Notes under the pieces: model-generated
Databases searched by the model: none
Seen by the model: only the letters and a program-made list of their open reading frames with translations
Told to the model about the DNA's origin: nothing
Translations under genes and position numbers: made by a program
From: an uncultured Dehalococcoidales bacterium
GTDB lineage: Bacteria; Chloroflexota; Dehalococcoidia; GIF9; UBA5629
Assembly: GCA_964400675.1 (NCBI GenBank)
Contig: CAYNVO010000001.1
Location: 267,919 to 331,918 of the forward strand
Direction of reading: 5' to 3'
DNA length: 64,000 nucleotides
Shown: piece after piece, positions 1 through 64,000 of the stretch
Numbering within the stretch: position 1 is the stretch's first letter
Layout: every line of letters begins with the position of its first letter

Positions 1-187
1 TGTCGATGTCTATTAAATAGTAAGATTATGACCGGTACTACTTGCTTCTTTTCAAGCAGAAGTCTAGGATGGTTATAATGAGGGTAACAATTTGGGGCCA
101 TCGTTATAACATTATCAACGCAAGATTAGCTTCAGGATCCGTAAGATCTTTTTAATGGAGTACCATTTTCCGGAGGAGTCTTAAATT

Positions 188-946
188 ATGGAATTTTTTG
201 ACCTTATGAGTATCTCACACCGCTATATGGAGATACTAAACCCTTCCACGTCTGAAAAAATCATCAAGCTTGGCACACTACTCAAATTGAAAAAAGGGGA
301 CCGGGTCATCGACTTCGGTTGTGGCTGTGCTGAGCCCCTCACTCTATGGGCTGAGGAATTTGGTATCATTGGTATTGGCATAGATATATCCGAGTATTTC
401 TGCGACCGAGCCAGGAAAAAGCTGGCCATGAGAGGATTGTCGGACCAAATCGAAATCGTTTGCTCCCCTGCGGCTGACTATGTATTTAAAGAGGGGGCTT
501 TCGATGCAGCAACATGTATTGGATCAACGTTTGTTTTTGGCGGTTATCAGCAGACGATCCAGGCAATGAAGAGGGCTGTCCATCAGAGTGGACGCCTTGG
601 TATCGGCGAAACTCATTGGCTTAGCACCCAGATACATCCAGAATATGCCCAAAAACAGACAACTACCCACACAGAAGCGGAACTAGCTCGATTTACCCGG
701 GACGAAGGCTTTGAACTCGAATACATAATCCGTGCAAGCTACGACGATTGGGACAGATACATTTCGGATGGCTGGTATGGACTGATACGTTGGCTTGAGG
801 AAAACCCTAACCACCCTGACTATGAACAAGTATTCAATCATTTTCGTATTGACCAGGATGATTATTTACAGTTCCAACATCAATATATGGGCTGGGCTAT
901 GTACTGCCTCGCTCCCATCAAATCTCATTCGACAGATAGTATATAA
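188..946 (+). CDS. Class I SAM-dependent methyltransferase
   Basis: Glycine-rich motif I VIDFGCGCAEP about 45 aa from the N-terminus; size typical of the family. Confidence 0.7.
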   Translation: MEFFDLMSISHRYMEILNPSTSEKIIKLGTLLKLKKGDRVIDFGCGCAEPLTLWAEEFGIIGIGIDISEYFCDRARKKLAMRGLSDQIEIVCSPAADYVFKEGAFDAATCIGSTFVFGGYQQTIQAMKRAVHQSGRLGIGETHWLSTQIHPEYAQKQTTTHTEAELARFTRDEGFELEYIIRASYDDWDRYISDGWYGLIRWLEENPNHPDYEQVFNHFRIDQDDYLQFQHQYMGWAMYCLAPIKSHSTDSI

Positions 947-1124
947 TGAAATTACATTTATTGATATTGTCTTTTCAGCCTGTGATACCTCGTAGAAATG
1001 CACTTAATATGAGTCAACATCAGATAATCCTAAATTCTAGTAGCTTGGGTTACGTAAGAAATAGACACTATTAAATAGCTAAGGCGAATTTCAGTTCGAA
1101 GGTTTTAATGGTTCTACCTATTGA

Positions 1125-1313
1125 TACCCCAGCTCCACCATTCAAGTCCCCTCCGTTTGATAACATCCCCAACGTAAGGCAACTTTTGAGTTACAGATAG
1201 CGTTGGGATATACCACATTGGAAATGACTAGGCGCTATACACAGGCATTAGGATTTGAGGATGTGTTTAAGAGGCATGTGGTGGCATCACCCGTGGATAG
1301 GCTGGGAAGGTAG
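1125..1313 (+). pseudogene. Tyrosine recombinase/integrase C-terminal remnant
   Basis: The frame between stops translates to ...NVRQTFELQIALGYTTLEMTRRYTQAL..., matching the integrase C-terminal box (LLGHssIstTqrYtH) including the catalytic Tyr. There is no upstream catalytic domain and no start codon. Confidence 0.45.
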
Positions 1314-1383
1314 GGTAGACCAGTAGTAGGCAATCATTTGATTTCATGATTAGGCAGGTGGACAATATCAAAGAATGCCAAGT

Positions 1384-2658
1384 CTAATTACATATCTTTG
1401 TCAACGCAGTTGTTAGTTCTGGTAATTTCCTATAAGTACTACATACTTGCCAAAGAAGTGCTAAGAGCATGTCGCTACGCCCCTGTGATTTATACATTTC
1501 CAATCTGGGTGTTATGAGTTGTGTCTCATTCAGGTCCAACTTATCAGCAGTGAACCCATTGGTAATAATGCTATTTAATACCTGTTGTATATGATTGAAT
1601 AAAATATCTGAATCGGCTTGCTTTAATTTTGCTTTGAATACGGTGAGAAACATTTTGAATATTTTCTGATATTCTTTAAGTAAGGCAAATTCAGCAGTCA
1701 ATATGATTAGCGGAATCGCAGCTTTATCACATATACTTTTCTTTGTGCTATCTCTTTTTCGCACTTCTTCACTCTCATTAGAGCTTTTGCCATAATGCCC
1801 GCCTCCGTTGTATTCTATTGCTATTTGGATGACACCGCTTTCATCGCATAGAGCAAAATCAAAATGTCCACCCCATAGTAGTTTTTTCTCGCTGTCTGTC
1901 CAATTAATACTCTGTATATCAACGAATGCCTTTATCTCTCTCCCTTGAAAACATTTAAGTGGACTGAGCCAAATTTCGCTAATTACTTTCTTGATTTGGT
2001 TTTCTTGAAAGCCAAAATTAGCTTTCTTTTTAAGTCTATTTCTTTTTTGTGCCTCTTCCTTGATTAGTTCTTCAAGCTCACGATTTCCTTCTGGTTCGAG
2101 CTTGAGTATTTTTTCTTCGATGCTAGTCATCATATCTGCTGCAGCCCATTCGTTGATTACTCTCAGATAGGCTACTTCAAATTTCGATGGGTCACGACCT
2201 TTATCATTCTTAAAGGAAGATATTTCATAGTCAATATCAGTGCACATATCCCAGAAAAGTGGAAAATACATTTCAGCTATTTTCTGCTGGAGCTTTGCAG
2301 GATAACCAGCAATCTGTAATTTGGTCAAAAATCTTAGAAAATCGATGGTAATAGATGCATGATATAGTGGATTATCAAGCCCTTGCTCTACAGGAAATAT
2401 GAGCCCTTTATTGAATAGATCGATTACTTCCTTTTCATTCAGTTTTGTGTTTGCGTATATTACCTCAATCAGCTTCTCTTTAGAGACAAGATTATCAAGG
2501 TCATCATGAAGCATTAGCCTTTCATTAGCAACCATCATGACCATATTCTTGAGAAAGTCTTCACCTTGCATAGGTTTTATACCATTATAAGCTTTCCTAA
2601 ATAACAATGTGGAAAGCCAGGGCAAAAGTTCTTCTTTCCGTCCAGTAAGCCCCACCAT
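1384..2658 (-). CDS. Hypothetical protein with a central Vsr/DUF559/DUF2726-like PD-(D/E)xK endonuclease-fold domain
   Basis: The segment HFDFALCDESGVIQIAIEYNGGGHYG...EEVRKRD...ICDKAAIPLIILT fits the Vsr/DUF559 restriction-endonuclease-like pattern. The gene is AT-rich relative to its flanks, and the remaining ~330 aa are helical and unassigned. Confidence 0.5.
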   Translation of the reverse strand: MVGLTGRKEELLPWLSTLLFRKAYNGIKPMQGEDFLKNMVMMVANERLMLHDDLDNLVSKEKLIEVIYANTKLNEKEVIDLFNKGLIFPVEQGLDNPLYHASITIDFLRFLTKLQIAGYPAKLQQKIAEMYFPLFWDMCTDIDYEISSFKNDKGRDPSKFEVAYLRVINEWAAADMMTSIEEKILKLEPEGNRELEELIKEEAQKRNRLKKKANFGFQENQIKKVISEIWLSPLKCFQGREIKAFVDIQSINWTDSEKKLLWGGHFDFALCDESGVIQIAIEYNGGGHYGKSSNESEEVRKRDSTKKSICDKAAIPLIILTAEFALLKEYQKIFKMFLTVFKAKLKQADSDILFNHIQQVLNSIITNGFTADKLDLNETQLITPRLEMYKSQGRSDMLLALLWQVCSTYRKLPELTTALTKICN

Positions 2659-2791
2659 TAAGCATAAATCATCGACTGATTACTTTTCGACTAGCCAGGA
2701 TTCCCACACACAATTAGCTATCCCATTACATCGTTTGATTGAAGGATTTCTGTTATCCTGCAAAGTAGAGAACAAGTCTTCTGCCACTGCG

Positions 2792-3007
2792 TTACTTGCT
2801 AAAAATCTTAGCATAAAGAGGAATCGCTATCACCAAAGCTACAACAAGAAATATCCACCATGTCCATATTGGCAACCATGTTGCCAGTAGCAACCCTAAT
2901 GCCACCCCAGCAAGAAACTTGACTGTTATCAATAGTAGGAGGTGACATTTTGGTAACTGTCTTAACTTTTCTATCCTCTTATCATACCAACGGACAATAC
3001 TTGCCAT
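2792..3007 (-). CDS. Small two-TM membrane protein (hypothetical)
   Basis: 71-aa ORF with two hydrophobic helices, co-oriented between the ICMT-like gene and the 424-aa gene; it overlaps a + strand ORF that looks spurious. Confidence 0.3.
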   Translation of the reverse strand: MASIVRWYDKRIEKLRQLPKCHLLLLITVKFLAGVALGLLLATWLPIWTWWIFLVVALVIAIPLYAKIFSK

Positions 3008-3308
3008 AGTATTTACCTCCTATCCCTGTTGTGAAACCATTGTACCACCTCCCAGTCAATATGCAAGGGGTTAATTGCTATGGTGAAATGTTCACCAAAT
3101 ACGAGAATCCGGGCATTAGGGAGAAGATACGCCAATCCCTCGAGTGGTTAATTTAAACCACGCAATCTCGCAGATTAGAGGTTTCAAGTGAACGAAAACT
3201 GGCCAGTGTTGTATTCAGATGGTTTGCTATTATCGGTCATATGGTCAGAAGATTAAAGCATATATGAGCAGGCAGTCCTGGATTAATATATTCAGCTTAG
3301 ACTTAACA

Positions 3309-4001
3309 TTACCAGACAAGCGGGATTAGCCGGTATTTCACTTGCCTGGCATACTCTCTATAGCCCGGCATTTCATTTTGCAGCGTGCGGTCTTCCAGAG
3401 CCGTGCGGATTACTATTATTGTTGTCGATATGCCGCTCAGCACAAAACCCCACCATGAACCTAAAATGAATGGATAGGCTAATATTGAGATGATTAAACC
3501 GGCATATCCCGGATGTCTCATTATCTTGTATGGGCCAGAGGTACAAACATATTGATTCCTATCATCCTGGATGCGGACTGTCCACTCAAATAATTTATTG
3601 ACTGCCATGGCCCAGAGCGCGAGCGGAATCACAGATACAAATATAAATATGCCTACGAAAGTTAACCAGAAAGGCATAAACGACCATTGGAATCTAACTG
3701 CATCGAACCCCATGACGACAAGGTTGCCAAGGGTTAATACGGGATAAATGGCTACCCATATCTTATCAAAGCCTTTTGTGCCTTCCTTGACAACGCTGCC
3801 GCGTTCATTCAACATCTCCGGATTCACTCTTGCCAGCACTACTGTACTTATCACCCAATAAATTGAAACCAGGCCCACGTATACCCACGCGTTTATCCAG
3901 GCAAGTGTACCCGCTGATATGAATAAGATAGCAAATCCGATGATGATAAGAATTGATTGTACAATGATTCCTCTAATGCCGAAGCGATTTAGATTGCTCA
4001 T
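3309..4001 (-). CDS. Isoprenylcysteine carboxyl methyltransferase (ICMT/PEMT) family membrane methyltransferase
   Basis: Multi-TM protein with the conserved C-terminal RHPGYAGLII...LGSWWG motif of the ICMT/phospholipid methyltransferase family. Confidence 0.6.
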   Translation of the reverse strand: MSNLNRFGIRGIIVQSILIIIGFAILFISAGTLAWINAWVYVGLVSIYWVISTVVLARVNPEMLNERGSVVKEGTKGFDKIWVAIYPVLTLGNLVVMGFDAVRFQWSFMPFWLTFVGIFIFVSVIPLALWAMAVNKLFEWTVRIQDDRNQYVCTSGPYKIMRHPGYAGLIISILAYPFILGSWWGFVLSGISTTIIVIRTALEDRTLQNEMPGYREYARQVKYRLIPLVW

Positions 4002-4069
4002 CTCTCACCCCCGATACGTTTAAAAAGTATTATACATCTGCATATTTCGTAATGGAATGCCACTATCGT

Positions 4070-4118
4070 AGGACTAAGGGTCAAAAGGTAGTGGGTTCGA
4101 ATCCCATCAGCCCAACCA
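4070..4118 (+). other. tRNA 3' fragment (T-arm plus acceptor 3' strand plus CCA); possible att-site remnant
   Basis: gtggg-ttcgaat-cccat T-arm is followed by cagccca-a-cca. No complementary 5' acceptor strand (tgggctg) and no D or anticodon arm within 90 nt upstream. Confidence 0.45.
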
Positions 4119-4380
4119 CCTGCTTGCATAAGTTTACAAAAGGTGGCTAATTTTTATAAAAATTTCACCTTGTTACCTGCTACACCTTTTAGCGTTTTGC
4201 GACCTTGTCGCAGCGGAAAGTTTGTTGTAGCATAGAGACTAGCTAGCAACATAGGCGTCTCACTGCTAGTCTCACATGGCGTGCTTGCAGTTTCTGCCGT
4301 TCACCAATATACTTAGGATGACCGTAGGTACCTTCACTTAATAGCACTAGGGCAAAGGGGTAACTTAGAACCGGGCAGAA

Positions 4381-5463
4381 TTGCCAGTGGAAATCAATGT
4401 TGGCTTGAAAGCTATTAAAAACGGGGGATTGATCAAAATTAGAGATGTCTCCTTGTGTTCCCTTGTCGTAATACTTGGCGTAATCCTTGTAGTTGCATGC
4501 GCACTTGGCTTAACAACATCTGCCTGTTCTTCGCTGCAACCGGTCTCGCTGCAGTTGCAGTGGGTCACCCAGGCCCAGTTTGCCGGGTACTATGTGGCAC
4601 TGGACAAAGGATGGTACCTCGACGAAGGAATTGACCTGAGTATAAAGCCTGGCGGGCCGGATCTCACGCCTATTGACCTGGTAGTAGACGGAGAGCGTGA
4701 CTTCGGCACCGGCCTGCTGGCTGACCTCTGTATTGCCGTCCAAGAGGGCAAGCCGGTTATAAGTATCGGCCAGATCCAGCAAAAGAACGGGCTACTTCTT
4801 ATTGCTAAAGAAGCTTCGGGTATCAAGCAGCCCAAAGATTTCGTTGGTAAGCGAGTCGGTGTCTGGCTCGGAAGCTGGGAGGCCCAATTCAATACGCTAA
4901 TGGCTAATGAAGGCATTGCATTGCAGGATGTCGAAGTGATATCTCAGGGATTTAGTATGGATCCCTTTATTAAAGGAGACATGGATGTAGCCTCAGCCAT
5001 GATTTACAACGAATACCATACGGTTCTGGAGAGTGGATTAGGAACGGAGGACCTTAATGTCATCGATTATGCCGATTATGGTCTGGGCTTTCCGGGTGAT
5101 ACACTTTTTACCAGCCGCCAGCTAGCCAAGCAGCATCCCGACTTGTGTATCCGCATGCTTCGTGCCAGTCTGCGGGGTTGGCAGTATGCCATAGATTATC
5201 CAGAGGAAGCAGTGGATATCGTGCTCAAGTACGACGAAAGCGGTGTGCAAACCCGGCTGCATCAGCTCTCGATGATGAATGAGATCTCAAAGCTTGTGCA
5301 AGTCCCGAGGCGTGATATTGGATATACGGACCGGACTACTGTAAAGCAGACTATATACATCCTGCGACAAAAGGTAATGAGTGGGCCATTACAGCCTGAG
5401 GATGTATATACTAATGACTTTTGGGAGCAAGCTTACGAACAGCAGGGAGAGACCACCGATTGA
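4381..5463 (+). CDS. ABC transporter substrate-binding protein, NMT1/THI5-like (NitT/TauT family)
   Basis: Signal peptide with a lipobox-like LTTSAC, then LQWVTQAQFAGYYVALDKGWY, typical of NMT1/THI5-like periplasmic binding proteins. The start may lie downstream of the track start. Confidence 0.65.
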   Translation: MPVEINVGLKAIKNGGLIKIRDVSLCSLVVILGVILVVACALGLTTSACSSLQPVSLQLQWVTQAQFAGYYVALDKGWYLDEGIDLSIKPGGPDLTPIDLVVDGERDFGTGLLADLCIAVQEGKPVISIGQIQQKNGLLLIAKEASGIKQPKDFVGKRVGVWLGSWEAQFNTLMANEGIALQDVEVISQGFSMDPFIKGDMDVASAMIYNEYHTVLESGLGTEDLNVIDYADYGLGFPGDTLFTSRQLAKQHPDLCIRMLRASLRGWQYAIDYPEEAVDIVLKYDESGVQTRLHQLSMMNEISKLVQVPRRDIGYTDRTTVKQTIYILRQKVMSGPLQPEDVYTNDFWEQAYEQQGETTD

Positions 5464-5525
5464 CACTCGACTCTTGATGATAGCGATACTTATAGGAAAA
5501 AGAGAAACGGGAAGAGTGCAATCAG

Positions 5526-7301
5526 TTGTGGAGAAGTTGCTGGTATGCGATACTTTCATTGGTTCAGCACCATTGTCGTTCAGTTGTCATTGCCATGAAT
5601 AGCAATACACCAACAAAGAATAGACCAAAGAGCAGGCTAAAATTCAGCATAGCCACTAAGCTCTTAGCTTCCTTTCTTCTATTGCTGGTCGTTTCTTTTG
5701 CCATCATCTGCCTCCTCGTTACTCTTAACATGAAGGAGATACGAAGCTTTGCCGAGGAAAGCAGTATTGCCTTGGGTAATAGCGCAGTCAGCGATAGCAC
5801 CTCAGCACTGGAAGAACTGGGGGAGGCGGCTATAAAACAAAAAGCAATAGATGTATCAAATCAAGTAAAGATATATCTCGAGGGACATCCAGACCTTACT
5901 GCCGACGAAATTAGGAAAGATCCTAACCTCGGCCAGATTGCCGTACAGCCTGTAGGCCAGACGGGTTATACCGCTCTCTACGAAAAAGAAACAGGAATCA
6001 TGAGATTTCATCCCAATCCCAGCCTTATTGATTATGATATGCACGGTTTAAGCGACACGCTTCCTTCATTCTGGATGGTATTTCAACCAAGTCTTAGAGG
6101 CTCTATTTTCAGTGGGTATTATGATTGGGAAGATGCCGATGGAACGATACGACCAAAGTTCATGTATATGGTTCCCGTGGAAGGCACAATCTATATGGTA
6201 GCAGCAACCACGTATATTGATGAATTCTCGCAGCCAGCTATTATTACAAAGAACAAAATTGCGGCGGCAACTTCGCAGGCCATGGCGTACATTGACAGGC
6301 AAATCAAAAATACTCGAAATCTTTTCATAGGGCTTTTGCTGGCTATACTTGTGGTGGTTGTGGGGCTGGTCTTCTGGCTTTCAATAATGATAACCAATCC
6401 CATCAAAGCACTTACCAGGAGTTCTGAAATTATCGGAGGTGGAGACCTGGACTACAAGCTAGAAATAGAAACTGGAGATGAGCTAGAAGATTTGGCAAAT
6501 TCCTTCAATAAGATGGCGTCAGACTTAAAAAGGTATATTGAGGAGCTGCGTATCACTACTGCTGAGAAGGAGCGAATTGCTAAGGAGTTGGAAATTGCCA
6601 GGGGTATCCAGCAGAGCTTCTTGCCTGAGTATCCTCCTGAAGTAAAGGGGGTCGAACTAGCAGCTCTGAACCTTCCAGCTAAAGAGGTGGGTGGCGACTT
6701 CTATGACTTCATCCCCATTGGGCCAGACAAGTGGGGGTTGGTTATTGCCGATGTCTCCGGGAAAGGAATTCCCGCCGCGCTGTTTATGGCACTCTCAACA
6801 ACGCTGGTTCGTGCTAGCGCCACAGGCGGTATAGCACCTGCGAAGGCCATACAAAGAGCCAATGATTTGATTGCCGAGCATGACAAGACAAGCATGTTTG
6901 TGACTTTGTTCTATGGAGTTCTTGACGCAGAGAGGAACACATTCACCTATGTCAGTGCGGGGCATAACCCGCCCTTCGTGCTCGCCGGTTGTGGCAGCGA
7001 CACCATAATGCTGCAGGCTAAAGGAATCGCTCTGGGTGTAGTCCCCGACATTGGCCTGGAGGAAAAGGAAATCACTTTGAGCAGTGGGGATGTTGTTGTT
7101 CTCTATACAGATGGAGTAACCGAGGCTATTAACAACGAGGAAGAGCAATTCGGCCAAAGCAGACTGCTCGCCATAGCCGAGCAATTCCGTAGCCTTTCGG
7201 CCTCCGATATTATAAAACGAATTCAACAAGAAGTGTTTGAATTCAGTAGCGGACAGCCGCAATTCGATGACTTCACTCTGATGGTACTAAAAATTGTATG
7301 A
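5526..7301 (+). CDS. Membrane sensor PP2C-family serine phosphatase (TM, extracytoplasmic domain, TM, HAMP, SpoIIE/PP2C)
   Basis: Two TM helices flank a ~220-aa domain, followed by a HAMP-like segment and a C-terminal PP2C/SpoIIE region (GDFYDF...VIADVSGKG...YTDGVTE). An alternative start at ATG 5595 is possible. Confidence 0.75.
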   Translation: MWRSCWYAILSLVQHHCRSVVIAMNSNTPTKNRPKSRLKFSIATKLLASFLLLLVVSFAIICLLVTLNMKEIRSFAEESSIALGNSAVSDSTSALEELGEAAIKQKAIDVSNQVKIYLEGHPDLTADEIRKDPNLGQIAVQPVGQTGYTALYEKETGIMRFHPNPSLIDYDMHGLSDTLPSFWMVFQPSLRGSIFSGYYDWEDADGTIRPKFMYMVPVEGTIYMVAATTYIDEFSQPAIITKNKIAAATSQAMAYIDRQIKNTRNLFIGLLLAILVVVVGLVFWLSIMITNPIKALTRSSEIIGGGDLDYKLEIETGDELEDLANSFNKMASDLKRYIEELRITTAEKERIAKELEIARGIQQSFLPEYPPEVKGVELAALNLPAKEVGGDFYDFIPIGPDKWGLVIADVSGKGIPAALFMALSTTLVRASATGGIAPAKAIQRANDLIAEHDKTSMFVTLFYGVLDAERNTFTYVSAGHNPPFVLAGCGSDTIMLQAKGIALGVVPDIGLEEKEITLSSGDVVVLYTDGVTEAINNEEEQFGQSRLLAIAEQFRSLSASDIIKRIQQEVFEFSSGQPQFDDFTLMVLKIV

Positions 7302-7477
7302 GTCGAACGATAGTTTGCGAAGGGAGTGGTAACCTGGATTATAAAAGAATTTGAAAAAGGTTAAGGTAGAACTCATTTGCTATTTATAGTATTTGCCAAG
7401 GTTGGCATTCTGTGAATTGAAGTCTCCTTAGAAGCTACACATGACAAGGATGGTGAATATCATGGATTAGTGAAGAA

Positions 7478-7541
7478 GAGGGACTGTTCAGCCTGGGCGA
7501 AAGCTCCTCCTTCCGTCCAGTAAGCCCCACCATTTAGAAGA
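7478..7541 (-). pseudogene. Duplicated 5' fragment of the 1384..2658 gene family
   Basis: 27 bp identical to the start of the 424-aa gene (tccgtccagtaagccccaccat) plus ~35 bp similar downstream. It encodes MVGLTGRKEEL... then terminates after 33 codons. Confidence 0.5.
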
Positions 7542-7747
7542 TATCATTACCACAAATCAGCTGCGGTTTATCGCAAAATCCCCAGACCTGCTGGTTTTTC
7601 TTCGTAGGAGGGGCATTATAACCTCAAAATGCAAAGTTCGTCATGTTGTTTAGTGTAGGTGGCAAAGCGGCTTCTGTTAAAAGGGCTGCAGGATTAAAGG
7701 GCTGTTGGGTGTAGAGTTAGTAATCTACTCCCATAGTATTCTGAAAG

Positions 7748-10700
7748 CTAGTAGCCCTGAAAGCGTCTTCTGGAGATTATTATCAGCAAGCCCACCAGTA
7801 TAACAATAACAGCTATCGCAGCTACAAACAATATGCCTTCACCTATTCCTTCACCTATTCCTGCACTCGGTCCTCTGCTAGCACCGTTAACAGTGAAACT
7901 CCCTCTCTGGTCATCAATACTGACAGTATAAGTCCCTGGCTGAGTTTTAGCGATTGTGAACTTCACCGGCTGTGTACCCTGTGGACCAACGCTAACCATC
8001 CTGCTTTGCTCTACCTGTCCGTTTATCTTGAGGGTGAGATTATAGTTACCAGCCTCGTAACCGGTGTTGACAACATTGGTGGTGATAGTCACTGGCTGAC
8101 CAGCCGTTGTCTGCTGCGGGTTTACGCTCAGGTACTGCAGCGACATCTGAGCCGGATTAAGCGGACGAGGTGGTGTAGGCATTGGCGGTGAGGCTCGTGG
8201 TGCTGCTGGCATCGCTGGTGCTGCTATCGTTGGCCCGCCCGGGTCAACGATGGTGCCGTTGGCTGCTCCATCAGCATCGCCAAGCCCACCATCGGTTAAG
8301 GTGAGAGTTAGGACGTTATCGCCATCGTTACTGCCCACAAGGGACGTGCAATTTACCCATATCCCGTTCTGGCACTTCCAGTACTGGGTGCTTGCAGGCA
8401 TGCTGTAAGGAAGCGTAATGGTTATGGTCACTGTTGAGCCCGGGGTAATATTGGTGATGTTAAACGAGAAGAAGCCGTTGGGGAAGCTGAAGCCTGAGAG
8501 GGTTCCGCATGGAGTGGAGATTGCAGCGGTTAAGCCTGTGACGGAACCGCCGCTGGTGGTAAAGGTGGCAATGCCGGTGTTCGTGGCAGTGTTTACGCTC
8601 TGGGTTTGCTCGCCTGCTCTGTTAACGGTAAAGCCGTCGCTCAGAGTATCGGTTCCCGCAGGGGTGGTTACCGTGACATCCCTGGTACCGGGTGAAGCAT
8701 AGGATAGGATAGTGATATTGGCAGTTATCTGGGTATCGCTGTCCTCAGTAAAATTATCGGCTGTGACATAGCTGCCAAAGCCGCCAAATTTGACCGATGT
8801 AACGCCGCTAAAATGGGTGCCTGTTATGATGACGTCAAGTGTCTCGCCCTGGATGCCGGAGGTCGGATTTACACCGGTTACAGTGGGGGGTGCTTTATTT
8901 ACGGTGAACCCGCCAGTCAATGTGCCGGTGCCCCAGGGCGTTGTCACCGAGACATCCCTGACGCCAGTTGCCGCGTCACCGGCGATGGTTATATTGGCGC
9001 TTATCTGAGTGGCGGAGTCAAACGTGAAGTTGTTGACTGTTACGCCAGCGCCGAAGCTCACTGCCGTAGCTCCGTTGAAATCGGTGCCTGTTATGATGAC
9101 ATCGAGCGTTTGCTCCTGGATGCCGGAGGCAGGATTTACACCGGTTACAGTGGGTGGTGGTAGTGGCGCTGATGTATTTAGCAGTACCGAGACATTGTTG
9201 TCGTCATTATTAGCCACGGCGAGGTCGGGCTTGCCATCCCTGTTGAAATCGCCCACGGAGACGGAGCGGGGGTTTGTTCCCGCAGTATAGTTGTCCGCGG
9301 CGCGGAAGGTGCCGTCGCCATTGCCCAGCAGCACGGAGACATTGTTACTGTTAAAATTAACCACGGCCAGGTCGGGATTACCGTCCCTGTTGAAATCGCC
9401 CACGGCAACAGAGAAAGGGAATAACCCCGTGGCATAGTTCCCTGCCCCATTGAAGGTGCCGTCGCCATTGCCCAGCAGCACGGAGGTATTGGCACTGTTC
9501 TTATTAGCTGTGGCCAGGTCGGGGTTGCCGTCCTTGTTGAAATCGCCCACGGCGATGTAGACAGGCTCTGTTCCTACTGGATAGTCCACTGCCTGTAAGT
9601 TGAAGGTTCCGTCACCCACGCCGAGCAGCATGTAGACGGAGTTATTACCAGCATCGGTCACGGCCAGGTCGGGCTTGCCGTCCCGGTTGAAATCGCCCAC
9701 GGCAACAGAGTAGGGGACTCCCCTCGCGTCATAGGGCGCTGTGCTGAAGGCGCCGTTGCCATCGCCCAGCAGTATGGAGTAATTGACACTGCCAGAATTA
9801 GCTGTGGCAAGGTCGGGCTTGCCGTCCCTGTTGAAATCGCCCACAGCGACACAGAAGGGTAAATCTCCCACAGCATAGTTCACCGCGTCATCGAAGGTGC
9901 CATTGCCATCGCCCAGCAGTATGGAGACATTGTCGTCATTAACATTGGCTGTGGCGAGGTCGGGGTCACCGTCCCGGTCGAAATCGCCTGCGGCGATAGA
10001 GACAGGGCTTCTCCCCACGGCGTAGTTCAGCGGCGTGTTGAAGGCGCCGTTGCCATCGCCCAGCAGTATGGAGACGTTGTCGCTGCTCGAATTAGCCGTG
10101 GCCAGGTCGGGCTTGCCGTCCCTGTTGAAATCGCCGACTATGGTTGAGAAGGGGCCTGTTGCCGTGGCATAGTTCGCCGCGGCATTGAAGGAAAGGCTCT
10201 CCGGTGTTGCAGTATTAAGTAGAATGGAGACATTGTTTGTGCCGGCATTGGCTGCGGCGAGGTCGGGATTACCGTCCCTGTTGAAATCGCCCACGGCGAC
10301 ATACCAGGGGAAATGATCCACAGCATAGTTCACCGCCCCATTGAAGGTACCATTGCCATTGCCTAGTAGCACGGAGACATTGTCTGTGCTGGCATTGGCG
10401 GTGGCTAAGTCGGGGTTGCCGTCCCGGTTGAAATCGCCCACGGCTACAGAGTAGGGGCCGTTTCCCACGTCATATTTCACTGCCGGTAGGGTGAAGGTGC
10501 CGTCGCCCACGCCCAGCAGCACGGAGACATTGTTGGTGGTGTTATTGGCTGTGGCCAGGTCGGGGTTGCCGTCCCGGTTGAAATCGCCCACGGCTACAGA
10601 GTAGGGGTGGTCTCCCACATTATAGACGACCGCCGCTTTGAAGGTACCGTCGCCCTTACCCCGCAATATAGAGACAGTGTTTGCGCTATTATTGGCTACG

Positions 10701-11419
10701 GCCAGGTCGGGATTGCCGTCCTTGTCGAAATCGCCCACGGCAACAGAGGTGGGAGTCAACCCCACGGCATAGTTCGCTGCCGGTAGGATGAAGGTGCCAT
10801 CGCCGTTGCCCAGCAGCACGGAGACATTATTGTTGTTATGATTGGCTGTGGCCAGGTCGGGATTGCCGTCCCTGTTGAAATCGCCCACGGCGACAGAGAA
10901 GGGTAAATCCCCCACAGCATAGGTCGCTGCCTGTACGATGAATGCACCGGCGCCGTTGCCCAGCAGCACGGAGACATTGTCGTCGTCACAATTAGCTACG
11001 GCCAGGTCGGGATTGCCGTCCCTGTTGAAATCGCCCACGGCTACAGAGAGGGGGCTTCCCCCCACGGCATAGTTCGCTGCCGGTAGGGTGAAGGTGCCGT
11101 CGCCGTTGCCCAGCAGCACGGAGACATTATCGCCGTTACTATTGGCTGTGGCCAGGTCGGGATTGCCGTCCTTGTCGAAATCGCCCACGGCGACAGAGAA
11201 GGGACTTGTTCCCACGTTATAGTTCACCGCTGGATTGAAAGGCATGGCATAGGCATTGTACTGGGGAAAGGCAAAAAATAAGGTACAAAGAAGCAATGAA
11301 AGGAAAACACTTATAAGTTGCTTATTTGGACAATTTCGCTTAGCCAATTTACATGTACCAGCCTGCAAAGATGCCACCATGAAACTTATATATACGTTTG
11401 AAAAAAGCACAGATGCCAA
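7748..11419 (-). CDS. Large cell-surface protein: ~14 FG-GAP/VCBS repeats, two Ig-like (TIG) domains, a CARDB domain, C-terminal TM anchor
   Basis: N-terminal signal peptide; recurring VGDFNRDGNPDLA...NVSVLLGNGDGTF units; C-terminal GEGIGEG, a hydrophobic helix and an RRR tail. Near-identical ~140 bp DNA repeats generate many overlapping spurious ORFs. Confidence 0.8.
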   Translation of the reverse strand: MASVLFSNVYISFMVASLQAGTCKLAKRNCPNKQLISVFLSLLLCTLFFAFPQYNAYAMPFNPAVNYNVGTSPFSVAVGDFDKDGNPDLATANSNGDNVSVLLGNGDGTFTLPAANYAVGGSPLSVAVGDFNRDGNPDLAVANCDDDNVSVLLGNGAGAFIVQAATYAVGDLPFSVAVGDFNRDGNPDLATANHNNNNVSVLLGNGDGTFILPAANYAVGLTPTSVAVGDFDKDGNPDLAVANNSANTVSILRGKGDGTFKAAVVYNVGDHPYSVAVGDFNRDGNPDLATANNTTNNVSVLLGVGDGTFTLPAVKYDVGNGPYSVAVGDFNRDGNPDLATANASTDNVSVLLGNGNGTFNGAVNYAVDHFPWYVAVGDFNRDGNPDLAAANAGTNNVSILLNTATPESLSFNAAANYATATGPFSTIVGDFNRDGKPDLATANSSSDNVSILLGDGNGAFNTPLNYAVGRSPVSIAAGDFDRDGDPDLATANVNDDNVSILLGDGNGTFDDAVNYAVGDLPFCVAVGDFNRDGKPDLATANSGSVNYSILLGDGNGAFSTAPYDARGVPYSVAVGDFNRDGKPDLAVTDAGNNSVYMLLGVGDGTFNLQAVDYPVGTEPVYIAVGDFNKDGNPDLATANKNSANTSVLLGNGDGTFNGAGNYATGLFPFSVAVGDFNRDGNPDLAVVNFNSNNVSVLLGNGDGTFRAADNYTAGTNPRSVSVGDFNRDGKPDLAVANNDDNNVSVLLNTSAPLPPPTVTGVNPASGIQEQTLDVIITGTDFNGATAVSFGAGVTVNNFTFDSATQISANITIAGDAATGVRDVSVTTPWGTGTLTGGFTVNKAPPTVTGVNPTSGIQGETLDVIITGTHFSGVTSVKFGGFGSYVTADNFTEDSDTQITANITILSYASPGTRDVTVTTPAGTDTLSDGFTVNRAGEQTQSVNTATNTGIATFTTSGGSVTGLTAAISTPCGTLSGFSFPNGFFSFNITNITPGSTVTITITLPYSMPASTQYWKCQNGIWVNCTSLVGSNDGDNVLTLTLTDGGLGDADGAANGTIVDPGGPTIAAPAMPAAPRASPPMPTPPRPLNPAQMSLQYLSVNPQQTTAGQPVTITTNVVNTGYEAGNYNLTLKINGQVEQSRMVSVGPQGTQPVKFTIAKTQPGTYTVSIDDQRGSFTVNGASRGPSAGIGEGIGEGILFVAAIAVIVILVGLLIIISRRRFQGY

Positions 11420-11675
11420 TTATCAGGATTTATCTCTGTGCTATATTGGGAAGTATACAGACTGTCGTATTATGTGTCAATGGATTAGGGAATATCGTGC
11501 AGCAAGTGGTAGCGTCCTTTGTCTGAATTCTTATATCTGCTTCAGCCTGTAATATATGGCCAGGGAAAATGCTCTTATAGGTTCCTGTTTTTCACATGCC
11601 CTATTACTATCTTGCTATTGACGTGTCATCGTGATAGAGATAGACTTAGGGAAAATATATGAAGCGGGGTAAAAG

Positions 11676-13724
11676 ATGCGAAATTGTTTAACGGTTCTAT
11701 TGATATTTATGTTCTTACTGGCAGGATGCTTGATGCCGCCCAGATTAGAGGTAAGCCTGGCGTCTCCTGCCGATGGCAGTTCGGTATTATCGCTAACGCC
11801 TACGCTTATGTGGGGGGGTGGTGGCGGAGCCGCCACCTATCGGTTAATGGTGGCAACGGATAACAATTTCCAACGTTTAGCTATCGATGTGAACAATATA
11901 GGTGACATCAGCTACACTATACCTTCGGGCAAACTGAATGGTGACACCTGGTATTTTTGGAAGGTTCTAGCCCGACAGGGCAGCCAGGTATCAGACTGGA
12001 CGGCGCCATGGTCCTTCCATACCCCGGGTGGAGTTGGTCCGGCGAGTACTGGGACTGTTCGAGTCAGTGCTACCTTTGATGGGTCACCGTGGTCCGGCTC
12101 GGTAAATTACAGTGTCAGCGGCCCTTTCTCGGATACGGATAATTCGGTTCCGTGGAATTTTACCAGTGTGCCAACCGGCAACTATACGGTTACTTACAAT
12201 TATGGTGGGCCTGCCGGTGCCTCGCTGACTAGCATTACTCCAGCGCCAACTCTGGAATTGGACACAGGCGGTACGGTGCACTTCGTCTTGAATTTCCAGA
12301 GCCAATCCAGTTCCAGTATAAAGGTCGCCGCCACTTTGAATGGCTCGCCATGGTCGGGAAGCGTGAGCTACTCATTGACCGGGCCTTTCAAGGATGCGGA
12401 TGTAATAGTTCCCCAGACCTTCAGCAATATGCCGACGGGGACGTATACGCTGACGTATAATTCAGGTGGTCCGTCTGGCGCTGTACTCAGCAGTATTTCA
12501 CCCTTGCCGACACAAACGCTAGCTTCGAGTAGCAGTATTGCCTATACGCTGAACTTCTCGACAATCTCAGCATCGAACCTGTCGGTGACTGCATCGTATA
12601 ATGGGGTGACATGGTCAGGGGCGGTATTATATTCGCTGTCCGGGCCGATTAACAATAACTATACTTCCGTTCCTTTACAATTGAATAATGCCTCTCCCGG
12701 AACGTATTACATCAATTATAAAGGAGGCGGTCCACCTGGAGCGACGCTGGGTAATATTGCCCCGGGACAATCACTTGTGTTACCCAGCCGAGGGTCGGCT
12801 GGGTTTGTCCTTAATTACTATGCACAACAGCAAACCGGCAACGTGGTGGTTGATGCCAACTTGAATGGCTCGCCGTGGTCCGGCATGGTCAGCTATATGT
12901 TGAGCGGTCCCTTCCAGAGCAACGATAATCAGGTGCCACGTACCTATAATAGCGTGCCTGTGGGCAACTATAGCATCACGTATACGGGTGGTGGACCCCC
13001 GGGCGCCGTATTGACCAGTATCACGCCGGCACCAATGCAGTCGCTGGCAGTCGGTCGAACCATCGGATTCAATTTGAACTTTACGGCGCAGCCCAGCGCC
13101 GGTACCATCGTAGTCAATGCCATGGTAGACGGACAGCCGTGGAGTACGCAACCTGGTTCCGGTCCAATCAGCTATACAGTAACCGGTCCCGCTAATGATT
13201 CCGGGAATGGCATCCCCGGCACTTTCAGCAGCATGCCTGCCGGGATGTATACTTTAAGCTACAATTCCGGCGGACCTATCGGTGCCACATTAACCGGCAT
13301 TTCACCGGCTCCGACGCAAAACCTGGCACCGGGTGGCTCTATCGAATATACGTTGCAGTTCACCGGGCAGCCCAAGGGATACGTTACCGTTGAAGCTACG
13401 CTGGATGGGCAACCATGGTCTGGTTCGGTTGGTTACGTGCTGCAGGGACCCTATGTGGAATCAGGCAGTTCCGCACCGCGCAACTTTGCCAATGCGCCCC
13501 AGGGGAGCTACAGCGTTCAGTACAGCGCTGGAGGTCCACCACAATCTTCATTTATCGGCGTTTCTCCTCAATCGCAGATGTTACCTGCGGGAGGCTCTAT
13601 AACCTTCACAATTATGTTCCACTTCGAAGGAGGACTAGAGCCGGGTCCTATGCCGGGACCAGTTCCAGAGCCTTTCCCACCAGTACCTGAACCTCAAAAT
13701 GGTCTACCCTTGCTGGGAGAATAG
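11676..13724 (+). CDS. Secreted lipoprotein with 6-7 tandem ~95-aa repeats and a Pro-rich C-terminus
   Basis: Lipobox LLAGC; repeated LNGSPWSGSVSYSLxGPFxDxDxxVPxTFxxxPTGTYTLTYNSGGPxGAxL units; divergent from the FG-GAP gene. Confidence 0.7.
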   Translation: MRNCLTVLLIFMFLLAGCLMPPRLEVSLASPADGSSVLSLTPTLMWGGGGGAATYRLMVATDNNFQRLAIDVNNIGDISYTIPSGKLNGDTWYFWKVLARQGSQVSDWTAPWSFHTPGGVGPASTGTVRVSATFDGSPWSGSVNYSVSGPFSDTDNSVPWNFTSVPTGNYTVTYNYGGPAGASLTSITPAPTLELDTGGTVHFVLNFQSQSSSSIKVAATLNGSPWSGSVSYSLTGPFKDADVIVPQTFSNMPTGTYTLTYNSGGPSGAVLSSISPLPTQTLASSSSIAYTLNFSTISASNLSVTASYNGVTWSGAVLYSLSGPINNNYTSVPLQLNNASPGTYYINYKGGGPPGATLGNIAPGQSLVLPSRGSAGFVLNYYAQQQTGNVVVDANLNGSPWSGMVSYMLSGPFQSNDNQVPRTYNSVPVGNYSITYTGGGPPGAVLTSITPAPMQSLAVGRTIGFNLNFTAQPSAGTIVVNAMVDGQPWSTQPGSGPISYTVTGPANDSGNGIPGTFSSMPAGMYTLSYNSGGPIGATLTGISPAPTQNLAPGGSIEYTLQFTGQPKGYVTVEATLDGQPWSGSVGYVLQGPYVESGSSAPRNFANAPQGSYSVQYSAGGPPQSSFIGVSPQSQMLPAGGSITFTIMFHFEGGLEPGPMPGPVPEPFPPVPEPQNGLPLLGE

Positions 13725-13776
13725 CGATGACGGGACACGGAATGTATAGAATTGAGATGAAAAGGAGACTAATACG

Positions 13777-14580
13777 ATGAGGGTTTGTTTAGCTATCCTG
13801 CTTATGGTATCAATGCTCCTGGTTGCCTGTAATGTTCCAGGCACAGTGCCACCAGCCAGCAGCGAGTTGCGCATAATCACTGAAGTGTATCCACCATATA
13901 ATTTCGTGGATAAAAACGGTAATGTTACCGGGCAAAGCACGGAAATTGTCCAGGCTATTTTGGAGAAAACCGATACGCAAGCTGAAATAGAGGTCATGCC
14001 GCTGAGCGAAGGTTTAGCCCTGGCTCAAAAGGGACCCAAGGTGGTGATTTATTCGCTCAATAAGACTCCCCAGCGCGAGAATCTTTTCAAGTGGGTTGGA
14101 CCGATTGGCAACTATGAACAGGCGTTTTATGCCAGTAAGGGCTCAACGCTTGCGCTTAATAGACTTGAGGACGCCAAGAACGTCAAGAAGATTGGCGTCT
14201 ACAAGGGCGATGCCGGGGCTCAGTTTCTGGCTTCGCAGGGGTTTACCAATTTAGACGAGAGCCTGACTGATGTGGAAGCGTTGAAAAAGCTCACGGATGG
14301 CACGGTACAATTGTGGCTGGGAAATAAAGGAGGGCTGTCGATTACTGCTGAGGAGGCAGGAGTAAATCCATCTGACCTGGTCATGTTACCCACCGTTGTC
14401 ATAAGAGCCGACCTGTACATAGCGTTCAGCAAGGATATCTCTTATAGCACGGTAAAAGCCTGGCAGAGTGCCCTGGATGACTTGAAGCAGGAAAGGGATA
14501 TTGACGATAAAACGGTTTACGAAAAAATACAGGCAAAATACAGCGACCCTGACTATATAGATAGCTTATTGCACGAATAG
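13777..14580 (+). CDS. Solute-binding protein family 3 (amino-acid type) ABC transporter substrate-binding lipoprotein
   Basis: Signal peptide with lipobox LLVAC; family 3 SBP-like size and sequence. Confidence 0.6.
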   Translation: MRVCLAILLMVSMLLVACNVPGTVPPASSELRIITEVYPPYNFVDKNGNVTGQSTEIVQAILEKTDTQAEIEVMPLSEGLALAQKGPKVVIYSLNKTPQRENLFKWVGPIGNYEQAFYASKGSTLALNRLEDAKNVKKIGVYKGDAGAQFLASQGFTNLDESLTDVEALKKLTDGTVQLWLGNKGGLSITAEEAGVNPSDLVMLPTVVIRADLYIAFSKDISYSTVKAWQSALDDLKQERDIDDKTVYEKIQAKYSDPDYIDSLLHE

Positions 14581-14791
14581 CTGCAGTCACCCATCGGCGA
14601 CAGGGCTGAAACGCCGGAAATTCCGGTGTCATTGGCATTGTCGATTCTAAAAGCCAGCGGTGGCGTGGCATTAATTTCTAAATAATAAAGCGCTACTGGC
14701 TTTCGTCCATGTTGCGTGTAGTACCCTGGGAGATATATACTTTGTTGTTGGCTTCCGGACGAAACCAAAAATCTTTTTCAGGAGGTAATAA

Positions 14792-15559
14792 ATGAGTTTT
14801 TCTCTGGGTGAGTTTTCTTTAGAAGGGAAAGTGGCTCTGGTAACCGGCGGCAGCCGCGGCATCGGTAAGGCTATCGCTGTTGGGCTTGCCAATGCCGGCG
14901 CTGACGTGGCTTTAGCCAGTCGGAAATTGCCAGACCTTGAGGAGGTGGCTAAGGAGATAAAAGGCACAGGTAGAAAGTCGTTGGTTGTGGCGGCACACGT
15001 GGGCAGGCTTGATGATGTAAACAATCTGGTCACCAAGGTTAAAGGGGAGTTTGGCAAAATTGATATCCTGGTGAATAATGCGGCCACAAACCCGACCATG
15101 GACCAGGCTATTGATGTAGACGAGCGTGCCTGGGACTCCATTATGAACCTGAATATGAAAGGGCTGTTTTTCCTCAGTCAGGCAGTGGCCAGGTTAATGA
15201 AGGAGCAGGGTGGAGGCAAGATTATCAATGTTGCCTCGGTTGCCGGGATTACACCTGACATATTGCCGGTCTACTCCATAAGCAAGGCCGGAGTCATTAT
15301 GGCAACGAAGGTAATGGCACAGCAATGGGCTCAGTACGGTATCAGGGTGAATGCCATAGCACCGGGACTGACTAGGACCCGCTTCAGCGAAGCCCTCTGG
15401 GGTAACCAGGATATTCTGCAAGGTGCCCTGTTGGGGACCCCCTTGCGGCGTGTAGCCGAGCCTGAGGAGATGGTTGGAGCTGTGGTTTTCCTGGCTTCTG
15501 ATGCTTCCAGTTATGTGACCGGTCAGGTTCTGCCTGTAGACGGCGGCGCCACAATATAA
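14792..15559 (+). CDS. SDR family oxidoreductase (3-oxoacyl-ACP reductase-like)
   Basis: TGGSRGIGKAIA cofactor motif and YSISK (YxxxK) catalytic motif; strong RBS aggaggt. Confidence 0.85.
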   Translation: MSFSLGEFSLEGKVALVTGGSRGIGKAIAVGLANAGADVALASRKLPDLEEVAKEIKGTGRKSLVVAAHVGRLDDVNNLVTKVKGEFGKIDILVNNAATNPTMDQAIDVDERAWDSIMNLNMKGLFFLSQAVARLMKEQGGGKIINVASVAGITPDILPVYSISKAGVIMATKVMAQQWAQYGIRVNAIAPGLTRTRFSEALWGNQDILQGALLGTPLRRVAEPEEMVGAVVFLASDASSYVTGQVLPVDGGATI

Positions 15560-15572
15560 AAAGGAGGATATA

Positions 15573-16355
15573 ATGAAATTCGAAACTATTCTTTACGAGA
15601 AGAAGGATAACGTTGCCTGGATAACCTTAAACCGACCTGAGAAATATAATGCTCAGAACCAGACCTTGCGCAATGAGGTCGTCGCTGCCCTGGATGATGC
15701 CAGGGATGACGATGGGGTGCGGGTTATCGTTCTCACCGGGGCAGGCGACAAGGCTTTCAGTGCCGGTGCAGATATCAGCAATTTTGTTGATTGGACTGCA
15801 ATCAGTGTCATTACAACGAACAAAGGGGCGAAACGGCCGTATAATTTCATAAGGGAAATTCCCAAGCCGGTGATAGCCATGGTTAACGGTATGGCCCTGG
15901 GTGGTGGTTGTGAACTGGCTATGAGCTGCGACATCATTATAGCTTCGGAGAATGCTCGGTTTGGGCAGCCTGAGATAAGCGTAGGAGTTATACCAGGTGG
16001 CACCGGAACCCAGATTTTACCCCGTCTTGTGGGTGAGAAAAAGGCGCGGGAGATGATTTTCACCGGCGATCCTATTTCGGCCGAGGAAGCCCTGAGGCTT
16101 GGCCTGGTGAATAAGGTTGTTCCCCCGGATAAGCTGAGAGAAACGGTTGATGAGCTAATAAAGAAGCTGAAGAGCAAGAGTCCGGCGATTTTGAAGTTCG
16201 CTAAACTGGCAGTCAATAAATCTCTGGAGACTCCGCTCTCGGTTGGCATTGAGTGCGAAGCTGACCTCTTTGCTATGTGTTTTGGCACTCAGGACCAGAA
16301 AGAGGGTGCGAAAGCTTTCCTGGAGAAACGGCCTCCTCAATATACTGGGAAATAG
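15573..16355 (+). CDS. Enoyl-CoA hydratase/isomerase (crotonase) family protein
   Basis: Crotonase-fold signature (FSAGADI...; MVNGMALGGGCELAM); RBS aaggagg. Confidence 0.85.
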   Translation: MKFETILYEKKDNVAWITLNRPEKYNAQNQTLRNEVVAALDDARDDDGVRVIVLTGAGDKAFSAGADISNFVDWTAISVITTNKGAKRPYNFIREIPKPVIAMVNGMALGGGCELAMSCDIIIASENARFGQPEISVGVIPGGTGTQILPRLVGEKKAREMIFTGDPISAEEALRLGLVNKVVPPDKLRETVDELIKKLKSKSPAILKFAKLAVNKSLETPLSVGIECEADLFAMCFGTQDQKEGAKAFLEKRPPQYTGK

Positions 16356-16425
16356 TTCACCCTTCGACAGGCTCAGGGTGAGCGGAAAAAGAAGCTTTTC
16401 AGGGTGAGCAGAAGTAGAGACCGCT

Positions 16426-16529
16426 CATGGTGAACTCAGGAAGTACCCGCGCATGGTGAACTTGGGAAGTACCCGCTCATGGTGAACTTGGAAAGTACCT
16501 GCTCATGGTGAGCTTGTCGAACCATGTCG
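16426..16529. repeat. Four direct tandem copies of a 26-bp unit (catggtgaacttgggaagtacccgct)
   Basis: Seen directly in the convergent intergenic region; preceded by two copies of cagggtgagc. Confidence 0.8.
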
Positions 16530-16605
16530 GAAACAGAGGTTGTTCACGGTCGGCCAAGCATGAACCGTTCATTAAACAAGATTACAGAGATAATCATATA
16601 TCACG

Positions 16606-16992
16606 TTATTTGTCTCTGCCGCGTCTCTGTCTTTCTATCTTATATAATGTGGCATCGCCGATGCCGAAATGATGGGCAATCTCATGGCGCACCACACTGC
16701 CGATTTCGGCTTCTATTTCCTGACTTGAGCGACACTGCGCCTCGATGGGTTTCTGGAATATGGTTATCTTGTCCGGCAGGACCAGGTTGTAGCTGCTACC
16801 TCGATTGGTTTGAGGCACCCCTTCGTAAAGTCCCAGCAATTGCGCCTTATCTCTGAGCTTTAATTGCCTGATTTGCTGCGGGCTGGGCCAGTCTTCGACT
16901 AAAATATCGACGTTCTCCAGTTTGTCTTTGAACTCCGCCGGCAATGCCTCTATTGCTCTAAAGACGAGAGCATCAAATTCCTGTCTTTCCAT
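16606..16992 (-). CDS. Zincin-like metallopeptidase family protein (HExxH; DUF1025/Zincin_1-like)
   Basis: 128-aa protein with the HEIAHHFG motif. Confidence 0.55.
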   Translation of the reverse strand: MERQEFDALVFRAIEALPAEFKDKLENVDILVEDWPSPQQIRQLKLRDKAQLLGLYEGVPQTNRGSSYNLVLPDKITIFQKPIEAQCRSSQEIEAEIGSVVRHEIAHHFGIGDATLYKIERQRRGRDK

Positions 16993-17107
16993 GTTTTTAA
17001 TTCGCCCGTTTTCATTATATACCGCCTTGTTCTATTCTGGAAGTTGTCTATATTAATTGACAGGAGAAGTTGACGGGATAGCCTCGACGGGATAAAATCA
17101 GTCTGTT

Positions 17108-19555
17108 ATGTGTGCTTCTAAATATAATCCGCAGGAAACCGAAAAGAAATGGCAGGATAAATGGGCGGCTGACCGACTTTACGAGGTTAAAGATGGCGAC
17201 AGTCGCCCCAAGTTTTATGCCCTGACCATGTTCCCGTATACCTCAGGTGACCTTCATATCGGTCACTGGTACGCTATGGCGCCTTCGGATGTACAGGCGA
17301 GGTTCAAGCGAATGCAGGGCTATAATGTGCTGCACCCCATGGGCTTCGATGCTTTCGGGCTGCCGGCGGAGAACGCAGCTATTAAGCATGGCATTCATCC
17401 TTACAACTGGACTATGGACAATGTGGAAAACATGCGCCGACAGCTAAGGAGCATCGGGGCTATATATGATTGGAACCGTGAGGTAGTTACCTGTCTTCCC
17501 GAGTACTATAAATGGACGCAATGGTTTTTCCTCAAGCTTTATGAAGCCGGCCTGGCATATCGGGCTAAGGCGCCGGTGAACTGGTGCCCTACGTGCCAGA
17601 CGGTGCTGGCTAACGAGCAGGTAGTCGGCGAAGGCTCCTGTGAGCGCTGCGGCACGGCGGTGCTCAGGAAACTGCTGGAGCAGTGGTTTTTCCGTATTAC
17701 CAAATATGCTGATGAGCTACTGGACTTTAGCAAGATAGACTGGCCCGAGCGTATAGAGATTATGCAGAACAACTGGATTGGCAAGAGCACGGGTGCCGAA
17801 ATCTCGTTTGGTCTGGAGCATAAAGGCGTTGATGCCAGGGAGCTAAGAGTGTTCACCACCCGTCCTGATACCATCTTTGGTGTTACCTTCTTTGTACTGG
17901 CGCCGGAGCATCCACTGGTGCCTCTGCTGACCACGCCGGAGCACAAGGCTGAGGTGGAGGCGTATATACTTCAAACGCAGAGACAGACGGAGATAGAAAG
18001 GACATCTGCGGAGAGGGAAAAGACCGGCGTATTCCTGGGAAGCTATGTCATCAATAAGCTTAATGGTGAGAAGGTGCCCATCTTGATTACCGACTATGTA
18101 CTGCTCAGCTATGGGACCGGGGCGGTGATGGGGGTTCCAGCCCATGACCAGCGCGACTTTGAGTTTGCTAAGAAATACGGCTTGCCCATCCGGGTAGTTA
18201 TCGCGCCACCGGATTGGTCGGGTCAGGAGCTTGACTGTGCTTATACTGAAACCGGGACCATGGCGAACTCGGGACAGTTCGATGGCTTACCCAGCGATCA
18301 GGGTTTTGAAGCTATCTGCGATTACATGGAGGAAAAAGGCTGGGGTAAGCGGGCAGTTACTTACAGGCTACGTGACTGGCTAATCTCCCGCCAGCGCTAC
18401 TGGGGGGCGCCAATTCCCATGGTGTATTGCGATAAATGCGGCATTGTGCCGGTGACGGAGAAGGACTTGCCGGTATTGCTGCCTCCCGATGCCGAGTTCA
18501 GACCTACCGGCGAATCGCCCTTGAAATACTGCGAGTCCTTTGTAAACACCACCTGCCCGAAATGCTCTGCACCGGCAAAACGGGAAACTGATACCATGGA
18601 CACCTTCATGTGCTCCTCGTGGTATTTCCTGCGCTACACCAGCCCCGGTGTTGATAATCATCCTTTTGACAAAGAGAAGCTGAAGCACTGGATGCCGGTT
18701 GACCTTTACACCGGCGGCGCCGAGCATGCCGTCATGCATCTTCTGTATTCTCGCTTCTTTATCAGGGCAATCAGGGATTGCGGCATTGTTGATTTCGACG
18801 AACCTTTTATAAAGCTATTCAATCAGGGGACGATAATTTACCAGGGCGACAAAATGAGCAAATCAAGGGGCAATGTGGTTACGCCCGATGTCTATGTGTC
18901 CGAGATTGGAGCTGACGCCGTTCGAGCCTATCTCATGTTTATCGGTCCCTGGGAACTGGGTGGTGAGTGGAGCGACCAGGGCATCGTGGGCATGAGCCGC
19001 TGGGTGAATCGTGTCTGGAACCTGGTGACAGCCAGCTATACGGAGAAGAAAGTTGACCCTGACGCAGACAAGGAACTGAGACGGCTCATTCACCAGACTA
19101 TCAAGAGAGTGACCAATGACATGGAACGGTTCCGCTTCAACACCATGCTGGCAGCGCTCATGGAGTTCACCAACTATCTGGGCAAGGTGCAGGAGGTAGG
19201 CACGGTTTCTGTTTCCTTGTGGAACGAAGCTATAGCCAATTTGCTGCTGCTACTGGCACCGACGGCGCCGCATCTCACCGAAGAGCTATGGGAGATGACC
19301 GGTCATACTTACAGCATTCACAATCAGCCCTGGCCGAAGTGGGATGAGGAGCTGGCTAAAGAAGAAGAGGTTACGCTGGTCATCCAGGTTAATGGCAAAG
19401 TGAGGGACAAGGTCACCGTGCCGGTGTCCATCACTGAAGCTGAGGCGAAGGAGCTGGCGCTGGGCAGCGAGCGGATAAAAGCCTATGTCAAAGACAACAA
19501 GGTCGCCAGGATTATCTACGTCCCCCAGCGGCTGGTCAATATAGTGGTAGGATAA
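17108..19555 (+). CDS. leuS: Leucine--tRNA ligase
   Basis: HIGH motif (LHIGHWY), KMSKS motif, zinc-knuckle CPTC...CERCG, 815 aa. Confidence 0.95.
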   Translation: MCASKYNPQETEKKWQDKWAADRLYEVKDGDSRPKFYALTMFPYTSGDLHIGHWYAMAPSDVQARFKRMQGYNVLHPMGFDAFGLPAENAAIKHGIHPYNWTMDNVENMRRQLRSIGAIYDWNREVVTCLPEYYKWTQWFFLKLYEAGLAYRAKAPVNWCPTCQTVLANEQVVGEGSCERCGTAVLRKLLEQWFFRITKYADELLDFSKIDWPERIEIMQNNWIGKSTGAEISFGLEHKGVDARELRVFTTRPDTIFGVTFFVLAPEHPLVPLLTTPEHKAEVEAYILQTQRQTEIERTSAEREKTGVFLGSYVINKLNGEKVPILITDYVLLSYGTGAVMGVPAHDQRDFEFAKKYGLPIRVVIAPPDWSGQELDCAYTETGTMANSGQFDGLPSDQGFEAICDYMEEKGWGKRAVTYRLRDWLISRQRYWGAPIPMVYCDKCGIVPVTEKDLPVLLPPDAEFRPTGESPLKYCESFVNTTCPKCSAPAKRETDTMDTFMCSSWYFLRYTSPGVDNHPFDKEKLKHWMPVDLYTGGAEHAVMHLLYSRFFIRAIRDCGIVDFDEPFIKLFNQGTIIYQGDKMSKSRGNVVTPDVYVSEIGADAVRAYLMFIGPWELGGEWSDQGIVGMSRWVNRVWNLVTASYTEKKVDPDADKELRRLIHQTIKRVTNDMERFRFNTMLAALMEFTNYLGKVQEVGTVSVSLWNEAIANLLLLLAPTAPHLTEELWEMTGHTYSIHNQPWPKWDEELAKEEEVTLVIQVNGKVRDKVTVPVSITEAEAKELALGSERIKAYVKDNKVARIIYVPQRLVNIVVG

Positions 19556-19599
19556 TATTGTAAAGTTGGGTCTGGAGACGAGGCAAAATGGGGTAAAAA

Positions 19600-19779
19600 T
19601 TGTCTGATAAGCAAGACGCAATCCTGGAAGCAATTAGACTTGAATTGTCGGCTGGAAAATCACTGAAAGAGGCTGTTAGAGCGGTAATGCAAAGCAAACA
19701 ATTCAATCATATGACAGTGAGAAGAGTTGTGGAGAAATTAGAGATTGACCCCAGCATTATTTATAATAAGTCAATGTGA
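19600..19779 (+). CDS. Small hypothetical protein (59 aa, TTG start), possibly HTH-like
   Basis: ORF below the 60-aa track cutoff; ends 9 nt before the next gene's ATG with the intervening RBS ggtga; AT-rich; no in-frame ATG start. Confidence 0.3.
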   Translation: MSDKQDAILEAIRLELSAGKSLKEAVRAVMQSKQFNHMTVRRVVEKLEIDPSIIYNKSM

Positions 19780-19788
19780 GGTGATGAT

Positions 19789-20529
19789 ATGGCGACGAGA
19801 ACGGAAGAAATAAAATCAGTAGCACTTAAGATACTCAGATCGAATCCCAGCGGGATTCGTTATGCTGACCTTGTGAGAAAGATAGCAGAGGAACTCCCGC
19901 ACATTCCCGTTAATACTATTCATGGAAACGTTTGGAACTTGGAAACTCGATTGCCGGTTGAGGTATATAAACCTGCGCGGGGAGTCTTTCGCCATGTCGC
20001 ATTTAGAGAAGAAGAGGCAAGTGAGGAACAAAAACCGCCGGTTGAAGTTGAAAGAATAAGAGAGGAAGTTTTCTATAGGCCATTTGCAGATTGGCTTGTT
20101 AATGAAACAGAGGAGTGTACCAAAGCAATACCTTTGGGCAGAAACAAATTCAAAGATAAGTGGGGTACACCAGATGTGATAGGCAAACGAGCACCAAGGG
20201 CGAGCGATATAATCAAATTCCCTATTGAGATTGTTTCAGCCGAATTGAAAGTAGACACAAGAGACTTGATTACAGCATTTGGACAAGCTTGCTCATATAA
20301 GCTCTTCAGTCATAAATCCTATTTGGTAATACCTAGAAACTCATCCGAGGCTGACATTTCAAGATTAGACGCTTTGTGCTTGATTTTCGGGATAGGACTG
20401 GTCCTATTTGACAGCAGTAATCAGAATGAGCCTCAATTCGACATCAAAGTTCGGCCACTCAAGCATGATCCTGATATGTTCTATGTGAATGAAAATATGA
20501 AGTGGATAGAGGACGAACTATTTGAATAG
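19789..20529 (+). CDS. Mrr-like restriction endonuclease (N-terminal winged helix plus C-terminal PD-(D/E)xK)
   Basis: The N-terminus EEIKSVALKILRSNPSGIRYADLVRKIAEELP resembles Mrr_N wHTH. The C-terminus has PDVIG...(13 aa)...IVSAELK, a classic PD-(D/E)xK arrangement. The gene is AT-rich compared with leuS. Confidence 0.5.
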   Translation: MATRTEEIKSVALKILRSNPSGIRYADLVRKIAEELPHIPVNTIHGNVWNLETRLPVEVYKPARGVFRHVAFREEEASEEQKPPVEVERIREEVFYRPFADWLVNETEECTKAIPLGRNKFKDKWGTPDVIGKRAPRASDIIKFPIEIVSAELKVDTRDLITAFGQACSYKLFSHKSYLVIPRNSSEADISRLDALCLIFGIGLVLFDSSNQNEPQFDIKVRPLKHDPDMFYVNENMKWIEDELFE

Positions 20530-20597
20530 GGCTATGAAACGATGGACTGCTGGGATATGAGCGTTGGCTGCCACAAAATTTTTCATCGTAATTAGGC

Positions 20598-21254
20598 TTG
20601 GCAATAATGACACTGAAAATCGTATTAATAGTTGTACTGTGCATACTGGCGTTTCCTATATTGTGGGTCAGCCTGGCTAAAGTGGTCAGGAAGATGTTTC
20701 GTTTTCCGGCGCCGGCGTTTATCGGGCATTTGCTGGATAGCGGCTACAGGAGAAGAATACAGCCGCCGAGTCAGTTGATAGAGCGCAGTGGCATAAAGAA
20801 AGGGATGCAGGTCCTGGACCTGGGCTGTGGCAGCGGGGCGTTTACACCTTTTATTGCCCGGACGGTCGGAGAAAAGGGCAAGGTCTATGCTCTGGATATA
20901 CAGGCGGATATGCTGAAGCAGCTTGAGAATAAGCTGTCAAGGCCTGAAAACAGGGATATTAAGAATATAAAGCTCATCGAAGGCAATGCCTATGAGCTGC
21001 CGTTTGAGGATGGCTCTCTGGACCTGGTGCATATGGTGACTGTACTCCAGGAGATACCTGATAGAAACAGGGCTTTGCAGGAGGTGAAGAGGGTATTGAA
21101 GCCGGGCGGGCTTTTTGCTGTTTCGGAACTGTTTCCAGACCCCGATTATCCCTGGAAATCTACGACTATAAAGTTAGGCGAGGGAGCCGGTTTTGTGGTG
21201 GATGAGGTTTCAGGGGATTTCTTTAACTACACGGTGCGGTTTAAAAGACTATAA
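20598..21254 (+). CDS. Class I SAM-dependent methyltransferase (UbiE/COQ5-like) with an N-terminal TM helix
   Basis: VLDLGCGSGAFT motif I; acidic post-I motif (ALDIQ). Confidence 0.8.
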   Translation: MAIMTLKIVLIVVLCILAFPILWVSLAKVVRKMFRFPAPAFIGHLLDSGYRRRIQPPSQLIERSGIKKGMQVLDLGCGSGAFTPFIARTVGEKGKVYALDIQADMLKQLENKLSRPENRDIKNIKLIEGNAYELPFEDGSLDLVHMVTVLQEIPDRNRALQEVKRVLKPGGLFAVSELFPDPDYPWKSTTIKLGEGAGFVVDEVSGDFFNYTVRFKRL

Positions 21255-21259
21255 AAGCA

Positions 21260-21790
21260 GTGCTTATAGTCAAGCTGTTTATTTTAGTTGTAGTGTCTGT
21301 GGGGATTTTCGTTCTTTCATGGCAATTCTTGCGCAATCCACGCTCACGTGGTTTTTACCGCTTCTTTGCCTTCGAGTCCATCCTGATCTTAATTCTGCTA
21401 AACCTGGAGCACTGGTTGAGTGACCCATTCTCTGTCCATCAAATTGTTTCATGGTTTCTGTTGCTTTGCTCATTTGTCCTGGCGGCACAAGGGTTTTATT
21501 TGCTTCATGTGATGGGCAAGCCGAAAAGCGGAATTGAGGACACGACCACTCTGGTGGTGGTTGGTGCATATAAGTACATCCGCCATCCTCTTTACAGTTC
21601 ATTGCTGTTCCTTGTCTGGGGAGTGTTCTTTAAGGATGTGTCACTCCTCGGCGGTGTGCTGGCTTCGGTGGCTACCGCTTCTTTAATAATTACTGCCAAA
21701 ATGGAGGAGGCCGAGAATATCCAGAAGTTCGGTGCTGAATATGCTGCCTATATGAAATCAACCAGGATGTTTATACCCTTCTTGTTTTGA
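21260..21790 (+). CDS. ICMT/PEMT-family membrane methyltransferase
   Basis: Multi-TM; YKYIRHPLYSSLLFLVWGVFF motif; starts 6 nt after the preceding methyltransferase gene. Confidence 0.65.
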   Translation: MLIVKLFILVVVSVGIFVLSWQFLRNPRSRGFYRFFAFESILILILLNLEHWLSDPFSVHQIVSWFLLLCSFVLAAQGFYLLHVMGKPKSGIEDTTTLVVVGAYKYIRHPLYSSLLFLVWGVFFKDVSLLGGVLASVATASLIITAKMEEAENIQKFGAEYAAYMKSTRMFIPFLF

Positions 21791-21825
21791 GCCATGTCAG
21801 TGCCAGTGTGTTAGAATAAAGGGCG

Positions 21826-22491
21826 GTGAATATAGCGGCGAACATTAGAGAAGTACAGGGGCGCATTGCCCGGGCTTGCGAGCTGAGCCACAGGTCGCCC
21901 GAAGAGATAACACTGGTGGCGGTGACGAAGGGCTTTGAAGCTTCAGAAATAAGGACGGCTTTTGACTGCGGGGTAAGAAATTTCGGTGAGAACCGTGTTC
22001 AGGAGGCAGAGGATAAGATAGGGCAACTCGCAGACTTGAAGCCGGATGTTACCTGGCATATGGTGGGACATCTTCAGAGCAATAAGGCTAAGACAGCCGT
22101 CGGGTTATTTGACATAATCCACAGCGTTGATTCGGTAAGGCTGGCTGAGGTTTTGAGTCGGCGGGTGGAGAAAGCCTTTCCTGTTCTGCTTCAGGTGAAT
22201 GTTTCTGGAGAGGCAACCAAGGGAGGTTTCGCTGTAAATGAGGTTGAGTCAGCGGTCGAAGAGATGAGGCGCTTGCCTAATCTGAAGGTAATGGGGCTGA
22301 TGACTATTGCTCCGTTAGTGGCGGATGTTGAGAAAGCTCGCCCGGTGTTTCGAAAGCTGCGGCAGCTTGGGGATTCTTTAAGATTGGAGCATCTGTCTAT
22401 GGGTATGACCGATGATTTCGAGGTGGCGGTTGAGGAAGGGGCGACCATGCTCAGGATAGGTCGAGCTATTTTCGGCGAGAGGAGGCAATAA
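21826..22491 (+). CDS. YggS-family pyridoxal phosphate homeostasis protein
   Basis: VTKGF...NFGENRVQEA...MVGHLQSNKAK motifs of the YggS/PROSC family. Confidence 0.9.
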   Translation: MNIAANIREVQGRIARACELSHRSPEEITLVAVTKGFEASEIRTAFDCGVRNFGENRVQEAEDKIGQLADLKPDVTWHMVGHLQSNKAKTAVGLFDIIHSVDSVRLAEVLSRRVEKAFPVLLQVNVSGEATKGGFAVNEVESAVEEMRRLPNLKVMGLMTIAPLVADVEKARPVFRKLRQLGDSLRLEHLSMGMTDDFEVAVEEGATMLRIGRAIFGERRQ

Positions 22492-23288
22492 TGAAGATAA
22501 GCTTTATCGGTGGTGGAACTATGGGTGAGGCGATAATTAAGAGTCTGCTGGCTAAAGGACTAGCTAAACCAGGCGATATTGCTGTCAGCGATGTCAGCAA
22601 AACGCGGCGAGATGTCTTGAAGAAGCACGGCGTAAAGGTTGTGACTGATAATAAGGAGGCAGTTAAGGGGGCTGAGGTGGTTGTGCTGGCAGTGAAGCCG
22701 CAGGAGCTGGGCAAAGTGATGGCTGAGCTTAAGGGGCTGTCGCCTCAGCAGTTGGTGCTGTCCATAGCGGCTGGGGCTACCGTGGAGAGCTTGCAGCAGG
22801 GGCTAAGCCACTCCCGCCTGGTTCGGGCTATGCCCAACATGGCGGCACAAATCGGTGAAGGCATGACGGTGTGGACGGCAACCGATGGGGTGAGTCAGAA
22901 GCAGAAGGAAATGGCGCAGTCCATACTGGCTGCCATGGGCAAGGAAATCTATGTCAGCAGTGAGAAATACATAGACATGGCGACTGCGGTAAGCGGCAGC
23001 GGTCCGGCTTATGTTTTTCTGGTTATCGAGGCGCTGGTCGATGCCGGTGTGCATATAGGTCTGCCACGTGACATGGCTGAAAAGCTGGTGGTGCAGACGG
23101 TGCTGGGTTCGGCGCGAGCCGTAGAAGTTATGGGCAAGCACCCCGCTGAGCTGAAGAACATGGTGACATCGCCGGGGGGGACGACCACCGAGGGGTTGCT
23201 GCAGTTGGAAACAGGCAAATTGCGCTCGCTGCTTCTTCAGGCGGTCATCGCCGCCTACAACAAGGCTAAGACTCTAGGCGCTCGGTAA
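22491..23288 (+). CDS. proC: Pyrroline-5-carboxylate reductase
   Basis: N-terminal ISFIGGGTMGEAI Rossmann motif; P5CR C-terminal dimerisation region; RBS gaggagg. Confidence 0.9.
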   Translation: MKISFIGGGTMGEAIIKSLLAKGLAKPGDIAVSDVSKTRRDVLKKHGVKVVTDNKEAVKGAEVVVLAVKPQELGKVMAELKGLSPQQLVLSIAAGATVESLQQGLSHSRLVRAMPNMAAQIGEGMTVWTATDGVSQKQKEMAQSILAAMGKEIYVSSEKYIDMATAVSGSGPAYVFLVIEALVDAGVHIGLPRDMAEKLVVQTVLGSARAVEVMGKHPAELKNMVTSPGGTTTEGLLQLETGKLRSLLLQAVIAAYNKAKTLGAR

Positions 23289-23341
23289 AAGTGACTCCGC
23301 GCCGCCCTATTGCACTTTGTTGCTGTACCCAGACAGCACTA

Positions 23342-25123
23342 TTATCTAGTTTTTCGCCCGGTTGTCTTGGAGCCCCCCGTTTTTTTGATAGCTTGCTGCT
23401 TTGATTTGACCTTCGTTTTGGCAGGAGACCGCGGCTTTGGTTTAGGTGAGGGAGCCTTCTTCTCCTTCTTGGTGGTGACCTGGCGTGCAGGCGCTGACTT
23501 GAGACGGTATAAGAAATAGCACAATCCGCCGATGACCAGCAATATGAGCAGTATGAATATGATGGGCCACGTAAGGTCGGTCTTCCACAAGATTTCTTCG
23601 GTGCGGGGGCCGGCCATAGTGATGGTACCGTTGGTGTTCACCGGCTTGAGTACGCCACCCAGGCCACCTAGGATGCCCCCGATGGGGACTGTCGGCAGCG
23701 CCAGGTTGTATTCGGCGTTGCTGCCAGCGGGATGATAGGATTTATCGTCGACAGGCGGGTAATCCGATTTCAGGTGCAGCAGGTAATAGGTGTCGTAAAA
23801 TGCGGTGACGTCCCCTGCCTTGTTGACGGTAAACCACACGTCCCTGTTATGGGATGTGCTGCCATCGGGCAGTCTGAACTCCTTGAAAACGTATTTTATT
23901 TCCTCCTGGGGCTGGATTGGGCTTGATGCCGTGGTGCTGAAGGTGCTACCTATGGTGTGGAAGCCTGTGCCCGCAGGCTCGTAGACGCCGGTGGGGTCAC
24001 TGCCGGTCTTGATAAATGCCTGCTGCTCATAATCGAAGTAGGCTTCTGTGACGGTCCCTCCCACCACTATTTGGTTTGCGCCCTTGACTTCGAATCTGGT
24101 GTTGGGGTCAGTGCCGGGTATCACGGTTTGGTCGACGGTAACTAGATGGAGTTCGTCCGACTTTGTAGAAAAGGTTTGAGATTGGTTTGCTCCAAGTGTT
24201 GCCTTTTGTATGCCGTCAATTAACACCTTTGTCTGACCCTGGTTAAGGTTGGGGCCCATTCTGACGGTAAAAGAATCAGTGTGTGTGCCCGGGGCAAGGT
24301 AGGAAATGTAGTTAACCCAGCAATCGACGATAAGTATGAAGGGGCGGTTGACGGTGGGTGGGCAGCAGTTGGTGCCAGGGCAGATACCTGTATCGGTAAC
24401 AGTAGCCGTTACGTTCCACATGCCGCAGGTGCCCGGGGTGGGTGTGCCGGAGACGGCGCCGGTGGTATTGTTCACGGTCAGTCCCGTCGGCAACCCGGTC
24501 GCAGTCCAGTTAACTGGTCCCACATTACCGGCGGCGGTCAACGTCATGGCGAACGGCATGCCCTCCCATGCCACCGGGTAAAACACCGGGTTGATGGTCA
24601 GGCTACAATTTGGTGGGGTACCAGGTGGTGTCGGGGCAGGTACTATATTGAGGGTGATAGCTGCAATGGTCGGCGAGGGGTAGGTTATGCAAAATGGAAA
24701 GGGGCACCAAGCACAGCCTGGGCAACCAACGCAAAGCTCCGTGCAATAAACGCCAAAGGTATACGTGGGTCCAGGTGCCAGAGACGCATCCTTGGGAGGG
24801 CAACCTGAAAGTACCCCGGTATTCGGATCTAGATTTACCCATGGCGGCACCCCTGTCCCCGTATCTAACAGCCAAAAGAAAACGTTTCGCGCCGGGTTCG
24901 AGCACGTACAGCAGGTATTGGTAAATGTGGGACCAACAAAGGGCAAGCATTCGGGCAGTGGTGGAGAATTCCATACGGCAGGATTAATGTCAAATTGAGC
25001 CTGTACCGGCTTGGTGTTCAGCGCCATGCCTCCCGTAGCCAGTGTCAAGGCGATTAAAATGCATAGGCATAACCTGAAAAAGCCCACTGCCCGCCGGCTC
25101 TTGGTAAAATTCGATGTTCTCAT
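23342..25123 (-). CDS. Hypothetical cell-surface protein (signal peptide, Cys-rich N-region, C-terminal TM, Lys/Pro-rich cytoplasmic tail)
   Basis: The hydrophobic N-terminus and the C-terminal IIFILLILLVIGGLCYFLY followed by a basic tail are seen directly; no enzymatic motif is apparent. Confidence 0.5.
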   Translation of the reverse strand: MRTSNFTKSRRAVGFFRLCLCILIALTLATGGMALNTKPVQAQFDINPAVWNSPPLPECLPFVGPTFTNTCCTCSNPARNVFFWLLDTGTGVPPWVNLDPNTGVLSGCPPKDASLAPGPTYTFGVYCTELCVGCPGCAWCPFPFCITYPSPTIAAITLNIVPAPTPPGTPPNCSLTINPVFYPVAWEGMPFAMTLTAAGNVGPVNWTATGLPTGLTVNNTTGAVSGTPTPGTCGMWNVTATVTDTGICPGTNCCPPTVNRPFILIVDCWVNYISYLAPGTHTDSFTVRMGPNLNQGQTKVLIDGIQKATLGANQSQTFSTKSDELHLVTVDQTVIPGTDPNTRFEVKGANQIVVGGTVTEAYFDYEQQAFIKTGSDPTGVYEPAGTGFHTIGSTFSTTASSPIQPQEEIKYVFKEFRLPDGSTSHNRDVWFTVNKAGDVTAFYDTYYLLHLKSDYPPVDDKSYHPAGSNAEYNLALPTVPIGGILGGLGGVLKPVNTNGTITMAGPRTEEILWKTDLTWPIIFILLILLVIGGLCYFLYRLKSAPARQVTTKKEKKAPSPKPKPRSPAKTKVKSKQQAIKKTGGSKTTGRKTR

Positions 25124-25216
25124 TTCACTACCTCCTTATCTACTGAAACCGAATGAACTCTCTTTTTCACTTTATTGTGCTAAATATGAACCGTCAAGGA
25201 GTATAAGGGAGAGGTG

Positions 25217-26311
25217 CTAATAGCGTTGCCCATCGTAATAATCAGGGTAAGGTGCAGGTGGAGGAGTTTGCTGGCATTCTCGCAACGCCTCGGCCTGGGT
25301 GTTGTGACAGCAACCTCCCATCTGGAGGCACTGAGTCTGGGAGACCTGGCCGACCTGGCCGTTCACGCAGCACCAGCACGATGTCATCTGCTGGCAGACT
25401 TGCTGCGCCTGGTACTGGTTGTCGTAACAGTTGCCCACGAGGCGACACTCATTTATGGTGACATAGCCGACCGCGCCGTCCCGGCGGCAGCACCAGCACA
25501 TCGGCTGGCAGGCTTGCTGCGCAAGGGACTGGTCGGCGTACCACTCGCCGCCCACCTGGGTACACTGAGATTTGGTGGCCTGGTTGACCTGGCCGCCATG
25601 GCCGCCCACGCAGCACCAGCCTTCCGGCTCGCTGTAGCAATACCATTTTTGCGTCATGTCAGGGGAGTAGTAACAGAGCTCATCGGAGCATCTCTGGGTG
25701 AACCCCTCGCTTTTTGCCTCAGCCGGTGTCAGACAGTAGGGGCAGCTGGTGGGACATTCGAAAAACTCAGGTTCGTTGTGAGTAGTAGGCGATTGTGGTT
25801 GGGTTGAAGTAGGCGAGGAATACTGGTCTCCCCAGTCAGGCGTCTCAGGTCGGTTTGACATAGACACCGGTGGGATGAGGGAAGCAGGCTGCGGCGGAAG
25901 CTCAGTGGCAAAAGATAGCGTTAGCCTTTTCTCCACTTCGCCGAAATCGTTTCTTGCGTACAGGACGGCCTCGAAGGTATTGCTGTTGTCGCCCGCCCGT
26001 ATGGCGTAGGTCGGGTTCCCCGGGACAGTCCCCTTAAGGGTGTGGGCGTCAGGGTTATTGACCTCTTTGAGGATATTGCCCGCCTCAACCAGCCGTATGT
26101 ACGTGGCGCCACTCACCACGAATTCATACATGGCGAAACTGCCGTCATCCAGCACCAATTTGTCAGCCTCGAACTTTTTGATGTTCGGCGCCTTTCCGTT
26201 CGCGGAGTACCCGGTTGCCCCAACGGTAATCAGGCAAACCAGTACCAGGCACAGGCACAACATGAGAGAGCTATTCAGCCGCTGGCTCTTTCCGTAACTC
26301 GTTGTCTTCAT
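25217..26311 (-). CDS. Secreted Cys-rich repeat protein (three CWCC...GQVGQV...AQQxCQ repeats)
   Basis: Signal peptide; Pro/Thr-rich linker; three ~40-aa Cys-rich repeats at the C-terminus. Confidence 0.5.
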   Translation of the reverse strand: MKTTSYGKSQRLNSSLMLCLCLVLVCLITVGATGYSANGKAPNIKKFEADKLVLDDGSFAMYEFVVSGATYIRLVEAGNILKEVNNPDAHTLKGTVPGNPTYAIRAGDNSNTFEAVLYARNDFGEVEKRLTLSFATELPPQPASLIPPVSMSNRPETPDWGDQYSSPTSTQPQSPTTHNEPEFFECPTSCPYCLTPAEAKSEGFTQRCSDELCYYSPDMTQKWYCYSEPEGWCCVGGHGGQVNQATKSQCTQVGGEWYADQSLAQQACQPMCWCCRRDGAVGYVTINECRLVGNCYDNQYQAQQVCQQMTSCWCCVNGQVGQVSQTQCLQMGGCCHNTQAEALRECQQTPPPAPYPDYYDGQRY

Positions 26312-26574
26312 TGTCCTTCACCTCCCGGGCTTATTTGCTGTCTGGACTGCTGCTCTGCACACATCAGAATAGCCAGTGCTAGTTTGCTCTTTTTCATTGT
26401 GCTTGTCAATAGGTAGAGTTGTCTGATAAATTGAGTCATGTGGTATTATACTTTTGCCGGAGGCTATAATGAGTGGATTCTTGAGTAAAAGAGAGACCGA
26501 AGGCAAAGTTGACAACGAGTTCGGCAAACCGACCTCGTCATTGCGGGCGAAGTGTGGCAATATTGAGGTTCCAC

Positions 26575-26750
26575 CAACCCATCGAGATTCCTCGGTCGTT
26601 TCACTCCCTCAGAATGACAGGGAAGAGAGACCGAGATTGCCACGTCCCGACGCAATCGGGACTCGCAATGACGTGAAGAGACGGAGAGATTGCCACGTCG
26701 TCCTTCCCATTCGGGAAGGGCTTCCTGGCAATGACGGCAAAAACTCCGAA
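26575..26750. repeat. Copy of the palindromic intergenic repeat family (gagattcYtcggtc...cctcagaatgacagg; accgagattgccacg x2)
   Basis: Shares more than 30-nt blocks with the copies at 56.9 kb and 61.9 kb. Confidence 0.6.
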
Positions 26751-26813
26751 TTCGATCTTGACTGGGATGACGGGCAGCTATTCCCTGAGATTCTTTATCC
26801 GGATGCGGATTTT

Positions 26814-27542
26814 ATGCTGCGGAGAATGAACGAAGCCACGCTGGAGAGCGTGAACCCGATGGTGGGGGAGAGGATACTGGATATCGGATGCGGCAGGGGC
26901 ATCGAAGGCGTGGAGATGGCTAAAAAGGGAGCCGTGGTTATCGGGCTTGAGCCTTCACACGTAATGATTAAGCATGCCAGTAGCTACATTTTTGAGAATG
27001 GAGCCAATGTGAGCCTGGTGCGGGGATTGGGTGAATATGTGCCGTTAAGAGCTAAGTCTATGGATAAAGTTGTTTGCAAGGGGGCGCTGGACCATTTTCC
27101 TGACCCGGCGAAGGTCATGGAACAGATTGCACTAGTGCTTAAGCCTGGAGGCAAGGCGATAATAGCCATAGCTAATTTTGAGAGCCTCGGCTTCAAACTG
27201 GGGAGGATGGTGTGGTGGCTAAGGAAAAAACTTGGCTTTAAGGCTCCGGCGGGGAGGATGCTGTGGGAGGTGCCGGAAGACCATACATATAAGTTTGATT
27301 ATTCATCACTCAGGCGTCTGGTGAGCAACCATCTCGATGTAGAAAAGGCTACCGGGGTGTCGTTGCTTTTTGGTCTTCCGTGGTGGGGTGTGTTGCTGGC
27401 TAAATTGCCCGGAAATATCTCGCTCGCCATATTGAGGTCGCTGGATAAAATAGCTCGTTGCTTCCCTTCGCTCAGCGATGTTGTGGTGTTGAGATGCAGG
27501 TCTAAGAGTTCAGGGAATCGTGGGCCTTGCGGGCGTAGATGA
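26814..27542 (+). CDS. Class I SAM-dependent methyltransferase
   Basis: ILDIGCGRGIEGVEMA motif I. The track ORF starts at 26454, but its first ~120 codons read through a repeat copy; the first in-frame ATG after the repeat is at 26814. Confidence 0.65.
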   Translation: MLRRMNEATLESVNPMVGERILDIGCGRGIEGVEMAKKGAVVIGLEPSHVMIKHASSYIFENGANVSLVRGLGEYVPLRAKSMDKVVCKGALDHFPDPAKVMEQIALVLKPGGKAIIAIANFESLGFKLGRMVWWLRKKLGFKAPAGRMLWEVPEDHTYKFDYSSLRRLVSNHLDVEKATGVSLLFGLPWWGVLLAKLPGNISLAILRSLDKIARCFPSLSDVVVLRCRSKSSGNRGPCGRR

Positions 27543-28227
27543 CCAGGCTTTTAGAGAAGAATTTGTTGAGGAAATCGTCAATCACGCGGACGGGTTTGCT
27601 GTTCTTGTATATGTCCCAGACCAGGAATCTGTGGTAGAGCGAAGGTATCAATGCCTTCTCATTTTCTACGCCGAAGAGGCTGCGGGATATCCAGTAGAAA
27701 GAATGCAGGGCGTGTTTGTGGCGAACCGCAAAAATATTCAGGTTGTTCCGCTTTAGCCTGGATATGATTTCGCTGGCTTTGTATATTCTGATGTGGCCTC
27801 CTGGCTTGCCATGGTAGCCTCTGGATAGTTTCCAGCATATAGTTTCGGGGAGGTATGAGGGGACGCTGATGGCAAGCGTGCCATCAGCTTTTAGAACTCT
27901 AACCAGCTCCTTAATACCTTGAATGTCGTCAGGGACGTGTTCCAGAACTTCAGAGCAGATAACCTTATCGAAAGAGGCATCTTTGAAAGGTAGGCTGGTT
28001 ATGTCACCTCTGGAAAGAAGCCATTTCCCTCTGGTTTCGCCCTGCTGTTCCATGGCGAAAAGGGCATAATGTGCCTTTTTCAGATTTGTATCATCCAGGT
28101 CCAGGGCACAAACCAGGCAATCGCTTCGTTTACATGCTTCCCAGCTATGTCTGCCTTCGCCGCAACCGACATCCAGTACCCGCTCACCGTCCTTAATTCC
28201 TATGAGGTCATAGTCAATGGTAAGCAT
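27502..28227 (-). CDS. Class I SAM-dependent methyltransferase
   Basis: VLDVGCGEGRHS motif I; convergent with the previous gene, with a 41-nt 3' overlap. Confidence 0.8.
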   Translation of the reverse strand: MLTIDYDLIGIKDGERVLDVGCGEGRHSWEACKRSDCLVCALDLDDTNLKKAHYALFAMEQQGETRGKWLLSRGDITSLPFKDASFDKVICSEVLEHVPDDIQGIKELVRVLKADGTLAISVPSYLPETICWKLSRGYHGKPGGHIRIYKASEIISRLKRNNLNIFAVRHKHALHSFYWISRSLFGVENEKALIPSLYHRFLVWDIYKNSKPVRVIDDFLNKFFSKSLVIYARKAHDSLNS

Positions 28228-28365
28228 TCATAATACCCTTGGTAGATTTCTTTAAGTTTCGATGGTGGCTTGGTTAGAGGGTAAATTTCTCCAAAGAACA
28301 ACCACAGACGGCAAGAGATTGATTGCTGTCTTAGTGAGTTAAGCTAAACTGTATTTTGGGTTTTA

Positions 28366-28632
28366 TTAAGTAGCTTCCGGAGTTTTGCCAGGGTGAAGTT
28401 TTTTCCACTTTTCCAGTAGCTGTTCCTTGCTTTCTTTATGGTCGGCATCCGGGATACAACAATCTACAGGGCAAACCTCAACGCATTTTGGTGCTGCAAA
28501 CCAGCCGACGCATTCAGTGCACTTGGCGGGGTCGATTTCGTATATCGATGCCCCTTCTTTGATGGACTGGTTCTTGCATTCTGGCTCGCAGGCACCGCAG
28601 CTAATGCACTCATCAGTGATTTTGTACGCCAT
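28366..28632 (-). CDS. 4Fe-4S ferredoxin-like protein (YfhL-type)
   Basis: CISCGACEPEC and C...CVEVCPVDCC cysteine clusters. Confidence 0.8.
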   Translation of the reverse strand: MAYKITDECISCGACEPECKNQSIKEGASIYEIDPAKCTECVGWFAAPKCVEVCPVDCCIPDADHKESKEQLLEKWKKLHPGKTPEAT

Positions 28633-28719
28633 TTTTAAGTTAACCTCCTTAGATTTTGATATATTAGCTATTTCTAGTGATATTGTCCAGATAGTGGTAT
28701 CCAGGTCAAGGCTTATAAG

Positions 28720-29199
28720 TCATAGGGTAAACTTTTTTATCAGTGCTTTGGCGACATGGTCTGGCACCATTGCCTCGAGGCAACCTCCTAGCTGGGCTAC
28801 TTCCTTAAGCAGGCTGGAGCTGAGGAATTGAAATTGAAGGCTTGCCATAAAGCAGACCAATTCGAGCTCAGGTGCCAGTTTTTTGTTCATCATCGCCATC
28901 TCGAACTCTCGTTCAAAGTCGGAGCTCATTCTTAGCCCTCTGACCATAACATGTGCCCCCATCTTTTTAGCGAAATCGACAGTAAGCCCACAATAGGATT
29001 GCGTCTCGACATTCTTCAGATGAACTGTTGATTGCTTGACCATCTGCACCCGTTCTTCGGTAGAGAAAAGAAGACGTTTCTCAGGTCTGTCATAAACACC
29101 TACGATTAGCTTGTCGAATATTGATGAAGAGCGTTTGATGATGTCAAGATGTCCATGAGTTATAGGGTCGAAGCTGCCGGCATAGATAGCGATAGTCAA
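28720..29199 (-). CDS. coaD: Phosphopantetheine adenylyltransferase
   Basis: IAIYAGSFDPITHGHLDII (HxGH nucleotidyltransferase motif); 159 aa. Confidence 0.95.
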   Translation of the reverse strand: MTIAIYAGSFDPITHGHLDIIKRSSSIFDKLIVGVYDRPEKRLLFSTEERVQMVKQSTVHLKNVETQSYCGLTVDFAKKMGAHVMVRGLRMSSDFEREFEMAMMNKKLAPELELVCFMASLQFQFLSSSLLKEVAQLGGCLEAMVPDHVAKALIKKFTL

Positions 29200-29202
29200 C
29201 GT

Positions 29203-29766
29203 TCAACCTCCTTTTCCGGGAGTGTATTTTTGGTATATCGAAATACAGGTGTCACCGTATTGTTTTTCTTTAATTAGAGATAGGCCGTCATAGCTACTTT
29301 GCAGTGGGGAACGGGAAGCATGGGAGATTATGATTAAAGATTCGTCATCTATGATTTCGGAGCTTGCCAGTTGCATTGCCATGTGATTTATTGACTGGTC
29401 TGAGTAAGGGGGGTCCATAAATATAATATCGTATTTTTCTTCGAGAAAAGTAAGAGACTTAGCTACGCTGCAGCAGTATACATGAGATTGCTGCGTAAAG
29501 CCGAGCTTCTGCAAATTCTGTTTAATGATAGCACAACATTTGGGTGCCTGTTCTACGAAGTCGACCCACTCCGTATCGCGGCTTAAAGCTTCTATGCCCA
29601 GAGCGCCGCTACCGGCAAACAGGTCTAGCCCTCGATAACAGTGGCTGGTGAGAGGGGTAATGATGGAGAAAATAGCTTCTCTGACTCTATCTGTTGTAGG
29701 GCGAACCAAATCGCTCTTAGGCACCTTCAATTGTTGTCCTCTGGCAACGCCGCCTGTAATGCGCAT
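29203..29766 (-). CDS. rsmD: 16S rRNA (guanine966-N2)-methyltransferase RsmD
   Basis: MRITGG...KG N-terminus, DLFAGSGALGIEALSR motif I and DPPY motif IV. The track ORF has 9 extra N-terminal codons. Confidence 0.85.
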   Translation of the reverse strand: MRITGGVARGQQLKVPKSDLVRPTTDRVREAIFSIITPLTSHCYRGLDLFAGSGALGIEALSRDTEWVDFVEQAPKCCAIIKQNLQKLGFTQQSHVYCCSVAKSLTFLEEKYDIIFMDPPYSDQSINHMAMQLASSEIIDDESLIIISHASRSPLQSSYDGLSLIKEKQYGDTCISIYQKYTPGKGG

Positions 29767-30018
29767 TGTTTCTTCACCAGCATTATTATACATTGACTTA
29801 TTCTATAGTCAAGCTTGCTTCTTGGAAATCATACCGGCATTTGGATTGGAGGGTCTGGATTCGCTTTGCCTCCGCGCAGAATAAAATTTACGGGCACTGC
29901 AATAAGGCGTTGTCTTTTCCTGGGTGTGTATGCTATACTTTCGGACGGCATTTTAATACCCTGCGAGAAGAGCGAAGCTAATCTATTACGGACAACTAGG
30001 ATAGGGGGACCTGAATAA

Positions 30019-30390
30019 TTGCTAGCTGATTTCGGTTATATTGGTATACTGCTCATCGTAGGTATACTGTTCATGGTTACCACCTTGCTTCTACCTTTCA
30101 CTCTTAGCTTTTTCAAAATCGTCCCCAAGAAAAGCAATCCGACCAAGGCCTCAACTTATGAGTGCGGTATGGAAACTATTGGCAAGACCTGGGTTCAATT
30201 CAATTTCCGCTATTATTTCTTTGCTATACTTTTCGTTGCGCTCGACGTGTTAACTGTTTTTTTGTATCCCTGGGCAGTAAATGCTAAAGGGCTGGGTGTG
30301 TTTGGGCTGATTGCTGTGTTCGTTTTCTTCGTAATTCTCATGGTGGGTTATATTTATGCTTGGCTAAAAGGAGCCCTGGAATGGAAATAG
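30019..30390 (+). CDS. nuoA: NADH-quinone oxidoreductase subunit A
   Basis: Three-TM protein with the YECGME motif. Confidence 0.9.
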
Positions 30391-30971
30391 AAAAATATTC
30401 GATGACACCGTTGAATGAGATTGATGCCGCTGAGGGCTTAAGGATTAACTCGCTCATGGCAGCTTCCCGATATCCTATCCCCGACCCTGATAGCTGGCTC
30501 GATGAGGAAATCAGCCGTAATGTTCTTGTTACTACGGTGGACTATGTGCTTGATTGGGCACGGTCGCGGTCGATATTTCCGCTTATGTTCGGATTGGCCT
30601 GCTGCGCATTTGAGATGATTGGTACGGCGGCTTCGCGTTTCGATATCGCTCGCTTCGGTATGGATATTTTCCGCTGGTCGCCTCGTCAGGCTGACCTGAT
30701 GATTGTCGCCGGAACGCTTACCTGGAAGATGGCACCGGCGGTGAAACTGGTATACGAGCAGATGCCTGAACCTAAATGGGTGATAGCTATGGGTCAGTGC
30801 TCCATCAGCGGCGGGCCCTTCAAGGAGTCATACAGTGTTGTCCCGGGCATCAATCGTATAATTCCGGTTGATGTGTATGTGCCTGGGTGTCCACCTCGTC
30901 CTGAGAGCTTACTTTATGGCATAACTAAGATACATCAGAAAATCGTCAAGGAGAGTATAAAGAAAGCGTGA
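30360..30971 (+). CDS. nuoB: NADH-quinone oxidoreductase subunit B
   Basis: CCAFEM...[10 protein letters not shown]...PGCPPRPE (N2 cluster cysteines). Confidence 0.95.
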
Positions 30972-31408
30972 CCACAGCCTTAAATTGTGAGCAGGTAGCC
31001 AAAAAAATAGTCAAGGCGTCCCCGGGTGCAGTTGTTGCTGCTGATAGCGCGGCTATCGTGGTCAAGGGTGAGTCTCTTTATCAGGTAGCGGAGTTTTTGA
31101 AGAATACGCCGACCCTTGATTTCGACTATCTTGCAAACTTAACTGCCATCGATTATATGGATTATTTTGAGGTTATTTATAATTTAGTTTCATTGAAACA
31201 TAACCACAGCCTGGTTTTGAAGACCAGATGCCGTGACCGTGACAACCCTGTAGTGCCGTCAGTGGTCAGTTTATGGCGCTCTGCTGATTTTCAGGAGCGG
31301 GAAATCTATGACCTTATGGGTATCGTCTTCGATGGACATCCTAATTTGAAGCGCTTGTTGCTCTGGGAAGGATTTGTTGGGCATCCGCTGCGGAGGGACT
31401 ATCTATAG
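30968..31408 (+). CDS. nuoC: NADH-quinone oxidoreductase subunit C (30 kDa)
   Basis: Position in the operon and a conserved C-terminal ...[16 protein letters not shown]. Confidence 0.85.
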
Positions 31409-32512
31409 ATGGCGATAAGAACTGAGCCTTTTATTCTTAATATGGGACCTCAGCACCCATCAACTCATGGTGTCTTTCGCATGAGGGTTACCCTTGATGG
31501 TGAGGTGGTTGTTGATTTGGAACCTGTTATCGGTTACCTTCATCGGGGCATCGAGAAGCTGGGAGAGACCAGGACGTATACCCAAATAATACCTCTAACC
31601 GACAGACTTGACTATGTAGCCTCCATGACTAACAACTTTGCCTATGTACTGGCGGTGGAAAAGTTGGCAGGGATAGAGATTCCGGAGCGGGCTGAGTACC
31701 TCAGGATTATTATGGCTGAGACGATGCGCATTTCCAGCCATCTTATGGCAGTCGGTTTTTTCCTTAATGACCTTGGGGCTATGATGACGCCAGTATTATA
31801 TATGTGGAGGGAGAGGGAAAAGCTTCTGGATTTGTATGAGATGGTTTGCGGTCAGCGGCTTACTTACAATTATATGCGCATCGGTGGAGTTAGCCAAGAT
31901 GTCCCCGAAGAATTTATGCCGGCTATGAAGAAGTGGGTGGCTGAGATGCCGCGGTTTATTGATGAATATGACCAGCTTTTGGCTCAGAATGAGATTCTAT
32001 TGGCAAGGACCAAAGGCGTTTGCATTTTGCCCAGAGACACAGCCATAAACATTGCAGCCAGTGGCCCGGTGCTTCGAGCCAGCGGTGTGAAGTGGGACCT
32101 GCGTAAGGCTGACTCTTATTCCATCTATGACCGCTTTGATTTTGAGGTACCGGTAGGCACTGTAGGCGATAACTATGACCGGTACTGGGTGAGAATGCAG
32201 GAGGCTAGACAGAGCGTTCGTATTTTGGAACAGGCAATAGCGCAGCTTCCTGAAGGTGAGGTTTGTGCTAAAGTGCCTCACTTGCTCCGCCCGCCGGTCG
32301 GTGAAGTCTACGGACATATAGAAGCACCGAAGGGTGAGCTTGGCTTCTATCTGGTAAGCGATAATTCTATAGCCCCTTATAGATTTCATATACGTCCGCC
32401 AACGCTGATTAATCTGACCGCCTTGAAGGACATGGTTATCGGCTGGAAAGTGGCCGACTTGATAATTACCTTCGGTAGTATTGATGTTTGTCTGGGGGAG
32501 ATAGACCGGTAA
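31409..32512 (+). CDS. nuoD: NADH-quinone oxidoreductase subunit D (49 kDa)
   Basis: MNFGPQHPSTHGVFR-type N-terminus; C-terminal ...GEIDR. Confidence 0.95.
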   Translation: MAIRTEPFILNMGPQHPSTHGVFRMRVTLDGEVVVDLEPVIGYLHRGIEKLGETRTYTQIIPLTDRLDYVASMTNNFAYVLAVEKLAGIEIPERAEYLRIIMAETMRISSHLMAVGFFLNDLGAMMTPVLYMWREREKLLDLYEMVCGQRLTYNYMRIGGVSQDVPEEFMPAMKKWVAEMPRFIDEYDQLLAQNEILLARTKGVCILPRDTAINIAASGPVLRASGVKWDLRKADSYSIYDRFDFEVPVGTVGDNYDRYWVRMQEARQSVRILEQAIAQLPEGEVCAKVPHLLRPPVGEVYGHIEAPKGELGFYLVSDNSIAPYRFHIRPPTLINLTALKDMVIGWKVADLIITFGSIDVCLGEIDR

Positions 32513-33621
32513 TGACGTTACTGGAACAATTCCAATTGTGGTTAGGCGGTATCTGGCCGGGTTGGGCAGCCTATATCGTGCCGGGTATAGTCGGCATAGT
32601 GATTGTTCTTGCCTTTGTTGTGATTACGGTTATTGTTTTTATTTGGTATGAACGGCGTCTGCTGGGGCGTTTTCAAATCCGTCTGGGCCCCAACCGGCTT
32701 GGGCCAGAGGGGATTTTCCAGCCTATTGCCACGGCTTTGAAGATATTGTTGAAAGAAGACATCATACCGGCTAAGGGTGATAAGGTGATTCACTGGCTGG
32801 CTCCCGTGATAGTCTTTGTGCCGGTGTTGATGGTTTTTGCTGTTGTCCCCTTTGGCGAGGGGGCTATCTTAACCGACCTTAATGTGGGCATACTTTATGT
32901 GGTGGCAATCAGCTCAGTATCTGCCGTGGGTATATACATGGCAGGGTGGGCGTCAAATAATAAGTACGCTTTGATAGCAGCCTTAAGGACAGTGGCTCAA
33001 ATGGTGAGCTATGAGCTGCCGGTGGTTCTAGCCATTCTGGGTGTGGTGTTGATGGCCGGGTCGATGTCGATGACTCAAATTGTGGCTTCTCAAAATCTTC
33101 CTTTCATCGTATTGCAGCCTCTTGGATTTGTTATCTTTTTCCTCGGTACGGTGGCTGAGATGAATCGGAGCCCATTTGACCTTCTTGAGGCAGATTCTGA
33201 AATTGTCGCCGGCTACCATATCGAGTATTCCGGAATGAAATTTGCCATGTTTTATCTCGGAGAATACGGTCATGCTCTGGCTTATGCCTGTATTATCTCA
33301 ACATTGTTCCTTGGGGGTTGGCAGGGTCCCTTTTTGCCTCCGATCATATGGTTTCTGATTAAAGTCGTGGCGGTGTTTTCCGTTATTGTATGGATGCGGG
33401 CTACTCTCCCCAGATTGCGTGTTGACCAGTTAATGGCTTTTGCATGGAAGGGTCTGCTGCCTATGTCCATAATTAACCTGTTTATCATCGCTGCCGAGGT
33501 GTTGTGGCTACAGGAAATTACGCCCTGGATAATAGTGGCAATGAACTTTGTTTTTGCAGGAGTTCTAATAGTTCTATGGTCGAAGCTGTTTACTTTAGGA
33601 GGCGGCCGAGTTGAAGTTTGA
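32488..33621 (+). CDS. nuoH: NADH-quinone oxidoreductase subunit H
   Basis: Polytopic membrane protein with the NuoH/ND1 signature (RLGPNRLGP..., EYSGMKFA). Confidence 0.95.
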   Translation: MSGGDRPVMTLLEQFQLWLGGIWPGWAAYIVPGIVGIVIVLAFVVITVIVFIWYERRLLGRFQIRLGPNRLGPEGIFQPIATALKILLKEDIIPAKGDKVIHWLAPVIVFVPVLMVFAVVPFGEGAILTDLNVGILYVVAISSVSAVGIYMAGWASNNKYALIAALRTVAQMVSYELPVVLAILGVVLMAGSMSMTQIVASQNLPFIVLQPLGFVIFFLGTVAEMNRSPFDLLEADSEIVAGYHIEYSGMKFAMFYLGEYGHALAYACIISTLFLGGWQGPFLPPIIWFLIKVVAVFSVIVWMRATLPRLRVDQLMAFAWKGLLPMSIINLFIIAAEVLWLQEITPWIIVAMNFVFAGVLIVLWSKLFTLGGGRVEV

Positions 33622-34156
33622 AAGATATGGGATCGGCATAGCTAAGGGAATGGCGTTAACCTTCAAGCACCTGTTCCGCGCCCCGATTACGGTGCAGTAT
33701 CCTGAGGAAAAGCTAGTTGTTTCCCGGCGCATACGAGGCAATGAGCTGGTGTGGTTTCTTGATAGATGTACCGGCTGTGCTACCTGTGCCAAGGCATGTC
33801 CTCAAGGGAATATTGAGATTGTCACCCACGTAGGCAAGGAGAATAACTATGTGGTTGATAAGTTTGAGATAGATACCGGGCGTTGTATGTTCTGTGGCTT
33901 ATGTGTTGAGGCTTGTCCATACGATGCCCTGGCTATGGGGCGCAGTTATGAGCGGGCGCAGTATATACGGAGACAGCTAGTTTTAGCCAAAGAAGATCTC
34001 CAGTTATCTGATATGAGGCAACCCAGTGGTTATGCTCGACCAAAGATTGAGGCAACTCTACCTAAACAGAATTTGCTCGTTTACTGGGACAGAGATGAAG
34101 ATGGGCAGAAATTGAGCTGGCTGAGTTTGAGCAAGAAGAGAGGTCGCGGTGTTTGA
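33611..34156 (+). CDS. nuoI: NADH-quinone oxidoreductase subunit I (2 x 4Fe-4S)
   Basis: CTGCATCAKACP and CMFCGLCVEACP motifs. Confidence 0.95.
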   Translation: MKFERYGIGIAKGMALTFKHLFRAPITVQYPEEKLVVSRRIRGNELVWFLDRCTGCATCAKACPQGNIEIVTHVGKENNYVVDKFEIDTGRCMFCGLCVEACPYDALAMGRSYERAQYIRRQLVLAKEDLQLSDMRQPSGYARPKIEATLPKQNLLVYWDRDEDGQKLSWLSLSKKRGRGV

Positions 34157-34634
34157 TATCGTCTTCTGGATATTAGCGCTGGTGACTATAGGCGCAGCAT
34201 TAGCTGTCGTTATTTTGCGTGATGTCTTTCGGGCGGCTCTTTCTCTGGTTCTGCTTTTCTTGGCTATAGCTGTGATTTATATAACTCTTTACGCAGACTT
34301 TCTGGCGGTTGTGCAGGTACTCATTTATGTGGGGGCTATATCGATATTGATTATTGTGGCGATCATGCTTACGCGTGAAGTTTGGCACGGTAGTCCAGCA
34401 GGCAAGCTGCGCATTCCTGCCCTGGTGGTGAGCTTGTTGTTTTTGGGGACAATGGTGTTCACTGTGATAAGTACCAACTGGGAAACAAGTGGTGAGCCGC
34501 CTCTTCAGCCGACAACGGCAGCTATAGGTATGAGTCTCTTTGGCGAGGGCGGCTTTATATTGCCTGTGGAAATTACCGCGGTGTTGCTCTTAGCGGCAGT
34601 GCTGGGTGCAATCGTGCTGATAAGGGAGAAATAA
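34149..34634 (+). CDS. nuoJ: NADH-quinone oxidoreductase subunit J
   Basis: Five-TM protein in operon position J. Confidence 0.85.
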
Positions 34635-34636
34635 GG

Positions 34637-34948
34637 ATGTCAGTTGGACTAGAGCATTATCTTGTTTTATCAGCGGTTCTTTTCTCCATCGGGTTATATG
34701 GAGTTCTGGCTAAGCGTAATGCCGTGGTCATTTTGATGTGTATTGAAATCATGCTCAATGCGGTGAATATCGCGCTGGTTGCTTTTTCCAGATACGTTGT
34801 GCCTATGTTTCTTACCGGACAGATATTTGCCATATTTGTAATAGTGGTGGCTGCGGCCGAAGCTGCTGTTGGTATAGCTATAATAATCGCTATCTATCGC
34901 AGTCGTCAGTCTGTTGACGTGAATAAATTCGACTTGATGAAATGGTAG
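34637..34948 (+). CDS. nuoK: NADH-quinone oxidoreductase subunit K
   Basis: 103 aa, three [13 protein letters not shown] motif with a conserved Glu. Confidence 0.9.
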
Positions 34949-34959
34949 TGAGCTGAGAT

Positions 34960-35157
34960 ATGTGGATTCAGGTTAAGAGCGCACCTAATATTATAGTAGC
35001 TGAGATGTGGAAGGACTTTTTTGAAGGTGAGGGTATACCAACGCGGATTCTGCCTGACCTGGAGAAAAAGCCAGACAGCGGCGAATTGGCTGCCTACCGC
35101 ATCCTTGTGTCGCAGGAGAGGGTACATGTTGTCGAGGAGGTCTTGAGGAAACTCTAA
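34960..35157 (+). CDS. Small soluble hypothetical protein inserted between nuoK and nuoL
   Basis: 65-aa ORF; its stop overlaps the nuoL start (ATGA); no TM. Confidence 0.45.
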   Translation: MWIQVKSAPNIIVAEMWKDFFEGEGIPTRILPDLEKKPDSGELAAYRILVSQERVHVVEEVLRKL

Positions 35158-37073
35158 TGCCACATCAAGTTCCCTGGTTAATATTTCTATTGCCCTTTTT
35201 CTCGCTTATCATTATTTCTTTTGTGCTAAGGCCTTTCTTTAATAATCGCCCGAAGCTCGGTGGCTATGTAACCATCGGTGCTATTGGAATTTCTTTTATC
35301 CTCTCTTTGTGGGTGCTGGCTGAGGTTTTGGCTGTGCCCGGTCATAAGCTGGACATACCCGATATACAGTGGGTGGTGATTGTTGACCTGAGTGTTCAGA
35401 TTGGGCTATTAGTTGATTCTCTGACTGCGGTCATGCTGGTGGTGGTCACCCTGGTCAGCCTGATGGTTCAAATTTATTCTCAAGGCTATATGCATGGTGA
35501 CCCGGGCTACCATCGCTATTTTGCTTTCATGTCTCTTTTCACAGCCTGTATGCTGGGCTTGGTTATGGCCGATAACCTGGTCTTCATGTTTCTATTCTGG
35601 GAGGGTGTCGGCTTGGGGTCCTATCTGCTCATCGGTTTCTGGTTTCATCGGCCTTCTGCTGCCAATGCAGCTAAGAAGGCTTTCATCGTTACCCGCTTTG
35701 GAGATTTCGGTTTTCTGGCGGCTATACTTTTGCTTTTCTATAATACGGGAACCTTCAATATTGAGGAGCTGCACGGATTAGCTATCGCTGGTGTTTTAGC
35801 CGGGACAACTTTAACCTGGGCTGCCATCGGTATTTTCTCCGGTGCTGTTGGCAAATCAGCGCAGTTCCCCTTGCACGTCTGGCTGCCTGATGCCATGGAA
35901 GGCCCTACACCGGTCAGTGCCCTCATACACGCAGCGACGATGGTGGCTGCCGGAGTATTCCTGGTGGCTCGCATGTTCCCGCTGTTCGAGCATTCCCATG
36001 AGGCTTTAACTACGGTAGCTGTCATCGGTGGTTTTACAGCTATTTTCGCTGCCAGCATGGGTCTGGTGATGACTGATATCAAGCGTGTCCTGGCTTATTC
36101 CACTATCAGCCAGCTAGGCTACATGATGCTGGGTCTGGGTGTTGGCGGCGTTGGTGTTGGAATCTTCCACCTGTTCAATCATGCCTTCTTCAAGGCTCTA
36201 TTGTTTCTTGGTGCCGGGAGTGTTAATCACAGCACGGGAACTTTCGATATGCGGGAGATGGGTGGCTTGCGCAAAGCAATGCCATGGACTTATGCTACTT
36301 TCCTCATTGCCTCATTGAGTCTAGCCGGTATCTGGCCACTTTCGGGCTTCTGGAGTAAGGACGAAATTCTGGTATATTCCTTTGCCAACAACCAGATATT
36401 GTTTTATCTGGCTATGATTACGGTATTTATGACGGCTTTCTACATGTTCCGAGCCATATTCCTTACCTTTGGTGGCGAGTATCGGGGTGGAGCCGCATCA
36501 AGTCATGGCGGTCATGGGGGCACGAAGCTTCATGAATCACCGTGGGTAATGGTTGTTCCCATGGTCATTCTGGCTGTTTTATCGGTTGTCTCTGGATGGG
36601 TCAATGTTACCGGCTCATTCAGCCAGTTTCTGGGTCATGGTGGACCTGTTGAAGCACACAGTTTCATTGGTGGCCTCTTCGGTATGCTGACACATCCGCT
36701 GCCTTTGATATCGTTGCTGGTGGCAGGCTTAGGTATTTTCCTGGCTTATGCTATGTATAGCGCTAAGTGGCTTTCAGCTGAAGTTGTGGGCAGGGTTTTC
36801 AAGCCGTTGCACACCTTATTTTATCGAAAATACTGGTTCGATGAACTTTATGAGCGAGTGATTGTGGTAAGGGTGCTGGTTGATGGTATTTTTGCAGCTC
36901 TCAGCATCTTTGACTCTCGTGTTGTTGATGGAGCGGTGAACGGTGTGGCCAGAGGCACTAATGAAGCTAGTGGAGTTATGCGACGGGCGCAGACAGGGCA
37001 GTTACAGGCTTATGGCATAGCTATTGCTATAGGTGTGATAGCGATTGCAGTCTGTTTTTATCTTTTTGGTTGA
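35157..37073 (+). CDS. nuoL: NADH-quinone oxidoreductase subunit L
   Basis: 638-aa antiporter-like subunit (FHLFNHAFFKALLFL...). Confidence 0.95.
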   Translation: MPHQVPWLIFLLPFFSLIIISFVLRPFFNNRPKLGGYVTIGAIGISFILSLWVLAEVLAVPGHKLDIPDIQWVVIVDLSVQIGLLVDSLTAVMLVVVTLVSLMVQIYSQGYMHGDPGYHRYFAFMSLFTACMLGLVMADNLVFMFLFWEGVGLGSYLLIGFWFHRPSAANAAKKAFIVTRFGDFGFLAAILLLFYNTGTFNIEELHGLAIAGVLAGTTLTWAAIGIFSGAVGKSAQFPLHVWLPDAMEGPTPVSALIHAATMVAAGVFLVARMFPLFEHSHEALTTVAVIGGFTAIFAASMGLVMTDIKRVLAYSTISQLGYMMLGLGVGGVGVGIFHLFNHAFFKALLFLGAGSVNHSTGTFDMREMGGLRKAMPWTYATFLIASLSLAGIWPLSGFWSKDEILVYSFANNQILFYLAMITVFMTAFYMFRAIFLTFGGEYRGGAASSHGGHGGTKLHESPWVMVVPMVILAVLSVVSGWVNVTGSFSQFLGHGGPVEAHSFIGGLFGMLTHPLPLISLLVAGLGIFLAYAMYSAKWLSAEVVGRVFKPLHTLFYRKYWFDELYERVIVVRVLVDGIFAALSIFDSRVVDGAVNGVARGTNEASGVMRRAQTGQLQAYGIAIAIGVIAIAVCFYLFG

Positions 37074-37084
37074 GGTAGAGAGAT

Positions 37085-38572
37085 TTGAGTTTTCCTTATC
37101 TATCAGCAATACTCTTTCTCCCGGTAGTCGGGATAATAGTTATTGCCTTATTACCTAAACCGCAACAAAGGACTATAAAGCTTATAGCCCTGATATTCAC
37201 ACTGGCTTCGTTTGCCCTGTCAATTGCTGTCTTCTGTCTCTTTGACCGTTCTGCTGGCTTCATCGGGCAGATTCAATTTCAGGAGCAGCTCTCCTGGATT
37301 CCGGCAATCAATGCCTTCTACCATCTCGGCGTCGATGGCCTCAGCTTGCCTCTGGTTATATTGATGACGTTCCTCGGCGTATTGGCAGTGCTGGTGTCGT
37401 GGAATATACAGTTGAGGCCTAAGGAATATTTCATCTGGTTACTGCTTTTGGAGACGAGCATACTCGGGGTCTTTTGCTCACTGGACATGGTTCTGTTCTT
37501 CCTCTTCTGGGAACTGGAGCTTATCCCGATGTATTTCCTCATCTCTGTATGGGGTGGTGGCAGAAAAGAGTATTCAGCCATCAAATACGTCATATACACA
37601 CTGGTTGGCAGCGCTATGATGCTGGCTGGAATTTTGAGCATTTATTTCACCACTGGCAGCCTGAATATGATGGAGCTGGCAGGTCTGGATGCAGCCAGGC
37701 CGTTTATCCCGTTAGCGGCAATGTTCTTCTTGATGCTGGTTGGTTTTGCCATTAAGCTGCCGGTGTTTCCGTTGCATACATGGTTGCCCGATGCTCATAC
37801 TGATGCTCCCACAGCGGCGAGCGTGATTCTGGCCGGTGCCTTGCTTAAGATGGGCGGCTACGGGATGATTCGTCTTTGTGTCTCTATTTTTCCTGCTGTC
37901 GCCCTGCAGTATGCTCCGTTGCTGACGGCTTTAGCTGCTGTCAGTGTGCTCTATGGAGCGGCGGTGACTTTGAGACAGAAGGACTTGAAACGACTTATCG
38001 CCTACAGTAGCGTTAGCCACATGGGGTATGTGCTTCTTGGTATCTTTGCTTTGACTCAGGTTAGCTTGACCGGTGCTGTTTTGCAGATGTTCAGCCATGG
38101 CATTATCACCGGACTTCTCTTCGCCATGGTGGGACTGGTCTATGATAAAACTCACGATCGCAACCTGGACAATCTGGGTGGACTAGCCCGGCAGATGCCG
38201 GTTATCGTGGTTGTTTTTAGTATCGCCGGTCTGGCGTCTTTAGGGCTGCCGGGTACAAGTGGCTTTGCTGCCGAGTTTATTACCTTTGTAGGTAGCTACT
38301 CCAGTACAGTCGTTGAAGGTATCCGCCTGTACACTCTCCTGGGTGTCTTCGGTATTGTCTTAACTGCGGGCTATATATTATGGATGCTACAGAGAGTTTT
38401 CTACGGTCCTCCACTGGAGAAATTCAATGACGTACCAGACGCAAACAATGTTGAGAAGGTGTGCATTTTCTCTTTTGTTGCTGCCATTATGCTTGTCGGT
38501 ATCTACCCGGCTATTCTGACCAATGTCATCAAGCTGGGGGTTGAACCGGTAATGAGACTGCTAGGTTCGTGA
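37085..38572 (+). CDS. nuoM: NADH-quinone oxidoreductase subunit M
   Basis: Antiporter-like subunit with the TWLPDAHTDAPT motif. Confidence 0.95.
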   Translation: MSFPYLSAILFLPVVGIIVIALLPKPQQRTIKLIALIFTLASFALSIAVFCLFDRSAGFIGQIQFQEQLSWIPAINAFYHLGVDGLSLPLVILMTFLGVLAVLVSWNIQLRPKEYFIWLLLLETSILGVFCSLDMVLFFLFWELELIPMYFLISVWGGGRKEYSAIKYVIYTLVGSAMMLAGILSIYFTTGSLNMMELAGLDAARPFIPLAAMFFLMLVGFAIKLPVFPLHTWLPDAHTDAPTAASVILAGALLKMGGYGMIRLCVSIFPAVALQYAPLLTALAAVSVLYGAAVTLRQKDLKRLIAYSSVSHMGYVLLGIFALTQVSLTGAVLQMFSHGIITGLLFAMVGLVYDKTHDRNLDNLGGLARQMPVIVVVFSIAGLASLGLPGTSGFAAEFITFVGSYSSTVVEGIRLYTLLGVFGIVLTAGYILWMLQRVFYGPPLEKFNDVPDANNVEKVCIFSFVAAIMLVGIYPAILTNVIKLGVEPVMRLLGS

Positions 38573-38590
38573 TGGGGATGGTTTAATTAG

Positions 38591-40063
38591 ATGATGATTA
38601 GTGAACTTCGTTTTTTGGCACCGGAACTCAGTCTGCTGGGTTTCGCCCTCGTGGTAATTCTGGCTGATTTATTCGTCAAGCAGAAGAAAGCCCTGGCTGG
38701 TCTTAGCATTGCTGGCATTGTGGTGTCTGCTGGTTTCACCGTAGCTATGTGGGGCACTCCAGCCACTGACATTTTCTACCGAATGCTGGCGGTGGACAAC
38801 TTTGCTATTTTCTTCAAGCTATTGCTCCTGGTAGCTGCCGGTCTCATCATACTGGCATCTCAGGACTATGTGAGCAAATTCAAGAGATTTCAGGGTGAGT
38901 ACTATGCGCTGGTGCTCATCTCGGCTTTAGGCATGATGCTGCTGGTGGCAGCAGCCGACCTGATTGCCATCTACGTGGCTCTGGAATTGAGCGGCATCTC
39001 TCTATATGTACTGGCCACCTTTTTGAAGGATAAGAAATCGACTGAGGCCGGGCTGAAATACCTGCTTCTGGGTGCTGTTGCCTCGGCAGTGCTTCTTTAT
39101 GGCATGGCTTTGATTTTCGGCTTTACCGGCAGGACTTGCCTGATGTGTATCGCCGAGTATGTGCAGGGGATGCCGGGCGTCGGGCTTCTGAACAACCCGG
39201 CGTTGCTTATGGGCATGGTTCTTCTGGCTGCCGGCTTCGGTTTCAAGATTGCCTGTTTCCCCTTCCAGATGTGGGTGCCCGATGTTTATGAAGGTGCGCC
39301 AACGCCTATTACCGCCTATCTATCTGTAGCCAGCAAGGCGGCAGGCTTTGCCGTTGTACTTCGTGTTTTCCTTGTTGCTCTTGGCTCTCCTGAATGGATT
39401 AGCCTTAACTGGGGCATTTTGTTTGCCGTTTTGAGTGCCATCACCATGACTGTGGGCAATGTGGTGGCTATTCTACAAAGCAATATTAAGCGTATGCTCG
39501 GTTATTCCAGCATTGCTCAAGCTGGCTACCTAATGGTGGGACTGGCGACAGTGGGTATGGCGGCAGGGAATAGTGCTGTGGGGCAAAGCGGGCTGCTTTT
39601 CTTCCTTATGAGCTATGCGGTCACTAATCTGGGAGCTTTTATAGCCATCATAGCTATCTCTAACAAGATTAATAGTGATGAAATCAATGACTATGCCGGC
39701 ATGGGCAAGCGAGCACCGTTTATTGCTCTAGCTCTAACTTTCTGTTTGATTTCCTTAATTGGTCTGCCGCCTACCGCGGGTCTCATTGCCAAGATTTATA
39801 TTTTCAGTGGAGCGGTGCAATATGGCTTGCTGTGGCTTGTTATCGTAGCTGTAATAAATAGTTGCATCTCAGCTTTCTACTATCTGAGGGTGGTCAAGGT
39901 AATGTGGACGGGTGATCCGGCGTCAAAGGTTAAAGAAGTGCCTTCATCGTGGGCATTGCGCGTTGCCTTAGCTCTCTGCTGCCTCTTTGTCCTGCTTCTG
40001 GGTGTTGTACCGGGTGGTTTTGTCGGTATCGCCGAAGCTGCTGTTCGGATTTTAGGTTCGTAA
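38591..40063 (+). CDS. nuoN: NADH-quinone oxidoreductase subunit N
   Basis: Antiporter-like subunit at the last operon position. Confidence 0.9.
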   Translation: MMISELRFLAPELSLLGFALVVILADLFVKQKKALAGLSIAGIVVSAGFTVAMWGTPATDIFYRMLAVDNFAIFFKLLLLVAAGLIILASQDYVSKFKRFQGEYYALVLISALGMMLLVAAADLIAIYVALELSGISLYVLATFLKDKKSTEAGLKYLLLGAVASAVLLYGMALIFGFTGRTCLMCIAEYVQGMPGVGLLNNPALLMGMVLLAAGFGFKIACFPFQMWVPDVYEGAPTPITAYLSVASKAAGFAVVLRVFLVALGSPEWISLNWGILFAVLSAITMTVGNVVAILQSNIKRMLGYSSIAQAGYLMVGLATVGMAAGNSAVGQSGLLFFLMSYAVTNLGAFIAIIAISNKINSDEINDYAGMGKRAPFIALALTFCLISLIGLPPTAGLIAKIYIFSGAVQYGLLWLVIVAVINSCISAFYYLRVVKVMWTGDPASKVKEVPSSWALRVALALCCLFVLLLGVVPGGFVGIAEAAVRILGS

Positions 40064-40169
40064 TCTACCATCTTCATTCCTTCGGAACGTACAGATGTCC
40101 CTTTGATAGCTTTTAATTGTGCAGACTTTCTTGACACCCTTTAGCTGGCGGTGATAGACTCCTGTTGCT

Positions 40170-40991
40170 GTGAAACGGGTTGGCATTTTATATCATCCCA
40201 AGATTGAGAAGGCCGAGGTTTTCAGCCGGGAGCTGGAGAGGTTTCTGAAAGCTCGAGGCGTTTCTTTCTGGACTTGCTCGGCATGGGAGGAGGAAAAGGT
40301 AAAACCGCAGATAGCCGGGTCGGAATTAATCTTGAGTATCGGCGGTGATGGCACCATACTGAGAGCGGTACGAGCCGTTATCCCGCAGGCGGTGCCGATT
40401 GTAGGCATAAACCTGGGTAACCTGGGATTTATGACTGAACTTAAAGCTGATGAGGCTCTTGATAAACTGCCTCGGCTGCTGGGTGGCGAGGGCTGGGTTG
40501 AAGAGAGAGCCATGCTGGAAGCTGGTCTGCCATCTCAGAGCAAGGTTTTTAATGCCATAAACGATGTTTTTGTGGGACGAAGGAGCCTGGCACGACTGGT
40601 TCGGATTGAGACCAGGGTAAATGGCGAGATTTTAGCAACCCATCGGGCTGATGGCGTTATAGTGGCTACGGCAACAGGCAGCACCGGTTACTCGTTGGCG
40701 GCCGGTGGGCCTATTCTTTGCCCGCAGGCTAAGGAAATCATATTCAAACCTGTTTGTCCCCATCTGGCTCTGGATAGGGCTGTGGTTCTGTCGTCGGACG
40801 CCGAAATCAAGTTGAAGGTTACTACAACTCATGAAGCTATGCTCAGCATCGATGGACAGATAGAATTGCCGCTGAGCAGTGGAGATGAGGTAAAGATAAA
40901 GTGTAGCCCTCATGTGGCGCGGTTCTTGAGAATTCGCCCCAGGGCTTATTTTTATGGCTATCTGGAGTCTAGACTTAAGGGGAAGATATGA
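40170..40991 (+). CDS. nadK: NAD+ kinase
   Basis: GGDGTILRA and NLGNLGFMTE motifs. Confidence 0.9.
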   Translation: MKRVGILYHPKIEKAEVFSRELERFLKARGVSFWTCSAWEEEKVKPQIAGSELILSIGGDGTILRAVRAVIPQAVPIVGINLGNLGFMTELKADEALDKLPRLLGGEGWVEERAMLEAGLPSQSKVFNAINDVFVGRRSLARLVRIETRVNGEILATHRADGVIVATATGSTGYSLAAGGPILCPQAKEIIFKPVCPHLALDRAVVLSSDAEIKLKVTTTHEAMLSIDGQIELPLSSGDEVKIKCSPHVARFLRIRPRAYFYGYLESRLKGKI

Positions 40992-41452
40992 AAAAAGTAG
41001 AGAAGGCTAAAATACATGATGCCCAGCGGATACACGAACTGGTCAACAGATTTGCCGACAAAGGTGAGATGCTGCCCCGGGCATTAAGCGAGATATATGA
41101 GAACCTGCGTGACTTTTTCGTCGTCAGGGATAGCAATGGTCAGGTTATAGGCTGCGTTGCCCTTCATATTAACTGGGCTGATTTAGCTGAGATTAAGTCT
41201 CTCGCAGTGAGCGGAGATAAGCAGGCTCGAGGCTTGGGCTCAGTGCTTGTTAAAGCCTGCCTTGATGAAGCCAGAGAGCTGGGAATCCCTACAATCTTTT
41301 GCCTGAGCTACAAGCCGGCTTTTTTTGAGAAGTATAACTTTTGTCAGGTTGACAAGATGGAATTGCCGCGAAAAATATGGTCGGAGTGCTATCGATGCCC
41401 CAAGTTTCCTGATTGCGATGAGGTGGCTCTGGTCTATCGATTTGAGAGGTGA
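40988..41452 (+). CDS. GNAT family N-acetyltransferase (ArgA-like short form)
   Basis: Acetyl-CoA-binding motif (Q/R)xxGxG/A as QARGLGS; 154 aa; 4-nt overlap with nadK. Confidence 0.7.
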   Translation: MKKVEKAKIHDAQRIHELVNRFADKGEMLPRALSEIYENLRDFFVVRDSNGQVIGCVALHINWADLAEIKSLAVSGDKQARGLGSVLVKACLDEARELGIPTIFCLSYKPAFFEKYNFCQVDKMELPRKIWSECYRCPKFPDCDEVALVYRFER

Positions 41453-41994
41453 GAATTGAGATGGAGAAGATTTTATCAAGCAAGCGGGTTTATGAAGGCC
41501 AGGTGGTTAAGCTGAAGGTTGACACGGTACGAAAGGGCAGCGGCAAAATTACCACCAGGGAGATTGTTGAGCGTAGTGATTGTGTGGCGGTGGTGGTTCT
41601 GGATTCTAAGGATAAGGCTATCCTGGTTCGCCAACATCGCAGCGCTGTAGGCAAGACGCTACTGGAGATTCCGGCAGGCGGCATTGACCCGGGTGAGCAG
41701 CCCATCAACTGCGTCCGCCGGGAGTTACAGGAAGAGATTGGTTATTTGCCCAATAAGATAGATAAGCTCGGCGGTTTCTATGCAGCTCCCGGCTATTGCA
41801 CTGAATATTTGCATCTGTATCTGGCTACATATCTTGTACCCAGCCAGCTTGAGGCTGAGGACACCGAAGACATAGAGGTGGTGCGGGTGCCTTTGTCCAA
41901 GGTGCCTGAACTAATTGCCTCCGGGGAAATCTGTGATGCCAAGAGTATCGCCGGGTTGCTCAGAGTTATCTCGCTGGGGCTTAAGGGCAGTTGA
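41449..41994 (+). CDS. NUDIX hydrolase (ADP-ribose pyrophosphatase-like)
   Basis: Nudix box ...GGIDPGEQPINCVRRELQEEIGY... Confidence 0.85.
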   Translation: MRIEMEKILSSKRVYEGQVVKLKVDTVRKGSGKITTREIVERSDCVAVVVLDSKDKAILVRQHRSAVGKTLLEIPAGGIDPGEQPINCVRRELQEEIGYLPNKIDKLGGFYAAPGYCTEYLHLYLATYLVPSQLEAEDTEDIEVVRVPLSKVPELIASGEICDAKSIAGLLRVISLGLKGS

Positions 41995-42003
41995 CCGCTG
42001 AAG

Positions 42004-42561
42004 TTATGCCTTGATTTGATACTTGGCTTTGCCCTGTTCGTATAAATCGGCGCCGTGAATGTCGTTGATAACGGTGGCGGGGAAGCTCTCTACTTCTAGA
42101 CGGCGTATTGCCTCTGCGCCTAAATCTTCGTAAGCTATTACCTCTGCCTTCTTGATGCTCTTAGAGATAAGGGCTCCGGCACCGCCTATGGCAGCGAAAT
42201 ATACCGCCTTGTATTTCTGTATGGCATCTTTTACTGCCTGTGACCTGTTGCCTTTGCCAATCATTCCTTTAAGACCGGCTGCCATGAGGCGGGGGGCGTA
42301 GCTGTCCATTCTTCCGCTGGTTGTCGGTCCGGCTGAGCCGATAACCTGTCCCGGCTTGGCTGGAGATGGTCCCATGTAGTAGACGGTTTGGTTTGTCAGG
42401 TCAAAGGGCAGCTTTTCGCTCTTGTCCAAAGCTTCAACAAGTCGTTTGTGGGCGGCATCTCGAGCCGTGTAGATTATGCCGGTAATTAGAACCTGGTCAC
42501 CGGCTTTTAGTTTCTTTATGGTCTCCTCGTCAAGCGGGGACTTGATATTTAAAGTTTTCAT
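42004..42561 (-). CDS. Class I fumarate hydratase (Fe-S hydro-lyase) beta subunit
   Basis: Matches the C-terminal/beta domain of tartrate/fumarate-family Fe-S hydro-lyases (GIIYTARDAAHKRL, KGNRS). Confidence 0.8.
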   Translation of the reverse strand: MKTLNIKSPLDEETIKKLKAGDQVLITGIIYTARDAAHKRLVEALDKSEKLPFDLTNQTVYYMGPSPAKPGQVIGSAGPTTSGRMDSYAPRLMAAGLKGMIGKGNRSQAVKDAIQKYKAVYFAAIGGAGALISKSIKKAEVIAYEDLGAEAIRRLEVESFPATVINDIHGADLYEQGKAKYQIKA

Positions 42562-42581
42562 GGCTATCCCTCCGAGGTGGC

Positions 42582-43412
42582 TTATTTACTTCCTTTCACG
42601 GTGAAGTCAGGGAAGGGGACTTTGGGTTTGGCCTCAGTATGAGGTGGGACTGTCGAAGCAGGTGGCTCCTTTTTGCCCAGTCCTACAGCCCGGGATACCA
42701 TTCGTCTTTTGAGCAGTTGAATGGCTAGAGCCGGGTCTAATCCTTTGGGGCAGGTTTCGGAGCAGGCGCCGGCAAGGTGGCAATGCCATACGCCGTGGTC
42801 GGTGTCTACCACAGGGAATCTTTCCAGCTCGCCTTCATCGCGGTTATCGGCACAGTAGCGATAGCACTGAGCCAGAGCCTGTGGGCCGGTGAAAAGTTTG
42901 TCACTGGCTGACGTGGGACAGGCAGATATACATATGCCGCACTTTATACAGTAGGTGAACTGTAAGAAAGCCTCTAATGCTTGGGGCGACTGGGCGAATT
43001 CAGCAGTGGGGTTTCCCATTTCTTTGCCATCATGGCGTAAGATGTAGGGCTTTATTGATTTGTGGGTTTCGAAGAAGGGAGCGAGGTCAACCACCAGGTC
43101 TTTGATAACGGGCAGGTTAGGTAGCGGTTTGATGGTTAACCTGCTTGAGTTGAACTCTTCTATTTGCGTATGACAGGCGAGATTAGGGTAGTTGTTGATT
43201 AGCATACCACAGGAACCGCATATTGCCATGCGGCAGGAGGTACGAAAAGCCAGCGTGCTATCTAGATTCTCCTTTATATATATAAGCCCATCGAGCACCG
43301 TCATGCCACGACTGGCCGGTACTACGAATTCCTGAAAATGAGGCTTGCAGCCGTTTTCAGGGTTATATCGCTGGACTTTGAACGTTATCTTTTCGTTTTT
43401 TTCTTTATCCAT
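42582..43412 (-). CDS. sdhB: Succinate dehydrogenase/fumarate reductase iron-sulfur subunit
   Basis: 2Fe-2S CRMAICGSCG and 4Fe-4S/3Fe-4S clusters CIKCGICISACP / CHLAGACSETCPKG; an unusual ~45-aa Pro/Lys-rich C-terminal extension. Confidence 0.9.
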   Translation of the reverse strand: MDKEKNEKITFKVQRYNPENGCKPHFQEFVVPASRGMTVLDGLIYIKENLDSTLAFRTSCRMAICGSCGMLINNYPNLACHTQIEEFNSSRLTIKPLPNLPVIKDLVVDLAPFFETHKSIKPYILRHDGKEMGNPTAEFAQSPQALEAFLQFTYCIKCGICISACPTSASDKLFTGPQALAQCYRYCADNRDEGELERFPVVDTDHGVWHCHLAGACSETCPKGLDPALAIQLLKRRMVSRAVGLGKKEPPASTVPPHTEAKPKVPFPDFTVKGSK

Positions 43413-43420
43413 TATGCCTC

Positions 43421-43786
43421 CTATGTGGATAACAGCGATATTGGCACATAGGCAGACCAGACGAAGGCTATGATGCCAAAAGCTACAATAGTCCGGGTAA
43501 TGATGCGCTCGGTTCTGGCTGATGGTGTCGTCTCCAGTATGATGTTACGCAATCCGTTGAGGGCGTGGTACAGGACCACAGCAAGTAAAGCTATGTACAG
43601 GCTTGCCCATATACCTTGATTAGACCGCTGTATCATTGATTCCCAGGAGGTTACCCTGGTGGCATCAACTCCAAAGAAACCGAGGATGGCGTCGAGGTGC
43701 ATCAGTACCATGTGTATGCTTGCTAGCACTGCTATCAGCACGCCAGTAACCAGTTGTATGAACCAGAGATATGTATTGCGCATCAC
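43421..43786 (-). CDS. Succinate dehydrogenase/fumarate reductase hydrophobic anchor subunit (SdhD-like)
   Basis: Three-TM 121-aa protein between sdhC-like and sdhB; 4-nt overlap with the upstream gene. Confidence 0.55.
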   Translation of the reverse strand: MMRNTYLWFIQLVTGVLIAVLASIHMVLMHLDAILGFFGVDATRVTSWESMIQRSNQGIWASLYIALLAVVLYHALNGLRNIILETTPSARTERIITRTIVAFGIIAFVWSAYVPISLLST

Positions 43787-44226
43787 CAGCCTCCTGCGAC
43801 GAAGTCATAAAAGAACACCAGACACAGGATTAAAATTATGCCTATCATGGCCATTGTCCAGGGGCGCTTTTTGCGTAGTGAATCTCGATAAGGATAGATT
43901 GGCGGGGTTGGCTTTCCCATTAGAAAACCGAGTTCCTGCAAGATAAGACGCAGGCCATTTAAGGAATGGTAAACTAAGGCGATGACAACAATATATTCGC
44001 CGATTTTAAACCACGGATTGTGAAGTATGCTCATCGTGGCTTCCCAGACATCCTGGCCCTGGATTCGGAAAACTGTTGTCATGGTAAAATGGAGCAGCAG
44101 GAAGAGCAAGATTCCCAGGCCGGTCACCCGGTGCAGTATGTACAGGTAACGTTCTAGCTTGTAGTTGCCTGCCCATATCCAGCCGCCAATGCCCAGATGG
44201 TTTTGTCGTGGCTGTACTTGTCTCAT
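43783..44226 (-). CDS. Succinate dehydrogenase/fumarate reductase cytochrome b subunit (SdhC-like)
   Basis: Three-TM 147-aa protein with conserved His in helices, immediately downstream of sdhA. Confidence 0.6.
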   Translation of the reverse strand: MRQVQPRQNHLGIGGWIWAGNYKLERYLYILHRVTGLGILLFLLLHFTMTTVFRIQGQDVWEATMSILHNPWFKIGEYIVVIALVYHSLNGLRLILQELGFLMGKPTPPIYPYRDSLRKKRPWTMAMIGIILILCLVFFYDFVAGGW

Positions 44227-44236
44227 AGTTAGCTCC

Positions 44237-45943
44237 CTAATATTTCCTTTCTACTGGCTGCCACATGGTTATGTTTACTGGGATATAATCGAGCCGTGGT
44301 CCTTCTGGTGTGTAGTGAGCCATGGTGTGTTTGAGCCAGTTATCATCGTCACGCTTGGGGAAATCTCGTCTAGAGTGAGCCCCTCTGGATTCAGTGCGGG
44401 CTAGAGCTCCGGCGATGATGATTTCAGCCAGGTCAAGCAGGTTGTCGGCTTCTAATGCGCTTAGCAGGTCAGTATTGTAAATGCGCCCGTGGTCGTTGAC
44501 CTTCATCCCGGGTAGGAGCTGCTTTATTTCTTGTATCTTATCGAGGGCTGCTTTCAGGTCTGGACCGGTGCGGAAAACACCGACTTTGCTATCCATGGTT
44601 CTCTGTAGTTCCCTGCGTAATGCATAGGCACTTTCTTTGCCCTGAGCGCTAAACCTGCTAAAAACTCTAGACTCTTCGTCTTTTAGCGTTACAGCCTTTG
44701 GAGGAGAAGGAATTGTTTTCTGTTTGGAGGCATACTTAGCAGCTTCATATCCGGTTATTTTCCCCCAGACCAGACACTCTGTGGTTGAGTTGGAACCGAG
44801 GCGGTTAGCACCATGTAGCGATACGCAGGCAGCCTCACCGGCTGCCCAAATGCCTTCTATCGGTGTGGCACCGTTAATGTCGGTATGTATGCCGCCCATA
44901 AAATAATGAGCGGCAGGTCGAACTGGTATTGGTTTATATATGGGGTCGATGAAGTTGAACTTCATGGCGACCTCTCGAATCATCGGCAGCCGCTCGTTGA
45001 TTTTTTCAGCGCCGAGATGGCGCAGGTCGATATGAACATAATCGAGGCCATCAGGTTCAGGGAATCCTCTGCCTTCCTCGATTTCAGTCATCTCGGAGCG
45101 GGAGACAATGTCTCGGGGAGCTACCTCCATCTTAGACGGAGCATATTTTTCCATAAATCTTTTGTCTTTGTTATTGAGCAAATAGCCACCCTCGCCTCGT
45201 GCTGCCTCTGTAATCAGTATGCCGGATGGCACCAGCCCGGTAGGATGAAACTGGACGAATTCCAGGTCTTTGATAGGCAATCCAGCCCGATAAGCCATGG
45301 CTAGACCATCGCCGGTAGCGGTAAGAGAGTAAGTGGTGAAACCGAACATGCGGCAAGCCCCACCGGTGGCGATAATCAAAGCTTTGCCTTGAATCAAGAA
45401 GAACTCGCCGCTGGTTAGATTCCAGGCAGTTATACCGTAGAATGTGTTGTCTTTTGTCAGTATGGAACTGATGTAGCATTCATCGTACCTGCTTACATTG
45501 GCGTATTTCTGTAAGGTGTCGTACAGAGCCTGCATTTCGGCAAAGCCGGTCTTGTCGGCAGCAAATACCGCTCGGTCAAAGCTATGGCCGCCAAACGGTC
45601 GTTGAGCAATGCGCCCGTCGGGACGCCGTGACCAGGGTATGCCCCAGTGCTCCAGTAGCAGTATTTCCTTAGGCGCCTCTTCAACGAAGCGCTTCGCCAC
45701 ATCCTGGTCGCAGAGGAAGTCAGCGCCTCTGATGGTGTCCCAGGAGTGGAGTTCGAAGCTGTCTCCTTCATCAGGCCGCATCACCGCTGCACTACCGCCC
45801 TCGGCACAGACTGAGTGGGAGCGCATCAACTGGACTTTGGAGACGATGGCAACATCGAGGTCTGGATTTCGGGCAGCTTCTATGGCGGCACGTAGTCCGG
45901 CAAGTCCCGAGCCCAGGACTATAATATCGTGTTTTTGGCTCAC
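44237..45943 (-). CDS. sdhA: Succinate dehydrogenase/fumarate reductase flavoprotein subunit
   Basis: VLGSGLAGLRAA FAD motif; covalent-FAD His in RSHSVCAEGG; active-site HPTG. Confidence 0.95.
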   Translation of the reverse strand: MSQKHDIIVLGSGLAGLRAAIEAARNPDLDVAIVSKVQLMRSHSVCAEGGSAAVMRPDEGDSFELHSWDTIRGADFLCDQDVAKRFVEEAPKEILLLEHWGIPWSRRPDGRIAQRPFGGHSFDRAVFAADKTGFAEMQALYDTLQKYANVSRYDECYISSILTKDNTFYGITAWNLTSGEFFLIQGKALIIATGGACRMFGFTTYSLTATGDGLAMAYRAGLPIKDLEFVQFHPTGLVPSGILITEAARGEGGYLLNNKDKRFMEKYAPSKMEVAPRDIVSRSEMTEIEEGRGFPEPDGLDYVHIDLRHLGAEKINERLPMIREVAMKFNFIDPIYKPIPVRPAAHYFMGGIHTDINGATPIEGIWAAGEAACVSLHGANRLGSNSTTECLVWGKITGYEAAKYASKQKTIPSPPKAVTLKDEESRVFSRFSAQGKESAYALRRELQRTMDSKVGVFRTGPDLKAALDKIQEIKQLLPGMKVNDHGRIYNTDLLSALEADNLLDLAEIIIAGALARTESRGAHSRRDFPKRDDDNWLKHTMAHYTPEGPRLDYIPVNITMWQPVERKY

Positions 45944-46785
45944 AGTACTGCCTCCTTATGCCTGGCGCACCAGCATTGAATGTTAACGGCAACCGGCATA
46001 CTGGCGATGTGTGCCGGGAAAACTTCGGCATGAACGGCTAATGCTGTCGTCCTGCCACCATAGCCCATCGGCCCGATGCCCAGGTTATTTACCCGCCGCA
46101 GTATTTCCTTTTCGAGCTTAGCAACTTCCGGGTCCGGATTGTGCTCGCCGACTTTGCGCAGCAGTGCCTTTTTAGACATCGCCATGGTTTTATCCGTTGT
46201 TCCGCCTATTCCGAGGCCGATAATGATTGGTGGACATGGGTTGCTGCCCGATTCATTAACCAGGTTTACCACAAAATCTATAATTCCCTGCCGCCCTTTT
46301 GCCGGAGGCATAACCGTCAGTCGGGAGCAGTTTTCTGAGCCGCCTCCTTTAGGTATCACGCTGATTTTAAGCTTATCGCCGGGGACGATATCGGTGTGAA
46401 TGATTGCCGGCGTGTTATCCTTGGTGTTCACTCGTGCTGAGAATGGCTGGTTCACCATAGATTTGCGTAGATAGCCTTTTTCGTACCCCTGGCGAACGCC
46501 TTCATTTATGCAGACATAAAGGTTACCGTCCTTTATGTGAGCTTCTTGTCCCAGCTCCAGCAATACCACTGCGGCGCCTGTGTCCTGACATAGGGGTATT
46601 TTATCCTTGGTGGAGATTTCGGTATTCTTAATAATTTGAGCTAATACGTCCTTAGCCACGGGTGACTCTTCTTTGTCTCTTGCCTGCTTGAGCGCTGTGA
46701 GCACATCTTCAGGGAGATAAAGGCAAGCTTCCTGGAACAGCTTGGATATGGTTTCGGTTATCTGTTTGCAATCGATGTCCCGCAT
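45940..46785 (-). CDS. Class I fumarate hydratase (Fe-S hydro-lyase) alpha subunit
   Basis: N-terminal/alpha domain with LCQDTGAAVV and Cys ligands; 4-nt overlap with sdhA. Confidence 0.85.
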   Translation of the reverse strand: MRDIDCKQITETISKLFQEACLYLPEDVLTALKQARDKEESPVAKDVLAQIIKNTEISTKDKIPLCQDTGAAVVLLELGQEAHIKDGNLYVCINEGVRQGYEKGYLRKSMVNQPFSARVNTKDNTPAIIHTDIVPGDKLKISVIPKGGGSENCSRLTVMPPAKGRQGIIDFVVNLVNESGSNPCPPIIIGLGIGGTTDKTMAMSKKALLRKVGEHNPDPEVAKLEKEILRRVNNLGIGPMGYGGRTTALAVHAEVFPAHIASMPVAVNIQCWCARHKEAVL

Positions 46786-46792
46786 TGGCTGA

Positions 46793-47722
46793 TTACTCCA
46801 ATTTCATTATTTTGGCAAGCTCTCGCACGGCTTCGGCTGATTTCTTGAGTGCGGCGTTCTCCTCTGCGGTTAGCTTCAGCTCGATTATCTGCTCGACACC
46901 GTTTTTACCTAATTTTGCGGGTACTCCGACAACTGCATCTTTTATTCCATATTCACCTTCAAGGTATACAGCGCAGGGTAGTATTCTTTTCTTATCCAGT
47001 AGTATAGACTTAATCATTTGTGCGGTAGCAGCCGCCGGTGCGTAGAAAGCGCTACCCGTCTTCAGCAGGGCAACTATCTCGCCGCCTCCCTTAATGGTTC
47101 GCTCCACGATTCTGTTTATAGTCTCTTGTGGAAGAAGCTCGGTTATCGGAATGCCACCTACGGTGGTCAATCTTGGAATGGCTACCATGGTATCTCCGTG
47201 ACCACCTAGAAGGCAGGCGTGAACATCTGAGACCGACACGTCGAGCTCCTGCGCCAGAAAGGTTCTGAATCTGGCGGTATCCAGAATGCCTGACTGCCCG
47301 AAGACGCGATTTCGGGGAAATTTACTGACGTGAAGAGCCAGCTGTGTCATGGCATCTAATGGATTGGCAACCATGATAAGAATGCAGTTCGGTGAATATT
47401 TCACCACCTGCTCGGTGACCGATTTTACGATATTCATATTGGTCAGCACCAGGTCATCACGGCTCATCCCCGGCTTTCTTGGTACGCCCGAGGTGATGGC
47501 TATGATGTCAGATTTGGCGGTCTCTTCATAGGAATTGGTGCCGATGACTCTGGCATCGGAGCCGGTAATTGGTCCGGTCTGGAGCATGTCCAGCCCCTTG
47601 CCCTGGGGTAAGCCATCGACGATGTCCACAAGCACTACGTCGGCGTATCCCTTTTCGGCGATACGCTGGGCAAGTGTGGCTCCTACATTGCCGGCACCGA
47701 TGACGCTAACTTTGCTGCGCAC
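46793..47722 (-). CDS. mdh: Malate dehydrogenase (LDH-like NAD-dependent)
   Basis: [15 protein letters not shown] Rossmann motif; catalytic region ...GGHGDTMV. Confidence 0.9.
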
Positions 47723-47732
47723 TTTAGCCTCC

Positions 47733-48827
47733 TTATTTTTTGATTTTTTCGATTATTGCATCAGCAACCTCTGAGGTGGTTGCTGCAGTTTGATTGCGGT
47801 CTGACTTCAGGTCGTAGGTAACCTTTTTGCCTTCAGCGATGACATCGGCTATGGCTTTTTCCAGCTTATCTGCGGCTTCAGTTTCACCGATGTGGTGTAG
47901 CATCATGGTTGAAGAGAGCATCATAGCCATGGGATTTACTCTGTTCCGTCCGGCATATTTGGGAGCGCTACCGTGTGTAGGCTCAAAAACTGCTATATTA
48001 TCACCCATATTGGCTCCGGGTGCAACACCGAGACCGCCAACCAGTCCGGCACAAAGGTCGGAGACGATGTCTCCATAGAGATTAGGCAGGACGATGACAT
48101 CGTAGTGTTGAGGATTTCTGGCGAGCCGCATGCACAATGCATCGATAACTACATCTTCGAATTCTATGTCCGGATATTCACTGGCTACTTCGCGTGCGGC
48201 AGCCAGAAAGAGACCGTCGGAGAACTTCAATATATTGGCTTTGTGAGCAGCACTGACTTTTTTTCTCTTATTAGCGCGGGCGTATTCAAAAGCGAATTTG
48301 ACGATACGCTTTGACGCTGTTTCGGAAATCGCTTTTATGCTGAAGCCGGAATCCTCTTTAACTTTTATCTGTGTAGTTTCGAGAATAAGCTTTGCCAGGC
48401 TAGCGCTCCCCAGGGTGTCCCTGGCGAATTCGATTCCACTGTAAAGATCTTCCGTATTCTCTCGGACAATCACTATATCTACGTTTTCAAATGGCGTGGG
48501 GACACCGGGGTAGGTTTTACATGGGCGGAGGCAGGCGTAGAGGTCTAAACTCTGCCTTAGGGCTACATTGACGCTCCTGAAGCCGGTGCCTATCGGTGTG
48601 GTTACCGGACCTTTCAGGGCTACTTTGTTCTTCTTTATAGATTCGAGAACATTGTCAGGTAAAGGTGTGCCGAACTTATCCTGAGCTCCCTGGCCGATTA
48701 TTCCAATTTCCCACTCGAATTTAATGCCTGTGGCTTCTAATACTCTTTTAGCCGCTTCGGTAATCTCAGGGCCAGTTCCATCACCGGGTATAAGAGTCAA
48801 CTTGTAAGGCATGATTCGTGCTACCAT
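47733..48827 (-). CDS. icd: Isocitrate dehydrogenase (homodimeric IDH/IMDH family)
   Basis: Substrate-site block [19 protein letters not shown]...[14 protein letters not shown] closely follows the IDH pattern (S-x-N); LeuB has a different block. Confidence 0.8.
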
Positions 48828-48858
48828 TCAAAAGTTAATTATTATTTTACGCCCGTAT

Positions 48859-48917
48859 CTGTCATTCTGAGCAGAGCGAAGAATCTCCAGACCCTTCGCT
48901 ATCGCTCAGGGTGACAA
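48859..48917. repeat. Palindromic intergenic repeat copy (gtcattctgagcagagcgaagaatct / ...cgctcagggtgac)
   Basis: Imperfect ~60-bp palindrome between icd and leuD. Confidence 0.65.
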
Positions 48918-48933
48918 TAAATCTCTTAAGATA

Positions 48934-49443
48934 TCAGAGTTCAAAGTTGCCGTGTTTGGTTATATAGGGAACTAGTCCACCTTCGTCGAGTATGTCCAGC
49001 ATGACCTTCGGAATTTTACCAGAGGTGAGTTTGGAACCTTTGGTCAGGTCATTAACTACGCCTGTGGTCAAATTCACCTCTATTTTATCACCGGCGTCAA
49101 TTTTGTCAGTGTCGCAAATCAGGACTGGCAAGCCCTGGTTTATGGCGTTTCTGAAAAAGATGCGGGCAACCGATTTTGCCAGTATAGCGCTCGCCCCGGC
49201 CATTTTAATAACTAAGGCAGCATGTTCCCGGCTGGAACCAAGCCCGAAGTTCTTGCCGGCAACTATGAAGTCGCCACGCTTAACTTTCTCGGCGAAAGTT
49301 GGGTCGGCATCTTCCATAACGTGTTTGGCTAACTCCGGCAGATTGCTTCTCAGGTTTGCGTATTTGCCCGGTATGATATGGTCGGTAGATATGTTGTCAC
49401 CGAACTTGAAAGCTTTACCTTTAAGGATTTTGTCGGGCATCAT
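48934..49443 (-). CDS. leuD: 3-isopropylmalate dehydratase small subunit (aconitase-family swivel domain)
   Basis: 169-aa aconitase C-terminal-domain protein, translationally coupled (4-nt overlap) to the large subunit. Confidence 0.85.
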   Translation of the reverse strand: MMPDKILKGKAFKFGDNISTDHIIPGKYANLRSNLPELAKHVMEDADPTFAEKVKRGDFIVAGKNFGLGSSREHAALVIKMAGASAILAKSVARIFFRNAINQGLPVLICDTDKIDAGDKIEVNLTTGVVNDLTKGSKLTSGKIPKVMLDILDEGGLVPYITKHGNFEL

Positions 49444-50693
49444 GATACCTTTCTCGGGTCGGTGATTTCGCCGGTTAATGCTGAAGCTGCGGCTGTAGCC
49501 GGACTGGCAAGGTATATCGAGGCTTCCGGGTTGCCCATCCGACCTTTGAAGTTGCGGTTAGCTGTCGACAGGCAGACTTCGTTATCGCCCAGAACGCCCT
49601 GGTGAAGACCGAGGCATGCGGCGCATCCGGGTGGGAGTATCATAGCACCAGCCGCAGCCAGAACTTGAATATAGCCAATCCTCATGGCTTTGGTCAGGAC
49701 TTGCTGTGACGCCGGAGCTATGATTAACCTGACGCTTGGGTGGCGTTTCTTCTTTTTAAGAATGGCGGCAGCTATAGCCAGGTCTTCAAGTCGACCGTTG
49801 GTGCAGGTGCCGATGAAAACCTGGTCGATTTTGGTGCCGGCTAGCATGTTTACCGGAGCCACATTGTCCACTGTGTGAGGCATGGCTACCATAGGTTCGA
49901 GCTCAGAGGCGTTGATGATTACAGAGCGTTCGTAATCGGCGTCGGCATCCGGTTGGAGAGCCCGGTACTTATTGCCTCTGCCTTGAGTCGCCAGGTATCT
50001 TCTGGTGGCATTGTCGCTGGGGAAAATGCCTACCTTGGCGCCGGCTTCCACTGCCATATTGGCTATGGTCAAGCGTTGCGAGATGGTCATGCTGGCTACC
50101 GCGTCACCGTTGAATTCCAGTGCTTTGTAGGTGGCGCCGTCAGCTCCGAGTGCGCCGATGAGATGGAGGACAAGGTCTTTGACATTGACCCATTTTTGAA
50201 ATCTGCCGCTGATGCTGATTTTGAAGGTCTCCGGTACTCTGAACCATGTTTTGCCCAGGGCGAAGGCAATCGCGATATCGCTGGAACCCATTCCGGTGGC
50301 AAAGGAACCTAGACCTCCGGCAGTTACTGTATGGGAGTCGGCACCGACGATGATATCCCCGGGATTGGCAAACATCTCAGCCACCAGCTGATGGCATATT
50401 CCGCTGCCGCCTTCGAAAATCAGGCAGCCGGTTTCATCAGCGAATCTGCGCAAAAATTTATGGTCATTTGACAATTCCCGGTTAGGGCTGGGTATAGCAT
50501 GGTCGAGGAAAATAGCGGTTCGCTGTGGATTGGCCAGGCGCCCGTGTTTGACCTCTTTGAATTGGCGTATAGTTAAAGGTCCGGTGGTGTCCTGGACAAA
50601 GGCCAGGTCTACATTAGCAATGACTATATCGCCGGTCCTGGCATCGGTTCCTGATTTCTCACTTAGGATTTTCTCACTTAGGGTTTTCCCCAT
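49440..50693 (-). CDS. leuC: 3-isopropylmalate dehydratase large subunit (archaeal-type)
   Basis: 417-aa aconitase-family catalytic protein with Fe-S Cys ligands (GTCTNGR, PGCAACLG). Confidence 0.85.
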   Translation of the reverse strand: MGKTLSEKILSEKSGTDARTGDIVIANVDLAFVQDTTGPLTIRQFKEVKHGRLANPQRTAIFLDHAIPSPNRELSNDHKFLRRFADETGCLIFEGGSGICHQLVAEMFANPGDIIVGADSHTVTAGGLGSFATGMGSSDIAIAFALGKTWFRVPETFKISISGRFQKWVNVKDLVLHLIGALGADGATYKALEFNGDAVASMTISQRLTIANMAVEAGAKVGIFPSDNATRRYLATQGRGNKYRALQPDADADYERSVIINASELEPMVAMPHTVDNVAPVNMLAGTKIDQVFIGTCTNGRLEDLAIAAAILKKKKRHPSVRLIIAPASQQVLTKAMRIGYIQVLAAAGAMILPPGCAACLGLHQGVLGDNEVCLSTANRNFKGRMGNPEASIYLASPATAAASALTGEITDPRKVS

Positions 50694-50699
50694 TAAAAC

Positions 50700-52670
50700 C
50701 TAACCGATTGTGGCGAGTATGGTGCCTCCGCTTACTTTGTCGCCGGGTTTGCAATCTATGGATTTAATCTTGCCAGCGACTGGAGAAACTATTTCATTCT
50801 CCATCTTCATGGCTTCCAGGACCACTATGCCCGCGTTTGCCTTGACCACATCGCCTTCCTTCACCATATAGCGGATTATGGTGCCCGGTATCGGGGCTAG
50901 CACTGGAGTCTCACCGGCAGCGACCGTTGGCTTGGAAGGTGCCGGAGCTTCCTTCTCTGCCGGTGCCGCTGGCGCTGCTGGTGCTGCTGGTGCAGCCGGT
51001 GGTTGTGGTGGGGCGTAGGCAGGTGGTGGTGCATATGTCGGATGAGGAGCAAATGCAGCCGGGCCACCTATAGGCTCGACCTCGACCTTGTAATATTCAT
51101 CGCGGACGTAGACATTGAATGTCCTGATTGCTGGTCCTCTGGTTGGTGCTTTCTCTTCAACCTTCTTATCCTCAACTTTGCCAGCTTTGGCTTTGGCAAT
51201 TAGCGCTTCTTCTCTTTTTACGTCTTCCAGGGTCTTAGGCCTGGTTTCTGGCGGGGGTGTCTCTAAACCGTATTTCCACTTAAGAAAGCGCATGCCGGTC
51301 TGAGGATAAAGTGCGTAAATAAGTACGTCACCGATGTCTTTAGCGATATCTTTTGTCGCCTCTTTGGCTTTTGCCAGTTCAGGTTCAAGAATATCTGCCG
51401 GTCGGGATGTAATTGGTGTTTCCCCTCGTTCATAGCCTTTGAGTACTGCTTTCTGTATCTCCTTATCAATTGGTGCTGGTGGTTTACCGTACAGCCCGTA
51501 TACATAATCCTTAACTTCTTTGGATACCATTTTATATCTACCGAAGAGCACGTTCTGAACTGCCTGGACGCCGACTATCTGGCTGGTTGGCGTAACCAGT
51601 GGCGGGTAGCCGAGTTCCTTTCGAGTTCTGGGGAGTTCAGCATAGACTTCCTGGAGGCGGTCGATGGCGTTGGCTTCTTTCAGTTGGGCAACCATGTTAC
51701 TGAACATGCCCCCGGGGATTTGATGCCATAGCACACCTGTGTCGATGACAGATATCTTGGTTGTGTCCAAAAAATCTCTGTATTTAGGGGCAATAGACTC
51801 GAAGTATTCACCCAGTTTAAGCAGATGTTCTAATCTGATTCCGGTATCTCTGGGAGTGCCGCTGAGGGCAACCACGATTGGCTCTACCGCCGGGTGAGAG
51901 GTGCGCAAGGCGAAGGGAGCAATGCAGGTATCTATAAAATCGACTCCAGCCTCGATGGCTTTCAGGAAGCTCATATAAGCCATGCCGCTGGTGAAATGGC
52001 TATGCAAATTGACCGGTATCTTCAGAGCCTGTTTCAAAGCTTTGATTAGCTCGTAGGCATCATCCGGTGCAATTAGTCCAGCCATGTCCTTGATGCACAG
52101 GCTGTCAGCCCCCATATCTTGTATGATAAGTGCCTTGTTTATGAAATACTCGATGTTGTATATAGGACCGCCCAGCTTGGGTTCTGTAAGCGAGTAGCAC
52201 AGTGTTCCCTGGATATGCTTCTTCTTATCCTGTATGGCTTTAAAGGCAGTTATGAAGTTGCGTTCGTCATTGACGGCATCGAAGACGCGGAATACGTCGA
52301 TACCGCAGTCGGCGGCGTGGTGTACGAATGCGGTGACTACATCATCGGCATAATTGCGATAGCCGACCAGGTTCTGACCGCGAAGTAGCATTTGCAACCT
52401 GGTGTCGGGCATCAGCTTTTTCAAGATGCGGATTCTTTCCCAGGGGTCTTCATTCAGAAACCGGGTCATGACGTCAAAAGTGGCGCCACCCCAGACTTCC
52501 ATGGACCAGAATCCTGCCTTGTTCATCTCCGGGGCAATGGGCTCCATGTCAGCAGTTCGCATCCTGGTGGCAAAGAGAGATTGATGGCCATCACGCAGCG
52601 TGAGGTCAGTAATTTTTAATGGATTCTTTCCGCTTCCCTTGCTTGGACTCATGCTTATGCCTCCTCTCAA
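50700..52670 (-). CDS. Pyruvate carboxylase subunit B / oxaloacetate decarboxylase alpha-like (5S carboxyltransferase plus biotinyl domain)
   Basis: N-terminal ITDLTLRDGHQSL...RFLNEDPWERIR carboxyltransferase domain, a Pro/Ala-rich linker, and a C-terminal biotinyl domain with EAMKMENEI. Confidence 0.9.
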   Translation of the reverse strand: MRGGISMSPSKGSGKNPLKITDLTLRDGHQSLFATRMRTADMEPIAPEMNKAGFWSMEVWGGATFDVMTRFLNEDPWERIRILKKLMPDTRLQMLLRGQNLVGYRNYADDVVTAFVHHAADCGIDVFRVFDAVNDERNFITAFKAIQDKKKHIQGTLCYSLTEPKLGGPIYNIEYFINKALIIQDMGADSLCIKDMAGLIAPDDAYELIKALKQALKIPVNLHSHFTSGMAYMSFLKAIEAGVDFIDTCIAPFALRTSHPAVEPIVVALSGTPRDTGIRLEHLLKLGEYFESIAPKYRDFLDTTKISVIDTGVLWHQIPGGMFSNMVAQLKEANAIDRLQEVYAELPRTRKELGYPPLVTPTSQIVGVQAVQNVLFGRYKMVSKEVKDYVYGLYGKPPAPIDKEIQKAVLKGYERGETPITSRPADILEPELAKAKEATKDIAKDIGDVLIYALYPQTGMRFLKWKYGLETPPPETRPKTLEDVKREEALIAKAKAGKVEDKKVEEKAPTRGPAIRTFNVYVRDEYYKVEVEPIGGPAAFAPHPTYAPPPAYAPPQPPAAPAAPAAPAAPAEKEAPAPSKPTVAAGETPVLAPIPGTIIRYMVKEGDVVKANAGIVVLEAMKMENEIVSPVAGKIKSIDCKPGDKVSGGTILATIG

Positions 52671-52682
52671 TAAGTGTTAGTT

Positions 52683-52892
52683 TTAGCTTCTCTGATTGTG
52701 TCTTCTCGCCTGCCAGTTAGTTCTGGCTCTCATCAATTCCTGGCGTCCAAAAAGCCGCCATGTGCTGGTTTCAGGGTAAGGCGTAACTGTAATAATGGAA
52801 GGCACTGCTTGTGCCTGTCCTTGCCCTTGCCCTTCCTGTTCCATGTAGGCGTTAATCGCCCCCAATATTGCGGCTACCACGGTTTTGTGCAT
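52683..52892 (-). CDS. Small ORF between the 5S and 12S subunit genes (possible decarboxylase gamma/delta-like subunit, or repeat-derived)
   Basis: 69 aa, N-terminal hydrophobic segment; the GQGQGQ stretch is encoded by ccctgc/ccttgc repeats like the nearby repeat family. Confidence 0.25.
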   Translation of the reverse strand: MHKTVVAAILGAINAYMEQEGQGQGQAQAVPSIITVTPYPETSTWRLFGRQELMRARTNWQARRHNQRS

Positions 52893-52904
52893 TTTAATTA
52901 CTCT

Positions 52905-54455
52905 CTACAACGGGATATTACCGTGTTTTTTTGGTGGATTGGTATCGGTCTTGTTACGCAGCATGTCCAGTGCTTTAATCACTTTCGGTCGTGTGCTTCT
53001 GGGGTCGATGACATCGTCAATATAGCCCTTGCTGGCAGCTATATAGGGATTGGCGAATTTGTCCCTGTACTCAGCAATCAGTTTCTGTCTTGTCTCCTCC
53101 GGCTTTTCCGACTTATCTATAGTGTCTTTGAAGACGATGTTCACGGCACCATCCGGTCCCATCACGGCGATTTCAGCCGTTGGCCAGGCATAGTTTATAT
53201 CGCCGCGCAGGTTTTTGCTGCTCATGACCACAAAAGCTCCGCCGTAAGCTTTGCGGGTGATGATGCTTATCTTGGGCACGGTGGCTTCAGCGTAGGCATA
53301 TAGGAACTTGGCGCCGTGCCTGATGATGCCTCTGTATTCTTGTTCGCTGCCCGGCATATACCCGGGCACATCTACGAGTGTAATCAGGGGAATATTAAAG
53401 CAATCGCAAAATCTGACGAACCTGGCGCCTTTATCTGCGGCATCAACATCTATTGCGCCGGCATATACTGCCGGCTGCTGGGCTACTATCCCCACGCTGT
53501 AGCCGCCCATCCTGGCGAAGCCGACGATGAGGTTATTGGCAAAATTATCGTGCACCTCCAGAAAATCGCCGTTGTCTATAATTTTGAGTATGACATTTTT
53601 CATATCGTAGGTTTTGTTCGGGTCATCGGGGATAACGTGGAGCAATTCCTCGTCCATTCGGTTCGCGTCGTCTGCGGTATCGATGAAAGGCGGGTCAGCC
53701 AGGTTGTTTTGCGGCAGAAAGCTTAACAGCCGGCGTATCGCTCCGAGACATTTTTTGTCATCGTCTGCCACAAAGTGACAGTTACCGCTTTTGATGGCGT
53801 GTGTCATAGCGCCGCCCAATTCCTCGAAACTAATTTCTTCTCCGGTAACCGACTTGATTACTGCCGGGCCGGTAATATACATCTGGCCTGTGTTCTTGAC
53901 CATGAAGATGAAGTCGGTTATGGCTGGGGAATAGACAGCGCCTCCGGCACAGGGGCCCATAACCGCCGAAATCTGCGGTACAACACCTGAATAGATGGTG
54001 TTTCGCATGAATATGTCACCGTAGCCTGCCAGGCTTTCTACCCCCTCCTGTATTCGAGCACCACCTGAGTCGAGCAAGCCTATTATAGGGGCGCCGTTTT
54101 TGGCTGCCAGGTCCATGGCTTTGCAGATTTTTTCCGAAGCCACTTTTGACAGCGAACCACCGAAAACGGTGAAGTCCTGGGAAAAGACGAAGGCAGTTCG
54201 GCCGTCGATTTTGCCGTATCCGGTGACTACAGCGTCGCCGAGAACTCTCTGCTTTTCGGCTCCGAGGTCAGTGCAGCGGTGTAGAGCAAACGGGTCGAGT
54301 TCTTCAAAGGTGCCCGGGTCGAAGAGGAGCTGAATCCGCTCCCTGGCGGTAAGCTTGCCCTGCTTGTGCTGCGTTTCTATGCGCCTGGCTCCGCCGCCAG
54401 CCATAGCTTTTTCTCTTAATTCTCTTAGTTCGGTGATTTTTTCCTCAATTCCCAT
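52905..54455 (-). CDS. Acyl-CoA carboxylase carboxyltransferase subunit (12S; propionyl-CoA carboxylase beta / methylmalonyl-CoA decarboxylase alpha family)
   Basis: MGIEEKITELRELREKA...KQHKQGKLTARERIQLL N-terminus is typical of PccB/MmdA. The track ORF's first ~56 codons (GTG start at 54623) are read-through of the palindromic repeat. Start coordinate is +/-1 nt. Confidence 0.85.
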   Translation of the reverse strand: MGIEEKITELRELREKAMAGGGARRIETQHKQGKLTARERIQLLFDPGTFEELDPFALHRCTDLGAEKQRVLGDAVVTGYGKIDGRTAFVFSQDFTVFGGSLSKVASEKICKAMDLAAKNGAPIIGLLDSGGARIQEGVESLAGYGDIFMRNTIYSGVVPQISAVMGPCAGGAVYSPAITDFIFMVKNTGQMYITGPAVIKSVTGEEISFEELGGAMTHAIKSGNCHFVADDDKKCLGAIRRLLSFLPQNNLADPPFIDTADDANRMDEELLHVIPDDPNKTYDMKNVILKIIDNGDFLEVHDNFANNLIVGFARMGGYSVGIVAQQPAVYAGAIDVDAADKGARFVRFCDCFNIPLITLVDVPGYMPGSEQEYRGIIRHGAKFLYAYAEATVPKISIITRKAYGGAFVVMSSKNLRGDINYAWPTAEIAVMGPDGAVNIVFKDTIDKSEKPEETRQKLIAEYRDKFANPYIAASKGYIDDVIDPRSTRPKVIKALDMLRNKTDTNPPKKHGNIPL

Positions 54456-54552
54456 ACGCCTTACCTTCCCATGTACGATTGCCGCAGATAGAGCATTGTA
54501 ACATATTTCGTCGAGCCTTGAATAGCGTATAGGCACATATCTGACCCATTGT

Positions 54553-54616
54553 CTGTCATTCTGACCCTGACCCTGACCCTGAGCCGAAAGCGAAGGGGAA
54601 GGGGAAGGGGAAGAAT
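54553..54616. repeat. Palindromic repeat copy (gtcattctg-[accctg]x3-agccgaaagcgaa-[gggga]x3-agaatc), left arm of an inverted pair
   Basis: Reverse complement of 56575..56632. Confidence 0.7.
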
Positions 54617-54668
54617 CGCACACATTGACTACATAACAGATTGCCTTGCATGGTAGAATAGAGACCTG

Positions 54669-55553
54669 ATGGCTGACAGGGTGAGCAAGGCTTCATTGCC
54701 GGAGTGGCGAAAAGCAAAGGGCGGTTCCACACCGGGTGTCACCCGTTGCGGGAAAGCCACCTTCCGCTGGGGAGAGCGGACCTACGTGATGGGGATTATC
54801 AACGTCTCCCCCGATTCCTTCTCCGGTGACGGACTGGATAGTGTCGATGCTGCGGTAGCTCAGGCGCAGCGCTTTATCGCCGAAGGTGTTGACATGCTCG
54901 ATGTCGGCGGCGAATCTACCCGCCCGAATTCGGCTCCGATAACAATCGATGAGGAGTTGCGGCGGGTGATACCGGTGCTGGAGCGTCTGGCTGGCAAAGT
55001 TGAAGTGTCTTTGAGCGTCGACACCTATAAGTTAGAGGTGGCTCGCCGGGCTTTAGATGCCGGTGCAGACATGCTCAATGATATCTGGGGGTTGAAGAAA
55101 GAGCCGAGACTGGCTGCACTGGCGGCACAGAGAGGCGTGCCTGTAGTCCTGATGAGCAATCAGCGTGAGGACCCTCAGCGACATATCGTGCCGGCGGTTA
55201 TCGCCGACCTCAAGAGGGCTATAGACATGGCTCTGGATGCAGGCGTGCCCTGGGATAATATTATCGTTGACCCGGGCGTTGGTTTCGGCAAGACACTGGA
55301 GCAGAACCTCGAGCTGGTACGTCGCCTTGACGAGCTTAAAGCCCTGGGTAGACCTGTACTGCTGGGCACCTCGCGCAAATCGATGATTGGAATGGTGCTG
55401 GAATTGCCTGCGGAGCAGCGTCTGGAGGGCACGGCAGCCAGCGTCGCCATCGGTATCGCCAGAGGTGCCGATATAATCAGGGTGCATGATGTCAGGGAGA
55501 TGGTGCGCGTTTGCCGCATGAGCGATGCCATTATACGGGGCGGGAGGAGCTAG
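54669..55553 (+). CDS. folP: Dihydropteroate synthase
   Basis: MGIINVSPDSFSGDG pterin-binding motif; ...GESTRP...; ...DPGVGFGKT. Confidence 0.9.
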   Translation: MADRVSKASLPEWRKAKGGSTPGVTRCGKATFRWGERTYVMGIINVSPDSFSGDGLDSVDAAVAQAQRFIAEGVDMLDVGGESTRPNSAPITIDEELRRVIPVLERLAGKVEVSLSVDTYKLEVARRALDAGADMLNDIWGLKKEPRLAALAAQRGVPVVLMSNQREDPQRHIVPAVIADLKRAIDMALDAGVPWDNIIVDPGVGFGKTLEQNLELVRRLDELKALGRPVLLGTSRKSMIGMVLELPAEQRLEGTAASVAIGIARGADIIRVHDVREMVRVCRMSDAIIRGGRS

Positions 55554-55555
55554 CA

Positions 55556-56083
55556 GTGGCAACCGTATATCTCGGTCTCGGCTCGAATCTGGGAGACAGG
55601 AAGCATAACCTGGCTCAAGCACTGGAGTTGCTGTCAAAACATGTGGTAATTGAACTGATATCCTCTGTCTATGAAACAGAGCCTTCAGGCTACAAGGAGC
55701 AGCCGCTTTTTCTTAATGCCGTGTGCCGTGTCTCTATGGGACTTAGCCCTGAGAATCTTCTGCGTCTGGCTAAGAAAATCGAGGCTGAACTGGGCAGGAC
55801 GCCCGGCTTTCCCAACGCACCCAGGCCCATCGATATAGACATACTTTTCTACGATAATCAGGTTCTAAACGATAAGGAGTTGACCATACCTCATCCCCGG
55901 CTGGTGGAGCGGGCTTTCGTGCTGGTGCCGCTGGCTGAAATCGCCCCGGACATGGTCCATCCCGTAAGTAAAAAGACCGTCAAAGAGCTGCTTGATGATT
56001 TGGGGGCTGTGACCGGCGTTAGCAAGTGGGCTGAAGCTGAGGAGCTTATGAACAGGAGGCAAGATGTATCAGGTATCTGTTGA
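55556..56083 (+). CDS. folK: 2-amino-4-hydroxy-6-hydroxymethyldihydropteridine pyrophosphokinase
   Basis: VYLGLGSNLGDR N-terminus and IDIDIL motif. GTG start at 55556 is preceded by the RBS gggaggag; the track's longer ORF overlaps folP. Confidence 0.85.
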   Translation: MATVYLGLGSNLGDRKHNLAQALELLSKHVVIELISSVYETEPSGYKEQPLFLNAVCRVSMGLSPENLLRLAKKIEAELGRTPGFPNAPRPIDIDILFYDNQVLNDKELTIPHPRLVERAFVLVPLAEIAPDMVHPVSKKTVKELLDDLGAVTGVSKWAEAEELMNRRQDVSGIC

Positions 56084-56432
56084 AGGGCATTTCGATGCCG
56101 CTCATTATCTCAGGGACTACGGCGGCAAGTGTGAAAATTTGCATGGCCATCGCTTCAAGGTGATAGTAACCTTGAAGGCTGGCAGGCTTAATGAAACCGG
56201 CCTGTCTTATGATTTCGTGGACTTGAAGCGTCATCTGAATGAGGTTCTTTCCCAATTCGACCACAACTGCATAAATGATGTGCCGCCCTTCGATAAAATC
56301 AACGCCTCTTCGGAAAATATCGCTGCCACTATTTATGACCAGCTTAAAGGTCGTTTCTCCGGCGGAGTGTCGCTGGCAAGCGTGCAGGTCTGGGAATCTC
56401 CGCAGAGCTGCGTTACCTACAGCCCTGAATAA
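56064..56432 (+). CDS. queD: 6-pyruvoyl-tetrahydropterin synthase family protein (QueD/PTPS paralog)
   Basis: CENLHGH zinc/catalytic motif and an upstream HxxH; 122 aa; overlaps folK by 20 nt. Confidence 0.8.
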   Translation: MYQVSVEGHFDAAHYLRDYGGKCENLHGHRFKVIVTLKAGRLNETGLSYDFVDLKRHLNEVLSQFDHNCINDVPPFDKINASSENIAATIYDQLKGRFSGGVSLASVQVWESPQSCVTYSPE

Positions 56433-56460
56433 TTAGTCTTTCAGGTCCGGGCTTTTACTT

Positions 56461-56640
56461 GTCACTCTGATGCCTTTCCTGTCACCCTGAAAATTTTCCT
56501 GTCACCCTGAACGCTAGTGAAGGGTCTAAAGCTTCTTCACTTGCGGAGTTTATCCTAGGCGGATGAGAGATTCTTCCCCTTCCCCTTCGCTTTCGGCTCA
56601 GGGTCAGGGTCAGAATGACAGAAGCGAAGGGCCCAGAATG
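56461..56640. repeat. Compound copy of the intergenic repeat family ([cctgtcaccctga] x3 ... right arm of inverted pair ... gtcagaatgacag)
   Basis: 56575..56632 is the reverse complement of 54553..54616; track ORFs 56482..56667 and 56718..56957 lie inside repeats. Confidence 0.7.
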
Positions 56641-56653
56641 GAAGGTAAGGTTG

Positions 56654-56845
56654 CTAAGCCTTCTCAAGGTCTGGTGGCAGCAGGTTGGGTATGTTTTCTG
56701 TGATGGGGTAGCTGTGGTTGCACTTTTTGCAGAAGAGTGAGCCGGTCACCACCTCGCCCTCTTTCTCTTCAGTTACCTTGAGCTTAAGCGAGCTTTTGCA
56801 CACCGGACAGGCTAATATGTCCATTAACTCTTTCTTCATCGGCAA
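56654..56845 (-). CDS. Trm112-family zinc-ribbon protein
   Basis: DILACPVCK...LFCKKCNHSYPI, 63 aa. Confidence 0.7.
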   Translation of the reverse strand: MPMKKELMDILACPVCKSSLKLKVTEEKEGEVVTGSLFCKKCNHSYPITENIPNLLPPDLEKA

Positions 56846-56886
56846 TTATCCTACTGCAATTCAGCCAGGCTGTCAATTTTGGTGTC

Positions 56887-56998
56887 GTGTCATTCTGAGC
56901 GCAGCGAAGAATCTTACGTTGTTCCCATCACCGAGATTGCCGCAGAGTTTACCCTGAGTGAGATTCTTCGGTCACTCCGTTTCCTTAGAATGACACGA
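56887..56998. repeat. Palindromic intergenic repeat copy (gtcattctgagcgcagcgaagaatct...gagattcttcggtcactccg...agaatgacac)
   Basis: Inverted arms seen directly; shares accgagattgccgc with other copies. Confidence 0.7.
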
Positions 56999-57062
56999 AA
57001 CTAAAGGCTAGCAATGACATTCTTCATCCCTCTTGCCTCCAGGTCGCCATTGAGTTAGACTG

Positions 57063-58673
57063 ATGGCAGTAAGGGGAAACTCTGTGGTAAAGCTGACATT
57101 TTACGGCGGCATCAATGAAATCGGCGGCAACAAGATTCTCCTGGAGGACGGAGAGCGTCGGCTGTTCCTCGATTTCGGCTTCCCCTACAAGAGTCACAAG
57201 AAATTCTACGAGGAATACCTGAAGCCCCGTGGCGGCGCCGGCTTGCTCGACCCCCTGGCGATGGGCTTGCTGCCACCGCTGGAAGGGCTTTATCGTGATG
57301 ACCTGGTAACGCCGGGGCTCTGGGAGCAGTTCCGTCATAGCTCTCTTTACCGCAAACTTGAACGGGTTGATGGCGTGCTGCTGTCCCACGCCCATCTTGA
57401 CCACTCGGGACATATCGCCTTTCTCAGGGATGACATCCCGGTCTATTCCACCGCCACTACCGCCTTTATTGCCAAGTCTGTTCAGGATTCAGGTAAGGCT
57501 GACTTCGACCAGCAGGTGTGTTATTTCGACCATAAGCAACCGGGGCGTCCCTCGAACTGGAAACAGGAGGCGCTGCTTACCGGTGACAAAAAGCAACAGC
57601 GGCAGTTCTGCCTTGCCGACGCCGAGCTAAAAGCCTTGAGCGAGGACGCCGTCAAGTTCTGGCTCAAATCTCCGGCGCAGAAGCCGCTTATCTCCTGTCC
57701 CCTGAACAGTCACAGCGGCTGTAGCTTAAATCTGCGCTGTTTTCCGGTTGACCACTCTATACCCGGCGCCTGTGCCTGGGGCATCGAGACCGGCTCCGGC
57801 TGGATTATCTACAGTGGCGACTTACGGCTGCACGGCAAGCGCGCCGAGCTTACCAGAAAATTCATCGAGGAGGCGGGCAAGCTGCGTCCCAGGGCGCTTA
57901 TCCTTGAGGGCACCAATGTGACCCGCGACAAGAATGTGCCTGAGGGCGAAGTGTATGAAAATGGTTTTAAGGTAATAAAAGATGCTGCCGGACTGGTTAT
58001 CGCCGACTTCCCGCCCCGGGATGTGAACCGCCTGCTCACTTTCTTGCAGATTGCCCGGGACACGGGCAGGAAGCTGGCTATACTGCCCAGGGACGCCTAC
58101 CTGTTAAAGGCCATGCGCCTGCTGGAGCCGGAAATTCCTGATATCGCCCGGGAGGACAGCATCGTCATATATCAGGACACCATTGCCAGCAAGAGCCCCA
58201 ACCTGTGGGTGCAGAACCTGTGCAAAGAGCACGGTAGCAAGATGGTTCTGGCTGAAGATGTGCGTTCGGCTGAGGACAAGTTTATACTCTGTTTCAGCTT
58301 CTGGGACATAAACGAGTTGCCCAGCCTTCGCCCCACGCCGGGCAGCCTGTATGTGTTCAGCTCCAGTGAGCCACACGATGAAGAGCAGGAGATCGACTTC
58401 CGCCGCCTGCATAAGTGGCTGGAGCACTTTGGGCTACGAGGCTTCGGTCTTCCAGTAGAAAAGAACGGCGAGTGGGAGATACCCGAAGCTGAGCGAGGAT
58501 TACATGCCTCCGGCCATGCCTGCGGTCCCGATTTGCTCGAGGTGGCTCGCGGAATAAAGCCCGAAGTCCTCATCCCTGTCCACAGCGAGCACCCCGATTT
58601 CTACACAGAGCACCTGGGTGGCAGCGGAATCGAGGTTATTCTCCCCACTGTAGGTGGCACAATCGAGGTGTGA
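57063..58673 (+). CDS. MBL-fold / beta-CASP ribonuclease (RNase J-like)
   Basis: N-terminal KLTFYGGINEIGGNKILLEDG...FLDFG and HAHLDHSGH (HxHxDH); 536 aa matches RNase J length. Confidence 0.6.
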   Translation: MAVRGNSVVKLTFYGGINEIGGNKILLEDGERRLFLDFGFPYKSHKKFYEEYLKPRGGAGLLDPLAMGLLPPLEGLYRDDLVTPGLWEQFRHSSLYRKLERVDGVLLSHAHLDHSGHIAFLRDDIPVYSTATTAFIAKSVQDSGKADFDQQVCYFDHKQPGRPSNWKQEALLTGDKKQQRQFCLADAELKALSEDAVKFWLKSPAQKPLISCPLNSHSGCSLNLRCFPVDHSIPGACAWGIETGSGWIIYSGDLRLHGKRAELTRKFIEEAGKLRPRALILEGTNVTRDKNVPEGEVYENGFKVIKDAAGLVIADFPPRDVNRLLTFLQIARDTGRKLAILPRDAYLLKAMRLLEPEIPDIAREDSIVIYQDTIASKSPNLWVQNLCKEHGSKMVLAEDVRSAEDKFILCFSFWDINELPSLRPTPGSLYVFSSSEPHDEEQEIDFRRLHKWLEHFGLRGFGLPVEKNGEWEIPEAERGLHASGHACGPDLLEVARGIKPEVLIPVHSEHPDFYTEHLGGSGIEVILPTVGGTIEV

Positions 58674-58773
58674 TATCCGGAACACAGCTTTCAGCCGTTC
58701 TTAGTGTTTCTTGTTCTAAATGTTACTGCGATAATGTTTTACGTTTTCTCTGACCAGGTAAACAAAATCTATA

Positions 58774-59361
58774 CTATCCTACACCCCTGGCGTGCATTCT
58801 TGCCATGTATTTATTGAACATTCTTTGCTTACGCTCTTCTTCAACTTTTCCTTTGCAGATTTGTCTGAGCCGATTGCACTCTTTCAGTGTACTCCAATCC
58901 ATAGCAATTTTTTGCTCTTCCTTATATACTTCCAAAGCCCCCGATTGGAAACGCTGTAAATAACTCTTTTGTTTTGGTAGTACTATTATGACTTTCTTTC
59001 TATAATTTGGAAAAGGTGCAATTATTTCAAGCTCTCTATACACTCCTCCTTGACGAGTTGGGCTCGCAAGTACAAGTGCTATTACTAGGTCTGCAGTATC
59101 CACGTGGGTTAATTCTGCATAACCGAGCTCAATAGAAGTGCTAGACTGAAGTCTGAACAATTCTTCACATGTACGTACTTCGTCTTTTTCCTCCTTTTCC
59201 CGAGATAGTTCTTTTAATGCATCTATTAGATTAGTTCTCTTTGTAAGCCATTCTTCATTACCAGTCTCTCCAGGCCCTAACACTAATACTCTAAGGTCTA
59301 CCCAAAGGTCATTAAGTAGCTCGGAAGATTCAGTAGACCAAGAAGAACCACCGCTTGTCAT
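58774..59361 (-). CDS. Hypothetical protein C of a three-gene operon; SLOG/LOG/NDT-like Rossmannoid signature
   Basis: RVLVLGPGETG early strand and ...LVIALVLASPTRQGGVYRELEIIAP, reminiscent of the PGGxGTxxE (LOG) / DSGTAFELG (nucleoside 2-deoxyribosyltransferase) motifs; AT-rich. Confidence 0.45.
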   Translation of the reverse strand: MTSGGSSWSTESSELLNDLWVDLRVLVLGPGETGNEEWLTKRTNLIDALKELSREKEEKDEVRTCEELFRLQSSTSIELGYAELTHVDTADLVIALVLASPTRQGGVYRELEIIAPFPNYRKKVIIVLPKQKSYLQRFQSGALEVYKEEQKIAMDWSTLKECNRLRQICKGKVEEERKQRMFNKYMARMHARGVG

Positions 59362-59366
59362 TATTT

Positions 59367-59870
59367 CTATATTATCGCTTCCTTTGATATTGCTTTAAGT
59401 TTGTTCAGATCAGCCAAGGCAGCCTGACCTTCTGGGGTAATCCTAAGTGTTGAGTCTAATACCTGCAAATAGTCGGCCCTTACCAAAAGAGCAATCTTAA
59501 GCCAATACCTATACTCGCCGATATGATCAGCTAGTTGGTCCACTCCAAAATATTCTTTCTCAGTGAATAGTTCCAAAAACCTTAGGCAATCACTGTCCAT
59601 TAAAGCATTTGCTTTTGCGTGTTGGTTTCTTATGGAATCTTCGTCCTCTTCATGACCTCGGAGAAGGCCACTTTTATCTTCTTTCTCAGTGATCTCTTTT
59701 GGTGATGATGCGGTACCGAAGTCAACATATCCTATTGTGATGTCTTCTTCACTCGGACTTACCCAAGATACTCCAGTTATACCTTCCTTTTCCTCCCAAC
59801 TAATTTGTTCGGGTTGTCGTTCAGGTAAATCAGTCTGATAACTATCTTTTAATCGAACTATTCTAGCCAT
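59367..59870 (-). CDS. Hypothetical protein B of a three-gene operon (acidic N-region, C-terminal winged-helix-like)
   Basis: 6-nt gap to gene C, 8-nt overlap with gene A; no recognisable catalytic motif. Confidence 0.4.
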   Translation of the reverse strand: MARIVRLKDSYQTDLPERQPEQISWEEKEGITGVSWVSPSEEDITIGYVDFGTASSPKEITEKEDKSGLLRGHEEDEDSIRNQHAKANALMDSDCLRFLELFTEKEYFGVDQLADHIGEYRYWLKIALLVRADYLQVLDSTLRITPEGQAALADLNKLKAISKEAII

Positions 59871-60588
59871 CGATTTCCTCCAATAAGCGTGCTCCTATTT
59901 TCCCCAGCATTTCGTACTCTATGTCCGCTGCTGACTTCAAAAATCCAGCTGTTTCATTCCTTGATATAGTATTTGGCTCTTCCCTTCTCCAATATACGTC
60001 TACATCAAAAAGTAATCCGTCGGACGGATAATCTACCGGATCCTTGGGTTCCCTTAATAGTCTTATATTGTTCATACGTAAGACCCCAATGTACTTTTTG
60101 ATCGGGAAACGAACTGCATATTCTATCCCTACATCCTCTTTCTTCTCTACTTCTGCGATTATATCTTGAAGTAATACCCCAGAAATTATCTTTGCTAGTG
60201 ACGTTGATGATTTAACAATGTTTTCTGTTTCCACAAAGAATTGAGACCGCAGTCCTAGGGTCCTGAAATTCTTCACCTCAATATCTTTTGCGATTCCAGT
60301 AATCCATTCAGGTGCAGTATCGACAACGTGGGTCAATGAATCTATAAGAGCATAACGCAACCATATCGTGTCAGCTGAGAATCTGATTTCGTAGGGATCT
60401 GCATCTTCCCTCCTTTGACTTAATAGACAACCCCCTGGGTCTATGTTGTGTTGTTTGTAGAATTGCCCAATTCTATTTAGTGTCAATCCTGCTGAATCCA
60501 AGTAACGGTAACCTTTTACTGTCTTTGCTTGTGTAAAAGCCTGGTGCAAAGTCCATTTTTTCTTTCCATTTCTCGCTGTCTTTTCCAT
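59863..60588 (-). CDS. Hypothetical protein A of a three-gene operon
   Basis: 241 aa, first gene of an AT-rich operon; no recognisable motif. Confidence 0.4.
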   Translation of the reverse strand: MEKTARNGKKKWTLHQAFTQAKTVKGYRYLDSAGLTLNRIGQFYKQHNIDPGGCLLSQRREDADPYEIRFSADTIWLRYALIDSLTHVVDTAPEWITGIAKDIEVKNFRTLGLRSQFFVETENIVKSSTSLAKIISGVLLQDIIAEVEKKEDVGIEYAVRFPIKKYIGVLRMNNIRLLREPKDPVDYPSDGLLFDVDVYWRREEPNTISRNETAGFLKSAADIEYEMLGKIGARLLEEIDG

Positions 60589-60608
60589 GTCTCAAAAACC
60601 TCGCCTTA

Positions 60609-60640
60609 GTATTTTACGTTATGAAATTACTCTTGGACAA
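60609..60640 (-). promoter_or_regulatory. Candidate sigma70-like promoter for the three-gene operon (TTGTCC - 18 nt - TAAAAT)
   Basis: Minus strand reads ttgtccaagagtaatttcataacgtaaaatac about 20 nt upstream of ATG 60588, with an aaggcgagg RBS-like leader. Confidence 0.25.
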
Positions 60641-60811
60641 CGTAATATTGACATAAATATACACAAACAAACTAATTATAACACGATTGGTATTATTCTA
60701 ACATGACCTATATATAGGAAGGAAGTTTCTGGGCATTCTTATCTATTGAGCAAGCAGCTCAAGGCACGCCAAGCAGAAATGGTTAGTGAGTCTTGAGACT
60801 TGGGTCGTACC

Positions 60812-61669
60812 CTATGCCAGCTTTATATCCGAGCTGGTTTTGGCTTCCTTGATGAATTGGAGCAGTATGCTGCTGCGCAGGTCGTTTCGGCTCTCAAGCG
60901 GGGCGACGAACTTGCCTTTAATCCAGATGTGCTGCGGTTCGACGAAAACGAGCACGCGGGGACCGCTCATGGCTTCATCGAGGAACCGGGGGTAGCCGTC
61001 CTGGAAGACCTGTTCCGCCTGCTTTACATAAACTTCGTCCTGACTCTTGAGTATGCTCTCCAGAAGCTGGCTCGCCTTGTCCACGTTGCTGTCGGTGGTC
61101 AGGGGGATGCGTACCTCGTCGAACATGTAGTCAGATGAGATAGCTTCCAGACCTGTCGAGTAGTCCTTGGAGTAGTTCAGTACCGGCTGGTCGAGTATTA
61201 TGAGGTTGGGTACATATAGCAGCCTGCCGGTGAGCTCGCCGCCCAGCTTCTCGTCTTCCCCGACCTCTTCGAGCGTGGTGTGAAGCAGTCCTATGTGCCT
61301 GACGTCGCCTTTTGTGTTGCCGATGCGGATTCTATCTCCCAAATCATAGATTTTGGAGAAGGTGATGACAAAGAAAGCGAAAAAGCAGGCGATGTATTTC
61401 TGTAGAGCCAATGCCAGCGCTATGGCGATAATAGGCACATACATGGCTATTTTAGGTACATATATGGCTGCCAGTATGGTAATGGCGACGAATATGGCAA
61501 CGGCGGTGCAGGTGAGTATGGTTGTGATGAGGTTCGTGTTGCGCCGCTGCGCCTCGGCTTTAAGCGCGTTAACCTTGGCGGTGCGCCGGCTGATATCGGC
61601 AGGGGGACGCCCGATTTCTGTGGTTGGGTCACTGCGACTTTTTTGCGTCGAGCGTTTGCTTTTAGTCAT
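60812..61669 (-). CDS. Mechanosensitive ion channel (MscS family)
   Basis: Three TM helices followed by the MscS beta-domain block ...DLGDRIRIGNTKGDVRHIGLLHTTLEE.... Confidence 0.7.
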   Translation of the reverse strand: MTKSKRSTQKSRSDPTTEIGRPPADISRRTAKVNALKAEAQRRNTNLITTILTCTAVAIFVAITILAAIYVPKIAMYVPIIAIALALALQKYIACFFAFFVITFSKIYDLGDRIRIGNTKGDVRHIGLLHTTLEEVGEDEKLGGELTGRLLYVPNLIILDQPVLNYSKDYSTGLEAISSDYMFDEVRIPLTTDSNVDKASQLLESILKSQDEVYVKQAEQVFQDGYPRFLDEAMSGPRVLVFVEPQHIWIKGKFVAPLESRNDLRSSILLQFIKEAKTSSDIKLA

Positions 61670-61826
61670 TTTTGCTCAGTGCTCTGGCTAGATAATAGAG
61701 GTGGGAGGGGGTGACCCTCCCATTTTTAGTGTGTTTAATTATAGGTGTTTTGGGGTCATCTGGTCAAGGCAGTGTGCCATTTTGTCATCGCGAGGGGCGT
61801 AGCCTCGTGGCGATCTCATGTTATGT

Positions 61827-62270
61827 CCTGTCATTCTGAGCGTAGCGAAGAATCTCATGTCTTCTCTGCTACCGAGGTTGCCACGTGGAGTTTACCCTGA
61901 GCGAGATTCTTCGGTCACTCCGTTCCCTCAGAATGACAGGAAGGGCGCTCAGAATGACAGGGGCGAAAGGTTCAGTTCCTTCGACGGGCTCAGGATGAGC
62001 GGGGATGATAGGTAGATTCTTCGACAAGCTCAGAATGACAGGAAGGGTGCTCAGAATGACAGGAAGGGCGCTCAGAATGACAGGGGCGAAGGGTTCAGTT
62101 CCTTCGACGGGCTCAGGATGAGCGGGGATGATAGGTAGATTCTTCGACAAGCTCAGAATGACAGGAAGGGTGCTCAGAATGACATGAAGGGTGTTCAGAA
62201 TGACAGGGGCGAAGGACTCAGTTCCTTCGACAGGCTCAGGATGAGCGGGGGTAACAGGCAGGATGAGCGG
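61827..62270. repeat. Compound array of the palindromic repeat family: one full palindromic element then ~2.5 tandem copies of a ~121-bp unit
   Basis: The ~121-bp unit contains gctcagaatgacagg[a/g]agggc sub-repeats and gctcaggatgagcgg. Track ORFs 61818..62015 and 61869..62150 are repeat artefacts. Confidence 0.8.
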
Positions 62271-62280
62271 TAAGAAGGGT

Positions 62281-63390
62281 TCATAGAGCCAGTGCCAGGT
62301 TCAGGTATAGCTGGGCTGCCTGCACCACCTGCTGGAAGGGGACCGACTCTTCGGGCGTGTGGGCGGCTTCCAGACGGCCGGGACCAAGCACGATTGGGTC
62401 TACACCGGCAGCCCAGAGCACGCTGCCATCGGAGTGGCTCCTGAAGTCCTGCGGTTCCCAGGGTAAAGACATCTTGTTGTACGTTTCCTTCAGCTTACCT
62501 ATCAGTGGTCTCTCTTCGGAAATGCGGTATCCGGCATGTGTGTCCTCGAATTTTAGTCGGGCGTTTAAGCCGTTGATGCTGCCGCCGGCTGTCTTTACCA
62601 GCTGCTCCAGCTCTGTTTTAAGCACTTCGAGCCTGGAGTTAGGCGGCAGATGCAGGTCAAGCCATGCCTCGCAGGCGTCCGGCACGACAAAGCCGCCGGG
62701 GAAGCCCGAAAGCTCCCTGATGTTGTAGACCAGGCCGTGTGGTGCCGGGGTGGCGTACTCCGTGATTTGCAGCAGCAGCTTGAGCATGGTTTCAATGGCA
62801 TTTTGTCCCAGCTCCGGCATTGAGGAGTGGGCTTTTTTCCCCTCGGTGCGCAGCAGAATCTCCATGTAACCGTAGTGGCCAAGACAGGGTATCAGGCTGG
62901 TGGGCTCGCCAATCACCGCCCAGGGGAAGCTGTATTCCTGCATCAATGCCTTGGCACCGCTGCTGTCTTCCTCCTCGCCGACCACCAGAGCCAGTCCTGC
63001 CGGCGGGAAAGCCTTTTTGCTGCCGGTCAGGGCAATGAAGGCTTCCATCATGGCGGCGCAGCCGGCTTTCATATCTGTGGTTCCCAGACCGAATATAGTG
63101 CCGTCTTCCTCATGGAAACCGAAATCTTCGAGGTCGTGGGCGGTAATGGTATCGAGATGTCCCACGAAGCAAAGCTCTACCTCGTATTTGCCTTCGGGAA
63201 AGGCGATCAGGTTAAAGCGGCTCTCGTCGACCTCCTGCTTGCTTACCGCTATGCCGTGCTTCTCGAGGTATTCCCCGGCAAAGTCGACGATTTCCTCCTC
63301 TTTGCCCGACGGACTGTATATGTCCACCAGCTCTCGGAGAAGCCTTTTCAGCCTTTGTGGGTTTATATTCATTGGCTTATTATGCTTCAT
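62281..63390 (-). CDS. M20 family metallopeptidase (ArgE/DapE-like deacylase)
   Basis: IYSPSGKEEEI, GHLDTI, GTTDMKAG, GEEEDSSGA (M20 metal-binding motifs). Start ATG 63390 overlaps the upstream GNAT stop (ATGAAGCATAA); the track's longer ORF would overlap GNAT by 137 nt. Confidence 0.8.
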   Translation of the reverse strand: MKHNKPMNINPQRLKRLLRELVDIYSPSGKEEEIVDFAGEYLEKHGIAVSKQEVDESRFNLIAFPEGKYEVELCFVGHLDTITAHDLEDFGFHEEDGTIFGLGTTDMKAGCAAMMEAFIALTGSKKAFPPAGLALVVGEEEDSSGAKALMQEYSFPWAVIGEPTSLIPCLGHYGYMEILLRTEGKKAHSSMPELGQNAIETMLKLLLQITEYATPAPHGLVYNIRELSGFPGGFVVPDACEAWLDLHLPPNSRLEVLKTELEQLVKTAGGSINGLNARLKFEDTHAGYRISEERPLIGKLKETYNKMSLPWEPQDFRSHSDGSVLWAAGVDPIVLGPGRLEAAHTPEESVPFQQVVQAAQLYLNLALAL

Positions 63391-63925
63391 GCGCTTTTGA
63401 GGAGTTATCGGACCTGTTGTTTTCTTTGTTGGGTCGGCGAATGGTCTTTGCCAGCCACACGTGCTGGCTGCTACGGGAGAAGCCAAGTGTCTTGAAGAAG
63501 GCGATAGCCGGCTCATTCTCGGCGTCGGTATCGGCGATTATCATCCTGACGCCTTCTTTGCGCAGCCTCTGTTCTAACCTTTTGTAAAGTCTGATGCCCA
63601 GATTGGTTCTCTGAAAGTCTTCAGCCACACCTATCCAGCTCAGGTACCCGTATTTCTTCCAGGCGGTGCCTTCTTTCTCAATGGTAGTGCCTATTATAAA
63701 GCCGACGATTTTTCCATCCGGTTCGGTCTCGGCAACCAGGCAATATTCGGGGTCGGAGGTGAAATAATCGGTTACCTCATACTGGTCCCAGGTGCGGTAC
63801 AGGATGGGGAACTCCTCGCTGGTGAAGAGCTCCTCTCCCAGGTGATAAACGGCGCTGATATCATCTATCTCCATCTGGCGGATGTTCGTTTCGATTTTCT
63901 TTTTTCTAGGCTTCTCCGATGGCAT
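63380..63925 (-). CDS. GNAT family N-acetyltransferase (RimI-like)
   Basis: ...GFIIGTT...WIGVAEDFQRTNLGIRLYKRLE acetyl-CoA-binding region; strong RBS ggaggt 7 nt upstream. Confidence 0.8.
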   Translation of the reverse strand: MPSEKPRKKKIETNIRQMEIDDISAVYHLGEELFTSEEFPILYRTWDQYEVTDYFTSDPEYCLVAETEPDGKIVGFIIGTTIEKEGTAWKKYGYLSWIGVAEDFQRTNLGIRLYKRLEQRLRKEGVRMIIADTDAENEPAIAFFKTLGFSRSSQHVWLAKTIRRPNKENNRSDNSSKAHEA

Positions 63926-64000
63926 TTATACCTCCGTGTTTATTTAAAGATGGTTGAGTCTTTCGTGATAGTTTGGGATTGGCCCTTTATTATATTGCAG

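Follow-up and report, generated by a model that had tools for sequence, protein, structure and literature searches.

A variable islet between two core genes carries three tightly coupled genes, here called A, B and C, which on balance we take to be a horizontally acquired, self-promoted antiphage cassette of a rare and unnamed family, occupying a defence hotspot in a Chloroflexota genome. The product of gene C is similar to the nucleotide-cleaving toxin of type II retrons, yet no reverse transcriptase (RT) is encoded with it; the trio is therefore probably a new, rare phage-defence system. We infer a defence function for the trio as a whole and best read it as an undescribed, RT-less cassette of the abortive-infection type. 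The features of the locus, numbered within the 64,000-nucleotide stretch that was analysed (the window), are as follows.

57063..58673, plus strand: RNase J-like metallo-beta-lactamase/RMMBL gene (Pfam Lactamase_B/RMMBL); core gene, left boundary, outside the cassette
58674..60810, no strand: variable cargo islet of 2,137 bp, bounded on each side by the stop codon of a convergent core gene
58774-59361, minus strand: gene C, 195 aa, starting 5 nt after gene B; TIR/NDT-fold Rossmannoid domain with a long basic C-terminal helix
59367-59870, minus strand: gene B, 167 aa, overlapping gene A by 8 nt; N-terminal half of ~80 aa and C-terminal domain of ~85 aa
59863-60588, minus strand: gene A, 241 aa; standalone pseudo-duplicated beta-alpha-beta4-alpha protein with a TBP / guanido-kinase / AdoMetDC-like sheet
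60611..60640, minus strand: sigma-70-like candidate promoter TTGTCC-18-TAAAAT, ~22 nt before the start codon of A, found by consensus scan
60675..60683, minus strand: extended -10-like box 'TGTTATAAT', read from the sequence and compared across upstream regions
60812..61669, minus strand: MscS-type mechanosensitive channel gene (Pfam MS_channel_2nd, E = 3e-10); core gene, right boundary, outside the cassette

The islet that bears the trio is of foreign origin and was acquired horizontally. In nine relatives compared by blastn, homology stops at 58673 and restarts at 60811 (in two of them, at 60751/60761), and the trio was absent from all 80 related metagenomic loci; both results bear out the earlier note's description of a foreign AT-rich insertion between core genes. 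The RNase J-like and MscS identities proposed there for the flanks agree with the Pfam assignments. Orthologues of the RNase J-like gene were present in the 80 loci at 71-96% identity, its cluster consists of Chloroflexota MAG members labelled ribonuclease J or exonuclease, and the MscS gene was found downstream of it in 20 related loci. The GC content of the whole islet was 0.398 (z = -2.86 versus all other 2.1-kb windows), which upholds the AT-richness noted before while making the earlier figure of ~43% slightly high. Along 58600-60800 GC ranged from 0.39 to 0.42, whereas the flanks lay at 0.52-0.58, and GC3 was 0.31-0.38 in the islet genes versus 0.65-0.69 in the flanking genes; the suggested check of GC and codon usage returned strong deviation in GC and GC3. 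A low-GC stretch is not unique to this part of the window, positions 1-4000 being equally AT-rich. Flanking direct repeats or att sites were considered and rejected, since the search returned just a 14-nt two-copy repeat (86%; 58732 and 60607) that is compatible with chance.

The same slot was filled by different cargo in 20 of the 80 related loci. This cargo included a type II-A retron with split NDT and wHTH genes and an RT (L034), GmrSD/HEC-06 (L050), a HEC-01/AriA-like gene with DUF4276 (L046), Mrr with PDC-S46 (L036; E = 2.6e-262) and a DndB/DpdB-like gene (L017). Because relatives carry a retron, GmrSD, HEC-01, PDC-S46 and a DndB/DpdB-like gene there, the slot is a defence hotspot, and it is one throughout the lineage: a variable site with known defence systems in related genomes, which makes the trio a defence-island resident by association. 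This property had been overlooked when the window was first read. Cargo with no look of defence also occurred, namely a nitrilase-like gene and membrane proteins, and several pieces of cargo in the hotspot are unannotated. The junction between the stop codons of the RNase J-like and MscS genes is a clean integration hotspot in uncultured Chloroflexota that can be mined for further unknown cargo.

A, B and C are real genes under purifying selection, and their linkage is obligate. At least 12 unrelated contexts contained the A-B-C unit, often beside integrases or defence genes, at identities as low as ~20% (four of the 12 loci were only ~20-28% identical); across the 12, the genes kept their order, their sizes and their tight spacing (-26 to +18 nt). 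All three proteins were conserved in more than 20 sequence clusters; dN/dS was 0.35-0.47 in one unsaturated pair, and pN was far below pS elsewhere. The sizes, the strand and the 8-nt overlap of the open reading frames are as first described, with a correction of the gap between B and C from 6 to 5 nt. No Pfam model matched A, B or C. In PADLOC-DB v2 the three window proteins had no match at E <= 1, and 66 A-family and 23 C-family members yielded nothing beyond one chance PglZ match (E = 0.003), in agreement with the earlier view that the trio maps to no named system. Searches of viral contigs with the C profile and of plasmids by tblastn returned no match to the trio.

The candidate promoter upstream of A has a TTGACA-N17-TATAAT-like counterpart at the equivalent position in most other trio loci and would, from its sequence, be expected to drive the operon. 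The 'TGTTATAAT' box likewise recurs in most trio loci, ~90 nt ahead of A, and may be functional. A hidden non-coding RNA or msDNA template was looked for, and none was detected. Comparison of the trio loci revealed no conserved non-coding block upstream or downstream, and Rfam had no match across 56000-64000, a result that is weak on its own since Rfam also missed the RNA of the genuine L034 retron.

The surroundings of the trio in other genomes bear on its function. One copy adjoins ResIII, N6_N4 methylase, HicA and MazEF genes (L005), another neighbours a DUF4062 gene and a Macro gene (L101), and a third a Toprim/AAA_25 gene (L103); L006 and L097 have an integrase gene directly upstream of the trio, and L012 has one close by. 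The impression of a defence cassette recorded from the window sequence is therefore strengthened, both by the known defence systems in the relatives' slot and by the movement of the trio as a unit beside integrases, restriction-modification and toxin-antitoxin (TA) genes and a DUF4062 gene. The integrases, the TA genes beside the L005 copy and the tight gene coupling would equally suit an addiction module that stabilises small integrative elements, with C as toxin and A and/or B as antitoxin and autorepressor, the probable wHTH protein being able to autoregulate the conserved promoter. We consider this reading unlikely: an integrase or other element genes are lacking from the window copy, which is the sole occupant of a slot that elsewhere houses bona fide defence systems, and three co-evolving components exceed the needs of a minimal TA pair. 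The trio could be both TA module and antiphage system, since resemblance to TA modules is common among abortive-infection systems.

Other copies have plain housekeeping surroundings, with dnaN and a nitroreductase gene in L009 and a sigma factor gene in L015 and L098. Classical NDTs are salvage enzymes, and these neighbours would fit an operon with an accessory role in metabolism or regulation, such as a nucleoside-salvage NDT with a transcription factor, that was merely transferred horizontally. Such an operon is very improbable here. The trio has no partner salvage genes and lies in a hotspot and beside integrases, C fails every Pfam NDT model and A has no metabolic signature. The family is also extremely rare and sporadic: ~185,000 species genomes contained three loci, and a set of 1.84 billion proteins contained 167 representatives.

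Protein C has a TIR/NDT fold with a conserved Glu. Its Rossmannoid, flavodoxin-like fold, in which the nucleophile Glu follows strand 3, is that of the NDT superfamily, and the domain is NDT-like in the manner of retron effectors, with a conserved Glu at the catalytic site. Invariant residues were GPG29-31, K41, R42, E66, E83, G106, E110 and K123; the motifs quoted earlier for this protein are present, 'GPGE' and the Glu of 'GGVYRELE' being invariant across the family. Among relatives with a solved structure, the closest by sequence was the NDT domain of the retron Ec86 effector: the C profile matched effector residues 28-186 with E = 0.0039, aligning E110 to E106, and hhalign of C against the L034 NDT gave E = 7.8e-4. 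The match of C to retron NDTs is marginal in significance, with the Ec86 effector outside the top 50-60 structural matches. Its fold matched TIR, NDT and MilB structures. In a Pfam search C had no family at E <= 0.1 (best DUF6679, E = 0.13) and all NDT models failed. The PADLOC NDT_II-A models did not match C, and it is therefore a distant relative outside the NDT_II-A clusters. Of the two affinities proposed in the earlier note, which had overlooked the link to retron effectors, the NDT-like one is borne out by the profile match and the fold, and the SLOG/LOG one is rejected, since C does not combine the PGGxGTxxE motif with a match to a LOG/SLOG model. A DUF4062 identity was also rejected, with no match even with all filters off. 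We propose from these residues and alignments that C is a putative N-glycosidase effector with Glu110 as catalytic residue; its substrate and its toxicity would follow from this likeness.

MilB, a CMP/hydroxymethyl-CMP hydrolase, and DNPH1 were among the best structural matches of C, and the same-slot cargo of neighbouring strains includes GmrSD, which targets modified DNA. C could then serve a non-abortive defence of the nucleotide pool, hydrolysing modified phage nucleotides (5-hydroxymethyl-dCMP or -dUMP) in the manner of MilB and DNPH1, so that hypermodified phages are starved and the host is spared. We regard this as improbable, as TIR domains score equal or higher as structural matches of C, and its closest sequence relative is a retron effector reported to act on adenine derivatives. 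The retron Ec86 effector is reported to act on adenine nucleotides or nucleosides, and for the abortive-infection cassette that we favour, similar substrates come into question for C.

Protein B has a conserved C-terminal domain and a disordered, fast-evolving, acidic, low-complexity N-terminal half with short conserved motifs and a net charge of -4 to -12 in the core clade. Only three word-based homologues of B were found; orthologues are nonetheless present in every trio. The winged-helix-like segment previously seen at the end of this protein finds matches that are sub-threshold but in register (PF24409, E = 0.18; Csa3/MarR, E ~1), and the C-terminal domain is probably a winged helix-turn-helix. 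The idea that B is the detached wHTH of a retron effector was rejected and kept as an analogy only: homology to the L034 wHTH was not detectable (E = 0.35), and PDB searches with B profiles, taken up to E = 10, recovered no chain of the Ec86 effector. We propose that B acts as an adaptor, nucleic-acid tether or autoregulator.

Protein A is a new α/β protein, remotely related at most to TIGR04255. Gly26, Gly34, Arg114, Asp195 and Asp197 were invariant (an Arg and a DxD motif), and the predicted fold differs from the polymerase palm/fingers fold. A resembles TIGR04255 members in size and sporadic distribution, and weak collinear matches over the C-terminal half were obtained for A (17.8 bits, E = 0.0023) and for 10 of 66 A-family members (best E = 4e-5), but all A-family scores fall under the curated cut-off of 30 bits. 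To our knowledge TIGR04255 comprises 'sporadically distributed' proteins without known function, so the link brings no mechanism; a literature search on the family found no papers. With its compact, well-predicted fold, its invariant Arg/DxD residues and no characterised relative, A is a candidate new sensor or enzyme. We propose that it is a sensor or regulator, and possibly an enzyme.

These features suggest how the cassette might operate. C would be the effector, a TIR/NDT-superfamily N-glycosidase with Glu110 as catalytic residue. Once released, it would cut an essential nucleotide or cofactor between base and sugar, with NAD+ as one candidate and, as reported for the retron Ec86 effector, adenine nucleotides or nucleosides as others; this cleavage would halt growth of the infected cell and so amount to abortive infection. 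A and B, whose translation is coupled to that of C and which co-evolve with it, would hold C inactive and tie it to a cue of infection. B might do so through its probable winged-helix domain, tethering to nucleic acid or autoregulating the operon, and through its disordered acidic arm with short docking motifs. A could sense or process the trigger in the conserved Arg/DxD pocket on its TBP-like sheet, filling the place of the RT-msDNA module of type II retrons. Taken further, the trio might be a new abortive-infection family, standing as RT-independent ancestor or sister to the effector module of type II retrons. The trigger would then be sensed not by RT-msDNA but by A, a TBP-like/guanido-kinase-like protein of a kind not seen before; at its invariant Arg/DxD site a signal derived from nucleotides, or a nucleic acid, would be made or bound and would control C via the wHTH adaptor B. 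We put this extended model forward only tentatively.

Among known systems, the TIR, DUF4062 (Swarozyc, Evangelion) and SARM1-type NADases differ from C in that it matches no Pfam TIR or DUF4062 model and does not match the neighbouring DUF4062 protein; C is also a short standalone domain with two dedicated partners, whereas theirs are multidomain proteins. The N-glycosidases NDT, DNPH1 and MilB (clan Nribosyltransf) share only 8-20% identity with C and none of their Pfam models fires, no counterparts of the classical NDT Asp/Tyr residues were identified in C, and its genomic setting is of the conflict type rather than that of salvage. The type II-A retron effectors (Retron-Eco1/Ec86, Sen2/St85) combine an N-terminal NDT-like domain with a C-terminal winged HTH. 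C is collinear with their NDT over ~160 residues including the linker helix, a probable wHTH (B) is encoded in the same operon, and a genuine split NDT/wHTH retron occupies the identical slot in a related strain (L034); split variants of this kind (II-A2) have been described (PMC7736814). Unlike these retrons, the trio has no recognisable msr/msd RNA and no RT. The RT is absent from the locus: A, B and C had no RVT_1 or PADLOC RT match, whereas the same tools recovered the L034 RT at 1e-79. The third partner is instead the unrelated 241-aa protein A, and the probable wHTH belongs to a protein of its own, B, whose gene precedes that of the NDT protein; it is joined to a long disordered arm, and no homology to the wHTHs of retrons could be detected.

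Retrons are modular and have borrowed effector modules from RT-less systems such as Septu, the effectors of which also join a retron RT-ncRNA cassette in type I-A (PMC7736814). By analogy, the trio could relate to type II retrons as Septu (PtuAB) does to type I-A, although the proteins are unrelated (an ATPase and an HNH protein versus NDT, wHTH and A). If the trio is a working defence, it would add a new architecture to the growing set of immune modules whose cleavage of nucleotides or NAD+ kills or starves infected cells (TIR, SIR2, DUF4062 and retron NDT) and would mean that type II retron effector chemistry can operate without a reverse transcriptase. The case would then mirror that of Septu and type I-A retrons and shed light on how existing modules came together to make retrons.

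The three minus-strand ORFs described in the earlier note are all present in the window:

59863-60588, minus strand: gene A, an ORF of 241 aa
59367-59870, minus strand: gene B, an ORF of 167 aa
58774-59361, minus strand: gene C, an ORF of 195 aa

The reading frames of A and B share 8 nt, and 5 nt separate B from C. The genes lie between those for an RNase J-like MBL/RMMBL protein and an MscS-type channel, in a region of low GC content (0.39-0.42 across 58600-60800 compared to 0.52-0.58 on both sides), and their GC3 of 0.31-0.38 is well below that of the flanking genes (0.65-0.69). By protein cluster, the host falls among Chloroflexota MAGs. When the window was aligned with nine of the relatives that keep both flanking genes, nucleotide homology ended at 58673 (the RNase J-like stop) and restarted at 60811 (the MscS stop), and this break holds in the closest relative too, where the flanks are 94-97% identical. 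The cargo is therefore 58674-60810, an islet with a GC of 0.398 (z = -2.86 versus all other 2.1-kb windows).

Near the two islet ends is a 14-nt direct repeat (58732-58745, TAATGTTTTACGTT; 60607-60620, TAGTATTTTACGTT; 86% identical), possibly the remnant of an insertion event; chance also fits. Both sides of the region carry short interspersed repeats (56880-57000 and 61780-62260, with tandem copies at 61884-62250), which translate as '…VILSAAKNL…' or '…PVILS…PEPVEGTEPFAPVILS…'. They also occur in related loci, as many 28-120-nt blastn matches between non-homologous positions, and belong to the REP-like intergenic kind that this lineage typically has.

We fetched 80 metagenomic loci by their RNase J-like orthologue (71-96% identical to that of the window), and none of the 80 encodes A, B or C. 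Twenty also keep the MscS gene downstream, at an RNase J-MscS interval of 554-4,060 bp, and in most of these the interval has a lower GC than the locus average. The slot holds varied cargo in these relatives.

Cargo of the RNase J-MscS slot in related loci
L034: type II-A retron, its effector split into NDT (PADLOC NDT_II-A, 7e-27) and a 102-aa wHTH, plus RT (1e-79)
L050: GmrSD / HEC-06
L046: HEC-01/AriA-like ATPase and DUF4276
L036: Mrr-like protein and PDC-S46 (2.6e-262)
L017: radical-SAM protein and DndB/DpdB-like protein

Cargo of this kind marks the slot as a defence hotspot. The type II-A-like retron (L034:4154-6216) encodes a 197-aa NDT, the separate wHTH and then a 334-aa RT, for which the best PADLOC models were RT_III-A and RT_II-A; Rfam recognised no msr/msd RNA there, and candidate places for one are a 145-nt gap before the RT and the ~260 nt that precede the NDT gene. 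Many other proteins encoded in the slot across L017-L071 lack annotation and could be additional, as yet unknown defence genes, among them a ~1,289-aa zinc-ribbon protein of high GC (0.60; L019, L031 and L056) and proteins of 572 aa (L018), 254 aa (L021), 315 aa (L037), 377 aa (L039), 198 aa (L071) and 411 aa (L038). The slot of L033 is near-empty at 554 bp.

Positions 1-4000 of the window are AT-rich to the same degree as the islet (GC 0.38-0.41) and may be a second foreign islet, with two features:

1384-2658, minus strand: 424-aa ORF whose C-terminal part (…GGHFDFALCDESGVIQIAIEYNGGGHYG…) may, by its look, be a restriction-endonuclease-like/DUF2726-type domain
3309-4001, minus strand: 230-aa multi-pass membrane protein with an N-terminus resembling, by eye, hotspot cargo membrane proteins of relatives (L029:8778-9506, L046:6425-7297, L050:7362-8165)

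In the relatives' slot such membrane proteins often come with a second one of ~147 aa, and the two may form a mobile two-gene membrane module.

A, B and C recur together elsewhere. A collection of 5.8 billion proteins yielded 24 homologous clusters for C and 20 for A, none of them named or carrying a Pfam domain. B, which evolves faster than A and C, had only 3 word-based matches, but all the loci examined have a B orthologue between A and C. Exhaustive profile search of 1.84 billion proteins retrieved only 167 A-family representatives, all standalone and of ~215-260 aa. Three members on long contigs, among the most distant of the family (~20% identity), each have homologues of B and then C downstream (hmmsearch; B, E = 3e-7 to 1e-4; C, E = 5e-32 to 3e-14), and a Chloroflexia MAG (L015) shows this gene order too. 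Junctions within the trio measured -26 to +18 nt in 12/12 loci, dN/dS was 0.35-0.47 in the sole unsaturated pair, and pN was far below pS in the remaining pairs. Judged by this conservation, the three are real genes and form an obligate unit. In most trio loci the promoter region upstream of A is laid out alike, with a TGTTATAAT box and a TTGACA-N17-TATAAT-like site; no non-coding RNA-like block was conserved across them, and Rfam gave no matches.

The trio is very rare, with only 3 loci in ~185,000 species-representative genomes (2/3 in Chloroflexota), and was not found on viral contigs or plasmids by C profile scan or tblastn. It follows immediately after a tyrosine recombinase in L006 and L097, has one nearby in L012, adjoins ResIII, N6_N4 methylase, HicA and MazEF genes in L005, and lies beside a Toprim/AAA_25 gene in L103 and beside DUF4062 and Macro genes in L101; the neighbourhoods of L009, L015 and L098 are ordinary. 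DUF4062 is a newly characterised TIR-like NADase defence family (10.64898/2026.05.01.722283), and sequence comparison found no link between it and C. A salvage or regulatory operon is disfavoured as an explanation of the trio by this rarity, by the genomic context and by the lack of partner genes.

In the AlphaFold model, which is confident (pLDDT 89.2), C has a β/α domain of five strands and, after it, a long C-terminal helix. Against solved structures, the C family profile matched one group only at E < 0.01, the retron Ec86/St85 effector, with C residues 21-189 collinear with effector residues 28-186 (E = 0.0039). Invariant Glu110 of C (…QGGVYRELE…) aligns with effector Glu106, a position occupied by Ala in the deposited variant 8qbl. 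According to the Ec86 preprint, the effector consists of an NDT-like lobe and a wHTH lobe, its Glu106 equates to catalytic Glu98 of Lactobacillus NDT, and its activation is reported to deplete adenine, adenosine and deoxyadenosine (10.1101/2023.08.16.553469). In 29 aligned sequences, distant trios included, G29-P30-G31, K41, R42, E66, E83, G106, E110, K123, P129 and C162 are invariant in C, and all Pfam, NCBIfam, PHROG and PADLOC models fell below significance. C is therefore likely to be a new lineage within the TIR/NDT N-glycosidase superfamily, with the effectors of type II retrons as its closest relatives. The NDT analogy drawn in the earlier note is thus borne out, and its SLOG/LOG analogy does not hold. 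The effector domain belongs to a superfamily through which retrons, Thoeris, CBASS and Swarozyc deplete nucleotides or NAD+; a rival reading of the trio is a non-abortive hydrolase of modified nucleotides.

A true LOG/SLOG-family gene unrelated to C (L001:2094-2789; Pfam Lysine_decarbox and LDcluster4) is found ~8 kb away from the trio on the same genome, either at the window edge or beyond it, and offers a helpful contrast to the SLOG analogy. A still more distant C-like NDT/TIR-fold protein of 237 aa is encoded in an Acidobacteria MAG (L016:6824-12365), where it overlaps the end of a D12 adenine methylase gene. Next come a 996-aa protein that combines wHTH, protein-kinase and ORC/CDC6-like ATPase parts and a 363-aa protein with faint Csa3_N/HFX_2341-like matches. 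This gene order is a typical conflict-system architecture, and the locus is apparently another undescribed conflict system using the effector family of C.

The N-terminal ~80 residues of B are variable and of low complexity (net charge -4 to -12 in the core clade), with two short conserved motifs, Y-x-T-[DE]-[IL]-P-E and D-x-G-T-x-x-S. The C-terminal ~85 residues are conserved, with invariant D, L, W, L, T and G, and probably form a wHTH, as sub-threshold matches in register with this fold suggest (PF24409 'wHTH-PRTase associated', E = 0.18; Csa3 and MarR, E ~1.1-1.3). Homology between B and the wHTH of either Ec86 or L034 was not detectable. In A, 66 members with identities as low as 17% have G26, G34, R114, D195 and D197 invariant and Q20, D31, W76, R110 and G112 near-invariant; an Arg together with a strand-borne DxD suggests a putative ligand-binding or catalytic site. 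A had no match in Pfam, PDB sequences or PADLOC and only a weak one, below cut-off, to TIGR04255, a family of unknown function that no paper found by literature search mentions.

We favour, with moderate confidence, a defence function for A-B-C as a mobile cassette. This reading rests on its recent acquisition into a slot where relatives carry known immune systems, on an obligate three-gene module moving between genomes, often with integrases, and on an effector domain nearest to the family that serves retrons, Thoeris, CBASS and Swarozyc. One rival reading, a TA or addiction module, overlaps mechanistically with the defence reading. Within the cassette A would have a sensing and sequestering role, and any specific role for A or B is put forward as a tentative and rather doubtful assignment.

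The trio is unrecognised by Pfam 2025, NCBIfam 2026, PHROGs v4 and PADLOC v2, and literature searches found no RT-less system combining NDT, wHTH and an A-type protein. Retrons have a modular make-up and took over effector modules from systems that have no RT (PMC7736814), so the trio may be an RT-less counterpart of a type II retron effector module. Compared to a type II retron, it shares an NDT-type effector like that of Ec86 but lacks the RT; its effector chemistry and overall logic are of a known kind, whereas its architecture and protein A are new.
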